Assembly: GCF_032191835.1 (NCBI RefSeq)
Contig: NC_083239.1
Coordinates: 24,242,001-24,306,000 of the forward strand
From: Heteronotia binoei
Taxonomy: Eukaryota
Length of the DNA: 64,000 nucleotides
Direction: 5' to 3'
Positions 1-64,000 of this stretch are shown here, in pieces. The notes under the pieces were generated by a model. The model was not told where the DNA came from. It saw nothing but the letters and a program-made list of their open reading frames with translations, and ran no database searches. Each line of letters begins with the position of its first letter. Within the stretch, counting starts at the first letter, position 1. The position numbers and the translations under genes were made by a program.

Positions 1-213
1 TTTCACTGCTGGTCAATGGTGGAACCGGAATTAATCTTTAAAATCCCCTTTGCAGACAAAATATTCGACACGAGATCTTCCTCTGTCTCCATCCGGTTGA
101 CTCTAATTAAACCTTTATTGACATCGTTTCCTCTTTGCAATGGTAGCCGTTTAGAATGATGATGGAATTTGGAAACGTCCCTATGGCAGGATGTTTCAAA
201 AGGACAATGCCAG

Positions 214-408
214 TAAGGTTGCCAACTCTGGGTGGGGAAATTCCTGGAGATTTGGGGGTGAAGTGTGGGGAAACTAGAGCAGAGAGATCTTGGGTGGATT
301 TAATGGCATAAAGCAGTCATTTTCTCCAGGGGAACTGAAGCTTAATCTGGAGAGCAGTTGTACCGTAATTCTGGAAGATCTCCAGGCCCCACTTGGAAGC
401 TGGCTAGT
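214..408. mobile_element. TAGGGTTGCCA-family MITE (other copies: ~30850-31040, 31041-32821 split by the PLE, 37522-37724, 37893-38093, ~44185-44375, ~51963-52170, ~55742-55980)
   Basis: Recurrent ~200-bp sequence with GGTTGCCAAC / GGCAACCCTA termini. Confidence 0.8.
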
Positions 409-1439
409 GTGACCAGGAAACAGCATTACCAATCCAGCCATTTCTGTATCTGTGCTTTTCCAGTCTATAGACCAGGTAAGGGGTGCTGCTCTATATTCAA
501 AGTCAGAAATATTGCCCCAAACCAGTCGGAAAAAAGATGGAAGGACAACACAGAGAACAGCGGATAAGTTTAGCAGCAACAGTCAGATTCACTCATGAAT
601 CAGTGACTGTTCACGCAGGAGTAGGCCCTGTGTAAGATGCTTGGAGTTCGTCCCCTGCCTCCTCATTTGCATTTTCCCTTTGAGCCATGCTGTACTGTTG
701 CATCTAGGGAGACCATGAGTCCTCTTCAGAAAGCACTCAAATAAAAACAGGCAGCCACAGTGGACAAAAATAGACCAAAGGGCACCACCAATTTGGCAGT
801 GGGATCCTTAGAGATATGTGCCACTCCTTGCCCAGTCCTCTCAGATCCACCTTTTGAGGCTCCTAGCCTTAAAATACAAATAATGATCCATGAAACAAAC
901 CAAAACACCATATGAAATTTTATTTATTTATTTAAGCTGAGATCATATGTCACAGTTTGGTCCAACAGGGATGCGCATTACATGTCATGAAAATTATCAA
1001 GTACCCAGAGGTTTAAATTAGAGCTCCCTCCCCTTTGAACTTGAAGCCCAAGCCTGACCCCCCCCCTCCCCTTTTCTGCTTGACCCTGTTCTTCACTCCC
1101 AGACAAAAGGCTGCAGTTCCAAACTAAACAGCATGCAAACAGCCATTCTTACATTATGGCCAGCCTTGGAAAGTGGCTGATCTTACTTGTGCCCAGGGAT
1201 TTTTTTTTTTTTTTTTGGTAGAAAAAGCCCAGCAGGGACTCGTTTGTAGATTAGGCCACACCCCCTGACACCAAGCCAGCCGGAACTGCGTTCCTGCTCA
1301 AAGAAAGCCCTGCATTTTGTTTGCAAATGCAGTGAAGGAGCAAGAAGAGGAAATCTGGAACATTGTCCTGCATTAAAAGAAGTTGGTGTGTCACTCTCAC
1401 AGACCATCACAGGAACTTCACAGTGAACACGATTTCAGG

Positions 1440-1625
1440 TGGGCAGCTGGGTTAGTCTGCAGTGGAAAATCAGAGTTTGAGTTCAGTAGCATCTTCCAGG
1501 GTATACGTTTTTGAGAGGCAAAGCTCTCTTTGCAAGATGCATATCTGATGAAGGGAGCTTTGACTCCCAAAAGCTTTTGCTCTGGAAATTTTGTTTGTCT
1601 TTAAGGTGCTACTGGTCTCAAAATG
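1440..1625. mobile_element. Short palindromic Penelope-derived-like element with a hammerhead-like core; related copies near 26130-26240, 35440-35530, 46290-46400, 58096-58290
   Basis: Imperfect inverted arms; CTGATGA-A-GGGAG...CTCCC-AAAAGCT at 1545-1575; shared ...TTGGTCTTTAAGGTGCTACTGGACTC-like terminus in several copies. Confidence 0.55.
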
Positions 1626-2395
1626 AGTCACTTCACAAGCAACAGAATCCTGACATTTTATTATGCAGGACAGAGGCCATGGAGAAGTATCACACAAACA
1701 AAGCTGAACAAATGCACACAGTTTTCCCAGGCAGCAAGAAATCACATATTGAGTCCTGCTGCTGTTGCTGAAGTAGTGTCCCAGAAGATCTTTGCTGGAC
1801 AAGTCCATCAAGTGCAGCATTCTCCTTTTCACGGTAGCCAACCTGGTAGTTCAAAGAAGCCCAGCAGCTCTCCCCTGTATTTCCCCCCTTCCCTTTTAAC
1901 TAACCCCTGCCTGATCTCAGAGAAATTTCCACTTTGCCATATCTGATTTTAAATGTTGGATCTTCTGGTCAAGATGCTAATTTACATATATGCTACACTT
2001 AATAGGTGTGACCACCTTAGTTCTATCCAGTAACTTCCTATGTCAGGCTATTGTGGTCCAGGGTCCTTGCCTCTCACCATTTGTGCCCAGACTGTCTGCT
2101 CCAAAGCAAGGTCATTGAGGGTACCTAGAAATCTTGTTGCTGGCACAAGGTAAACATGTGTGTGCAGCCCTCCAGGGGGAGGGTAGTCTGTCTCCCCCTC
2201 CTTCAGCCATGAAAATAATTATTCATTGCCAAGGAAATGATCAAATAGGTTAATGACAGTAAATAATATAAAACAAATTCCTGGCAGTAAAAGCAACAGA
2301 GTGCAATCTTGGTTACAAGCCCAGTGGGGCAGCAGCAACAGCCATTGATGCCAAAGACTCCTAATTCCTAGAAAGCAGCAAGGTTTAAACAAATT

Positions 2396-2401
2396 TTTAT
2401 T
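2396..2401 (-). terminator. Candidate polyadenylation signal AATAAA of the LU-like gene
   Basis: TTTATT on the plus strand about 780 nt past the stop codon; cleavage site not observable. Confidence 0.5.
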
Positions 2402-3180
2402 GGTCTTAAAGGTGGCTCTGGACTCAAAATTTATCCAGCAAGAACTTCAGTCTCACTTATTGCTTCCTGAGGGCAGCTAGTGAAGGAAGGGTGGCTGAAA
2501 ATTCTGTTAAGTAGCATTGAGGGGATGCTGGTGCCACAGTGGGGAAGGCAAAACCCCTAGCCACGGAGGGAAAAACAATGCACTTTCCTTCTCACACATG
2601 GAGGAGGAGCATGCGGAAAAGACTCAGCTTTGCCTGGACCTTCTCTTTCTCCCCTTTGCAATTTTAAAGATATCTCTTTCACCTTCTCCCAAATCAGTCC
2701 TCCCCGCTGCTTGGCTCTGGCAAATCATCGGACTGGTAGAGTGAGCAGATTGACTGCCAGCAATGGAAGGGGCTGCTTCTTCACCAAGCCTGCCAGGGCC
2801 CGTTGTGTGCAAGAAGCAGTCCCACCGCACTTCCAGGATCCTCACTATAAAAAGCAAGCGAGACCCGACAGCCATTCCTAGGGGCACTGCTCTGACCCAG
2901 AGCACCTGCTCCAGCCCCGCTCTGGGTCTAACTAGAGCAAAGCAAGAGGCAGGTAGAGAGATGAACTCCATTGCCAAGAGACACAAGCCAAAGGTTTGGG
3001 ACAGAAAGCATTGTGCATAAGCTCTGCTCAGCATAGGGTGAAAGAAGGAGGGGGTATTTTCCTGAACGCCTGCCCCTTCTTCTTTGCAGAGGGATCCTAA
3101 CCCATAAGAGGGAGCCACACTAGCCCGCAGGCATGGTCTCAAGCCCAAAGACCCATTCTTCAACCTCAGAGGCCCAGCTG

Positions 3181-3444
3181 TCAGTGGGACCCCAAGGAGA
3201 ACAACAGGGCATAGTTCAGGCCCAGTAGTGCCACCCCAGTTAGGAACTGAAGCAGGGGGGCAGGAGCCAGAGACCCAGCCTGGTTGAAATGCACTTTGCC
3301 ATCCAGCTTGAGGCAACTGGTTTTGGGCATAGCAGGGCAGCATTCCTGATAGCAAGGTGCAGTGGATCCAGTGGTGCAGGGCCGGCCAGATGTTTTGCAG
3401 AGCTTGCTGCAGCCTGCCACGTAGTGGGGTCCTGTTTTCTTCAT
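3181..3444 (-). CDS. LU-like gene terminal coding exon 8 (domain 2 C-half + GPI-signal-like tail)
   Basis: Acceptor TTTTTCTCCTTCCAG; equals track ORF 3181..3444; 7 Cys, then NQAGS, a hydrophobic stretch and TGA. Confidence 0.9.
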   Translation of the reverse strand: MKKTGPHYVAGCSKLCKTSGRPCTTGSTAPCYQECCPAMPKTSCLKLDGKVHFNQAGSLAPAPLLQFLTGVALLGLNYALLFSLGSH

Positions 3445-6400
3445 CTGGAAGGAGAAAAAGCAGCAGTCAGGTCCTGGCTGCAGCTACCAGACCTGTGTGA
3501 TTGAGAGCTACAGCCCTTCCTGAGGAGGGCTCCGTGAGGGGCTGAGGATTACCAAGGCCCAGATTTAAGTAGTGTTGCCAATCTCCAGGTGGGGCTTGGA
3601 GATCTCCCAGCATTATAATGGATTTCTAGACTATGGAGATAAGTTCCTCTGGAGAAAATGGCTGTTTGGAGGATGGTCTCTACGGCATTATACCACACTG
3701 AGATTCCTCCCCTTCCCAAACCCTGCCTTCCCTTCACCCCAAATCTCCCGGAATTTCCCAACCTGGAGTTGGCAACTCCAGCAACGACTGTGGGGCTTTT
3801 TGGCACAGTGGTGGTAGAAGCGCAACCTATTTGGGGGATAGCTGGAACAACAGGGTGCAGAAGTGGAAGGTGTTGGCTTGCCAACCTCCAGGTGATGACT
3901 GGAGATCTTCTGCTATTACAATTGACCTCCAGACAACAGAGATCAGTTCATCTGGAGAAAATAGCCACTGTGGAATGGGATTATACCCCATTGAAGTCCC
4001 TCCCCTCCCCAAACCCCACCCTCCTCGTGCTCCACCTCAAAATCTCCAGGTATTTCCCAACCCAGAGATGGCAACACTCATTAATAGATCCATTCGTTTC
4101 TCAGGCTTCAAAGCACAGCCTCTAGTTTGGCAGTTCAGGCAATACATAGCTAATGGGTTTCAGGGCTGCCAACTCCAGGTTCTGAAATTTGGAGTGGAGT
4201 CTTGGGAGGCCAGAGTTTTGGGGAGAGGAGGGGCCTCAGCAAAGTATAATGCCATAGTGTATTGTTCAAAGCAGTCATTTTCCCCAAGGGCACTGATTTC
4301 TGCCATCTGGAGATCAGTTGTAAATCACAGGAGAACTCCAGGTCCACTGGAGGTCAGCAGTGCTCTCTGACAGTTGTGCCTCTTCATGCTCTTTCCAACA
4401 AAAGTGGAGGCCTCAAACAAGCCAGCTGACTCCTGCTTCCAAGGTGCCATGGCAACCGTCTCACAGGGACTCACTGGACAGCTGTTTTGTTATGGGTGTG
4501 GAGAGAGGTCATAGGAAGAATGGGTTCCTGAAACAAGTCACAAGCCAGGCCTGAAAGAACACAGTGCAGCATGGCAAGAGCCTGGTGTTAGGCCTATGTA
4601 AGGGGACAGCTAAGAAACAGTACCTCACAGAAGTCAAAACCCACAATGCAGCCGACTGAAGCCTTTTGGCTCTTGTAGCAGCCATCTCCGTGGCAGGTGA
4701 AAGCTGAGCACACTTTCCCCTGGAAGGAAGAAAAACAGGCAGTCTCACAGCTCAGAAAATAATGCCCATTGTTGGGTCAAAATGGAGCATAGGACAGTGA
4801 GAGGTAAGAGCATTACTTCCACAGCAGGACAAGAATCCTAGATAGTCAGGGGAGCTAGGGAAATGTCACATCTTGTACAAACATGAAATGGCACCTACGT
4901 TTTTTGGGGGTGCTTTGGTGGTAGTAGTTGTGGGAGCTGGCGTAGTGGTGGGTGGCAGGTCACCTGGAAGAAACACAAGAGCAGAAGAGAGTGGAAAGAG
5001 AGTACTTTCACATGGCAACTGTTTGCAAGTTGATTTTGCTGTTCTTACACAGTAAAAATCCAGTTGCAAAAAACATTCTTTAGTGTGTGCGAATGCAGCC
5101 AGGGTTTGTGGCCTCAAGGGAAAGCTGTCAACAATAAACTGCTATGGTGGGATCCTTCTTAGACAGTTCTTGGTTCTGGGGATCTGGTGAGAAGGTGCAG
5201 TTGCATTCCCAGAGGATTGGCAAAGCCCTGCCTGAGAATATAGCTTGGCCCAGAAGCCCCACTATTCACCCCTGGATGGAAATCTCAAACAAGCCATACA
5301 TATCCTAGTGCCAGAGCTATCATGGGTAGCAAGGAAAAGACTCAGCATTTGCTGAGGACATGGCTCATGTTAGGTTTGCTTACCGTAGGCTGTGGCATTG
5401 AGGCTGAGGCAGTTGGGCGAACCACAGCACTCCAGTGTGCACAGGTTCATGCTAACACTGCCATTGGTCATGCACATCTCAGTGTCGTTGCTGCTGCCAC
5501 ACTCACTGCTGCACCGGGCCGTATAGCTGGTGCTGTTGAACCGGTAAAGCTGAAAGAACCACAGAAGCATTAGCTGGGGCAAGCAAACAGCCAGACTTTT
5601 CCCAGGTTGTCTTAATGGGAAGGGGGAGAAGGGTGTATTCCACTTCCTGCCCCAAATTACCCACTCCCTCCTTGGCTGTTCTGCATAGAAGGGCCTGCAG
5701 GGTGGTGTCTTGGGTCTCCTTACCTCACAGTGAGTTGCGTTGTGGCAGGGCTCTGTGTTGTTGCCATGAGCTTCTTCCTGGTAGCATCTCTCGCCAGAGC
5801 ACTGGAAGCTTTGACAGGTAAGCTGTAAGGAGAGGAGGCAGTTGGGTTACCAGCTCCAGGTTGGGAATTTCCTGGACATTTAGGGATAGAGCTTGGGGAG
5901 GATGGGGTTTGAGGAGGGGAGGGACCTCAACAAGGTACAACACCATAGAGTTTGCTCTCTGAAGATGCTGTTCTCTCCAGGGGAACTGATCTCTGTTGTT
6001 TGGAGATCTACTGTAATTCCAGGAGGTCTCAGGCCCCAATTGGAGGCTGGCAACCCTAGGAGGCAGTGCCCTTGCAGAGTCCAAAGGTGTTCCCTGGCCA
6101 CATGCCCAGTGCATTGCCAGCAGAATCAGCTGCTACCTGAGCCCTCCTTGAGGTCTGTCACCTTGCCAGTTGCCCTTTACATCTCTTCCTCCCTGCCCAG
6201 CAAGGGCCTCCACCATCTCCTGACTTCCTGTCCCACCAGAGGTCTTCCCCAGAAAGTCTTCCCTCCCTGCAGTTCCCACCCTTACTCCCATGCCGCAGCT
6301 AGTGGCTGAGTTTCCTTACAGGCATCATGACAGTTTTGTTCATTGTGCTGTCTGGGACCAGGGCTGCTCCTGAAATGGGCCCAGGATCTGGAAGAGAAGA

Positions 6401-6815
6401 GAGGGATGAGCATACGGCAGTCTCAGCCCTGGAGGAGGTGAAGATCTCAGGCATGGGAAGTCCTCCCTGCCAAGGCACTAGCCTGATCACAGACAGGTCC
6501 GTCCTGGGGCATGATGACTCTCCTCCCCTCCCAGCATGCACCTCTTTCTCTCACCTGCTGATGCACAAACATTCCAAGTGCTGAAATGCAGAGCAGCCCA
6601 GAACAGAAGGAAGCCTACAGAATGAGATAGGTAGATCAGAACAGGCAGAAATCCAAAAAGGGAAGAGCTTCCTAGCTTGTTCTGAAAGTGTCTAGAACCT
6701 ATCTTCAGCAGGTGCTTGCTCCATGACAGGAGACTACAACCCAGAAAGCACTCCCTGCACAAGAATGAAGGCTCTTACCTTGGGATGACATGATCCGGTA
6801 GCTGGGACGTGCCAT
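3181..6815 (-). CDS. Unrecognised 284-aa cell-surface glycoprotein: signal peptide + two 12-Cys Ly6/uPAR(LU)-like domains + Thr/Pro linker + GPI-anchor-like tail (8 coding exons)
   Basis: Join on minus strand: 6815-6779, 6614-6555, 6387-6320, 5822-5724, 5549-5384, 4963-4899, 4719-4624, 3444-3181 = 855 nt. All 7 introns are GT-AG with matching phases and there is no internal stop. The ATG is in AACAATGG context with in-frame stops upstream. Translation: MARPSYRIMSSQGFLLFWAALHFSTWNVCASADPGPISGAALVPDSTMNKTVMMPLTCQSFQCSGERCYQEEAHGNNTEPCHNATHCELYRFNSTSYTARCSSECGSSNDTEMCMTNGSVSMNLCTLECCGSPNCLSLNATAYGDLPPTTTPAPTTTTTKAPPKNGKVCSAFTCHGDGCYKSQKASVGCIVGFDFCEMKKTGPHYVAGCSKLCKTSGRPCTTGSTAPCYQECCPAMPKTSCLKLDGKVHFNQAGSLAPAPLLQFLTGVALLGLNYALLFSLGSH*. 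The LU-family assignment is inferred from cysteine spacing. Confidence 0.88.
3570..4362. mobile_element. Cluster of three TAGGGTTGCCA-family MITEs (3570-3780, 3874-4080, 4161-4362; third inverted)
   Basis: Shared GTTGCCAAC...GGAGATCT...CCCTGGAGAAAATGG...TGGCAAC sequence. Confidence 0.85.
4624..4719 (-). CDS. LU-like gene coding exon 7 (domain 2 N-half, GKVCSAFTCHGDGCY...FCE)
   Basis: Acceptor TTTTTCTTCCTTCCAG, donor GAG|GTACTG; phase 0-0; 5 Cys aligning with exon 4. Confidence 0.9.
4899..4963 (-). CDS. LU-like gene coding exon 6 (mucin-like linker DLPPTTTPAPTTTTTKAPPKN)
   Basis: Acceptor TGTGTTTCTTCCAG, donor AAC|GTAGGT; phase 1-0. Confidence 0.88.
5384..5549 (-). CDS. LU-like gene coding exon 5 (domain 1 C-half, LYRFNST...CTLECCGSPNCLSLNATAY)
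   Basis: Acceptor GTTCTTTCAG, donor ACG|GTAAGC; phase 0-1; 7 Cys; lies inside track ORF 5370..5582. Confidence 0.9.
5724..5822 (-). CDS. LU-like gene coding exon 4 (domain 1 N-half, LTCQSFQCSGERCY...HCE)
   Basis: Acceptor CTCCTCTCCTTACAG, donor GAG|GTAAGG; phase 0-0; 5 Cys. Confidence 0.9.
5842..6058. mobile_element. hAT-type MITE (TAGGGTTGCCA family) in intron 3 of the LU-like gene
   Basis: 8-bp duplication GGAGGCAG at 5834-5841 and 6059-6066; family termini. Confidence 0.85.
6320..6387 (-). CDS. LU-like gene coding exon 3 (DPGPISGAALVPDSTMNKTVMMP)
   Basis: Acceptor CTCTCTTCTCTTCCAG, donor CCT|GTAAGG; phase 1-0. Confidence 0.85.
6555..6614 (-). CDS. LU-like gene coding exon 2 (hydrophobic core of signal peptide, FLLFWAALHFSTWNVCASA)
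   Basis: Acceptor TCATTCTGTAG, donor CAG|GTGAGA; phase 1-1; the A-S-A cleavage motif coincides with the exon end. Confidence 0.85.
6779..6815 (-). CDS. LU-like gene coding exon 1 (MARPSYRIMSSQ-G)
   Basis: Exon acceptor CTCTCCCCAG lies just before 6853, the ATG is at 6815, and the donor is AAG|GTAAGA; phase 1. Confidence 0.8.
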
Positions 6816-9199
6816 TGTTAATCACAGGGACTTGCTGCTACTGGGACCTTAGGCTGGGGAGAGTAACATGTTCCTTTTGAGAGAGGAATTTGAAAGGCAG
6901 CAAGGCAGATCCCACTAAGACATGAAATCTAGAAGTGAAATACACCTCTCCCCCCAAAAAACACCTAGAACCATTTGTCTACCAGGCAGCCTGAGCAATA
7001 CTTTGCAATTCATGTTGCTCTCTTTTGGCCTCTTCTGCCAGAACTAAAGGGAATAAAAAGGCATATAAAATTCTCTCTTGGGCTGTGAACTATTGCTCCA
7101 TCTGGCCAATATGCCTTACATGTTCCAGAGCTTGTGATGCTCTGACCATAACCTCTGCTCCTGCGGGAGGAGAGGCCCAGAAAGGGACAGCCAGCCAGGC
7201 AGCACACTCATTAGCCTTGCTTTCCCAGAGGAAATAGTTGGCTCTTGCTGCTCCTTAGACCAGGATGACCATATGTGGCCATCTGTTTCACAGGGCGGCT
7301 TGTGCCACTGGCAGCAGCTCACTCCCCACAGGCTGGTACCAGGCCTCAACCAAGCACCTCATGGACCCACAGAGCACTAAGTGTCCTCAGCATGCTCCCT
7401 CCCTTCCTCCCATGTCTCATAGGACTGATGTTGGCCAAGACCACCCAGTGCCAAGCTGGTCATCAAGTGCCCTTCTGCAGCCCAAAAGACACAGCAAACC
7501 CCACACCTGGATCTCCATGGGAAGCACTCTCAGTGGGAGTGGAGAGCAACTTGGTTTCTCCCTAGGGGGCTGATCAAACTTTTGCCAGCCTTTCCATTGT
7601 TTTGATTTTGGTGTTAATGTGAACTGCTTTGGGAATTCTGAATGCAGAAATGGCCAGTTGACTAGAGGACCATTCACTATGGTTGCTTCTGCCCTTTGGA
7701 CTTCCCTTCCCTGCTTCAAGATTGTGAAAGTTCAAGCTAGTTCCAGAAGCCCTGTCTCTGAGGAAAAAGCTTTCTGTAGCCAGGATTTAGTAGCTCATGT
7801 CAATCATAAATCTGGGGATCGGTTTTATTTCATAACTGATCTATAAGTTCCACTCTAGCAAGAACATATTTAGAATAACAAATGTTGTCAGCCTCTGGGT
7901 TCATGAGAGGGATCTCTAAGAAAGGCCTTCATGAAAATACATGGTCACTTGGTGTCTCATAAAAAAACAAGACTCTCTAGAGAAGGCAAAAATGCTTGGA
8001 AAATTTAAGGCAGTTATAAAACTTCCATGTGAGATGGATTGACTCAATAAAGAAAGACAGGACCCTTAGTTTGCAAGACATTTTGGAAAGGTTATTAATT
8101 CAAAGGGTTGGAAGGAACTTGATGGCATTTTTAACACATGTACACACACGGGCTGCAAGGCACATGCAGTCCTCCAAAACTTGGGCTCCTGAAATGTGGT
8201 CAATGCCATTGAGAGAAGGAAGAAAAAACATCTGGAAGTGACCTCAATGTGGAGAGAGAGGGATCCTACAAGCCTGACAAGACAGCAAGTTTCAAAAGCT
8301 CTGTTCTAGGTTTCCCTGCAGATCCCCCCAGTGGCTGGTGGCTGTCATGGAGACTGGAAAATGATAAGCCCCGAGGCCCAGAGTTGTTCACTAATGACAC
8401 ACACGGTTGGCCCAGCAACAGCCTGTTTAGCAGAGTCTCAGAGGGGAAAGAGTGGAGCCACAGACAGACGTCAAGAACAGCAACATACAGCTTGCCAACA
8501 AGGGTGAGCCAACGCCCAGTCAACAGCTCTGGCTGAAGCTTAGCCTGAGAAGACTAGACCATTCACAAAACCATCCCCACATCTTTTAGTGGCTTCTGTT
8601 GAAGCTTTTATCTGGAGAGTGAGGGAGAGTACACTCACTCATAGCAAGGATGTGCAAAAATAGTGCTTGGCCCTTCCAGCCTCAGCACCTGGAGATACTG
8701 CTTCACATCTGCTAATCTCTAAATCCTTGTGATGCTGCTGGCTGTACCAAAATCGAGGCCCTACTGGAAATGCAGGAGGTTGTCATCCTGAACAAAAGAC
8801 CAATGCTGCATCTCTGGTATCTGGTACTACTACATGGTTATCATCCTCTTGTGATCAAAAACATCTCTTGTAGTCTCAAACATTCAAATTCTCCACAGTT
8901 TATAACCAAATTTGCTCTTCAGAAGCCACCAGCCTCCAAACTACAGAACTGGGCAAGGAAGAGAGGGCAGCTCCCCACATACTGGGATAGCAAGAGAGAA
9001 ATCATCCACCCACCTGTCCATCCATCCACCATTACTGTTCAGAGTTCCAGCCTGCATTGAGGATGCAGGACAAACCACCTTAGCTTTAAGCAGGAACTTC
9101 CAACCAGTCCCATGGGCAGAACATTCACTCTATCAGCCTTTCAATCTCAGACAACCACACCACTCCCCCAAAGGAACCCACCTGGTTCAGTTCACTTAC

Positions 9200-9511
9200 C
9201 TGGCTCGCCTGACACCTATGGGGAAGCCCTGCTTGCCTGTCTGAGCAACTTCTGATTGCCTTCAACACTGGCAGAATAGATGCACCTTGGGGAGCCCTCT
9301 TCCACGCCCAGGCAGAGACGGCGCCAACCAACAGATGGAGATGAGTGGTAGGGATGGACGGATTCAGTTCCCTGATGCTGCAAGCAAGAAGCATTCTCTC
9401 CTTACCTGGGGCTCAGCCCATTGTTGAGAAACAGTTTGTGCGGGTGTGTTACACAATCTCAAAATCCTTGCTTCATTGAGAATTTCAGCCTTCCTGTCTG
9501 AGAAAGCTCAT
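9200..9511 (-). other. Possible non-coding 5' exon(s) of the LU-like gene
   Basis: Two consensus donors on the minus strand (CAG|GTAAGG after 9406, CAG|GTAAGT after 9200), 2.3 kb upstream of coding exon 1, which itself begins with an acceptor; no convincing ORF. Confidence 0.3.
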
Positions 9512-9690
9512 CTGGAAATGCATCCAACTACTTAAAAAACTTACATGAAGAAAAATAAACTGTTAACCTTTGAACAGCCCTCAGGAAGCCTGGTTCAGAT
9601 GTCTCACGTTACACCCAAAGGGCATGCATGCAACACAATGCTACCTGACTTCTGGATCAAGGCCTTGAGAAAGCAGCTTTGTTCCTTTGG

Positions 9691-10208
9691 TAGGGTTGCC
9701 AGCTCTGGACTGGGAAATACCTGGAGATTTGGGGGGGTGGAGCTTGGGGAGGGCAGGGTTTTGGAAGGGGAGGGACCAAAGCAGAATACAATGCCATGAG
9801 GGTGAAGGTAGTCCCCTGTGCAAGCACCAGTCGTTTCTGACTCTGGGGTGACATAGTTTTCACAATGTTTTCAAGGCAGACTTTTTATGGGGTGGTTTGC
9901 CATTGCCTTCTCCAGTCATCTACCCTTTCTCCCCAGCAAGCTGGGTACTCATTTTACTGACCTCGGAAGGATGGAAGGCTGAGCCGGCTAGCTGAAAACT
10001 CCACTTCCACCCAGAACCGAACTCAGGTAATGAGCAAAGCTTAGGACTGCAGTACTGCAGCTTTACCACTCTGCACCACAGGGCTCTTGTGCCATAGAGT
10101 ACACCCTCCAAAGTGGCCATTTTCTGCAGGGGAACTGATTTTGGTTGTCTGGACATCAATAGTAATAGCAAGAGATCTCCAGGTGCTACCTGGAGGGTAG
10201 CAACCCTA
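9691..10208. mobile_element. TAGGGTTGCCA-family MITE split by a SINE (9801-10089)
   Basis: MITE termini with imperfect 8-bp TSD (TCCTTTGG/TCCCATGG); inner SINE (Sauria-SINE-like, GCTGGGTACTCATTTTACTGACCTCGGAAGGATGGAAGG) flanked by TGCCAT(A)GAG duplication. Confidence 0.8.
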
Positions 10209-10434
10209 TCCCATGGTGTTAGCCTCGCTTACACAGAGGAGATCTGAAGGATGCCCCCTTCCACTTACCAAATGTTTTGCAACCAAACAGATGGGGGACA
10301 GGGCCAACCATTTTTTACATGTGTTGGAGGGAGCTCAATACTTTGAAACTGCTTCCATTCAGACATGGCACTCAGTCAAAAGGGTTTCTAAAAGGGGAAG
10401 ACAGAAACTTTTAGCCAGGCCAATACTATTAGAC

Positions 10435-10880
10435 CCCAATCAAAAGCCAAGATCCGTGCAAAATTACTAATGAATTCACGTAATATAATAAATTTCACGC
10501 ACAATTAATGTACAATTCAGAAATAATTCCATCGATTTCGGGTGAATATAAACAGTATTTCTTCACAATTGCATCAATGCTGTGAATGCAAACAAAGTGC
10601 TAGAATAATTACAAAAGTCCATTCTTAGAATGTTTGGTATGTCTGCTCCGTTTGGAATATTCTATGAATGGACTTTTGTAATTATTCTAGCACTTTGAGT
10701 TCACAGCATTGATGCAATTGTGAAGAATTACTGTTTATATTCACCTGAAATTGATGGAATTATTTATGAATTGTACATTAATTTTGTGTAAAATTTATTA
10801 TATTATGTGAATTTATTAGTAATTTTGCGTGGATCTTGGCTTTTGATGGGATTCTTTGTCCTTGCCTCTCCTTTGTGTCA
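10435..10880 (+). mobile_element. AT-rich fold-back element with 30-nt tail and 14-bp target duplication (probable short Penelope-like insertion)
   Basis: Inverted arms of about 195 bp (10435-~10632 / ~10657-10850, roughly 90% identical); CAATACTATTAGAC duplicated at 10421-10434 and 10881-10894. Confidence 0.6.
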
Positions 10881-11950
10881 CAATACTATTAGACAGCAAG
10901 GCTTAGCCTGGGAGGGAAATGGCTGCTTCAAGGATGATAGTTGCAAGCATAAGCTGCTTTGCAAAGGTATTAAATTCATGGAGGACGGGCCTATCGGTGG
11001 CTAGTGACCACGGTAGGACTTCTTTAAGTGGTGGAAAGCTAGTCCAAGTGAGATTAATAAAAGGGAACACAGACTGTGGCAAATCAAATGCAAGACTGTG
11101 ATCAGGCAGGCAAAAAGGAACTATGAGGAGCATATTGCAAAAAACATAAAAACCAACAATAAAAATTCCTTCAAATATATTAGAAGCAGGAAACCAGCCA
11201 GGGAGGCAGTGGGGCCCTTGGATGACCAAAGGGTCAAAGGATTACTGAAGGAGGATAGGGAAATGGCTGAGAAGCTGAATGCATTTTTTGCCTCAGTCTT
11301 CACTGATTAAAGGTTTGGAACACTTTCCCTATGAAGACAGGTTAAAACGTTTGGGGCTCTTTAGCTTGGAGAAGATGAGAAGTATTTGCCCGCTCCAGAA
11401 CTACTAATTTTGGAAGGGGCGTTGAAAGACCTGTGCCAAATTGAGGTAACAAGAGAGGAGGTCCTACAACTGATTGATGAATTAAAAACTAATAAGTCAC
11501 CAGGTCCGAATGGCATATATCCAAGAGTTCTGAAAGAACTCAAAGTTGAACTTGTGGATCTCCTGACAAAAATATGTAATCTTTCATTGAAATCTGCCTC
11601 CATTCCTGAGGACTGGAAGGTAGCAAATGTCACCCCCATCTTTAAAAAGGGTTCCAGAGGAGATCCAGGAAATTACAGGCCAGTCAGTCTGGTTTCAATA
11701 CCGGGAAAGTTGGTAGAAAGCATTATCAAGGACAGAATGAGTAGCCACATTGATGAACACAAGTTATTGAGGAATACTCAGCATGGGTTCTGTAAGGGAA
11801 GATCTTGCTTCACTAACCTGTTACAGTTCTTTGAGGGGGTGAACAAACACGTGGACAAAGGAGACCCAATAGATGTTGTTTACTTTGACTTCCAGAAAGC
11901 TTTTGATTAAGTTCCTCATCAAAGGCTCCTTAGTAAGCTTGAGAGTCATG

Positions 11951-12236
11951 GGTCGTTTTCGCACTCACCTCCAGCCGGCGCGACCCCCTCTTCACCGCGC
12001 AGGATCTGCGCGGATTTTGCACTAAATGCCGCGGAGCAGCCTTTTGCGCCGGAAACTCCCGTCGCAAAAGCCGCTCAAACGTAAATCGCCAAAAAGCAGT
12101 TTGGCGTTTGCACGGCTTTTGCGACGGGAGTTTCCGGTGCAAAAGGCTGCTCCGCGGCATTTAGTGCGAAATCCGCGCAGATTCTGTGCGGTGAAGAGGG
12201 GGGTCGCGCCGGCTGGAGGTGAGTACGAAAACGACC
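11951..12236. mobile_element. Young CpG-rich palindromic MITE (PIF/Harbinger-like) inserted in the CR1
   Basis: TIR GGTCGTTTTCGCACTCACC; near-perfect fold-back; 3-bp ATG duplication at 11948-11950 and 12237-12239; removing it restores the CR1 sequence. Confidence 0.85.
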
Positions 12237-13252
12237 ATGGAGTAAAAGGACAAGTCCTTTTGTGGATCAAAAACTGGCTAATTAATAGGAAGCAGAGAGT
12301 GAGTATAAATGGGCAGACTTCACAGTGGAGGATAGTAAGCAGTGGGGTGCCGCAGGGCTCAGTACTGGGTCCCATGCTCTTTAACTTGTTCATTAATGAT
12401 CTGGAGTTGGGAGTAAGCAGTGAAGTGGCCAAGTTTGCAGATGACACTAAATTGTTCAGGGTGGTGAAAACCAGAGAGGATTGTGAGGCACTCCAAAGGG
12501 ATCTGTTGAGACTGGGTGCGTGGGCGTCAATGTGGCAGATGAGGTTCAAGGTGGCCAAATACAAAGTAATGCACATTGGGGCCAAGAATCCCAGCTACAA
12601 ATCCAAGTTGATGGGTTGTGAACTGGCAGAGACTGACCAAGAGAGAGATCTTGGGGTCGTGGTAGATAACTCACTGAAAATGTCAAGACAGTGTGTGATT
12701 GCAATAAGGCCAACGCCATGCTGAGAATTATTAGGAAGGGAATTGAAAACAAATCAGCTAGTATCATAATGCCCCTGTATAAATTGATGGTGTAGTCTCA
12801 TTTGGAATACTGTGTACAATTCTGGTCACCGCACCTCAAAAAGGATATTATAGCATTGGAAAAAGTGCAGAAAAGGGCAACTAGAATGATTACAGGTTTG
12901 GAACACTTTCCCTATGAAGACAGGTTAAAACGTTTGGGGCTCTTTAGCTTGGAGAAATGTCGACTGCAGGGTGACATGATAGAGGTTTACAAGATTATGC
13001 ATGGGATGGAGAAAGTAGAGAAAGAAGTCCTTTTCTCCCTTTCTCACAATACAAAAACTCGTGGGCATTCAATGAAATTGCTGAGCAGTCAGGTTAAAAT
13101 GGATAAAAAGGAAGTACTTCTTCACCCAAAGGGTGATTAACATGTGGAATTCACTGCCACAGGAGGTGGTGGCGGCTACAAGCATAGCCAGCTTTAGGAG
13201 GGGATTGGATAAAAATATGGAGCAGAGGTCCATCAGTGTCTATTAGCCACAT

Positions 13253-13258
13253 TGTGTG

Positions 13259-13289
<31 letters not shown>

Positions 13290-13311
13290 ATGTATATACA
13301 CACACACATAT
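13253..13311. repeat. Compound (TA)n(TG)n(CA)n microsatellite within the CR1 3'UTR
   Basis: Seen directly. Confidence 0.9.
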
Positions 13312-14138
13312 ATTGGCCACTGTGTGACACGGACTGGATGGGCCATTGGCCTAATCCAGCATGGCTTCTCTTATGTTCTTATGGTGACTAGAGGGAACCT
13401 CCACATTCAGAGGCAGTAAACCTATGAATACCAGTGCCAGGAGGTAACATAAAGCAAAGCTGTGGCCTCTTTATCCTGTTGTTGGCCTTTCAGAGGAACT
13501 GGTTGGCCTGTTTGAGACAGGATGCTGGACTTGGTGGACTACTGGTCTAATCCAGCAGGGTGCTTCTTATGCAGCTAGAGTTGGCCAAACCAAAAGACAG
13601 ACAGGTGGTTAAAGCTGGGAATACATTCATCTCAACACAAGGAGTCCTTGAATCTATCCTTTGGAATCTTTTCTCTGGGCTGCAGACAGTGGTCAAGCAT
13701 ACTGACGTCAAAACACTTTTTGGATGGGATGGAGACAGGATGTGGAGGAAGTCCAACCCTCCCTGCACCATCTTCACTTCAGGATAAGGTCTTTCTCAAG
13801 GCGGCTTGTGACCAACTTCTGTCAGGTTCGGGGAGGAAGACAAAATGGAGCCAATACAGATTTGGGGAAGGAAGAGGAAAGAAAAGTGTTGAAGTTTGAC
13901 TCCTGAAGTTCAAGGGAGTTGGGAAGGAAGACTATATTGCTCTTAATCCAGTCTCATTGGCACTTGGAAGCTAAGAGCGGTTGGCCATGGTTAGTACATA
14001 GATGGGAGACCATCAAGGAAGATTACGATTCCTATGCGGAGGAAGGCATTGGCAAACCTCTGCTCATCTCTTACTTTGAAAACCTCATGCTCTCCATGAG
14101 TCGACTGCAACCTGATGACACACAGCTATTAGTAGGGC

Positions 14139-14139
<1 letters not shown>

Positions 14140-14182
<43 letters not shown>
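14140..14182. repeat. (AAT)n microsatellite (L2 tail)
   Basis: About 14 perfect AAT units. Confidence 0.95.
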
Positions 14183-14184
<2 letters not shown>

Positions 14185-14366
14185 GTTTTTATTTATATCC
14201 CGCCCTCCCCGCCAAGGCAGGCTCAGGGCGGCTAACAAGACATGGTATGTACCATGATTATAATACAATTCATATAATAAAATGCAATTAATAAATACTG
14301 TTAAAACAGTTACATAAAATTTAAAAACCACAATAGTTTAAAGGTGCTACAGTACAGTAATATATA

Positions 14367-14547
14367 CCGTATTTTTTGCACCATAAGACTCACTTTTTCT
14401 CCAAAAAAATGTGGAGGGAAAAGTGTGTGCGTCTTAAGGAGCGAATACTGCAAAAAATTCACACAAATGCCTCTAAATTCACACAAACAGCTCTAAAAAC
14501 TAGGTGCGTCTTATGCTCAGGTGCATCTTATGGAGCGAAAAATGCGG
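14367..14547. mobile_element. Tc1/mariner(Tigger)-like non-autonomous element nested in the L2 3' region
   Basis: TIR CCGTATTTTT(T/C)GCACCATAAGA, flanked by TA on both sides. Confidence 0.75.
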
Positions 14548-17189
14548 TATATGTCCAGATGTCACTTTCAGGGTTCCACCTTATAGGCTTGTTGAAAGAG
14601 GACAGTTTAACAAGCCCTGTGGAACTGGTTAAAGTCCCGCAGGGCTCGCACTTCCTCCGGTAGCTGATCCCACCAGTGGGGAGCCATTATTGAGAAGGCC
14701 TGCTCCCTCGTTACTTTCAGTTTGGCCTCCTTTGGTCCAGGGATTTTTAGGAGATTCTGGGAGCTAGATCTCAGTGCTCTCTGGGGAACATATGGAGAGA
14801 GGCGGTCCCTAAGGTAGGCAGGTCCTCGGCCATATAGGGCTTTAAAGGTAATAACCAGCACCTTGTAGCGAACTCAGAATACAATTGGAAGCCAGTGCAG
14901 CTCCCTCAGCCCAGGCTGTACGTGTTCCCACCGAGGTAGTCCCACTAACAGCCTGGCCGCCGCATTCTGCACTAGCTGCAGTTTCCGAGTTCGGCACAGG
15001 GGCAGCCCCATGTAGAGGGCATTACAGTAGTCTAATCTCGAGGTGACCATTGCATGGATCACTGTTGCTAGGTCGCTACATTCCAGGAAGGGGGCCAGCT
15101 GCCTCGCCCTTCTAAGGTGGAAGAAGGCGGATTTAGCAGTGGCTGCTATCTGTGCCTCCATTGTCAAGGAAGGCTCCAGTAGCACTCCCAGGCTCTTGAC
15201 CCTGCGCACTGGTATCAGTGACACACCGTCAAAGACCGGTAGGGAGATCTCCCCTCCTAGCTCGCTGCGGCCAACGCAAAGAACCTCTGTCTTTGCTGGG
15301 TTCAGCTTCAACCCACTCAGCTTAATCCAGCCTGCCACGGCTTGCAATGCTCGGTCCAGATTTACAGGGGCGTCGTCAGTCTGGCCGCCCATCAATAGAT
15401 AGAGCTGAGTGTCATCAGCATACTGATGGAAACCCAGCCCATGTCTCCGGGCGATCTGGGCAAGGGGGCGCATAAAGATATTAAACAACATCGGGGAGAG
15501 AACTGCCCCTTGAGGCACCCCACAGTTAAGTAGGTGTCTCTGGGACAGCTCTCCTCCAACCACCACCCTTTGTCCCCGATCTTCAAGGAAGGAGGAAAGC
15601 CACTATAAGGCTAGCCCCCGAATTCCTGCGTTGGCGAGGCGGCGGGTCAGCAGCCGATGATCATATCGAACGCAGCCAATAGGTCTAGCAACAGCAATAC
15701 CGCCGAGCCGCCTCGATCCAGATGTCGCCGGAGGTCATCCATGAGGGCGACCAACACTGTCTCCACCCCGTGGCCCGGGCAGAAGCCGGACTGGTATGGG
15801 TCCAAGGTGGAAGCGTCATCCAAGAAGCCCTGTAACTGCAATGCCACAGCCCTCTCAATGATTTTGCCCAAAAAGGGCAAGTTTGAGACCGGCCAATAAT
15901 GAGCCAATTCGGCCAGATCTGATGTAACCTTTTTCAGGAGGGGACGGACTGCCTCCTTCATTTGAACTCTATTTAGTAAATTTTTGTTCACAGACCTTCT
16001 CCCCATATTCCACCTGGTCCCCAAAGCTCTGCTTGTGTCCTGTTATTTTAGGAAGACTCTACTAAAACAGCCTCTGCTCTACTTGCTATCCCCATCTCGC
16101 CACTGGGGCTGTTGCTTTCTGGGCCCAAAGCAGGACTGGGATAATTGCAGCAACAAGCCTGCCCCCAATTAGATTAATTATTCCCTCCCTCCCTCCTTGG
16201 GGAACTCGTCACTGGGGACCCAAAAGAACATAGAAACCACAACAGATCATTCTGAGAGCTGGGAAGCCGGTAGTGGGAAGGGAAATACAGCCAACAGATA
16301 GATGCAGATGTGTGTGGTCTGTTCTGCAAAGAAGAGCAACCACTTTAAAAGAAGTTATCTTATTTTCTAACTAGCCTGAAAATTTACATGTACCCAGTAG
16401 ATTCTCAGTGGGACACATCTGATCTGTCACCAGCTAGCACTCCAGGGAAGGGGAAATTGCATGAAGCAGACTTCTCATATAAAACAGCCCTGGGCAGTCT
16501 CCAAAGAGGTGCCTCTTTGACCACACATTAGACTTTCCGGAGAGCATGAAATCAGGACCTGAATGAGAAGAGCCATCATCAGCTGAAGCAGACATGGCTG
16601 GCTCTAAAGAGACCAACGGAACAGGTGCTTCAAGTGCTTCCTATTGCAGCCAGGCCAAATAAGGTTGCCACAGGGTACATCCTTCTGCAAGACAGATGAA
16701 CTATTGCAAAAGCACAGAAACATGCCTTCTGAGGCATCCACCCACCAGTTGCCTTCTTTTTCTCCCATCACAGAGGCAAGCTGCTTAAGACACTGACAAT
16801 CTGCAATTCTCCATGTTCTCATGAGCAAAGGAAGGACACCTAGAGCTTGCTGTGTGGAACATTGGAGCCCCTTTGTTTGGGAGAATGACATGGCCATGGC
16901 TCTTCCAAAGACACAGGAACATTCAGTTGCCTTCTGCTGCATGGCAAAGGAACCGCAAGGGATGAGGGCACAAAGCTTGCTGGATTAAAGGAACTCCACG
17001 ACCCTCATGCCCTACCTCCTCCTTCTTCTTAGGGGAAAAAAGATGGTGGCCTCTAAACTTGATCTTAGCTGTGACTGGGCAGCATAACTATAGGTGGCAA
17101 CTGGTGACTCTTAGAATTAAATGGCTTTTCTTAACTATGCCCCCCATCCCAAGAATTTCTGTTTATAGAAAACTAGACATAATCAAATA

Positions 17190-17500
17190 GCGAAAATCTG
17201 TAGTTTATCTCGATGGTATTATGATGTACCTTCCACAGACATCATTCATGTGTGGTGGTTTTAGAAATCTGCGAGGGAATATTGGACTACAATTGCTGAA
17301 GTATGGGATGCGGCTTTGCCATGCTTCAAAATTATGTTCAACTGTATCCAAGGTACAGGTTATTCTCACATATATGATTACTGTTGCTGGGTTAGTCCTT
17401 GCAAAACACTGGAAATCCAAAAATTGCCCTGCCATTTGGGAGTAGCTTGACAAAGGATAATTTCCTTTTAGATAAAATCACTATGCTACAAGGAGGTAAA
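17190..17500 (+). mobile_element. Degraded L1-like LINE ORF2 C-terminal fragment
   Basis: Frameshifted translation IHVWW...YWTTI and ITVAGLVLAKHWKS..P..W resembles the L1 ORF2 Cys/His C-terminus (recognised by eye). Confidence 0.5.
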
Positions 17501-17540
17501 AGTTTGCAACTGTTGGAGGCAGAGTGGTCTGGCATAATTA

Positions 17541-18120
17541 CCGTATTTTTCGGACCATAAGACGCACTCCCCCCCCCAAAAAAAGTGGGGGGAAAAGTAT
17601 GGTCCGAAGGTACGTGCCTTCCGGGGGGGGGGGGGGGCGAGCTGCTGCCTCTTCCTCCGATCCGGCACTTCCCCCACGCCTGCCTCCATCTTCTTCAGGC
17701 AAGCGCTGGGATCGCTCCACATGGCCCCACTGCAAACCCAGCGCTTTGCAAGCGCCGGCTGCGGAGGGGGCAGCGTGCTTCCTCCTTGCCTGTGTGCCTG
17801 GCTTCAGCTCTGATGTTTAAAGCAAGCACTGGGATCGGAGGGCGGAGGGAGCGATCCCAGCGCTTGCTTTAAACATCACAGCTGAAGCTAGGCACAGGCA
17901 AGGAGGAAGCACGCTGCCCCCTCCGCAGCCGGCGCTTGCGAAGCGCTGGGTTTGCGGTGGGGCCACGTGGAGCGATCCCAGCGCTTGCCTGAAGAAGATG
18001 GAGCCAGGCAGGCAGGCAGGCGTGGGGGAAGCACCGGATCGGAGGCAGAGGCAACGGATCGCCCCCCAGGAGGAAGGTGCGTCCTATCCTCCGGAGCGCC
18101 TTATGGTGCGAAAAATACGG
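17541..18120. mobile_element. Tc1/mariner(Tigger)-like element with a large internal CpG-rich palindrome
   Basis: Same TIR as 14367-14547, TA flanks; internal inverted arms ~17644-17837 / ~17854-18056. Confidence 0.8.
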
Positions 18121-18639
18121 TAATCATATCCAAACCTGTGTTTAATGTTTACCCTTGCTTATTTTTATATACATGGGTGTACAGTGGTTTCGTGCTTGGA
18201 GATATAAAGTTTAGCTATCTTGTTTCGAGTTAGAATCAAAGTCACATAAGAGACATTTAAAAAAAAACCTAGGTACAAGGTGAACTTAGCAAGCTAGCAT
18301 CACATGCTATGAAGGGGGGAAAGCAAGGATGGCCAAAGCCACTGAATTTCAAATGAAACTCTTCTCAGTGGTAAACAGTTCTGTGCAGGAGGGAGGAAAT
18401 TTGGACATCTACTTGGAAGACATGCTTTGGAACACATCCAGAACGAAGTCCCTGAGGAACTGGAAACAGGCCTCACAACTTGAAAATGGTCAGTCTTTTC
18501 CAGGACACTGGAGATGGCGGGGGAGGGGCGCAGATCTCAGTTTACCAGGAGGAAGTGATGCACATGCAAGTCTGGGGAAGACTCCAAAGTGCTGCAGGCT
18601 ACAAACCATACCAGATGCCCATTCTCTTTAACACTAACA

Positions 18640-18645
18640 TTTATT
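18640..18645 (-). terminator. SF3A3: Candidate SF3A3 polyadenylation signal AATAAA
   Basis: TTTATT on the plus strand about 170 nt past the stop codon. Confidence 0.6.
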
Positions 18646-18813
18646 TCCATAGAAAAACAAAAACAAACTTGTTTCAGAATCCACCCTGCTAGCATCCTGG
18701 AAGTGCCAGTTGACAAAGAAGAGGGAAATTCAGCATACTATGTGTGTGTGGGGGGGAGGGGCGGGTAACAGGAGGAGAATGACAATCGAGTACATTGGGG
18801 CAGCATCCTTCCA

Positions 18814-21800
18814 TCACAGCAGGCCCTGGCGTTTCAAATCTTCGTAGGTCTTTTTGTTGACGACATTCCCACTGGAATCTTCGTACTCTTCCTGCAAAGA
18901 AAAGAAAGAAGCTTGTTGGGTTCCAAGTGTGGGGCAAGGTAAGAAAAAAGAAAGAAAAAGAAAAACAGCACTGAGCCAATAAGAGGTTTGGTCTGATTCT
19001 GTGTTCCTCTTTGAAAAGGATGATGGGAGAAGAAAAGAGGACACTGGCTTTCCTCACTTATGTCCATTTCCTGGTTCTCTTTGCTGGACTGCAAAGGCCA
19101 CAGGATAGTGTGGCATCCACACATGTAAGTCATCAACCCCAGACATTCCCCTCCCCACAGGCATCAATAAAGCACCCTTGGGGCCAGCTTACTTCTGTGT
19201 CTGGTTGCCACCTCTCCGACGCCTTCTGTTGCTTCAGCTTTGCCCACACTGGAACACAAACAAAAGCACAAAGTCAGACTCTCACCCTGGCTCTGCCAGT
19301 TCCCCAAACCTCAGCCTCTACTCCGCAGAGCAATACAAGTGTGTCTGGGTTAGAGATTTTGCTGCTTTAATGGGGGAAAAAATCAGTCATAACTTCGCTA
19401 GCATATAAAATTCCATCGGTTCATGTATTTATAGCACGTAAAAGTATAGGTTAGCTTTCCATGAAACTAAATTGCAAATACACCCAAGGCTAAAGTGAGA
19501 TAGTGCTGAAAACTGCAACACCTAACTGCTGCTTTAGTAAATTTTGCTCATTCCAAAAGGGGAAAACCTTTGTATTTAAAAATCATTTCACTATCATTAC
19601 CAACAGGGGAAAATCAAGTAGATTTTTTTTTCAGCATTCCTCCGAATTTCTCTATTTTTCAACTGGAAAACTGAAAGAAGTCTTTAGACGGGGGAAAATA
19701 TAATTTTTTAAATTAATGAATTTTTCTGTTCTTTCCGCCCCGCGCCCCCCCCCCCCCCCCACTAGATTGTATCTCTAGTGTTGGTTCCTCAAGTGGAAAA
19801 TTTTCTTCTGTGCCCAAAAGCTGCAGATGCTGGCAGGGCCAAAGCTGCCCTTCTCACATGCTTGAACACACTCGACCAAAAGAAAATGGAAAAGCCACCA
19901 ATCTCCTTGATGGGACAGAGGTTAGAGGACATCTCCCCAGTGCCAGTCACTGTACCTAACAACCCAGATAAGGCCAAATGCCCCCAAGAGCACCTGCACA
20001 GCCACTTACATGAAACAGCATCTTCAATCTGCGTGACGTTTGCAAAGTGAGCCGTGTTGGGGATGCCCAGGCATCGCATTCCATGGGCGTGGCGCCACTC
20101 CTACAGAGCACAAAAGGGCATCAAAAAGAGAGTTGAGCACAAAGTGAAATCAGCCACATGATTTCTCTCCCTAATCCTACCAAAATGGCCCAAAACAGTG
20201 GCCACAAAACATCTCTGTATGGTATGAGAACACCAGCCCAAGGGCAAGGGCTGCTATTTTAACTGGTTTAATAGCTGAACAAAGGGATGCTCCCCATCTC
20301 TCTTTCTTCAACTGCCATAACCTGGAACTTTTGCTGCACAGGAGTCCCAACAACCAGCTGATGGGCCACCTCTTTTCCTCCCACTGTAACTCTTAACTTC
20401 ACAGCGGACCAAACAAAAGAATCTGATAGCACCCCTACCGCAAAGTGCCGCTGAAATGCTTTGGGCCCCCGATATGTGTAGTTTCCACAGATCTCACAGT
20501 TGTAATTTATATTCAGGCCATGGAGCTTGTAGAGCCAATAGGGGATGGGCTGGAAGGCAAGAGAGAATGTAAGGGGCAGGGGAGAAGAGAAGAAGATCAG
20601 AGCACAAGAGCCTTGCTGGATCAGACCACTAGTCTATCTAGACCAGCATCCCATTTCACAAAGTGGCCAACCCACTGCTATAGAGGACCAACAACAGGAC
20701 ACAAAGGCTAAGGCTTTCTCCTGATGCTGCCTCCTGGCAGTCATATTCAGAGACTGATTGACTCTGAATGTGGAGATTCACTTCAGTCATGATGTTTAGA
20801 AGCCACTAATAAGTCTGTCCTCCAAGATGCCAGGTGTGCCAATGAGGGACCTCTAATTGCACTCTGCTGCCCCTATGCCCTTCCCCTTACCTTGCCATCC
20901 CATCCCAGTGGCAAGTTCTTGGGATTGTATATGATCTCATTCTCTTCATCCTCGCTCTCGCTCTCACTGATTTGCTCCTCCTCTTCTTCCTCACGCTCTT
21001 CACCCGTCCGCGCCTGCTTGCGCTGCACATTCTCATGTGTCAACTGACGCTGCTCCTGCAGTGGGAAGACAGAGAATGGGAATGTGATTCACTCATTGCT
21101 ACTGCTGTGAGCCCACCACTAGGGAAAGTGAGGCAGGTGCTTACCCCAAGGATTTCCACGTATTCATAGATCTGAGCCTCCAGGAAGGCCAGGTCCTTGT
21201 TCCTCTCAGTGTCCCTGTCAAGACGAAAGTTCCATAAACACCAACCTGATTCAGTTGCTGCTAGTGAAAGCCACCCCCACCCCCTTCAATGGCCACTGAG
21301 AGGCAAGCCAAGGAGAGAAATACAGAAGTGAAGGCAGTGAATGGCGGCCAAAGGCAACCATGCCAAACTCACCCTGCCTGGTAACAAGAGAGCAAAACAC
21401 TCAACTCACCGCTTGCTGCCTTTTGTCTTTGGGTTCTTAGCAAACAGGGAGGAGTCAAGAGCTTCCAGGGACTTGCCCTTGGTGCTGAACAGCCTCTGAG
21501 CACGCTCTTCTAGTGTTCTGGGCAAAATTGGAGAGGAGGGAAGAAAAGGAAGATATCACCAAGAAAGAGTTTGTTTGGGGAGTGAGCCTGGATTCTTGGG
21601 TCACTACAAAGTTCTTCCCTTTTCACCTCCCCCCCCCCCACCCAGCAATCAGCAGCCAAGTCCCCTACTTACCCTCCACATTTAAGTCCCAAAGCCAGAA
21701 GGGCAGATTTCAACCTGTCCAGTCCGAGGGAGGCCAGCTCCTGTAGATGTACCCAAAGACACAAGTGTCCAGAGTTAAACACAGCCCTAGCTGGAGACAG

Positions 21801-24709
21801 CCCAGCCCAAACAAGAAGCTCCTTGCATCCTGTTACCACCTTTCCATAATGAAAAAATAGCAAAACAGAAGACAAGCTGACCTCCCAGGAAGAGAAGGCT
21901 GAGAGGTCCAGATGGGCACCAGCATGAGTGAGCGCGCTGCTGGTCTCTTTCTGTCAAAAGAGAAGAAGGCTTGGCTGAGGCCCCTGGGGCATACACCAGA
22001 GCTTCCCTGATCAGACACACAAGCCGCTATCAAGGCATCTACAAGGAGCAAGCCCTGGAGAGGCCTGTTTGAACAACCGCCCTCTGGGTGGCAGTCATCC
22101 AGGCCGAATCCCAACCCACAACGATATCCCCAGGGAACTCACTGGCCAGCCGGGGAATGTGCCATTGTCCCACTTTTTTTCAAAGTCTGCCTGGATCTTG
22201 CCAAAGAGCTCATTCTGATCTAACAGTGGTTTGACTCGGTCTGTGTAATCCTGCAGGTACTCCAGGAGCATCTCCAGGTATCTGGAATGAACAAAGAAGA
22301 GGGGAGACTGCTATCTCAAGTGATGTTTCCCTGCAACCCCCACAAGCAGAGTTCTGTACAAAGACAGCATGCTCCATCCAGCAATGTTAAATTTGGTTCT
22401 GGTTACTGCTAATCACTATGTGGAAAAAAGAGAATATATCCAGACAAGTCGCTTAAAATGGCATAAAAGTACAACACAAATACAGGCCAAGCAAGGCCAA
22501 GACTGACATACTGCAACTTCTCCCCATTCCTCCCTGTTGTGAATTCACCTCTTGTATTCTGCATTTTTCCTCTCCTTGGGAATGTCGAAGAGCTGGTCGA
22601 AAGTAGATAGGTAAGTGATGTAGTCCAATTTCTACAACAAAAGGATGAAAGACAAACAATAATTAACAAACAGACATAAGATTTTAGGGCTTCCACTGAA
22701 TCATTTCCTTATTCCTGCTCTCTCCATGCCATCATAATAAACTTGGGCAGATAAAGAAACTAGGATAGTTACTAAAGGTCCAGGGGGAGACACTAAGCAT
22801 AAGAACAAAAGAGAAACCATGATGGATCAGGCCAATGGCCCATCCAGTCAAACACTCTGTATCACACAGTGGCCAAAAAAACCAAGTGCCATCAGGAGGT
22901 TCACCAGTGGGGCCAGGACACTAGAAGCCCTCCCACTGTGCCCCCCACCCCAAGCACCAAGAAAACAGAGCATCACTTGCCCCAGACAGAGAGTTCCAAT
23001 GATAAGTTGTGGCTAATAACCACTGATGGACCTTTGCTCCATATGCTTTTCCAATCCCCTCTTGAAGCTGTCTATGCTTCAAGATGGAATTGAATAAGCA
23101 ACGTCCCCAGACAGCACAATCAAGACTTCTTACCTCTGAGGACTTGAGATTAATGTATTTAAGGTAACAATCATGCAGATCCAAATAGCGGCCATATCCT
23201 TCTTCATCAGTGAACTCCACCAGGTCTGCAGAAAGCAAAGATTGGAAGATTGTTCAGAACTGCCACAATAAAAACCCAGGGAAGCTGCTGATGGCAACAA
23301 GCCCAGTCAAAGCTGCACCAGTTCTCTACCAGCTTAATTCATCTGCTTCCAAAACAGAGATAGAAGGCCCAGCTTAACTCACTCTGAGCCTCTTCACTAG
23401 GGTTCTCTCGTGCCTTCAAGAGCTCTTCAAACTCCACTGACATTGGAACACAGATCTGTGAAGGAAAACACAATGTTACTGCAGTTCAGAAGTAGCATGT
23501 TTGACAGTTAGACAGAAACTATCCCCCCCCCCGCCTCCAAAAAAAAACTACAAAAGCAATGAGATTTTGAGATTCCATAAGCAGATAGTGAAGCCAGAAT
23601 GCCCAGGCAAAGGTTTCTGGTAAAGCTGAGTACTAAGACAAAAAGTAAAATAGCAGCCAATTAGAGGGCCCCAGACCAGGACAACCAAGGTTCAATGGCA
23701 GGGGCAAACAAGGGGCAGCAAAAGAACTAAGGCAGCATTCCACCCAGCCCTCTTCCTGACCCATATGAGGCTCTAAGGTGGCCTCCCCTCACCTCATTGG
23801 GGTGTTTCCGATGAAACTCCTTGATCTGCTTCAGACGGTTATAGAACTCTGCAAATTCATTGGGGCCCGAAATAGCGCTGAGCTCCTCCTTCCGCAACCT
23901 GGTGACCAAAAGAACACCTGAGCAGCACGAAGAGAACATGCCAGCCAGCCCTGGGAATGGGAAACTGAGGCAGACCCCCTCCACACACACCCCTGCCTAG
24001 CTTACCCATCCTTATCGTCGTACAAGTCTCTCAAGTTGCCGCTCACCTCCATGTAGCGCTGGAGAAAGAAAGCTGTTAAAACATGTCAATGACCCACTAA
24101 GCCTCATCCCTGTCCCACCCCCCCAATCCTCTACTCCAGGGGTCCCAAACTTTTTAACCTCTAGGCACATTTGGAATTCTGACATGACATGGTGGGCAAA
24201 GCCACAAAATGGGTGCCACAGAACGAGTGCCACAGGAGACAGAGCCAGCCACAAAATGATTGCCACATCTTAACTTTCAATGACACAATGCAGATTATTG
24301 TGCTGTGGGGGCACTTGCTATTAAACCAACTTTTTAAAAAAAAATCTCCAATAGTGAATCGGAAGGACAGCTGGGTAAAAGCCCTACCCTGCCCCGCCCA
24401 CTTTCTAAAACCACTTGGCACATGGCGCCCACGGGCACCACGTTGGAGACCCCGGCTTTACTCACATCCTGCATCGCTCTTGTGCGGTGGTCCGAGTTGA
24501 TCTGATCACGCAACTGCAAAGAACGGGAAGATAACGAGATAAGGAGCGTTTGTGTCAAGGGAACCCCACCGATCGCCTCCCCCGTCCCCCCGGGGTGGAT
24601 CCTGGGCTCTCACCGTGGACTTGCGCGTCAGCATCTCCTTGACCATGACGTCCATTAGCCGCTCTCGCTCCTCATGGTAGCGGCGCTGCTGCTCTAGTAT
24701 AGTCTCCAT
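18814..24709 (-). CDS. SF3A3: Splicing factor 3A subunit 3 (U2 snRNP, SAP61), complete, 17 exons, 501 aa
   Basis: Join: 24709-24614, 24513-24466, 24058-24006, 23898-23793, 23455-23383, 23225-23134, 22631-22549, 22281-22143, 21950-21882, 21740-21673, 21517-21410, 21214-21145, 21055-20891, 20549-20439, 20100-20010, 19248-19193, 18891-18814 = 1506 nt, all GT-AG. Starts [20 protein letters not shown], contains the CEICGN...HFAEWRHAHG zinc finger, and ends [13 protein letters not shown], as in the human protein. Confidence 0.98.
24137..24455. mobile_element. hAT(Charlie-like) non-autonomous element in SF3A3 intron 2
   Basis: CAGGGGTCCC...GGAGACCCCGG termini; 8-bp TSD CTCTACTC/CTTTACTC. Confidence 0.7.
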
Positions 24710-25030
24710 GGCGGAGGCGAAGAGCCAGGATACGGTGGCCGGAAGTATTCCCCTCGGGCGGAAGTCGTCCTGCCAAGCACCGCCCGGAAGCCAGAGTGAG
24801 AGTTCCGGTTCCGGCAGCGCGGAGAGGGGAGGTGCTGGTTCATCCGCGCTGTCCCGAGGGCAGCTTTAGTTGCTCCTGAGAGAAAAGCTTTTGGCTGCTG
24901 CCGCCCCCCCCCTCCCAACACGCCACTGCTTTTCATTGGTTGCTGGAGTTGTCCCACTGCTCTGTTTAGCTCTGAAGCTCAGTCGCGTGGTTTCTCCCCG
25001 CCGGATTATGATTTGCCCCGCTTCCGTGAT
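24700..25030 (-). promoter_or_regulatory. SF3A3: SF3A3 CpG-island promoter/5'UTR with clustered ETS (CCGGAAGT-type) motifs
   Basis: CpG-rich; CCGGAAGT 24739-24746, GCGGAAGT 24758-24765, CCGGAAGC 24784-24791, TTCCGG twice at 24803-24814; Kozak GCCGCC-like CTCCGCCATGG. Confidence 0.75.
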
Positions 25031-25044
25031 GATGGACAGTGAGG

Positions 25045-25173
25045 GGCTGTTATCATACATGCTAACCGATGCACTTTCCAACTGGATTTTGCCAGTTCAC
25101 ACAGCAACATCCAGTTGGAAAGTACACTGAAAGTGAGTTGAAAGTGTATTATTGTGTGTGTGTGATCACAGCC
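25045..25173. mobile_element. Harbinger-like palindromic MITE upstream of SF3A3 (relatives at 45863-45999 with TTA TSD, ~5005-5100, ~42830-43190)
   Basis: GGCTG...CAGCC termini, internal inverted repeat, 3-bp AGG duplication. Confidence 0.65.
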
Positions 25174-28100
25174 AGGGTTTTTTTTGCTTCCCTGCGGCAG
25201 CGTGGTGTATTTCCCTGGACATGATTTCTGCTGAGTTTGGAGAAAGATCTAATAACAGAGCCTGGAATGATGGCTGCTGTGCGGGTAGGGAAGTTTGGAT
25301 TTTCTTGATCCTGCCTCCACAGAAGCTTTTTTATCCGCAGCTCCTGCCTACTCCCCCTACCAGAGTGTATGTGTTTCGGCAATTGAGTAGCTTTACAACA
25401 GTATGTATATCAGGTTCTTTCAAGGTATTTTGCCCTTCAGTACACCCCAGTTCCTAAACATGGGTGCATGAAAATAATCTGTATATTCTGGGATTTTTTT
25501 GAATGAAAGTTTGGGAGGGAGGGGTCAAGTGGCTTCCAATTTATGGCAACCCTATGAATTCGTGACCTCCCAAACGTTCTGTTGCTAACAGCCTTGTCTG
25601 GTCTTGCAAACTGAGGAACCTGGTTTCCTTGTTAGAGCCAATCCAGCTCATGTTGGGTCTTTCCCTGCTGGCATCTGTTTTTCCTAGCATTGTTTCCATT
25701 GGCTCTTCTCAACGTGACCAAAATACTATAGCTTCTGCTTAGTCATTTTAGCTTCCAAGGAAAGTTCAGATTTGATTTAAGCTGGAACCCACTTGTCTTT
25801 TTGTGGGTCTATAATCTCCATTTGCTTGTGAATATATAGGGGTGTGTATGTAAGGTATCATTGCAGTGGCTCATAGCTTTGTGGCCTAACGTACTTCAAT
25901 GGGTGTCACAATTGCTTTCCTTCCTTATAGTAAAAAACTTAATATTTATCAAAATACATATAATTGCTAAATTAGGATTTAACAATAAATGTAATTGAAT
26001 TAACCCAGGTATAAACAGTTAACTGCTGTTGAGAATAATCATTGTACTTATGAGTTTTGCACAGAACTATTCAATCCCCCCCCCCGCCCCAAGCTCTCCA
26101 GTTTTTTCCATGGGCGTAGTTGTATCTGCTGACTGAGGAGTCACTTCATCCATCTAATGAAAACAGGCTTTTGCCCAGAAAGCTTCTGCTACAGTAAATC
26201 TCTTAATCTTTAAACTGGCACAAGATTCCTGTTTTGGTTTTACGAACATTGGTCTTTGGAACTTCATATATCTCACCTTTCTTCCTAATGGGGACCCAGG
26301 ATGGCTTACATCATTCTCCTCACCTCCATTTTATCTTCATAACAACCCTGTCATGTTTGTTAGGCTAAGAGACTGGCCCAAGGTCACCCAACAAGCTTCT
26401 ATGGCAACGAGTGGGGATTTGAACCTAGATCTCTCATACATTAATCCAACACTTTTAAGCTCTATACCACCCTGGTTCCTAATGAATACTTAACCCATGC
26501 CAAGATTTTACCAGGGCGTAGCCCTTTCAGCCTGAAAGAAAAAACTCTTAAAGGTGATTTTCCTTCACACAAATACTTTTTTGACATCATGGTTTGCTTT
26601 AAAAGTTGAACCAGGCCTCAGATTCAGCAGGAGCTCACAGCACAGCTCCTAAACCCTTCTGAGAGTTCCACCTCCTCCTTCCCACCTTGTCCATTGAATA
26701 GTAGGTGCAGCTGTATAACAATCCCTGGATGAGCTCCACCACCTATTTTTCTACAAAACGACCCCTGAGTTGAACCCATTTTTACAGCCTTGAATCTGGG
26801 CATAAGCCTCATTGGGACTTAATTCTAAGGACTTCAACACAGCTGCCTGTCTGGAATTTCTTCCTCTGAGCTGGATCACATGCATGGTTACACAGAAGTC
26901 CCACTGAGTGCAGTGGGTTTATGCCAAAAGCCTAAATGTACAGCCACAGGACATTATCTTTCCTTTTGCAAGTTTGGGCTGGCTTCTCACACACAGCTGT
27001 TCCCAGTCCCACTCACTGTCTTCAATCTCCTAGATCCCCCTTCCTCCAACTGTAGTGGGAAGGCCTCATCTCCATTGTCTAACCAAGTGAAGTGTGGCCA
27101 AGTATATGGAATGGTGTGCTTTAGTCAGATCTCAGAAGCTAAGTAGGGGCGGTACTTGAAAGGGAGACCACCAAGGAAGACTCTGTAGAAGGAGGCAATG
27201 GGAGATCACCTCTACTTGTCACTTGGCATGAAAGCCCCTTTCTGGGGTTGCTGTATGTCAGTAACAACTTGACAGTACTTATACATGCATAAACTGGTCT
27301 AGATTTATACATATTTCTCTATGCTGGTTTAAGAGTGCAAAACACATAGAATTGACACACAAGTCCATCCATTGAGCATGGGAAACAGCGGGGGTTGGGC
27401 AGGCTAAAAATCAACAAGAACCCAAAAGATAAAAACTCTAGCTCTCTCTCTTTCCCCATGGACCAGACTGGCCTTGACACCTCTTGAGTCATGATACTGT
27501 CACTGCCTGCCTTACTCAGGAGGGGATATGCTGCCCCCCCTTTTTGCTTTCTTTGCTTGTTGCTACTGTTTGCAAAGTCTGCTTATTTATCAGGCCAGGG
27601 GGTGGCGCTGCCTGGTCCCCCAGCCTGGTACTTCAAAGAAACGGCACAAGCGAATAGCCCTAGTTGCAAAGCAGACTCTTCCTGGCTGGGCTGTTCTTTT
27701 GCTTCAAAGTTTGGCTCTTGAGGCCTCTGCCCAGCCAGGCCCAGGAAGAGTGAGGTTGAATTCTACTCTTATCTTGCCTTAAAGAGTCTTGCCAGGATGA
27801 AAAACTCCGTTGTGATTTTTTATGAAGTACTGGGGTTGAGGTTGCTGCTGTATCCTAAAAAATGCCCCACAGCAGCATGAGGCAAGGCCTTGAATTTCTT
27901 CCCTCCCCATGTGGGCCCCACAGGTGTTGGGCCCAATCCTGGAATGTTCCATGCCTTTGATCTGGCCCAGTCCTGAGTGGGAAGGAGAAGGCACCCCTAG
28001 GCACAAGCCATACCCATGAGGAGCCAGGTGCAGGGCCTTCCAAGGACAAAGTGAGCATGAAATAGGCCTCTCAGCCTGGAGGCCCCGCTCTACAGCATTG

Positions 28101-29144
28101 GGCCACCAGTCAGGACACATTGTGAGGCACAATAAAGAGGCAACTTGCATAGCCTGCTGCTGAGGTGACCCCTGAAGGACTCCAGAATGGCTGCTCTTTC
28201 TGCCCCCTTGCTAGATGATGGGAAGGAAAGTGTGGGGCAGGCTCTGGTGCCTGAAGGGGTGCTTTCATCCCTCTGCTGTCCCCGCTCTGGGCTTTCTCAC
28301 TCAGCAGTGCTGGGCCCCTTTCCAACTTGGCTCCCTCACCCAACGACGCTGCTGGGTCTACCCCCACCCTGCTCCAAAGCCTTCACTGCATTACCTCACC
28401 CCTCTCCCCCTCATTAAGTGAGTCACCACCCCTTCACGTTGGGATGGAATCCAGATGTTGCCGGCCACATGCAGATGGGGCCGTTTCCTTTTTTGGAGAA
28501 CGGTACCAGTTACTGGTTCCCAGGGGGAAAACCTGCAAGCCAAGCAGTGTGTGTTGTGGGGAGGGGCGCTGATTGTTATCTGGGCCAAGCCCTCCCCCCT
28601 CTCCTCAAAAGAGTTTCAATTGCAGCCACATCTGTAAAGATGGTTGTGAATAAAAGGGAATGCAGCACATGAACAGAATCAAAAGGAGGGGGCTGCTGCC
28701 ACAGGCACCCTGCCATTAGCACCAGAACGTCTTTACCCGGCGTAGTGGGGGGATTTCAGAACGGCTGGAGGGAGGGGCTCTTGTTTCCGGAGGGAAGGCT
28801 GGAATTCAGTTTCACAGCATGGCTGACGGGAGGGCAGGCAGGCGTGGGATTTCAAGAAGAGCTCAGCTTCTGTTTGCAAGAGAGGCCTCAGAACCTCATG
28901 AGAGATGTTGACTGTGAGCCCAGAAAGGACCAGGCCGTCTGCACTGGGCAAGGAAACGGGGGGGGGGGGGGGGGGAGGGCAAGAGGATGGAAATAGTTCA
29001 TTTTCCTTCCTTGTAGCAAAACTCAGGCAGCGGCTTTAGGAACCACTCAAGAAAAAGGGAAAGACCACAAATTTCAGAGGAACTTAGCCACCCCACCCCC
29101 CACGGCTCAAAACACCGAATGACATTCATGGTCCATTAAAATGG

Positions 29145-29150
29145 TTTATT
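29145..29150 (-). terminator. FHL3: Candidate FHL3 polyadenylation signal AATAAA
   Basis: TTTATT on the plus strand about 900 nt past the stop codon. Confidence 0.6.
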
Positions 29151-30053
29151 ATTCAATGCCAGAAGTGGGAAGGGAAGAGGCACATACAATTACTGGCAGT
29201 GAACAGGGCCATAGGAAGCAACCCTCCCCCCACCCCGGAAAAACCTTGAAACACTTCAACTGGTGCTTGATGCACTCCCCAGCCCCAGCAAAGGTTCTGA
29301 CTGAGGGGCTGGTGATATGCAGGAACCTCTTCCAGAGGAGTGGGAGGGAACACACATCGCTTCGCCTTCTCACCAGGAGAAAGGGAAGAAAGGAAACCTC
29401 ACCTCACCCCAAGAAGAGGAAGCAAACTCAACCCAGAATAGAGACCCCTGGGAGCTCTGCTCAGGCCAGGAGGTTCAGCTTTGCAGGCTCTCCTGACTCC
29501 TACTAGGCCGAGGCCCTCTCACCTCACTTAGGAAAACAGGTAGAAAGAGAAGCAGCCCTCTCTCTCTCTAAGCGTACACTGGGGATCACTGGAGGGGGGA
29601 AGGAGCGCTTTTCTTTTCGTTACCTCCCTCCCCTACCTGCAAGTGAGCTAGGTCAGACTTTTGCTGTGAGAAAAGGAGTGGTAAGCATCACCAGCTGGGG
29701 ACCATTTGGTCAAAACCTCAAAAACTGAGGTAGTTTTGGATTCCAAAGGGTCTTCTCTGACAGTTGAGCCAAGTCCTGCCCGCCCCCTCCATATTGGACA
29801 TTCCATCCCCCTCCAGCTGATCACAGACTTATGGAGATCTGCAAAATGCCTTGCTGGCCCTCAGGGTTGGGGGGGGAGGGCTCTATCACAGGGACAGCCT
29901 GCATGAGCAAGCCCAAGATCAGGCAGGCAGGTCTGAGGAAGCAGGGGCCGGTGTCTTCCTGGGGGGGGCATCCGCCCGCCCCCTCCTCGCCTGCTGCTCC
30001 AAGAAGGGACTTGGGCACACGCAAAGCCTGCAGGACAGGTGCCTGGTGGCATT

Positions 30054-33000
30054 TCAGAGGTCGCTGTTGGCACAGTCGCGGCACAGGATCTCCTCATTCT
30101 CAGGGATGAAGCCTTTCCCCACCAGCGAGGTGGCGCAGCGGGAGCAGGTGAAGCAGTTGTGGTGCCAGTGCCGATCCTCGAAGGAGACGTATTTGCCCCC
30201 ACCGAACCCTGCGGAAGAGAAGGCTGTGAGGACTCCTGGGTGGAGCTGCCTACTGGCTCCATCCCCCCCATCCTGTGGCAACTGGACAGCCTACTTTCCA
30301 AGTGGGCACCTTTGACAGGCTAGCAAGTAGGAAGGGGAACCCCCCACTCACCTGTGATGGGTTTTGTGCAGGCGCTGCACTTCTTGGCATAGAGGCTCCC
30401 GAAGCATTTCACGCAGTATGGCTGGTCATCCTGGGAGGTGAAGTGCTGCCCGGCCAGGGGCACCCTGCAGCTGGTGCAGACAAAGCACTCCTTGTGCCAT
30501 GGCTCATCCCGGTAGGTGACGCCTCCCTTGGTCAACGACTGTGGGCACAGGAGCAGTGTTCACGTTGGATGCTCTGCACAGATTCCCTCTCCCTAGGGCT
30601 GACAACGATTCCCTACCCCCAGATCCTGCTGCGCACCACCGCTTGGCAGTGGGATAAAGTTTTTTTTTAAAGCAGCCTAGTGTACTTACTGCTTGTTCAT
30701 ATAGGAAGTGACACAGAGTTTCCAGCAATTCCTACAGCTACCAGAAACTCTACAGTTTCCTTTGTGACTTCCTAAATGAACTTCTGGTAAGTATATGAGA
30801 CTCCTTATTTTAAAAATTTCCCCTGTGAGCTTGTGCCCTCACAGACCCCCACTGCAACCCTCCTGGGCTGGGAAATACCTGGAGATTTGGGGAATGGAGC
30901 CGGGAGAGGGCAGGATTGAAGGGAGAAACCTCAGCAGGGTTCAGTGCCATAAAGTCCACCCTCCAGAGCAACTATTTTTCTCCAGAGGAACTGACCTCTG
31001 CTGTTAGGAGACCTTCAGACCTCACCTGGAGGTTGGAAACAAGGCTTGCCATTCCCCAGTTTAGCAGGGGAGCCCCTAAGGGTTCTGTGATTAAACCAGC
31101 CTCCAATATAATCAACAAATTTTCATTGAAATGTATAAAGGAAACATAAACAACCACTTAAAGCAGTGAATTGTACATAAGGTGAAATCATACAGTATGC
31201 TCAGCCCTTTATAAGGACAAAATTAGGTGAAGTATTATAATATGCACAGTTTTTCTTGGGACCAATAGGCCTCCAAATGGTTTCAGCCAAGAACTGGCAA
31301 AGTAGAGTCTTCTTCACAAGTCAAACTGCTGTAGAAAAAAGCCAACAGTAGCAGACAGCTACGAAGGCGGCGCCAGTATAGTGGGTTTTAATGGTGCTCC
31401 AGCGACCATTAAAACCCACTATACATTCATGCAATATAAACCCATTTATAGGTGTTAAAAGTTAACATATTCACCAAAGGAGCTAATCAGTTTGATGTTT
31501 TAATCTGCTCTTGTGCTCCAATAAGCGTGTGCGCACTACCCGTGTAGTACTTCCCACATACACACGGGTAGTATGCACACGCTTATTGGAACACAAGAGC
31601 AGATTAAAACATCAAACTGATTCAGCTCTTTGGTGGAACATTTCGCAGCAAAAAACCATGCTCCTGAGTCTTTAAGATTTTTTTTATTGAAAAATTCAAC
31701 TCCAGTGTATATAACAGAAATTATGTTACTAAATGGTTATTACAACGTGAGGCGTTCTGGATTTTTAAATGTAATTCTCTGCAACCAAATGGTTTAAACA
31801 TTGAATGTGATTTGTCCTGCTTTATATGAGTGTTTGCAGCATCTGTAGACTTGATGTGGCTCCTTTAAATGAATATGTTAACTTTTAACACCTGTAAATG
31901 GGTTTATATTGCATGAATGTATAGTGGGTTTTAATGGTCGCTGGAGCACCACATTATAAACATAACTTTCATTGTACTTGAAGGATTGATTTCCATTATC
32001 AACTTTGTAATCTTTTTCATTAAGGTAAAATGGTTCAAATTGGTTATTTGAAACTATTTGTGTATGGATTATCTGTATACTTAGTTTGTATTCTTCTTCA
32101 CTCAGCCTGTGGAAGCTTCAGAGAAAAGGAGGCAGAGAGGCGCCGCCTTCGTAGCTGTCTGCTACTGTTGGCTTTTTTCTACAGCAGTTTGACTTGTGAA
32201 GAAGACTCTACTTTGCCAGTTCTTGGCTGAAACCATTTGGAGGCCTATTGGTCCCAAGAAAGACTGTGCATATTATAATACTTCACCTTATTTTGTCCTT
32301 ATAAAGGGCTGAGCATACTGTATGATTTCACCTTATGTACAATTCACTGCTTTAAGTGGTTGTTTATGTTTCCTTTATAAATTTCAATGAAAATTTGTTG
32401 ATTATATTGGGGGCTGGTTTAATCACAGAACCCTTAGGGGCTCCCCTGCTAGTCATTTATCTGTGATTCTCTATTCATATTGGGTTATTCCCCAGTTTAG
32501 GGCAGGGGATCCCCCAGTTTTGTGGGCTCCTGTCCACAGCCAGCCAACTGGATGGCAGAAGGAAATTCCCCGCCCCAACAGCAATGTCCTGTGCCATGCT
32601 TACGTCATCCGGAACTGATGTGGGCATGCAGGGGGTGACGATCTGGTTTTTTGAGGGGCAAAACTCTATGGTGTGGTGATTTTACGATAAGACTTTTGTC
32701 CCAAAACCAGGGAGTCGCCCGTGATGTCAGTGATGTCAGCAAGTCAGGGTGATGCTTGTGGCTTCTGGAATGTCCCCCCACTCCACCCCTGCCACAGTCT
32801 CAAATGGACCTGGCAACCCTACTACACTCTCCACCTGGAGGCCTGTGGGAATACCCTCACTCCCCCCCAACACACACACACCGCTGACCTTCTTGCAGCG
32901 TGTGCAACGGGGGGCGAACTTGCTCTCATAGCAGGGGACGCAGTAGTAGTCCTGCTGGTCGGGGATGAAGGAGTGTGCCCCAATGGGCTGCTGGCAGCTG

Positions 33001-36000
33001 CTGCACAGGAAGCAATGCTCGTGCCATGTCTTCCCATTGTACTCCAGCTTCCGAGAGCCTGTGGGGCAGGAAGCATCAGGGATTACAGTGCTGCAGGGAT
33101 GCGGTGGACACCCTGTGAACCTGCCCCCCTGCCCACTTCCTGGTAGCCAGCACAGTACCTGGCATAACAATTTGCTGGCAGGCGACACACTGGGAGGAGA
33201 ACTCTCGGCAGTAGCAGTCATTGCAGAGAAGCTCCTCTCCTTGACAGGTAAAGGGCTCATCAGCCAGTGAGCGGTCGCAGCGGAAACACCGGAAGCAGCC
33301 CTCGTGGTAGTGGCGGTCTTCGTAGTAGAGCTCCTTGGGGGAGGAAGGAGAGGAAAGGGTTGAAGGGGCTCCCCCATCCTGCCTGCTCCAGCAGCTGCAG
33401 TGAAGAGACCAGGGCTTTTTTTGGAGCAGGAACTCCTTTGCATATTAGGCTACACCCCCCTGATGTAGCCAAACCTCCAGGAAGTTACTGGGCTCTTCTT
33501 ACAGGGCTCACCTGTAAGCTCTTGGAGGACTGGCTACATCAGGGGGGTGTAGCCTAATATGCAAAGGAGTTCCTGCTACAAAGAAAGCCCTGGCAGAGAC
33601 TTAGCCACAGCCCTCTTTGCCATGTAGGGCAAGGTGCTCCCAGGCTCTCTTTAGTGGTCCTCTGCAAGTCAGGGAGGCAAGCCCCAAACAAAATGGCCAA
33701 GCTCTTTCGTGCGTCAAGGAGCAATTCTGCAGAGGAGTGGACGGGGCAACGGGTAGAGGAGAAATCAGGCCTGTATCAGTGCACAGCGTCTTGCTTGGCA
33801 AAACAGGCCAGAACGAGAAGCCTGCATCACTGGCACCCATCGCCAAGCCTCAGAAGGGTGAGGAATGCAGCACCGATGGCAAGCCAATCTGTGGCAACAT
33901 TTTCAAGGCAGAAATGCTCTTACGAGCCCCCGAGCAGCCCTGTTCTACCAGACCAAACACCCAGTAGTCAGGCTGAGCCTCCAGGAAGTCATCTCTTATA
34001 GAGTTTCCTTGTTTGCCTTTGCAGCAAAGAAGATAAGATCTAAGGTGGTATTGAAAGGGACAGCTGTTTAAGACACTGTAGCTTGGTATGTCTAAACCTG
34101 TTTTAACTACTAAGGTTTTATTTGTTTAAGTTTCCTGTTATCAAATTTGTGATAGCCAATCAGTATATACAATAAACTACTACTACTGGATCTGGAGATC
34201 AAGCCCTAGGAGGAAAGGCTGAAGGAGCTGGGCATGTTGAGCCTCGAGAGGAAACGATTGAGAGGTGATATGATCACCATTTTTAAGTAATTGAAAGGCT
34301 GCTATACAGAGAATGGAGCAGAACTGTTCCTGTTGCTCAAGAAGGTCGAACCAGAACCAACAGGTTGAAATTAAATCAGAAGAGTTTTTGGCTAAACATC
34401 AGGAAGAACTTCCTGACAGAGCAGTTCCTCAGTGGAACAGGCTTCCTTGGGACGTGGTGGGATCTTCCTCCTTGGAGGTTTTTAAACAGAGGCTAGATGG
34501 CCATCTGATAGTAGTGCTGATTTTCTGAATTATAAGTATCAATAGGAGAAACCTGAGAAACTCACCAAAACTTGAGACAAATAGACCCAAAAGGCCACTT
34601 TGACCCAAAATTATTAAGAACAGTATACCAATGCAACTTATAACATTTTGAAATGGAACAGGTATATTATTAAAGTCCAATGTACAAAATCCTTCCATTG
34701 GTAATAATAGTGATGTCCAATTCCAGTACTAATGTTCACACACAAGTTCACAGTGGATGATCCACTCTCATAAATCCCGTGAATCATGCAACAGCACTGC
34801 TAACCTTCACTTCCTGTTTCAGAGATTTTTTCAGGCTTGGGATTCTTAACAGCTCCAAAAGGTCATTGAAGATGTACAGATGGGACAGAAACATCTATGT
34901 AATTCTTTCTATCAGGCAGTTGCTCAGAATTATGGAGACATCTCTATTTTCTGAATTAGGCAGATCATGAGAGGGAGGTCAGGAAGGGGGTGGGGGTATT
35001 TGTAAAGTTCCTGCATTGTGCAGAGGGTTGGACTAGATGACCCTGGAGGTACCTTCCACCCTATGAGTCTATGATTTCTTCCTCCAAGAAGTGCACAAAC
35101 AGGGCCCTCCCTGGCTCCCTCCCACACACTGCCGCAACTAGTCTTCAAAGATACGCTGCCTTGGACACGAAGGCTCCGTTTAGCTGTCATGGCTAAGAAG
35201 GGCTGCCTTGTTGGACCAGAGAAGGAGGCTTCTTTAGCCTTGAGTTCTGTATCCAATGACAGCTGCTCAGAAGCAGATGTGAACCCCCTGCCAGTGGTGT
35301 TTGCTGAGAGATCTCCCTAGCAACAAGGGACCCCTGTTGTGAGGATAAAATGGAGGAGAGGGGAATGATGTAAGCTGCTCTGAATCCCTACTGGGGAGAA
35401 AGGAGAGGTAGAAATTAATTTTTTTAAGCTCACTTCTGATTAAGGAAGCTTTGACTTATGAAAGCTGAAACCCAGGAAAATCCTGGCCCCCGAGGTGCTA
35501 CTAGACTCGAATCTGGTTCTTCTGTAGACCAACACAGCTACTCACAGGAAAACTACCTTGGGTGAAAAAGGTTCTTTGATAGCAGCCTTCATCCTTTGGC
35601 CTCATCTAAGATTTGAATCCAGATGTGGGCCAGCTATTTTACAACATGGGGCCCTTTCTGGAGGCTGCAGGAACAGGCCACCTCCCAAATGAGCGTGCCA
35701 GTCAGCCATGTTTTGGGAACCAGAGCAGGTGGAAGACAAGGGGATACTGTCAAATCCCCTGATCCTCTTGAGGTAACCGGCCTTCACTCTGGAGCTCCTT
35801 GATAGGAGGGAGGCTGGAATGCCTGGGACTTGTGGGCAATGATGACTCAGCAGCCACGGGGCTGGGCTTACCCTGCAGTCATGCCCAATGAGCTCCTTGC
35901 ATTCGTCACAGGTGTTGGCAAAGCGGGCATCGTAGCAAGGGATGCAGAACGGCCCTTCTTCCACCTGGATGTACTTGCGCCCGTAGAGGGTCTCCTTGCA

Positions 36001-36027
36001 GCTCGCACAATCAAACCCCTCCGTCAT
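30054..36027 (-). CDS. FHL3: Four and a half LIM domains protein 3, complete CDS, 5 coding exons, 280 aa
   Basis: Join: 36027-35872, 33333-33159, 33058-32889, 30538-30352, 30208-30054 = 843 nt, GT-AG. Half-LIM MTEGFDCASCKETLYGRKY... followed by four LIM domains and ending ...LCRDCANSDL*. Position between SF3A3 and UTP11 matches human synteny. Confidence 0.96.
31065..32486 (+). mobile_element. Penelope-like retroelement insertion in fold-back (inverted) configuration within an FHL3 intron
   Basis: 313-bp inverted arms at 31062-31374 and 32139-32451 (4 mismatches by eye); GIY-YIG C-terminal remnant; 14-bp flanking duplication ATTCCCCAGTTTAG at 31051-31064 and 32487-32500. Confidence 0.8.
31565..31829 (+). 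pseudogene. Frameshifted C-terminal remnant of a Penelope-type GIY-YIG endonuclease
   Basis: With two 1-nt frameshifts it reads TRLLEHKSRLKHQTDSA(P)LVEHFAAKNHAPESLRFFxIEK...LLQREAFWIFKCNSLQPNGLNIECDLSCFI*, containing the R-x-x-EH, HF-x4-H and RE-x2-WI-x6-P-x-GLN motifs of PLE endonucleases. Confidence 0.8.
33410..33592. mobile_element. Palindromic hAT MITE (CAGGGCTTTTTT family)
   Basis: ~60-bp inverted arms; 8-bp TSD GAAGAGAC/GCAGAGAC. Confidence 0.85.
34195..34525 (+). mobile_element. CR1 3' fragment (other CR1 3' remnants ~13385-13570, ~20595-20825 -, ~22795-23085 -, ~34960-35075, ~47060-47210, ~54170-54262, ~60900-61250 -)
   Basis: YEERLKELGMFSLE-like coding remnant and CR1 3'UTR motifs. 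Confidence 0.7.
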
Positions 36028-39000
36028 GATGCCGGCTGAGATGCTACCCGCCCACACACCTTCTGGGGAGAAAAGGTCACACAGTCAGCAAGAGTTCCAA
36101 GTCACTGGGAAGGTGGTGGATAGCCCACAAGGGATGGAAGGGCTGGGACTTTGGGCTCTCTACAGAGAAACTGATTCTAAACTAACATTGGCTCCTACAC
36201 ACCCCACATTGCATGGTGATCATCTTTTGGAGGAGACTGAGCCCCCATGGAAAAAAACCCCCCAAAAATGGCAATTTGGAAAGTTTCAAGAGGGGAGGGA
36301 ATCATACAAGTGATGTTTTCCTCCTTTTCCAATTTTATGAGCAGCCCCCCCTCCACATCTCTTGGTAGCTCTTTGTCCCAGGAAAGTCTGGTCTCAGTTG
36401 GATGCATCAAAAACTGGTAAGGTGTGGCCACTGCAACATACTGCAAGTCTAATGAAGGGGCAGAGAGAGGGCAGGGAGAGGGAGAGCACTCCACTGAAAA
36501 AAAATGGGAGAAACTGGAACTGGAGAGGAGAAAGAGTGCAGAGTGCAAGACCAGCTTCACAGGCTTAGCCAACAGCTCTGCTTGACTCTCCATCAAGTCC
36601 ATTTGTTGCATCTACACGAACACATATGAAACTGCCTTATACTGAATCAGATCCTTGGTCCATCAGAGTCAGTACTGTCAACTCAGACTGGTAGTGCCTC
36701 TCCAGGGTCTCAGGCAGAGGTCCTTCACATCACCACCTGTGATGTGAAAAAATCCACTGATTTTTTTTGTCGCAGGAACTCCTTTGCATATTAGGCCACA
36801 CAAAGATCCTTTAACTGGAGATGCCGGGGATCGAACCTGGGACCTTCTGCTGAGCCACAGTGCCTCTCCAATCCAACTTTGCTTAAACTGGAGGCCCTCA
36901 GTTGGGGCTTCTTTGAGCTGCGCTTCTTCCTGACAGCACACAGACCTTCACTGTGATTGCCCAGGAATTCCAGCCAGGTGCTGCCCCCGAGAACTGGGAT
37001 TCCTGGTCAGGATGGGGAAAAGACAGACCACCTGCTCCTGCAGCTGGGGATCAGCTAGCTTCCCCACTGGGCAGGACTCCCCTTGTTTCTGCTCAGCAGC
37101 CGAATGATGAAGCCTCTGCCTGGAGTGGAAGGGAGCCCCTCCCCCTGACCCAACCGCTGCCGCCAGCATCTCCTTGCTCACTGTACTGCCAAGGCCTCAA
37201 CACTGTCTGGCTAATCAGGCAAAGAGCTTGTGGGACGTGCCCGGGCTAGCCTGCCAGAGACCTGCAAGGGCAAGCTGTGAGCTGGGTCAGCGGGAAATGG
37301 CGAGGGAACAGTCCTTATAAAACAAAGCCAACGTATAGGAGGGGAAAGAGGCAACTGCAATCCTTTGGTGTTGGAGGGTGAGTCAAATCCCTGGCTCTCA
37401 CTATGACAACTGCCACACCAAGGAGTCTGTGCTGTACTTTGTGGAGTGACAGCAGCTGGGAGTGAGGCAGAACAACGCACCTTGAGTCTGCCAGGCAGGC
37501 AACTCAGCAATGGGCTGTACATGGGGCTGCCAACTTCCAGGTGGTGGCTGGAGATCTCCTGGAATTACAACTGATCTCCAGGCTACAGAGAGGAGTTCCC
37601 CTGGAGAAAATGGCTGCTTTGGAGGGTGAACTCTATGGCATTATACCTTGCTAAGATCCCTCCACTTCCTAGGCTCCATCCCCAAAATCTCTAGGAATTT
37701 CCCAGTCCAGAGCTGGCAACCCTACCTGTACAGCACCCCCCCCCCAGATGGGAACTTATGCTACAGAAAATACACATATATGAAAATACCTGGCAGTGAG
37801 CGTTACAGTGCAGGTGGAGGAGTATGTTAGCAAAACCAAACAAGGTAAGACTTCTAGTGCAGCTACTTCTGAAAACCTATTCCTATGGGTCATAGGGTTG
37901 CCAACCTCCAGGTGTTGCCTGGAGACCTCCCAGTATTACAACAGATCCCCAGTGCAGAGATAAATTCCCTTGGACAAAATGGCTGTCTTGAAAGGTGGAC
38001 TCTACAGCATTGTACCCCACTGAACCTCTCCTCAGACCCCAACCTCTCCAGGCCCCACCCCTCAAGGTATTTCCCAATATAAGGATGGCAACCGGAGGCT
38101 GTGGTCAGACTGGCAGGTTGGCATGGTTTGGGCACACTGCTAATTACTCCAACTGCATTTTGTGACAGAGATTTTTGATCAAACTCTCACTCTGATCCAG
38201 CCACACACGTCTTCCATAGTTGACTGTTAGGTAAGTGTTGCGTGTCAACCATGGAGCACATGGGTTGGTCTTATTTTTTAAAAACCAGTTTTTTTAAAAA
38301 AAATCATTCCTTGGGTGTGTATGTATGCCCCCGTGCCCATGCATATATGCTCTACCATTTAAAAAAACAAACAAACAGTGAAACTGGAACTAAAAGTTCA
38401 CACTTCTGAACCAGTTTAAGCACGCCCTGAGGGAGTTCAGACATCCTTCAATGAATGAGCAAGGATCCTAAAGCACCAGAATTAATCTGTTGTCTATTTT
38501 CTCCATCTTATGATGGATTGAGCATGACAAGGGAACAGTTGCCAGATGTGGGTGTATGAACAAGCCCATTTAATCCACTAGGGAAAAGCAACTATATCTG
38601 GCCAAACTGCCCATCTGACCACAGCCAGAGTCATCCCCCAGAGCCAAGAGGAGAAAACAACTCCCTGGGCACACGGAAAAGGCATTCCACTGCTTTGACT
38701 CTCTGCAGATGTTCAAGCAACACTCACGTCAAGCAAACTGAACCAAGAGATTGATTGGTCTTGGCTTTGGAACTCAGAAAAGGCCCACTGGTCTTCTTGC
38801 GCACTGCTAAATGCACACTGGGGCACACGGCACATGATGTCCCAGGTTCACGCCCGGTCAAGCTCAAGGGCAGCCTTCCTTCCGGCAGTTCCCACCAGAA
38901 AAGAAAGGTCTGTGGGAAGTAAATTATGGAAAATTGGCTTTTAAAGGAGAGACTAGTAGAAAGCAGCACCGTCACCCCACAATGCTCTTTGCAAACAGGG

Positions 39001-41232
39001 CATGAGTGTGCTGTGGTCCTGATGGCCAGGCTTAAACCAGAGGACAACTTGTTCCTGGTTTCTTATGTCCTTTTGCATAAACCTATATAGAGTTGAGGGT
39101 CTTGTCTCAAGGGAAGGGGAGACAATATATCAACCCCTGGGGATGGACTGGGATTTCTTGCATGCCGCATGGCTGGATTTGAGAGGGAAAAAACAATTAT
39201 GGGATCACAGTGGAGACACACTCCAAAAATACAAACTAGAACTTTGATATAAGGGCTACCATTCTTTTACTTATAATTTTCAATAACAGACAATAAAACA
39301 ACCCCTGGGAATGGACTGGGATTTCTTGCATGCATCATGGCTGGACTTGAGGGAGGGCATATAGCTTTCAGGTCTGACAGAAATGCAGAAATGGAGCAAG
39401 CAGTTTAAGATCTCCCTGCCCTCTGCTGAATGACAATCTCTAAATTGAATACCTGAAGCTGCCATATATTGAATCATACCCTTGGTCCATCAGGTTCAAT
39501 ACTGTCTATTCAGATTGGTCAAACTGCCCATCATAGTTCTCTAGGGTCTCAGGTCTCACCTACTGCTTGGTCCTTTTTTTAAACTGGAGATGCCAGGGAT
39601 TGAACCTTGGACCTTCTGCATGCAAAGAAGACGCTCTACCCCTGAGTCACAGCCTTTCTCTCCAAAGGTCTCCCCTTGCATCAATGAAAGAATCACTAAT
39701 TGAGGAACTGAGAATCAGATTTGGCCCTTCCTGTGAACAATTTCTGGAAACACTCCTCAGGTCAACGGGGCTTGGGACTTACGTGGATGAGTTGTGAGCG
39801 GGAGCTGGGGTGTTGCAACTGTGCAATCACACACACAGAGTGGTGTGATAAAAAAGGCAGCTTGCAGGCGCAAGAGGGGGCCCTTGCTCTCCATGTCCGC
39901 ACGAAGGCAAAAGGGAACTCTTTATTCCCCAAATTTGGTCAAAACAGTTGCTCTCGCTTGCGGCTCTTTGTTTGGAGAACTGCCTCTCCGGAGGCAGCCT
40001 TTCCAAGCGGGGGAGGGACGTGGATCGGGTATCCAAGAGAGAGCGAAAGCGCTTGTGGCTTTTGGGGGGCTCAAGGCGCCTTTTGTACTTGGACTCTGGC
40101 CAGCTGACACCACGGCAAGCCAGAGGTCAAGGGAGGCCACACAGCGGTGGGGGAGAGAGGAGAGAATCTGGAAGAGGACTGGAGTTCCCTCTCCCGCACG
40201 CTTCACAGTTTGGGAATGTGTCCTACCCACCGAAAGAGATGCTTCTCAGGTTACCGTGCCCCACTGCAGGCTGAGAAATCCAGACCATCTGTTATGCAGG
40301 GGGCAGGCAGACACACCCCCTTTTCTAGAGGCAGCACGACTGGAGCGGGTCCTGCAGGAAACAAAGGGAGCGCCTCCTCCTCCCCCCCCCCCCCAGTAAA
40401 ACTAGATGGCATTTCCAGCTGTACAGCTGAGATGTTCCAGTCCTGGAGAGAGAGCTGGGCAAGCTCCATCTGCTATCAATTACGCTCCCAGGGCAAGCCT
40501 GAGCCAACTGCAAATCCCTCTGTACCACAGCAAACATTTCCCTGTGGGAATCGGAGATCCCTCCTTGCCAAGTTCTTTCCCCAAGACCCATGGGGGGGGG
40601 GGAAGGGGAGGGAGAGCGGCTCATACTTTTAGGTCTTCATTATGCCTTCCTAAGTGATCCGTGAAGCTGTTCTGAAGCCAGCCAGCTCCCCAGGCAAACA
40701 CAGACTTTGACACTCTCCATTGGCCCAAGTCAAAACATTCAGTTCCTTTGCGAAATCAGTCAAGACTCCAAAAAGGTGCCTGGGAGCCCAGGCTCCAGGA
40801 GATTAGCAGGAGACATGCTCTCTCGCCTGCAAAGCCACCCCCACCCCCTAGGCAAGACTGGAGAGAGCAAAGGCCCAATGGGAGGTCAGTGATCTGAATT
40901 TCCGCAGAGAGAGCCTGTCCTTCAGCAGACTGCAGGGCGATGCACTCTGCCCCACTTCGAGAAGGAGCCGCTCCACAGATATTTCACCTCTGGTAAACTG
41001 AGACAGAGCTGGGGTTGCAACAGACCTTCCGAGAACAAGAACCCTCAGCACAGTCCAGAAAGCTGGCTGTGATCCACACACCACATCCGCAAGCAGCTGA
41101 TGTTCGGCTAGAGAGAATCTGACCTTTTTGTGTTTGTTTTGTACCCAACTTTGGGATTGTCAGCTGAAATGGGATCCTTGGGTCCTTTCCTGTTCCTCAC
41201 TCCCTACCCTGACTACCCAGCACCGAGAAGCT

Positions 41233-41585
41233 CAAGGCTTTTTTTTGTAGAAAAAGCCCAGCAGGAACTCATTTGCATTTCAAGCCACACCCCCTGATGT
41301 TACCACTGTTTTGCACAGGGCTTTTCTGAAGAAAAGGCCCAGCAGGAACTCATTTGCATATCAGGCCACACCCCCTGATGGCACCATTGTTTTGCACAGG
41401 GCTTTTTTGAAAGGAAAAGGCTCAGCAGGAACTCATTTGCATATCAGGCCATGCCCCCTAGTGTCACCATTGTTTTGCATAGGGCCTTTTGTAGATAAAG
41501 CCCAGCAGGAACTCATTTGCATATTAGGCCACACATCCCACTGCCAAGCCAGCTGGGACTGTGTTCCTACTAAAAAAATGTCCTG
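41233..41585. repeat. CAGGGCTTTTTT-family MITE internally expanded into a 4-unit ~81-bp tandem array
   Basis: AGGAACTCATTTGCAT recurs at 41263, 41344, 41427 and 41507. Confidence 0.85.
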
Positions 41586-42317
41586 CTCATGACTTGAAAT
41601 CTGTACAGAATTAAACGAGCAGGATGGGTTTGGTGGAAGGGTCTTCTTGGGCCAGGCACTGCTCTTGGAAGTCATCTTCCTTTGTGAACTGAAGCTGCAG
41701 CAATCGTAGCACCCCATCAGCATGGCCAGTTCTGGTTTTGGGGGGGCCTGGCCTGGCCCACCTGCTCATGTGTCCTTCTCCCATCACCCATGCTCAGTTA
41801 CTTGCACGCCCTTTACTTGACAGCACCGGCCACTATATGCAGCAGGGAGATCTGCTGCCATGGCCACCAGATTGTGCCGCCACTGTGCACTACTCGCATG
41901 CCCTTTTTCAGTGACTCTGGGCAGAGGGAGCATGGGTACAGACAGCTGGCAGTGGAGGTGCATGGGTGGGCAGGGTCAGTGGCAATGGGCCCAGCCAGAA
42001 GTCCTGGGCCCTGATAGCTGACCTGCCCCACCTCAGGGGGGATGCTGACGCCAGCCCTGCCTATCAGACAAACCATGTGAATAAGTCACAGAGGCCATGT
42101 GTACAAAAGGGTGGGCTTCATTCAAACAGCGGGGAAGGGCGAGCAGCAGACCAGCTAGCTGATAACCAGCACGCTCCAAGCTGCAGCACAATGAGCAGGG
42201 AGCACAAGAGCACAGGAAAACCCTGTTACATTGGCACAAAGCAAAAAGCTTGCTGAAACCACATGTGAGCCTGCATTTTTTTTCAAAAGGTGAGGAATAT
42301 TAGAACAGGGTGAAAAA

Positions 42318-42485
42318 CAGGGCTTTTTTGTGCAGGAACACAGTTCCTGTTGGCTTGGTGTTAGGGGTGTGTGGCCTAATATGCAAATGAGTTCCTGCCG
42401 GGCCTTTTCTTCAGAAAAGCCCTGTGCAAAACAGTGGTAACATCAGGGGGTGTGGCTGGGCTTTTTCTACCAAAAAAACACCCTG
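42318..42485. mobile_element. CAGGGCTTTTTT-family hAT MITE, inverted relative to 41233-41585 (other copies 1194-1312, 49666-49781, fragment ~36763-36800)
   Basis: 8-bp TSD GTGAAAAA/GTCAAAAA; the copy at 49666-49781 has a perfect ATGAACAC TSD. Confidence 0.85.
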
Positions 42486-45400
42486 GTCAAAAACATGCCC
42501 ATTGGGTCAAGCCCAGTCCCCTCCCTCCCTGAAAGCCCAGCAGCAGCCACAGCAGTTCTGTTTGCTTCCAGGAAAACCCACATAAGTATTAGTGATATCT
42601 CCCACAGTCACATACTCACAAGTGGCAAAGTGCTGTTAAGTCAGTTGTTTTGCTACACATCAATCTGTTGGGCACAGTTGCCACCCACTAGTATTCTCTG
42701 ACCTAGCCAAGTTAAGGCAAGCTAGGAATTTTCTTCAAACAGTAGTATGACAGAAACGGGTGTTCAATTTGCTAGCCGTTTGCCGTCTTCTTGCTGCCTT
42801 TCTTGAGATGCTTTCAAACATGTCAGATAATGCACTTGCAATATACTTTCCATGCACTTTAGTGATTGTTTGCAACTGGATTTTCCTGTTTTGTCTTTTC
42901 AGGGCACTTTAATGCTTGTTTGCAAAGAGATTTTCCCATTTCACAAAGGAAAATCAAGTTGCAAGCGATTGTTAAAGTGCATTATGCAGTTCATGAGAAA
43001 GCAGCTCAAGAAAGGCAGTAGTTGGATGGTGGGCAGCTAGCAAACAGAATGCTCATTTTGGTTGCACTACCTTTGAATACACTTTCAAGGCACTTTAGTG
43101 ATTTTCTGCATCTGGATTTTTCTGTTTTGCACTTTCAGGGTACTTGCAATTGCTGAAGTGCATCAAAAGTGCATTCTCCAATGTGTGTGAAAGCAGATTC
43201 TTCAGTGTGTTTTTCAGGCCCACTGTCATGGAACCAGGTGCGGTAAGGCATGATAAGTTACAGCAGTAAATTGCCTTTTCTTTTGCACACCATGCACAGG
43301 CTGTGCCTGCCACAAGTGAGAAGGGGAGGGGGGATGGAGGCTGTGCTCTTGCCTTCCCAGAATGCTCAAGGACAGTCTGGCAACAAACAGGCATTTGAAA
43401 GGGAGCCACGCGCCTGATATTTTGGTCTCCATCTCGCTGGAAGCCCTGACCTTCACCACTCCCTCATCCTTCCCAGCTATCAGAAGAGGCTCCTGTCCAA
43501 ATAGAAAGACTCAGCAAGTTTGGGATTCAGTTGGAGTCGAACCCAGATTAGTCCTGACTGTTGACAAGTCAGTGAGTCATCCAGGGTTTTCTCGGAGAAC
43601 CTCTGGCACCCTGCCGAGCTAGAGGCAGAAGGGTCGGTGGCAGTTTGAGCCTGAGGTCCCCTTTGGGCCACCTGCTGTCCTGCCTGTGAGTTCCCTGTTG
43701 AAGGCGGCCTGTCTCCATGGCTCCGAAACAGCTGCAGTTTTGCTCTCTGCTGTGCTGTGTTTCAAAAAGACACCCGCCATCCTGGTCGGCCGGCTCAGAC
43801 AGAAACCTCAGACAGTTTTCCTAGTCTCAGTAACAAAGCATTTTTCCAGGATGAGGTAAGCTGCTCTGGTTGCCAGAACCCCGCTCTCCATGAGGATTGC
43901 TTAAGATCCTAGGTGGGTTGTGGTGAGCGCAGGAGACACAGCGGTGTGCAAAAGGCAGGCAGCTGTGCAAAGCAGCTATCACTGAGTTCTGTGCAAAGCC
44001 AGCACTCACCCGTGGGTCCCCCTGAGTCGATGGGACAGCCCTGGAGGCCATGGTTGTGGCAGGATCAAGGGCAACTACCAAGCAGAAGGGAGGGGAGGAC
44101 AAAAAGGCGAAACCGTGAATAATGCAGATTTGCCTCTACAAGTTGAGACGCACGCATAAGAAACTGCCTTATACTGAGTCATATCCTCGGTTAGTGCTGC
44201 CAACCTCCAGGTGGGGCCTGGAGATCTCCCACTTTTACAGCTGATCTCCAGATGACAGAGATCAGTTCTCCTGGAGAAAATGGCCGCTTTGGAGGGTGGC
44301 ACCTATGGCATTATACCCCAATGAGGTCTCTCCCCTCCCCAAACTCCACCCCCTCCAGATATCCCCCAACCCTCAGTGTGTCAAGGTCAGTCTTGTCGAA
44401 AGCTAGCAGCGGTTCTCCAGGATCTCATGCTAAGATTTTCCACGTCACCTACTTTTCCACCCTGGAGATGCAGGGGATGACACCAGGGACCTTCTGCATG
44501 CAAAACAGAGGCTCTTCCACTGAGCCCAGGCAGCCTCTCCCAGGCCTAGAAAGGGACAAAGCAGCTCTTGATGGGGCATGAAGGCAGATGTGAAAATCCT
44601 CTGGTCTATTTTTTGTCACTGCTTGGAAAAGAATGGGAAGGCACCTCATGCCAGGAGGCAGAAAGGGCAGCCTGTAACACGTGTAAGACGTGGAGATGGA
44701 GGCCAGCCACCCGGGGCGTTCGGGAAACCCATGTGACTGGACACAAGGGGGACCCCTATTCTGCAGCTTGTATTATTAGTCTGGAGATGCCGAACATACA
44801 ACGAGAGCAGAGACCTTGAGGCAACAGCTGCTCTTGTATCACACACGAAGTGAAAGCTGCAAGATGGGTCAGTTATGCAAGGGAAAAGGGATGCCTGCAG
44901 AAGGCAGAGCCATTCCAATTTGAAGGTAACCTTTTCCCAGGCATCTTTTAAAGGGCTGCTTCATTGGACCAAGCGCCCACAGGAGAAACAGTTTAAGGCT
45001 TGCTGCACACACAGATCCGTTCTCGAAGTCTCTGGTTCACCTCACAATACCCACAAATTCTCCAAGAACACACTGAAAAGAAACAACGCACAGGGCTAAC
45101 TGGCTACTTGCAAGCCGTTCTGCATGGGGAGGGGGGCATGGCTAAGTGGTTAGACCATCTGCTTGAAATGCAGGTCCCAGGTTCAATCCGACATCTTCAG
45201 TTAAAGGATCAGGTAATAGGTGGGTTGAAAAGCCTTTGTCTGAGACCCTGGAGAGTCACTGCCAGTCTTAGAAGACAAAATTGACCCCTGGCCTGATTCC
45301 ATGTAAGGCAGTCCTTTCCTAACCATAGTGCCATAGGTGGGCAACAAGGTGTGCCCCAGGTCTCTGGCAAGTGGTTGGGATTCTATCTGGGGAGCTCAGA

Positions 45401-45862
45401 ACTGCTCAGTGCCGGAGAAAGCCCAGGCATAGCCCTTCTTCAGCCGCTGGAGGTGGAAGTGCCATCAAGTTGCGGCCAATATATGGTGACTCCATTGGGT
45501 TTTGATGGCTCTGTCCCCAAAGGGTCTTTGGGTTGAGACTTGGAGGCACTGATTTGGGGGATCTGATGCATGAACTTTACATCTCATCTGTGTCAATCCC
45601 CACAAATCCATACCAGCAAATTATTCCCACCATTTTGCAAAAACTTTCAGAGCAGAAAATTATGCATGAGTGTATTTTGTCTGCTTAAGAGCCTGCATGT
45701 TCTTGCCCATGATCTGAGGGACTCTCTTGTAGGTAAAATCTAGCTGATCTCAGAAGCATGTAGTGGGGACTGATGTGAGGGCTTTCCTGCTAGTCGTTGA
45801 GGAACATCCCAGGGATCTGTAGGCCATCACAAGGCTTTCAACATCTATTAAAAACTCATTTA

Positions 45863-45999
45863 GGCTGCAAACACACACACTAAATAATACACTTTCAGTG
45901 CACTTTCCAACTGAATTTTACTGTGTGAACTGGCAAAATCCAGTTGGAAAGTGCATTGAAACTGGACTGAAAGTGCATTTAGTGTGTGTGATTGCAGAC
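45863..45999. mobile_element. Harbinger-like palindromic MITE
   Basis: Inverted arms; TTA duplication at 45860-45862 and 46000-46002. Confidence 0.65.
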
Positions 46000-47729
46000 T
46001 TATTCTTGAAGGCCTTTTCAACTAAGCTTTTTACATATTTTCACTAAGTTGGTTGATGTAGTCAGCTTTAAAGTGATTTCTCTCATTTTATGTATTTTTT
46101 ATCATTGCATTATAGCAGACTAAATAAACAAGCCCAAGCTTAGATGCTAAGCAAAGTTGGCCATGGTCTGTACTTGGATGGGAGACTACCAAGGAATACC
46201 AGGCTTGCTATGCAGAGGAAGGCAAACCGTGCAGTTAACTTTTGCACCTTCAGAACCTCAAGGATATAGTTATCGTCTGTAACTCACAAGCAAACTGTTA
46301 AGCCCCCTGGGACTCAGACTCTCACATTCAGCTCACAAAAGCTCATACCTTGAATTAAACTTTGTTGATCTTAAAGGTGCCACTGGACTCTAACTTTATT
46401 CAGCCTCCTGTTATTACAAAAGAGCACTCCACATTTCCAAAGGAGAGGTGCCATTGCCTAAAGGCACATCACATGGAGTGTCCCCCTCACTCACTCATAC
46501 ACACACACACTTCATTACAGTACAAAAGCTTCCTGCCAACTCTTGCTGGCTCTGAAGGTCATTGACTTGCTTGTCTTACAGCCTTTGAGAGCCATAATGG
46601 GATGTCCAAGAATTTGGCAACGTTTCCCTTCCTTCAAAGGGCAACAGGGTGATATCAGATCTCCAGGTCCTCTTGTTTCCAAAAGGGTACCCTCAAAATA
46701 GGTTATTCCTCATGCAATTTTTGTTTGTTTGTTTTATCTTTAGAGACACAGCAGCAAAAGTATAGAATATCCAGCCCTAGTTCCACAGCTTGGCTGCTGT
46801 AGTTGAGGGCAGCCTTGTAAAATGCACACATGCTCACTCCAGAAGCGATCTTTCCAGTTTCACCAAATTGAGAGTCAGATCAGACTAGCTGCTAGCCCTG
46901 GGCTTGTCCCAAAGAGAGTGGCTTGTCAGTAGCAACTAACTTTTTTGTCTGAGGAACCTCTTAGGTGCCAACAAGCTCAGCTGGCCAGGATCTCTGCAAA
47001 AACCCAGTGGAAGGTTCTTAAGCAAAGGAAAAGGCAACAGTCAGAATCCACATTCATAGGTAGTTATCTCGGTGCCAGGAGGTGACATGAGGGGAAGGCC
47101 TCAGCCCCGTCATAGGCTGTCCAGAGGAACTGGTTGGCCACTGTGTGAGAAAGGATGCTGGACAAGATGGACCACTGGCCTGATCTAGCAGGGCTCTTCT
47201 TATGTTCTTATCCAGTCATGGAACATCCACTCTATCTGGGGCCACACTTCCTTTTAGCTGCTGCTCAGAGGTTAGCAGGGCCCAACGGTGGGCAAAGGAG
47301 GTTGAGGTTATGGCCCTGTTACTTCAAAGATGGCTTTCTCCCTGTCTACAATCTCTGCAGCCTGCCCTCTCAAAAGACAAAGTAACTGCAAGGCAGGTGT
47401 TTATTTTATTTTACTTCATTTATAGACATGAAGCTGCCTTCTACTGAACCAGACCACTAGTCCATCAAGGTCAGTAGGGTTTCCTCAGACTGGCAGCAGA
47501 TCTCCAAGGTCTCAGACAGAGGTCGTTCACTTCACCTTCCACATACTGTAGATTGCAGGGACTGAACCTGGGACCTCCTCCACGCCAAGCGGATGCTCTA
47601 CCTCTTAGACACAGCTCCTCTCCCCATCTTTCACCCCAATGGGGACCCCCAAAGTGGCTCATGTCATTCTTCTCTCCTCCATTTTACATCACCAAAGGAG
47701 GCCTCCAGTTCCAGACTGCCTAGGATTCT

Positions 47730-48180
47730 GTTTGGTGTAGTGGTTAAAAGTACAGACTCTAATCTGGGAGAACTCGGTTTGATTCTTCACTCCTCCACAT
47801 GCAGCTGCTGGTGTTACCCTGGGTCAGTCACAAGTTCTCTCAGAGCTGTTCTTGAAAAAGCTCTCTCAGCCCCACCACTGTTCTCTCAAAGCTGAGTTAG
47901 TGTGAGCTAACTCACAGTTTTTTAGCCTCCAGCTCACACATTTTTGTCTTAGCTCAGAAAAAATGGTCGCAGAACAATCTAATTTATGCAATAGCTCACA
48001 ACTTTAATGCCAGTAGCTAACGAAGTAGAATATTTGCTCACCAGACTCCACAGCTTAGAGGGAGTACTGAGCTCCACCTACCTCACAGGGTGACTGTTGT
48101 GAGGAGGGGAAGGGAAGGGAGATGATAAACTGTTCTGAGACTCCGAGAGGGGTATAAATCCAGTCTCTTCTCTTCTTCTT
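47730..48180 (+). mobile_element. tRNA-derived SINE split by a hAT MITE (47876-48069)
   Basis: SINE head GGTGTAGTGGTTAA...; inner element with CA(C/G)TGTTC..CTC.AAGCTG TIRs and TSD AGCCCCAC/AGCTCCAC. Confidence 0.75.
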
Positions 48181-49974
48181 GTAGTGGTTTTCCCATTTTG
48201 CTACTCTTCATCCAATCAATGATGATGATGATTTTATTTAATTTCTAGCCCACCCTCCCTGCCCAGCAGGCTCAGAGCAGGTTATAACACTCTTAAGACA
48301 TACAAAAAGTTACAATATAAAACAGTCCTTAAAAATCTATCAGTTACTAAACAATACTAATACAAGCAGCATTAAGTGACATCAGCCGCTTAATCTAATG
48401 AGTCGAAGAAGACTATGGTTATGTGTAGTCGTAGATGGAATAGGTCAAGGTGAGGAGGTGAGGTGAGCAGCAATGAAGGACTAAAATAAAGCAGCTAAAA
48501 CAAAACAGGGGAGGTCATTGTAGATAAGTTAAGGCCACCTCAGCTACAGGTCTGGCACAACATATCCACTTTACAGGCCCTGCAGAACTGCATTAAATCC
48601 TGTAGGGCCTAGATTTCATGAAGGAGAGATGTCCACCTGGCCAGCGCCAGAGCTGAAAAGGCTCTGTCTCTGGTCAAAGCTGAGCATACATCTTTTGATC
48701 ACCAGTAGATGTCAGTCAGAGGAGCCCTTTTGGCTATATCAGGAGAGATGGTCCTGCAGATATGTTGGTCCCAGTCCGCATAGGGCTTTAAATACCCATC
48801 ACTTGTAACAGAATCTGTGCTAAAGGACATCCTACGTTCAAAGCTGGGGGGCTCCCCCAAAGCCCAACAGGGGTCCTGTATGTAGGAAGGGGATCTTAAT
48901 GGGAGGAAGTTAAAATCCATTGTTGCAAACCTGACACAAAGCCACATTTCCTTGTGATTCACCACCAAAGGCCTGATCTCTGCCAGACAGACAAGAGGAA
49001 GTCCCTCCTCCTCCTCTGCACAGCTGGCATGAGCAGATGCTGCACACAGAATCACCTCCCCCCTTCCCAGCTCCTTCCGGAAGCTGTGGAAAGAGGCCAG
49101 ACAAAAAACAGGGGCAGACTTCTCCTTTTCCGGTCACGAGTCATCCAGCTGCCCCTCCAAAAAGCTAAAATAGTCCTTGAAAAAGCAAATCAAAGGAAAT
49201 GTTCATTTAACACATCTGCAGACTCTGGAAACTTGTTATTCAGATAAGAGGTGAGCTTTCAAAAGAAAATATTATCAGGCTTCTTTTAAAATTTAAGAGT
49301 TCTCTGGAACAGCAAAAACGAACAAATAATTTTTTCAAAATGACTACAGATACTTTTTGAAGACCACACGACAACAACGGAATTCATTTGACAAACAGAG
49401 AAGCAAAAGGCAGAGATTAACATCTGGAGAGACAAGAATCCTAACATCAAAGTAGCAATGACACTGGTGCTCTCCCTTAAAAGGGAAAGAAAGGCTTTTT
49501 GCCAGCTCTTATGCATACACTTTTAGAGGGGTTTAAGCAATTCGGCTCTCAAGAATACCATCTAGAGCCCATTTCATTTAATTTTAGACCTACATCCATC
49601 TTTGGTTTGGAAACCAAGCAGAGTAAGAAGTTGCATACTGGTTGCAGGAATGGATTGATGAACACCAGGCCTTTTTTGGGGGGGGGGGAGAAAACGCCTA
49701 GCAGGAACTCATTTGCATATTAGGCCACACCCCCTGGTGCCAAGCTAGCCGGAATTGCATTCTTGCTCAAAAAAAGCCCTGATGAACACAAAAAATTAAG
49801 GGGGAGTTCTAATGGCTATGTTGATTTCACATCTATTTGCTACTAGTGCCCTTCACTCACTGGCTTGCTTTCAAAGAGAAGCAACTTCCCAACTTTGTAG
49901 CTCCCACATACACATACACACCAGGAAGAAGCATGATGCCATTTCACAGCATATAAATCCTTAATGTTCGGGTG

Positions 49975-50140
49975 TAAGCCCAGCCTTGACAGATCTTGGA
50001 AGCTAAGCAGGGTTGTCCCTGGTCAGTACTTAGAAAGGAGGCCATCAAGAAATACCAGGGTTGTGATGCGAAGCCAGGCAATGGCAAACCACCTCTGAAT
50101 GTCTCTTGACTTTAGAACCCCATGGCACCACCACAGTGTG
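49975..50140 (+). mobile_element. 5S-rRNA-derived SINE (other copies ~13945-14125, ~27125-27240, ~46130-46290; minus-strand ~61670-61760, ~63610-63795)
   Basis: Degenerate GATCTTGGAAGCTAAGCAGGG...GTACTT.GA.GGGAG 5S head fused to an unrelated tail (GGCAATGGCAAACCACCTCT). Confidence 0.65.
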
Positions 50141-50599
50141 ACTTGAGGCATATAAATAGATAAATCCAGGTGAATATACACAACTACTAAACAATCAACT
50201 AGGGCCCCACTTCAATTTGCTGGGCTGGAGATGGTCAAAGGCGGATGAGGCACACATTTCAGCCTTCAAAAGGAGCCTTCAGCAGGGAGAAAGCCCCCAC
50301 CCCACCCATCTGCCAAAAGGAGCAAATGCAAAGCTGGAGATGAGAGAGGTTGATAACATTAGCTGTCCTGCAAACCTAGCAACTCCTCTCTGCCAGGGAA
50401 TTTCATGGGGAGGCAGGGCTCACCCTACCAGCAGGGAGGGTAAAGCAACTTGCCCCAGGGTGCAAATTTTGGGGTGCGATAAAAGCTGTCAGGTTGAGTT
50501 TATGATTATATCCTTTCACCTGCCCCGAGGAAGGCAGCTGCTTCTTTTGTCTCAAGCACCACAATGCCAAAGGGAGAGAAAAGGAGTCAAGGCAGCGCC

Positions 50600-51900
50600 A
50601 GGGCTCCGGCTTGCGGTCTTATTTCCTAATGGTAGGTTTGATTCACCTTTGCTGGAGAAAGAGGGGGGCCGGAGGAAAGACTGTCGGGGGGCAAGTCACT
50701 TTCTGGACTGCTCCCATAAAAGCAGCCCGGCAAGCGCGGAGAGACGCTGGCTTCCTCCCTGCTCCGCCACCGGGTCTCATCTTTGAAGGCAAAGGAGCGT
50801 TTCAAAGGTGGACTCTACCACCACCCTTGGTTTGAAGGGGAGGAAGCCCCTTCCCAAGGCCCCCTAGACTTCTAAGCCCGGCGCCTCAAACGACCATTTG
50901 GGTCCATTTCCCAGCAAAGGCCGAATTCGACTCAGAGGCGCATTCACACGTGCGTGGGGGAGGCAGTCTTGACGGCCTCGTTTGCACACAGTTTCTGGAG
51001 ACTAGTCCCCCCCCCCCCCGAAATAATTAGTAGCGCCTTGCTACGCTTTTCCAGCAGGCGGGAGTCCCACAAGAGCAGTTACAGCAGCAGCGAGAAAGGG
51101 GTACGGCCGTCCGGGTAGCGCCCAGCCCGAGAGCCAGGGGAGCCGCCCCCCCCCCCCCCGCCGGCCGAGCGTCCGGATCGAGCCTCCCTCGCCACCTCTT
51201 TTGCTCCCGCGCCTGGCAGGAGGAGGCTTCGCTCCTCGCTGGCCCCCTCCCTCCAGCGTCCGGCCCTGCTGCTTTCTGCCCAAGAGCCGACCCAAACCCC
51301 TCGGGAGGCGGGGCACGGCGGCCCGGGAGAAACTTCCGACGACTCGCAAAGCGGCTTCCCTCTCCATTTAGCCGGGCCGGGAGGGGGAAAGCCAGCCGAG
51401 CGCTCGGAGCCAAGGGCGGCCAAGGAGCTCCTTCCCCCGCGACGCCTCGCCCACCTGCCGCGCCCCGTCGGCGCTCCGCTTGTGCCCGGCTCCTGGCGGT
51501 TGCTCGCGGCTCTCGCCTTCCCTCCAGCCCGCCAGGCTGCCCGAGTCGGAGTGGCCGCGCCCTCCGTCTGCCCGGCCCTCGCGAGGGCGGAGCTGCTGCC
51601 CACGAGGGGACCTGCCTGCCCGGCTGGGCGCGCTGGAGGGGAAGCCGGCGCGCTTTCCCTACTTGTGCGACGAGAGTCCTGATCGCAAAACAGGCTCGAC
51701 TCTTCCATGCAGCTTTTTAGAAAGGCCCCGGGTTGGCCTGTCGGGGCACACTCGCGTTCCGACGTGCCTGCCGGGAACACTACTCGCCAGGAGACAACAG
51801 AGAGGGCGGGGCGGGGCTGGCCGCTAAAGACGAGAGTTTGCCTAGGTGGCTTTGTGCTGCGCTTGCCTGCCGTTAGAACAAGTAACCCTTGGAAAGGGCC
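50600..51900 (-). promoter_or_regulatory. FHL3: CpG island: probable FHL3 promoter and non-coding first exon
   Basis: Very GC/CpG-rich with GC boxes (e.g. GGGGCGGGGC near 51807). The FHL3 ATG exon begins with an acceptor (before 36062), so an upstream exon is required. Candidate donor CAG|GTGGGC after 51455. Exact exon bounds are inference. Confidence 0.65.
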
Positions 51901-54541
51901 GGTATCTCGGAGTCTATCTGCTAGACAGCCTGGGCGGGCCAGACACCTGTGTCAACTGGGAGAGGGTGGTTGCCAACTGTAGGTTGGGAAATTTCTGGAG
52001 ATTTGGGGACAGACACTTCTGGGGAAGGGAAGGAGCTCAGCAGGGATGTGATGCTATAGAACCCACCTTCCAAAATTGTCATTCTCTTCCAGGGAACTGA
52101 TCTCTGTCGTCTGGAGATCTGTTGTAATTTTAGCACATCTCCGGGCCCCACCTGGAGGCTGGCAACCCTAGGTGGAACAGGCCAGAGTTCCAGTTGGGTG
52201 CTCTTCCTGGCTTGCTGTGCAATACAACCACTGCCCAAGCAAGAAGGGCTGGGCCAGCAGCCCTCATATGTGGGCATCAGGCTCATGGCTGCCACCTCCA
52301 TTGGCCCGAGATCAGGTGTAGTGGAAACATCCTGGTTCTCAGTCTCAGAAGGTACCTCATTGCTAGGTAATACTTATTTAATTCATTTATGCCTCCCTCT
52401 TTCTCTCCAGTGGAGCAGAAAGCGATCTGGAACCTCTGCAGTTCCTGTGTTAGCAAAGATTCCTGTTCAGGGGGTTGGGAAAAGGAGCCATGTCAAGCTC
52501 CCAGCACAGAGCACAAAGGCAAAGCAGGACAGTAGTTGACACCAAATGGACAGAGAGAAGGTCCTGGGCTCAAATCTGAATGAACATCATGTATTCTTTT
52601 CCTCTCAAGGCAAAATAACCTTGGGGTACAAGGACTCTCCCAAGGGAAGATTATAAATTCTCAGGGCTGAGAAGCCCAGCCAATTGCATCTTGCTTTTCA
52701 CTCAGGTGGCATAAGCCATGAAGGACTCAACCTTTACTTAGGGCCAACTTGCTGTCTTGGCCAGAGACATTGGGAGAAGTCCAAGCAACAAAAAGTAAAA
52801 TATAACTGAACTACTGCAACTTCAGGTAAAACTGGAGATGGAAAATACTGTCAAGTCCCAGCCAATTTATAGTGGCCTCTGATAGTTTTCATGGCAAGAG
52901 ACAGAGGTGGTTTGGCATTGCCTGCCTCTGGCTGGTTCCAGACTGGCAGCTTGAAGTGCATGGGAGGTGTCCCAAATCAGGCCGGCTCAAAATGGAGCAG
53001 TGGAAGCCTGTCCACATGCTCCCCCTGCTAAGTGCCCATCTCCCACGCGGGAGGGGCTTTGGCATGGTCAGATGGCTGTAGTGCAAAATTCTCTTGGCAG
53101 GGTTTGGGTTTCTTTTTTTTCCATACTGGTGAGCGCCTAGAGTGGATTGGCAGGTTCACACCACCAATCCGCCTCCATGCACTTCCTCATCCAGATGCTG
53201 AAGAGGCAAATGGTGTACAGCTCAGAAATTTGCTACCACTTTGAGCTGCTTTGAGAACGCCGGAGGACAGAGTGAGTACAGGATTCGGGCAGAAGGCAGA
53301 TGTGGCTTTTCTGATCTGTTTCCGAGCCATCCCTGGGTTGCCTTAAACTGCCAGTCTGGAACCAGTGTCTGTGTTGCCACCCTGGATGTCCTTGGAAGAC
53401 TCTCATCCAAGTACTCACCTTGACCAACCTTGATTAGTTTCTGAGACCTCATTGTGTTAGCCTGGGCCATCCAGGCCAGGAGGACCCAGGTAAAACTAGC
53501 CTGCTCTATTTAAACATTATTGAGAATAAGTTCCAAGTATAAAGAAAGGGAACTGCATAATTCAACTTTTCTTTGTACCCTTGTTCAGCCAGATGCACAA
53601 ACAGATCACCGTGATCGGATCATGTATACTCTTTTTGTTTATTAAACTTCCTGACTTGCTCTAAGCCTGGCCTCTGGAAATGCACCATCTTTACTCAGTA
53701 TTATATGAAGTGTGGTAATGGGGAGGGACTCGCCACCCCTGGAGTACAATAGCGTGGAGCTGTGATAGACTGCTCTTCTTGTAGCTTGGAGGGATGTAGC
53801 AGGAGGCACGGCAATGAGGCGGAGACCCTAAACAGCAGTGCAGTAACAGACTGCTAGAGATATGATTCTGTTTAAAAATATATAGTTTCGGGATCACTGT
53901 TTCTGGCAAACATAGGGAGTGAGGCGAAAGGGTATCATTGCCAAGCGGATACCTGGGACAGCTGCAAGATTTTTATGACCTCTCAGGGATCACCCAGAGG
54001 AAATGTGTGTCCATTCCTGCACAATGATATTCCCTCCTACACATTGGTATGGCTGCTCAGGAGCTACAGCCTTTGTGTCCCAGGGATTCAGCCTCACCCC
54101 TGCTTGTTCTGTGCATCTCTCAAGTTTGAATCCTTTGCTGCCCTCTCTCGGCAGCCCTGGGTATCACACTGCCAAAATCAGGTTTTTTTGGCCACTGTAG
54201 AGTGTTGGACTGGATGGGCCATTGACCTGATCCAACATGGCTTCTCTGATGTTCTTATGTTGGCTCCCTGTTGAAGAACTAACAGCATGACTCAAGATAC
54301 CATCCTAAACTGTGTCCCCAAATAGCTTAAATAGGAGAGTTAACTGAAGCCCCATATTTTAGAGTTACTCGAGCACTGACAGAATTGGGTGGCATCAAGG
54401 GTGTGTCATGGGCTCTAGCCTAGCCCTTGCATTGCTGCACAGCACACAACAGTTGTTTGGCCCACAGTTTTTTTTGTCATAACCACTCTGCCTGTGGCCC
54501 TGCATTTAGTTAGTGCAGCTTGCAAAGGCTTGGGAAGGGTA

Positions 54542-54567
54542 TGTGTGTGTGTGTGTGTGTGTGTGTG
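54542..54567. repeat. (TG)n microsatellite
   Basis: About 13 TG units. Confidence 0.9.
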
Positions 54568-56636
54568 AAGAGAGGTGACAACCCTGTTCCTCTGGCTTGC
54601 TTTCAGTTGCTGATGCTGTTCAATGACCATGGTGTCTGACTGGGGTCTACCATATGGGAATTGATTCCCTCACCTGCTTGGTGTCGACCTTGGCTGTCTT
54701 CAGCAAGCCGCTGATGTTGAGGGAAGAGAGGACCCATTCCATTGGCTCCAGCTGTCTTTGGGTTCCATACACCCCACCCCAAGTCCTGGTCTGTGGCTTA
54801 TCAGATCCAAGGAACCTTCTCCTCCCCACCCAAGTAGCAGCATGCTGAAGACCAGCACAGCGGTCCCTGCCTTGTACGTACAATGACTGAGACAGCTGTA
54901 CCAGTCAATGGAGCATGTAAACAAAGGCGTGTGTGTGTCTTGCTGAAATGAGATGGCAACTCCATCCAGTTCGTTTTCAATACTGAACATTTGAAACTGT
55001 TATACTGAATCAGAGCCTTGGCCATCAGTATTGTCTACTAAGACTGGTAGCAGCTCTCTAGGGTCACAGGCAGGGGTTTTTCACATCACTTACTGCCTGG
55101 CCCTTTTTAAGCTGGAGATGCTAGGGACTGAACTTGGAACCTTCTGCTTGCAAGGCAGATATTTTACTGCTAAGCTACAGTCTCTTGATGCTGCTCAATA
55201 AATGTCGTTTGCTCTTCTGCTATGTCTCTCTTTGCCTGGGGTCCCACTCCCTGCTCCCTCCTAACCTCAGATGTCTTTAGCACAGACGTCATGCTGGGAG
55301 AGGGCTGAGGGTGTGGCAAGAGGCACAGATAAGGGGGAGGGGAACTGTCTCCAGGCCACACATTCCCCCAGATCACTGCTGGTGTCTAAGCCAGGCAGTC
55401 TGATTGGGGGGTGGGGGGGGGGGAGGGCGAAGATTTCTGGGGCAAATGGGAGTGGATGGTGGTTATGAAACTCAAGTATAGGAGGAAGATGGCTGTTTTG
55501 GGGGGGGGGGTGCTGGCCAAAAGGATGGGCAACCAATCATCATTAGCGGCCTACTCTGTGATTCGGTTTGGCAGGGCAAAATGTCAGCTTTGCTTGGAAC
55601 CCTGACCCAGGTTCCTGGCTCTCTTTCCCTATGCTGACTTGGAACCCTGGCTCTCTTTCCCTATGACAGCCAATCTGTGCTTTTTGCCCCTGCAGTGCCT
55701 TTTCCTGCAGTTTTCCCTTATATGGCTGGTCCACATGCCATGAAGGGTTGCAAACCTTCAGGTGGGGCCTGGAATTCTTCTGAAACTACAGATATTTGTT
55801 CATCTGCAGGAAATGGTAGTTTCAGAGGGCAGACTCTATGGTATATCAGAGTTTAGGAGCAATAGAAGCCCTAGAATGACACCATGTCCCTCCACTGTGC
55901 TTCCTTTTCTCCTAAAAGTCTATGTTCCCTAGATACTATCTCCCAAATCTCCATGAATTTTTCAATACAATGTTGGCCCTGTTTCACACGGTGCTGCTCC
56001 CAGCTTCTGCCTGGTTTGGTTGCCTGGTAAAAGTCAGGTAATTCTCAGCCAGAATCCTTGAGCGAGTAACTGTTGGGCTACTATACAGCCTCATGTTTGC
56101 TGAAGGAGTGTCTTACTGCTACTGCTGCCAAGATGAGAGTTGAATCCACATCCATAGAGCTCTGTCTGGCCATGTTGCAGTGCTCCCTCCAGACACTCAA
56201 GAGGAACCTGTCTGACACAAGGGAGCCATCAGCCTGGGCTGGCAGCCCCATGTCTGTCTCCCCTAAGGCACCTGCTTTGAAAACCACGTTTTATAAGCCT
56301 GTCTAGGCCTTGGGTAATTTCCGTTTTGAACTGTGACACACTTATTCAGCTTGGTGAACTCTGCCCAGATTTTTAAAGAATAGATATCTGTGTTGTGCCT
56401 TAAGGTCGGGATGCCTACCTTGCTTTGCTGGAATTGGTTACACCCATCCTGCTGGGCTGCGACTCTAAACTGGCTTGGGATGTTATGAGAACTGACTTTG
56501 CTTCCAAAAATGATGGACTAGAGCCCTGCAGGCAGAGAAGCTGAAAACCATGCCAGCTTTGCTTTTTCCATGCTTGCTCCTTGCCTGCTATCTTAAAAAG
56601 AAAACGTATAAAAAGGACCCGTTGCTCTCAGACCAC

Positions 56637-56793
56637 GACCGGTTTCACACTAGACCTTTAATCCTAGTTTAGCCCTGTCCCCAAACTGACATTCTGCTCT
56701 AGAATTATAGAAACCAACTCTGTGACTTTAGTGTAGAATGTCAGCTTGGGGACAGTGCTAGACCAGGATTAACGGTCTGGTGCGAAATTGGTC
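56637..56793. mobile_element. Harbinger-like palindromic MITE upstream of UTP11
   Basis: GACCGGTTTCACAC...GTGCGAAATTGGTC termini, 3-bp CAC duplication. Confidence 0.65.
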
Positions 56794-56979
56794 CACTTTT
56801 ATTTTCTGCCTGAGAGTTCATTTGCATTAGAATTATTCCGCTTTTCTGGCAAATGAATGGGCTGTTTAAGCAACTGGGTGACTAGCAACAGTTGACCCCC
56901 GCCCCCCCCCCCCCTTAATCCTAAACTACCATGTCTCCCCAAAAAGAATAGACTAGTAATTGCCACCTATGCCTCTAGG

Positions 56980-57173
56980 ACGGAGGAGTGCTGCCCCCAG
57001 ACGCTGCCGTGCGCCTCCTTCCTTAAGAGTCTAGTCTCTTTCTCCACCACGGATCGATTGATTGGCAGGCTCCCGCGTTTTACTCCCCGCCCACTTCTCA
57101 GGGGGGGCGTGGTTGGCTGCCGGAAGCAGTTTTGGCGGTGCCTCGGAAGCGGTTGGCTGGGGAGGCTACAGGC
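56980..57173 (+). promoter_or_regulatory. UTP11: UTP11 CpG-island promoter
   Basis: CpG-rich; ATTGG (inverted CCAAT) near 57061, CCGGAAGC at 57120, CGGAAGC near 57144. Confidence 0.7.
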
Positions 57174-60100
57174 ATGGCGACGGCTTTTAAGAAAGCGGCT
57201 AAAACGGGCCAGCGCCAGCACCGAGAGCGAAGCCAGGTGAGACGTCGCCGCGAGGCCCTTCCCGCTTGCATAAAGCACGGCGGTCCCGAACGTGTGAACA
57301 GCGCGGTGTGGAATAACGCGTGTTCAAATAGGCCTGTTTGGGTGAAGCCGGAGGTGGGGCTGTGGGAGAGGGGTCCATTCTCGGAGTTCCCTCCTGGCCT
57401 CGGGAAGGGGAGGGCCTTTCTCCATTTCCGCTTCAGCGGTGGAGCCTCGGGTGCGTAGAGCCTTCCTGGAGCGCTTTTAGGTATTCTGGAAAGTTGCTTG
57501 TTGCTCTGCGGCGAAAAAACGGCAACCTGTTCATTTATCCCTGGAAACAAATGTAGAGTGGCTCCCCTCAGGCTCAGGAAGATCTCCCGGGGGGCTAAGC
57601 TGCCCTCCTGATAGACAGTGTAAAGGCTGGGTCATCCGAACAGGAAAATGTATGGGGCTGCAAGGGAGGGGTGGACGTGCCCCGCTGTCTCGTATGTAAA
57701 ATTATCTGTCCAAATAGAAAACTACTACTGGGAGCGGGTGGGTTGGTTTGCTTGAAGGAAGTCATTACAAAGTGCGATACACACAAACATATCCTGGTTC
57801 AAAGTGGTGTGCTTCATTCTGACATAGGGTATCTGCCCTATACCTGAACTAGTTTTGTGTCAATCAGTGCATCATAAAGTTGATGAGATCCCAGACTGGT
57901 AGAGGAAGGTGTCTGTAGGCATCCTTAAGCCTTCTCTCTGTTGGCAAATAAATAGTGAAGATCTCTTAATTATATCTGTATTTGGACAGAGGTTTCAATT
58001 GGCATTCTCTGCAAAAAGCTCTACAGTGTTTCCCAATAGGAGAGCAATGGATGCTTTTGAAATTTTATTTTGTACACTCAGCTATTGTATAAGAGCAGCA
58101 CTGAAGTCTAGTACCTCCTTAAAGACCAACAAGATTTCCAAAGTATAAACTTTCAAGAGTCAAAGCTCTCTTCGCCAAGTTCTTGATGCAGGAAGCTTTG
58201 AATTTCAAAAATTTATTACCCTGGATGTCTTGTTGGACTTTAAGGTGCTATTGAGTGCCAGTCTTGCTCTGCTACTGAAGATCAGCACTGCTGTTTGCAT
58301 GAAACTATCTGCTCTGGTATATTCATGATCAGAGATTTGACAAGTTGGATTTGTATGCACCTAAACTTTACTAGTTTCAGAAAAGATCTTGGTCATTTTG
58401 GTGTCCTGGATAAACTGTCTCCTGTTATTGACTTCTAATTTATGTGTCTTTCTCCTGTCTCTTATCTCCCTCCCCCTTGCCCGCAGCTTGCATCCCGAAA
58501 GCACCTGGGGATCCTTGAGAAGAAGAAAGATTACAAGCTCCGTGCTGAGTAAGTTGCTGCTGTTTGTCATGGTCCATCAGTGTGCATGTTTTGCAGCTTG
58601 GATCCATTACTTCCATGTAGCTGTGCTTTGTTGGAAACCCAATAAAGTCAAACTTATTGAGAATTGTCATCCTGTATGTATTGTGTCAGACAATCCCCAT
58701 CCAGCACCATGTTTTGGCTCCTTCTGTGGCCAGATTTGAAGTATCTGGAAAGGTGACAGTGTAGATATTCGTTAATCTGTTGTAGATCCTAAGAGGGAAG
58801 CTGGTACCCTTGGACTGGGCTAGCCTTTCCTGCCCACTTCTAATTCGTAGGAATGCTGAGGAGTGCAAGGAGATGGATTCTCACAGTGCTTTAAATATTT
58901 TGTTGTGCTTGTCTGGAATTGTTTAAATGTTAGTTGCTGCTTTGGAGGAGCATGACACTATCTGTAAAATGACTTGATTTGTCATATGCTGTACAAGTAT
59001 TATCATTAAGTGAAAGCAAAACTATGCCTTGGGGAGGGGCTGTAGCTCAGTTGTAGAGCATCTGCTCAGCATGCAGAAGGTCCCAGGTTCAGTACCAGGC
59101 ATCTCCAGTTAAAGAACCAGGCAGTAGGTGATATGAAAGACGTCTGCTTAAGATGTGGAGAGCTGCTGCTAGACTGCAGTAGACAGTACTGAATTTGATA
59201 GACCAAGGATCTGATTAAGGATAAGGCAGTTTCATATGTTCTTCATGTGTTCAGTTTCACTCCCCCTCTTTGGAGAGGAAGGCTGTATTAATGCTGTGGT
59301 TTTGCCCTGCAGTGACTACCACAAGAAGCAGAATGTCCTTCAGGCACTTCGCCGAAAGGCACAGGAGAGGAACCCAGATGAGTTTTATTTCAAAATGACC
59401 CGTGTACAGCTTGAGGTAACAATCTGCTGGCCAGGGTGGGGGGCACAGCATTGTGTTGATGGGGCTTTGTTTCTTGCTGTCTGTTTCACACATAAATGCA
59501 TAATTAGGTAGGCATATTGAACAGGCTGGAGTTTTGGTGAGTATTCTATCTGCATGTATTGGAGATGGATGCTTGTGGACAAGCTACTGCTGAAGTCATC
59601 CTTGGGTATTTGGTGACCTTGGCACCCATCTAGTTCAGCATCTTGTTTTCCACAGTGGCTAAACAAATGTTTTGGAGAAACCAACAAACATTGCACTAAA
59701 AGTTGCAGCTGCTCCCACTGTGAACCCCAAGCAAGTGGCATTCCAAAGTGTACAACCTTTGCTTTTGACTACCTTCTCCTTCTCCATTACTCCCTGTAAT
59801 CCCCCCCTAAGATTCTAAAACTCTAGTAACCGTCAGGATGCATTTTACTTGATTAGCATGTAAACAAAGTGAAGAGAAAAAAATACCTGCTGACATATGA
59901 CATGGAAGATACTGTTAACAGGGTAAAATCTGGGTTTACAAAATACAAAAGAAAGCACAGGTTGGGTTTCCAAAATACAAAAGAACCCACAGGATGGGAA
60001 GTATTGTTCTAACTGTTACAAGATTCCAGATTATGGAGTGATTTCACTGGATGAGGTTCAGCAGATGCAACAAAGTTAGTGGAGACTTTCCTGCTGTTAC

Positions 60101-62972
60101 CACGTGTTCAGAGGCCTTCAGCATCACCTCCCAGCTCACTTTGCTTAACAATATTCAGCCATGAACTGGAGACTTATTTATAGTTTCTCTTTTTTTGCTG
60201 AGTCTCAAGGTGGATTACAGCAGGATTGGGCTAGCTGGGGCCATTCAGGTCCAGGACCTTTGTTCATTATGCTTTTACTAGCCATTTTGCAAACTGCCCC
60301 TAGCTTTAGGAAAGGTAGGGAAAACTTTTTAAACCAAATAAAAATACATTTACAAGTAAGCCCTGGCACAGTTTCTCTCACTACTCTCAGAGCATGTTTT
60401 CCCTTCTTGACAGGATGGAGTTCATGTGATTAAGCAGCAGGAAGAAGAACAGACACTGGAACAGCAGAAGTTGATGAAGACACAGGATTTGAAATATATT
60501 GAAATGAAGCGAGTAGCTGAAGCTAAGGTCAGAGCACATTCTTTTGGCTCATTGCTGTTTCATAGTCATTGTCTGGTCTGCTGAATAGCTCGTGACATGC
60601 TGTCCCATGGCTCGTTATTAGATGGCCTTTTTAAGCAGCATGGTGCTTCTTGGTATAAAGAATGAGGGCTTTTTTTGACTCTTTTGTAACAAAATGGGCT
60701 ACAGGTTTATAATTTTTCTGGCTTGCCGGCTTGGCTGCTAAAGGGGAGTGCTTCAGAGGCTCTTTGCAAATGAAAAAGAGAAGTATCTCCATGTTATGCA
60801 GCATGTTTTGAGAGTGCATGACTGTAAAGCAACCTCTGTAAGCATTTTTGGTAGCTTCTCATAAATGGACTGTGGGCAACTTTATTGCTGTATATTTTAA
60901 AACATAAGAGAAGCCATGTTGGATCTGGCCAATGTCCTATCCACTGGCCTGATCCCACACTCTGTGTCACACAGTGGCCAAAACCCAGGTGCCATCAGGA
61001 GGGCCAGAACTTCAGAAGCTTACCTGCCATTGCCCCCCAAGTACCAAGAAATATAGAGCATCACTGTTCCAGACAGTGTTCCATCTGTACATTGTGGCTA
61101 GTAGCCACTGATGGACCTCTGCTCCATATGTTAATCCAGTCCCCTTTTGAAGCTGTCTGTGCTTATAGCTACCACCGCTTCCTGCTGCAGTTAATTCCAT
61201 GTTTAATTACTCTTTGGGTGAAGATCATGCCTGTTTTTCTTTTGCTGATGTCTTCCTCTGTTAGTTCTACATGCTTTGGTATGTAGAAGGTCCCAGATTC
61301 TCTGCTTTCGTTAGCAGGGTGGCTCAGGCAGACAGTGGGCATGGCACTTATCTATCCAAGATGCTTCTACAGGATGGCTTCTTTGGGGAGATCAGATTTC
61401 CTTAAACAAATGGAAGCTGCACAGCGGAATTGCTTAGTGAATTGTGCCACATGGGTTTCTGTTTCCTTCTCCAAGATGTGGAGAGAACTGTAGCTTCCAA
61501 AAGGCACCCAGGCTTTGTCTCTTAGAATCTGGATACCCAGCTCAATCTTTTGTGTCCAAAGGAAGACCTTTTATAATTCATAATTGTGTGCCATCAAATC
61601 ATGAACAACTAATCGCAGCCCAACACTGTGAAGTTTTCCAGGCAATAAATGAGGACACCTCTGTGTTGCAGCCAGTGTATTTCTCAGCAGTCTCCTATCC
61701 AACTACTAACCAGGGCTGACCCTGTATTAGACAAGATTGGACTAGACTGGTATATTAGGCTGATTGCTTTTAGAATTATTTAGATTTAAAAGCAGGGAGT
61801 TATCAAATAAAGCACTACATGACAATATTGGAAAGGAGATCAAAATGTATTCTTGGCTCATTGTTCAGACAAAATTTTGAACAAGACAATGCTGAGAAGG
61901 AAGCGTTCATTTCCCCTCTATTTCCTCTGGATCACTGGGATGTGCCACAGTCAGGGACAGATAAGATGTTGAGGTGTATCCAGTTCATTTGCTCTGAGAC
62001 TTATAGACTGGGGTGGGAGGATAGCAGAAATCTTCCTCCAGGTTGGAGGGGTTGTGGCCATGTGGGTTTGTTGTCTGTGTGACTGCACTTGCTCATTACA
62101 GAGCCTTCTTAAGTTTTACCCAACAGGTAATTATTTGCAGTGCTCTTGTTCTGCACTTGCGGCACTTCACAACCTAGATCGCTGTTTTAAATTATTGTAT
62201 AATCTTATATTGTTTTAGATTGTTATTTTATATTACTGTATAACCTAATTGTTTTAAACCCTATATTGTATAACTTATTGAAATGTTGTTAGCCGCCCTG
62301 AGCCTGCCTAGGCGGGGAGGGCGGGATATAAATAAAATTTATTATTATTATTATTATTATTATGGATTGTAGAAATGTGCTGAGGACTGTGGGTGGCCAA
62401 GCCTCGGGCTAGGAGGCTCTCCTAGAACATCTCTGGGTCACTTCCAGGTCATGCAGTTCTGTTGTTGTGTTGCTGGTTCACGGCAAAAGCTGAAGGTTTG
62501 ACTCCTTTCCGTCTCATAGAAAATAGAAAGGCTGAAAGCAGAGCTCCATCTTCTGGAGGCTGAGGGAAAGCAACCCAACAAGCACACGTTCTTTTTTGAC
62601 TCGAAGAAAGAAGGTAAAGTTTTCATTGGTCAAAGAGAAGAGTGTCTGACTTTTTCTGTCTTTCAAAAAAGTCTTTTTCTGACTCTGCACTGAAAAACGA
62701 TAGAGATAGGGGCCACGTGTTGGTAAGAGATGATGAAAGTGCCCCAGCATGTTAATCTCTGTTACTAAACATTAGTTTTGTGTTTGCAGTGAACTACATT
62801 CTTATGCCACTGTGAAAACAAAGGTTTTTTTCCCCCCCCAGTGCAAAGTTTTGACCCTGCCACCCACTTGAACACAGTCCCAGAGCTGCTGGGAAGAGTG
62901 TACAACCGACCAACCCTTGAAACTCTGCAGAAGAAAAGCATCCTGGGAACCACTCATCCTGATGAATTACAG
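57174..62972 (+). CDS. UTP11: U3 snoRNA-associated protein 11 (SSU processome), coding exons 1-6, 3' end beyond window
   Basis: Join: 57174-57236, 58487-58548, 59313-59415, 60414-60527, 62520-62613, 62842-62972. Translation [48 protein letters not shown]...NPDEFYFKMTR...TQDLKYIEMKRVAEAKKIERLKAELH...YNRPTLETLQK matches UTP11. No later exon recognised in 63.0-64.0 kb. Confidence 0.96.
59031..59240 (+). mobile_element. Squam3-like tRNA-derived SINE (other copies ~36618-36870 -, ~39445-39655 -, ~44150-44540 - split by a MITE, ~45125-45315 +, ~47425-47615 -, ~54985-55180 -)
   Basis: A-box GTAGCTCAGTTG and B-box GGTTCA head followed by the shared body ...ATAAGGCAGTTTCATATGTTC; family name is from memory. 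Confidence 0.75.
62085..62363 (+). mobile_element. L2 3' end with (ATT)n tail (related minus-strand fragment ~48225-48720)
   Basis: GTTAGCCGCCCTGAGCCTGCC...GGGAGGGCGGGATATAAATAAA is the reverse complement of 14183-14238. Confidence 0.75.
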
Positions 62973-64000
62973 GCACGTATTACTGCTCTTTTTCAAATCA
63001 TGCTTTATAACTGTCTGTTTGCTAGACGGATTCTGTGATAGCTGTCACTATGCAAAACTCCTTGCAAATGATGAAGTGCCACCAAATCTTTTCGAGGCAG
63101 GAGACAAGCAGAGGTGCCTTGCTAGTTTCCTCTGCATAGCAGCCTTAGACTTCCTTGGTGGTCTGCCATCCAGCTACTGACCATGGCCCACTCTGCTTAG
63201 CTCCCAAGCTCAGGCAAGCTCTAGCTAGGCTGGACTATTTAGGCTGCTACAAATTCTGTCTTGCAATGTGATGCTTTAGCGGAGCACTTTCTTTCCTCTG
63301 AGATAAGGTTAGCAAGTTAACACACACAGGTTAGTGATCAGAGAAATCCTCTCAAGGAATCCTCATTCCAGGTATCTGCTGTACTATAATGATGGATTAT
63401 AATATAATATTTGGGCTGATAACAAGGCCTGAAGCTATTATAAGTTGGGAGATGGGACAAAGAAGCCACAGCCCTTATTCAGAATTAGGCCCTTCCATTG
63501 CCTGATATTTTCACCTCTTCACATTATATGCAAACGTTCTAATGGGTGAGGCTGAATGTCAAAGCAATGTGGGCAGGCTGAGGAGTTGACTTTGCGGTGT
63601 CTCTAAGTCAGACATACACATGTGCCGTCAAGTTGCAACCAATTTATGGCAGCCCCCAGCAAGGGGCTTTCAAGGCCAGTGAGAAGCAGAGGTGGTTTAC
63701 CATTGCCTTCCTCTGCAGAGCCTTCCTTGGTGGTCTCTTATCCAAGTACAAACCCCTCTTATAGCTTCCAAAATTGAACAAGATCAGGCTGTGGCATTTT
63801 GCTTTCTCATGGAGGGCAAGCAATTTGGGTCAAAGAGCAGGAATCACCTTAAACTAATCCAGGCAGTATGGGTTGAGCAATTTTAAACTAAGAAATGGCC
63901 AGAAACACAGAGACTGCTGTAGATCTTCTGATTAAGCCCCCCCTCCCTTCCCCTCCCCCCTGCTGGCTTCTTGTTGAAGCAGCTGGGCTAGTTCAGACTG

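Follow-up and report, generated by a model that had tools for sequence, protein, structure and literature searches.

The question raised by positions 6815 to 3181 on the minus strand of a 64,000-nucleotide stretch of the Heteronotia binoei genome (the window, to which all coordinates refer) is whether the small open segments found there form a functional gene and, if so, what kind of protein it produces. The reading we prefer, with a probability of roughly 0.8 for the explanation as a whole, is an intact, single-copy and selectively maintained protein-coding gene, orthologous to an unnamed gene of the SF3A3-INPP5B interval.

A preliminary description of this DNA had proposed eight minus-strand GT-AG exons with matching phases and an uninterrupted frame of 284 residues. 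When the splice product was rebuilt, the eight exons from 6815 to 3181 joined in compatible phases into an 855-nt open reading frame (284 amino acids plus TGA), and the product was colinear over residues 1-284 with the 284-aa RefSeq model of the gecko Sphaerodactylus townsendi at 86.6% identity. All introns begin with GT and end with AG, and the acceptors are pyrimidine-rich. The Kozak ATG, upstream in-frame stop and downstream AATAAA that had been described were likewise located: the start ATG at 6815-6813 has the context AACAATGG with A at -3 and G at +4, an in-frame TGA lies at 6824-6822, 9 nt 5' of the ATG, and the AATAAA starts at 2401 on the coding strand. The features are as follows.

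6779 to 6815, minus strand: exon 1, the ATG and first 12 codons, N-region of the signal peptide (GT donor, ATG context).
6555 to 6614, minus strand: exon 2, the signal peptide's hydrophobic core, with C-A-S-A as its last residues, up to 32 (splice model).
6320 to 6387, minus strand: exon 3, a short N-terminal stretch of variable sequence (residues 33-55; one N-X-T sequon; pLDDT below 50).
5724 to 5822, minus strand: exon 4, first half of domain 1, Cys 1-5 (99 nt; length and phase equal in lizard and bat).
5384 to 5549, minus strand: exon 5, second half of domain 1, Cys 6-12, with CC-x4-C-L (splice model, conservation and fold match of domain 1).
4899 to 4963, minus strand: exon 6, Pro/Thr-rich linker on its own exon, a probable O-glycosylated hinge (pLDDT below 50 at 147-157).
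4624 to 4719, minus strand: exon 7, first half of domain 2, Cys 1-5 (96 nt in this species, lizard and bat).
3286 to 3444, minus strand: 5' part of exon 8, second half of domain 2, Cys 6-12, to F250 (model pLDDT 91).
3181 to 3285, minus strand: 3' part of exon 8, predicted GPI-attachment signal and TGA (N251-S255, Pro/Ala spacer, hydrophobic tail to H284).
2396 to 2401, minus strand: candidate polyadenylation signal AATAAA, the nearest 3' of the stop (779 nt past it).

Exon 8 as a whole covers 3444-3181 on the minus strand. The order of parts given in the preliminary description, with a signal peptide whose last residues, A-S-A, close exon 2, then two 12-Cys domains joined by a linker, N-Q-A-G-S and a hydrophobic tail, was found again. 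Judged from the sequence, the eight exons are a real and intact gene, far beyond chance. A genome search showed it to be single-copy, with no paralogue in the window or in the rest of the 2.63-Gb genome. Some isoforms in Podarcis, Python and Crotalus are extended at the N-terminus, but no match to these extensions, as an upstream alternative first exon, was detected in the window.

The colinear protein, the exon structure and the flanking genes all place the gene in an unnamed family of LOC genes between SF3A3 and INPP5B. The orthologue in a cordylid lizard also has eight exons (25/60/56/99/169/71/96/264 nt) and that in a bat has exons of 43/68/99/181/65/96/267 nt, in both cases with equal phases; the five exons for the two domains and the linker are common to them, including the separate linker exon. 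In lizard and bat the order is SF3A3, the gene, then INPP5B, all on one strand, and in the window the 3' exons of SF3A3 are found upstream of the gene at 23250-18796 on the minus strand. Orthologues range from skate to bats, with a possible fragment in lamprey, and no primate or rodent member is among the orthologues listed. All those found are "uncharacterized" LOC genes or misnamed, which agrees with the expectation in the preliminary description that orthologues would appear only as unnamed LOC genes. In birds, long Ala/Thr/Ser/Asn repeats occupy the position of exon 3. No paper citing any of 18 LOC identifiers was found in the literature, nor anything relevant for SF3A3, INPP5B and Ly6 together. 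The family is an old vertebrate group whose database entries read only "uncharacterized LOC", and it is unstudied as far as our literature search shows. The gene had been called hidden and unrecognised; both words are too strong, because RefSeq pipelines already predict the family gene in dozens of species and UniProt has automatically named two members "UPAR/Ly6 domain-containing protein" (one member is named "TNFR-Cys domain-containing protein").

What kind of domains the protein carries is best approached from its cysteines. In family alignments from skate to bat, each of the 24 domain cysteines is either invariant or kept in at least 90% of sequences, with gaps of 4,4,12,5,13,3,8,10,3,0,4 between the 12 conserved cysteines of domain 1 and 4,4,9,6,12,3,6,7,3,0,7 between the 12 of domain 2. 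Aligning the two domains with hhalign gave a probability of 99.1% (E 1e-18), and by this comparison they are homologous, the product of an ancient internal duplication. The Ly6/uPAR (LU) superfamily has ten plesiotypic cysteines paired 1-5, 2-3, 4-6, 7-8 and 9-10 (PMC6600238), and the 12 cysteines of each domain can be read as these ten ancestral ones with an extra pair in finger 3.

Structure models were made with AF2 from the 86.6%-identical Sphaerodactylus orthologue, not from the H. binoei protein itself. The full model has pLDDT values of 80-93 in the domains and below 50 in the exon 3 segment and over residues 147-157, with helices at residues 10-24 (signal peptide) and 258-282 (tail), and domain 2 modelled alone reached 91.2. 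When domain 2 was compared with 48,161 solved chains by VIA-align, 43 gave a Z of at least 2 and the top 38 were all three-finger proteins, the best being GPIHBP1 (Z 7.7), Lynx1 (7.6), TEX101 (6.9) and CD59 (6.7); domain 1 on its own matched Lynx1 (7.1) and TEX101 (6.3). On an absolute scale, such Z-scores (6-7.7) are middling. In Foldseek searches of Swiss-Prot models the top ranks were LYPD5 (9e-6), PINLYP, LYPD8, TEX101, LYPD4 and LYPD3, and with domain 2 alone all 50 of the 50 matches listed were three-finger proteins, at weak E-values of 0.08 or worse. Both domains are predicted, with confident models, to be three-finger (Ly6/uPAR-type) modules, and the three-finger fold that had been anticipated is what the structure searches return, essentially only LU and three-finger proteins being found.

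At the level of sequence the picture was different. Pfam profiles of the LU clan (uPAR_Ly6_toxin: PF00021, PF00087, PF16975, PF17064 and others) gave no match in 43 members or in four exon pieces from the window, at E<=10 for 14 members and E<=1 for 29 with HMMER default filters, and the domain profiles gave no match to PDB sequences at E<=10. An hhalign comparison with a canonical LU domain from this genome returned 2.6% and 0.2%, with no similarity detected, and a word-index profile search with domain 2 retrieved same-family fragments only. The UPAR_LY6 HMM (PF00021) found 23 exon matches elsewhere in the genome and 0 at the SF3A3-INPP5B locus, the nearest on the same contig lying about 17 Mb off. 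The assignment to the LU family made in the preliminary description is borne out by the predicted fold and not by a sequence link.

It could be argued that the domains are not homologues of LU domains but have another disulfide-rich fold, for example that of TNFR-type repeats, the three-finger prediction being convergence or a modelling artefact. The "TNFR-Cys" name on one member and the missing profile link would fit this, and so would two departures from LU usage. The LU hallmark is a non-glycosylated Asn right after the last cysteine (PMC6600238), as in the C-N that ends the canonical LU domain elsewhere in this genome, while here the residue is Leu (24/25) or Met (1/25) in domain 1 and Leu (23/28) or Met (5/28) in domain 2, and never Asn. 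LU genes also have two exons per domain, generally with phase-1 introns on both sides (PMC6600238); the two exons per domain are present here (4+5 and 7+8), but the intron before each domain is of phase 0 and only the one after domain 1 is of phase 1, as in lizard and bat. We nevertheless consider a non-LU origin unlikely, since each domain matches three-finger proteins independently, the cysteines are spaced so that they can be fitted to the LU pattern C-x-C...CC-x-C, the division of each domain between two exons is that of LU genes, and three-finger proteins fill the top 38 of the 43 VIA-align rows and all listed Foldseek rows, with no TNFR structure among the matches. TNFR-type repeats were rejected on these fold searches.

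Turning from the preferred three-finger reading to the ends of the protein, signal-peptide cleavage and the GPI signal were judged by rules of thumb rather than by a predictor. Cleavage after A32 would fit the -3/-1 Ala rule. In the tail, N-Q-A-G-S leads through a Pro/Ala spacer into a hydrophobic stretch of about 22 residues that closes the protein with no charged cytoplasmic part, giving the small omega and omega+2 residues, spacer and hydrophobic end of a GPI signal. Sequons average 5.2 in domain 1 and 0.43 in domain 2 among family members, which suggests that domain 1 is heavily N-glycosylated and domain 2 sugar-free. A protein that is secreted, or held by a C-terminal transmembrane helix, is a rather improbable alternative: the AF2 tail helix at 258-282 could be read as a membrane span, and some annotated chicken isoforms have no C-terminal tail, but charged cytoplasmic residues are absent, N-Q-A-G-S with its short Pro/Ala spacer is the classic attachment layout, and a recurring N-x-A-[GSA] motif with a hydrophobic, nearly uncharged 20-residue C-terminal tail is found in 33 of 37 family members. 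The product is probably a GPI-anchored surface glycoprotein.

The gene might still be a silent or decaying relic in H. binoei, as it apparently is in cetaceans, where, as in the hippo, the family models are partial or degraded. A search of sequencing runs with the whole gene, and with the last exon and 3' UTR, listed no RNA run and one DNA run with 5% of the words. We regard decay as very unlikely, because the open reading frame, all splice sites and the full set of domain cysteines are intact and the comparison with the lizard gave dN 0.147, dS 0.728 and a dN/dS of 0.20.

On the preferred reading the product is ordered as signal peptide, variable N-terminal segment, heavily N-glycosylated three-finger domain, Pro/Thr hinge, sugar-free three-finger domain and GPI signal. 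It would enter the ER, where six disulfides per domain would lock the fold, receive a GPI anchor near N251-S255 and be displayed on the outer leaflet of the plasma membrane. uPAR, GPIHBP1, CD59, Lynx1 and TEX101 are GPI-anchored LU proteins that bind protein partners, and by likeness to these it may serve, with no enzyme activity of its own, to bind a protein partner. Since domain 2 would adjoin the membrane, carries no predicted sugars and is more conserved, it is the probable contact surface, and domain 1 together with the segment before it would make up an outer portion covered by glycans. What the analysis shows is the gene, its conservation and the predicted fold; the anchoring, the glycosylation and the binding role are all inferred.

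As to origin, we rate as somewhat better than an even bet a broader proposal: an ancient family of two-domain, 12-Cys three-finger proteins, tied by sequence searches to no known family, that predates jawed vertebrates (because of the possible lamprey fragment), whose tandem architecture arose independently of the uPAR/C4.4A cluster, which has stayed at the one SF3A3-INPP5B locus for hundreds of millions of years, and which went unstudied since primates, rodents and some other mammals lack it or have it only in decayed form. The proposal implies that the ligand would be conserved, and the repeated mammalian loss would mark a function that is dispensable or was replaced. The absence of listed primate and rodent members would explain why nobody has studied the family.

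LU proteins are compact binding modules with roles in protease focusing, lipase transport, complement control, nicotinic receptor modulation and gamete recognition. From cartilaginous fish to bats the present family has been conserved under purifying selection, and the Pfam LU profiles do not see it. It appears to record a second, independent LU domain duplication in which the N-terminal domain would have kept all ancestral disulfides, and for comparative genomics it makes a clear case of a gene lost or decaying in particular lineages. The system is of a known kind, and its gene models are already in public annotation.

Among known systems, an orthologue or recent copy of a named multi-LU gene (LYPD3/C4.4A, LYPD5/Haldisin, TEX101, LYPD4, PINLYP or snake PLI-gamma), and hence nothing new, is scarcely credible, for although these proteins are the top structural neighbours and several also have two LU domains and a GPI anchor, identity in structural alignments is 12-20%, no Pfam UPAR_LY6 or PLA2_inh match is found, every orthologue is unnamed, and the locus is SF3A3-INPP5B, whereas the human multi-LU genes lie together at 19q13 (PMC6600238). 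Identity with LYPD3, LYPD5, TEX101 or PLI-gamma, which the preliminary description had not recognised either, was rejected on structural alignments below 20% identity and on the SF3A3-INPP5B locus.

By language-model features the nearest named clusters are LYPD6/LYPD6B (UPAR_LY6_2) at 0.85-0.86, which is below 0.9 and therefore only a lead; Lypd6b also matches structurally (Z 6.0-6.7), but these proteins have a single domain and their PF16975 profile gave no match here. Snake gamma-type PLA2 inhibitors are secreted serum proteins. Together with PINLYP they resemble the present protein in having two tandem three-finger domains and are among the top Foldseek matches, but PF02988 (PLA2_inh) and PF00021 (UPAR_LY6), the Pfam domains of their ESM Atlas clusters, both gave no match here, and snakes have a separate orthologue of the SF3A3-INPP5B gene of their own. 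Two GPI-anchored partner binders, GPIHBP1 (rmsd 3.1 over 72 residues) and Lynx1 (rmsd 2.7 over 67), are closest to domain 2 by Z-score. They differ in having one domain with 10 Cys and no detected sequence similarity, and the acidic N-terminal tail of GPIHBP1 is absent here; the common fold does not show a common ligand.

The closest likeness in architecture is to LYPD3/C4.4A and LYPD5/Haldisin, which also have a signal peptide, two three-finger domains, a Ser/Thr/Pro segment, a GPI signal and two exons per domain, and which are among the best structural matches, yet with less than 20% identity and no Pfam domain in common. Human multi-LU genes cluster at 19q13, and in all of their proteins the N-terminal LU domain lacks the 7-8 disulfide (PMC6600238). 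Against that cluster (PLAUR, LYPD3, LYPD5, TEX101, CD177, LYPD4), there are 12 Cys in both domains here, with the two that map to 7 and 8 retained in the N-terminal one, the Pro/Thr segment lies between the domains instead of before the anchor as in LYPD3 and LYPD5, Leu instead of Asn follows the last cysteine, and the gene lies between SF3A3 and INPP5B.

The interval 2900-7100 of the window was read on the minus strand, and the eight segments proposed in the preliminary description were assembled into the following gene model:

Exon 1, 6815-6779, minus strand, 37 nt
Exon 2, 6614-6555, minus strand, 60 nt
Exon 3, 6387-6320, minus strand, 68 nt
Exon 4, 5822-5724, minus strand, 99 nt
Exon 5, 5549-5384, minus strand, 166 nt
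Exon 6, 4963-4899, minus strand, 65 nt
Exon 7, 4719-4624, minus strand, 96 nt
Exon 8, 3444-3181, minus strand, 264 nt

It is clear from this re-assembly that the exons, splice sites, reading frame, start context and AATAAA had been described correctly in every detail. All donors are GT and all acceptors are AG behind a pyrimidine tract, and the eight exons join in frame to 855 nt, corresponding to 284 residues and a TGA stop codon. The start codon has an A at -3 and a G at +4 with an in-frame TGA nine bases upstream, and the AATAAA nearest to the stop is found 779 nt downstream. The window holds no paralogue of this LU-fold gene (LU denoting the Ly6/uPAR three-finger domain), which is single copy across the 2.63-Gb genome. 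As expected for introns, those of the gene harbour SINE-like interspersed repeats, some copies direct and others inverted, with both orientations represented at 3575-4075 (intron 7) and 5846-6030 (intron 3). Their arms, 64-101 nt long, are 77-81% complementary to each other across exons 4-7 and could pair in the pre-mRNA.

The domain order proposed earlier is also seen in the translated product. A hydrophobic N-terminus with C-A-S-A at its end stops exactly at the exon 2 boundary and is followed by a short segment (exon 3), domain 1 with 12 cysteines (exons 4 and 5), a Pro/Thr linker (exon 6) and domain 2, likewise with 12 cysteines (exon 7 with the 5' part of exon 8). Domain 2 is followed by N-Q-A-G-S and a Pro/Ala spacer, and the chain terminates in a hydrophobic tail. 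The product has seven N-X-S/T sequons, all N-terminal to the linker.

When 87 residues of the last exon were used as a phmmer query against 1.84 billion representatives, 33 clusters were matched, and in many of them each protein was hit two times, as is typical of a two-domain architecture. From end to end (residues 1-284) the spliced product can be aligned with the complete 284-residue RefSeq entry of Sphaerodactylus townsendi, a gecko, with 86.6% identity, and its identity to lacertid, amphisbaenian and cordylid proteins is 72-75%. Exons were also reconstructed from genomic sequence for a cordylid lizard (L005) and a bat, Phyllostomus discolor (L006); in both cases the translation is exactly that of the database protein. 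The cordylid orthologue has eight exons of 25, 60, 56, 99, 169, 71, 96 and 264 nt, and the bat orthologue has seven of 43, 68, 99, 181, 65, 96 and 267 nt; the phases are the same in the window, the cordylid and the bat, and the domain exons of 99 and 96 nt are equal in length. The dN/dS ratio between the coding sequences of the window and the cordylid is 0.20 (dN 0.147, dS 0.728). The sequencing runs listed for this stretch include none of RNA; the comparative evidence for a real gene is strong, and at the level of sequence the LU-fold gene is shown to be intact, conserved and under selection.

In the cordylid and the bat the called genes follow the order SF3A3, LU-fold gene, INPP5B, all on one strand. 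Translated matches with 85-100% identity to SF3A3 of both loci identify the 3' exons of SF3A3 on the minus strand of the window at 23250-18796, and by these matches SF3A3 sits directly upstream of the LU-fold gene here as well. One UniProt entry of the family, from trout, bears an automatic name taken from an INPP5B domain; it resembles a fusion of the gene model with its neighbour, and this suggests the same gene order in a teleost. Between SF3A3 and the LU-fold gene three non-coding blocks (8303-8486, 9160-9328 and 16136-16267) are 74-76% identical to the cordylid, the nearest lying 1.5-2.5 kb 5' of the ATG. These blocks are candidates for a promoter, for enhancers or for an untranslated first exon.

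The distribution of the family was taken from the source organisms of named database members. Outside the tetrapods these include a skate, bichir, paddlefish, gar, bowfin, coelacanth and lungfish, and the teleosts Conger, Sardina and Danionella. Frogs, salamanders, turtles, a gharial, many lizards and snakes, many birds, platypus and opossum also carry members. Among placentals the members are intact in bats and a mole, while those of cetaceans and hippo are partial or have a cysteine replaced; none of the named sources is a primate or rodent, which is not proof of absence. The cetacean and hippo models (P0020, P0088, P0118 and P0031) are incomplete or altered: they lack the first half of domain 1 and contain insertions of unrelated sequence, and in the Tursiops orthologue one conserved cysteine is replaced by arginine. 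Set against the intact proteins of bats and mole, these altered models suggest that the family has decayed lineage-specifically within placentals. In bird members (P0005, P0008, P0081) the segment before domain 1 has grown to more than 200 residues, arranged in long tandem repeats that are rich in Ala, Thr, Ser and Asn and hold many N-X-S/T sequons, and the whole protein can reach 500 residues. An 80-residue product of the lamprey Lampetra fluviatilis (P0110) matches the last exon (E 1e-4) and carries its motifs AGCS...QECC...SCLKLDG and a hydrophobic tail, a fragment which hints that the family is older than jawed vertebrates.

In an alignment of 37 members all 24 domain cysteines are invariant or at least 90% conserved. 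The domain 1 profile matches the domain 2 profile with a probability of 99.1% (E 1e-18), and on this profile evidence the two domains are an internal duplication, which is ancient since the skate already has both domain types. An AlphaFold2 model of the full-length gecko orthologue, built with the 37-member alignment, has pLDDT values of 80-93 across the two domains and scores low in the linker and the N-terminal segment; domain 2 modelled alone reached pLDDT 91.2 and pTM 0.82. Exhaustive structural alignment of the domain 2 model with 48,161 solved chains gave only 43 chains with Z>=2, of which the 38 best are three-finger proteins without exception: GPIHBP1 (7.7), Lynx1 (7.6), TEX101 (6.9), CD59 (6.7), Lypd6b (6.7) and uPAR (6.6), followed by snake toxins and then, lower, by ectodomains of TGF-beta-family receptors (Z 3.8-5.5). 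Domain 1 in the full model independently matches Lynx1 (7.1), TEX101 and Lypd6b. Foldseek returned three-finger proteins only from the PDB, and LYPD5 (E 9e-6), PINLYP, LYPD8, TEX101, LYPD4 and LYPD3 at the top from the Swiss-Prot models. The absolute scores are middling, as is common with small disulfide-rich domains, and the assignment is based on the matches being exclusive to three-finger proteins and not on the height of the scores. With both domains giving the fold foreseen in the preliminary description, we predict with confidence that the product carries two three-finger modules.

By established rules the signal peptide would be cut after A32, with small residues at -3 and -1, up to seven sequons may be N-glycosylated, the Pro/Thr hinge is probably O-glycosylated, and the C-terminal tail is predicted to be exchanged for a GPI anchor near N251-S255, a prediction supported by the recurrence of the tail layout in 33 of 37 members. 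Domain 1 has a mean of 5.2 sequons per member against 0.43 for domain 2, and the mean column identity is 57% in domain 2 against 47% in domain 1. The product is best read as a lipid-anchored, non-enzymatic binding module, in which domain 2, bare and close to the membrane, would make contact with a protein partner and the glycan-covered domain 1 together with the lineage-variable N-terminal segment would form the outer part.

The interpretation in the preliminary description is thus upheld in substance, including the expectation that orthologues would be unnamed LOC genes. All database names are "uncharacterized protein" or evident misnomers ("mucin-5AC-like", "endochitinase A", "putative GPI-anchored protein pfl2", "serine-rich adhesin"), such misnomers arising because the N-terminus is repeat-rich. 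We found no publication on the family, and to that extent the gene is unstudied; "hidden" and "unrecognised" were overstated, since the public annotation of dozens of species already contains pipeline predictions of the gene, and the automatic names of two UniProt entries call them UPAR/Ly6 domain proteins. The new element is that scattered LOC entries are recognised as one ancient, syntenic and unstudied LU-fold family whose cysteine pattern is its own.

The earlier LU call holds at the level of fold and not in Pfam, where a scan of 43 members gave no match to the LU clan. The domain profiles found nothing among PDB sequences at E<=10, and hhalign against a canonical 10-Cys LU domain of the same genome, ending in C-N, reached a probability of only 2.6% and 0.2%. 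The UPAR_LY6 HMM served as a positive control and matched 23 exons elsewhere in the genome (E<=1) and none at this locus. These exon matches cluster at C7 5.65-6.31 Mb and C17 41.2-42.9 Mb, and the cluster on the contig of the LU-fold gene is approximately 17 Mb away. The sequence methods used give no link between the family and LU proteins. Taking the fold match and the absent sequence link together, we file it as a family of its own, placed by its fold in the three-finger/LU superfamily and without a sequence link to any known LU family.

LU domains are defined by ten cysteines paired 1-5, 2-3, 4-6, 7-8 and 9-10, by an invariant Asn that follows the last of them and is not glycosylated, and by two exons each with generally phase-1 flanking introns (PMC6600238). 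In contrast, each domain of the present family has 12 cysteines, interpretable as the canonical ten with an additional putative pair in finger 3; its last cysteine is always followed by Leu or Met, and the intron ahead of each domain in the LU-fold gene is phase 0. In all human multi-LU proteins the 7-8 bond is absent from the N-terminal domain, and their genes form one 19q13 cluster (PMC6600238), whereas the N-terminal domain of this family retains the cysteines mapping to 7 and 8 and the LU-fold gene sits at another locus.
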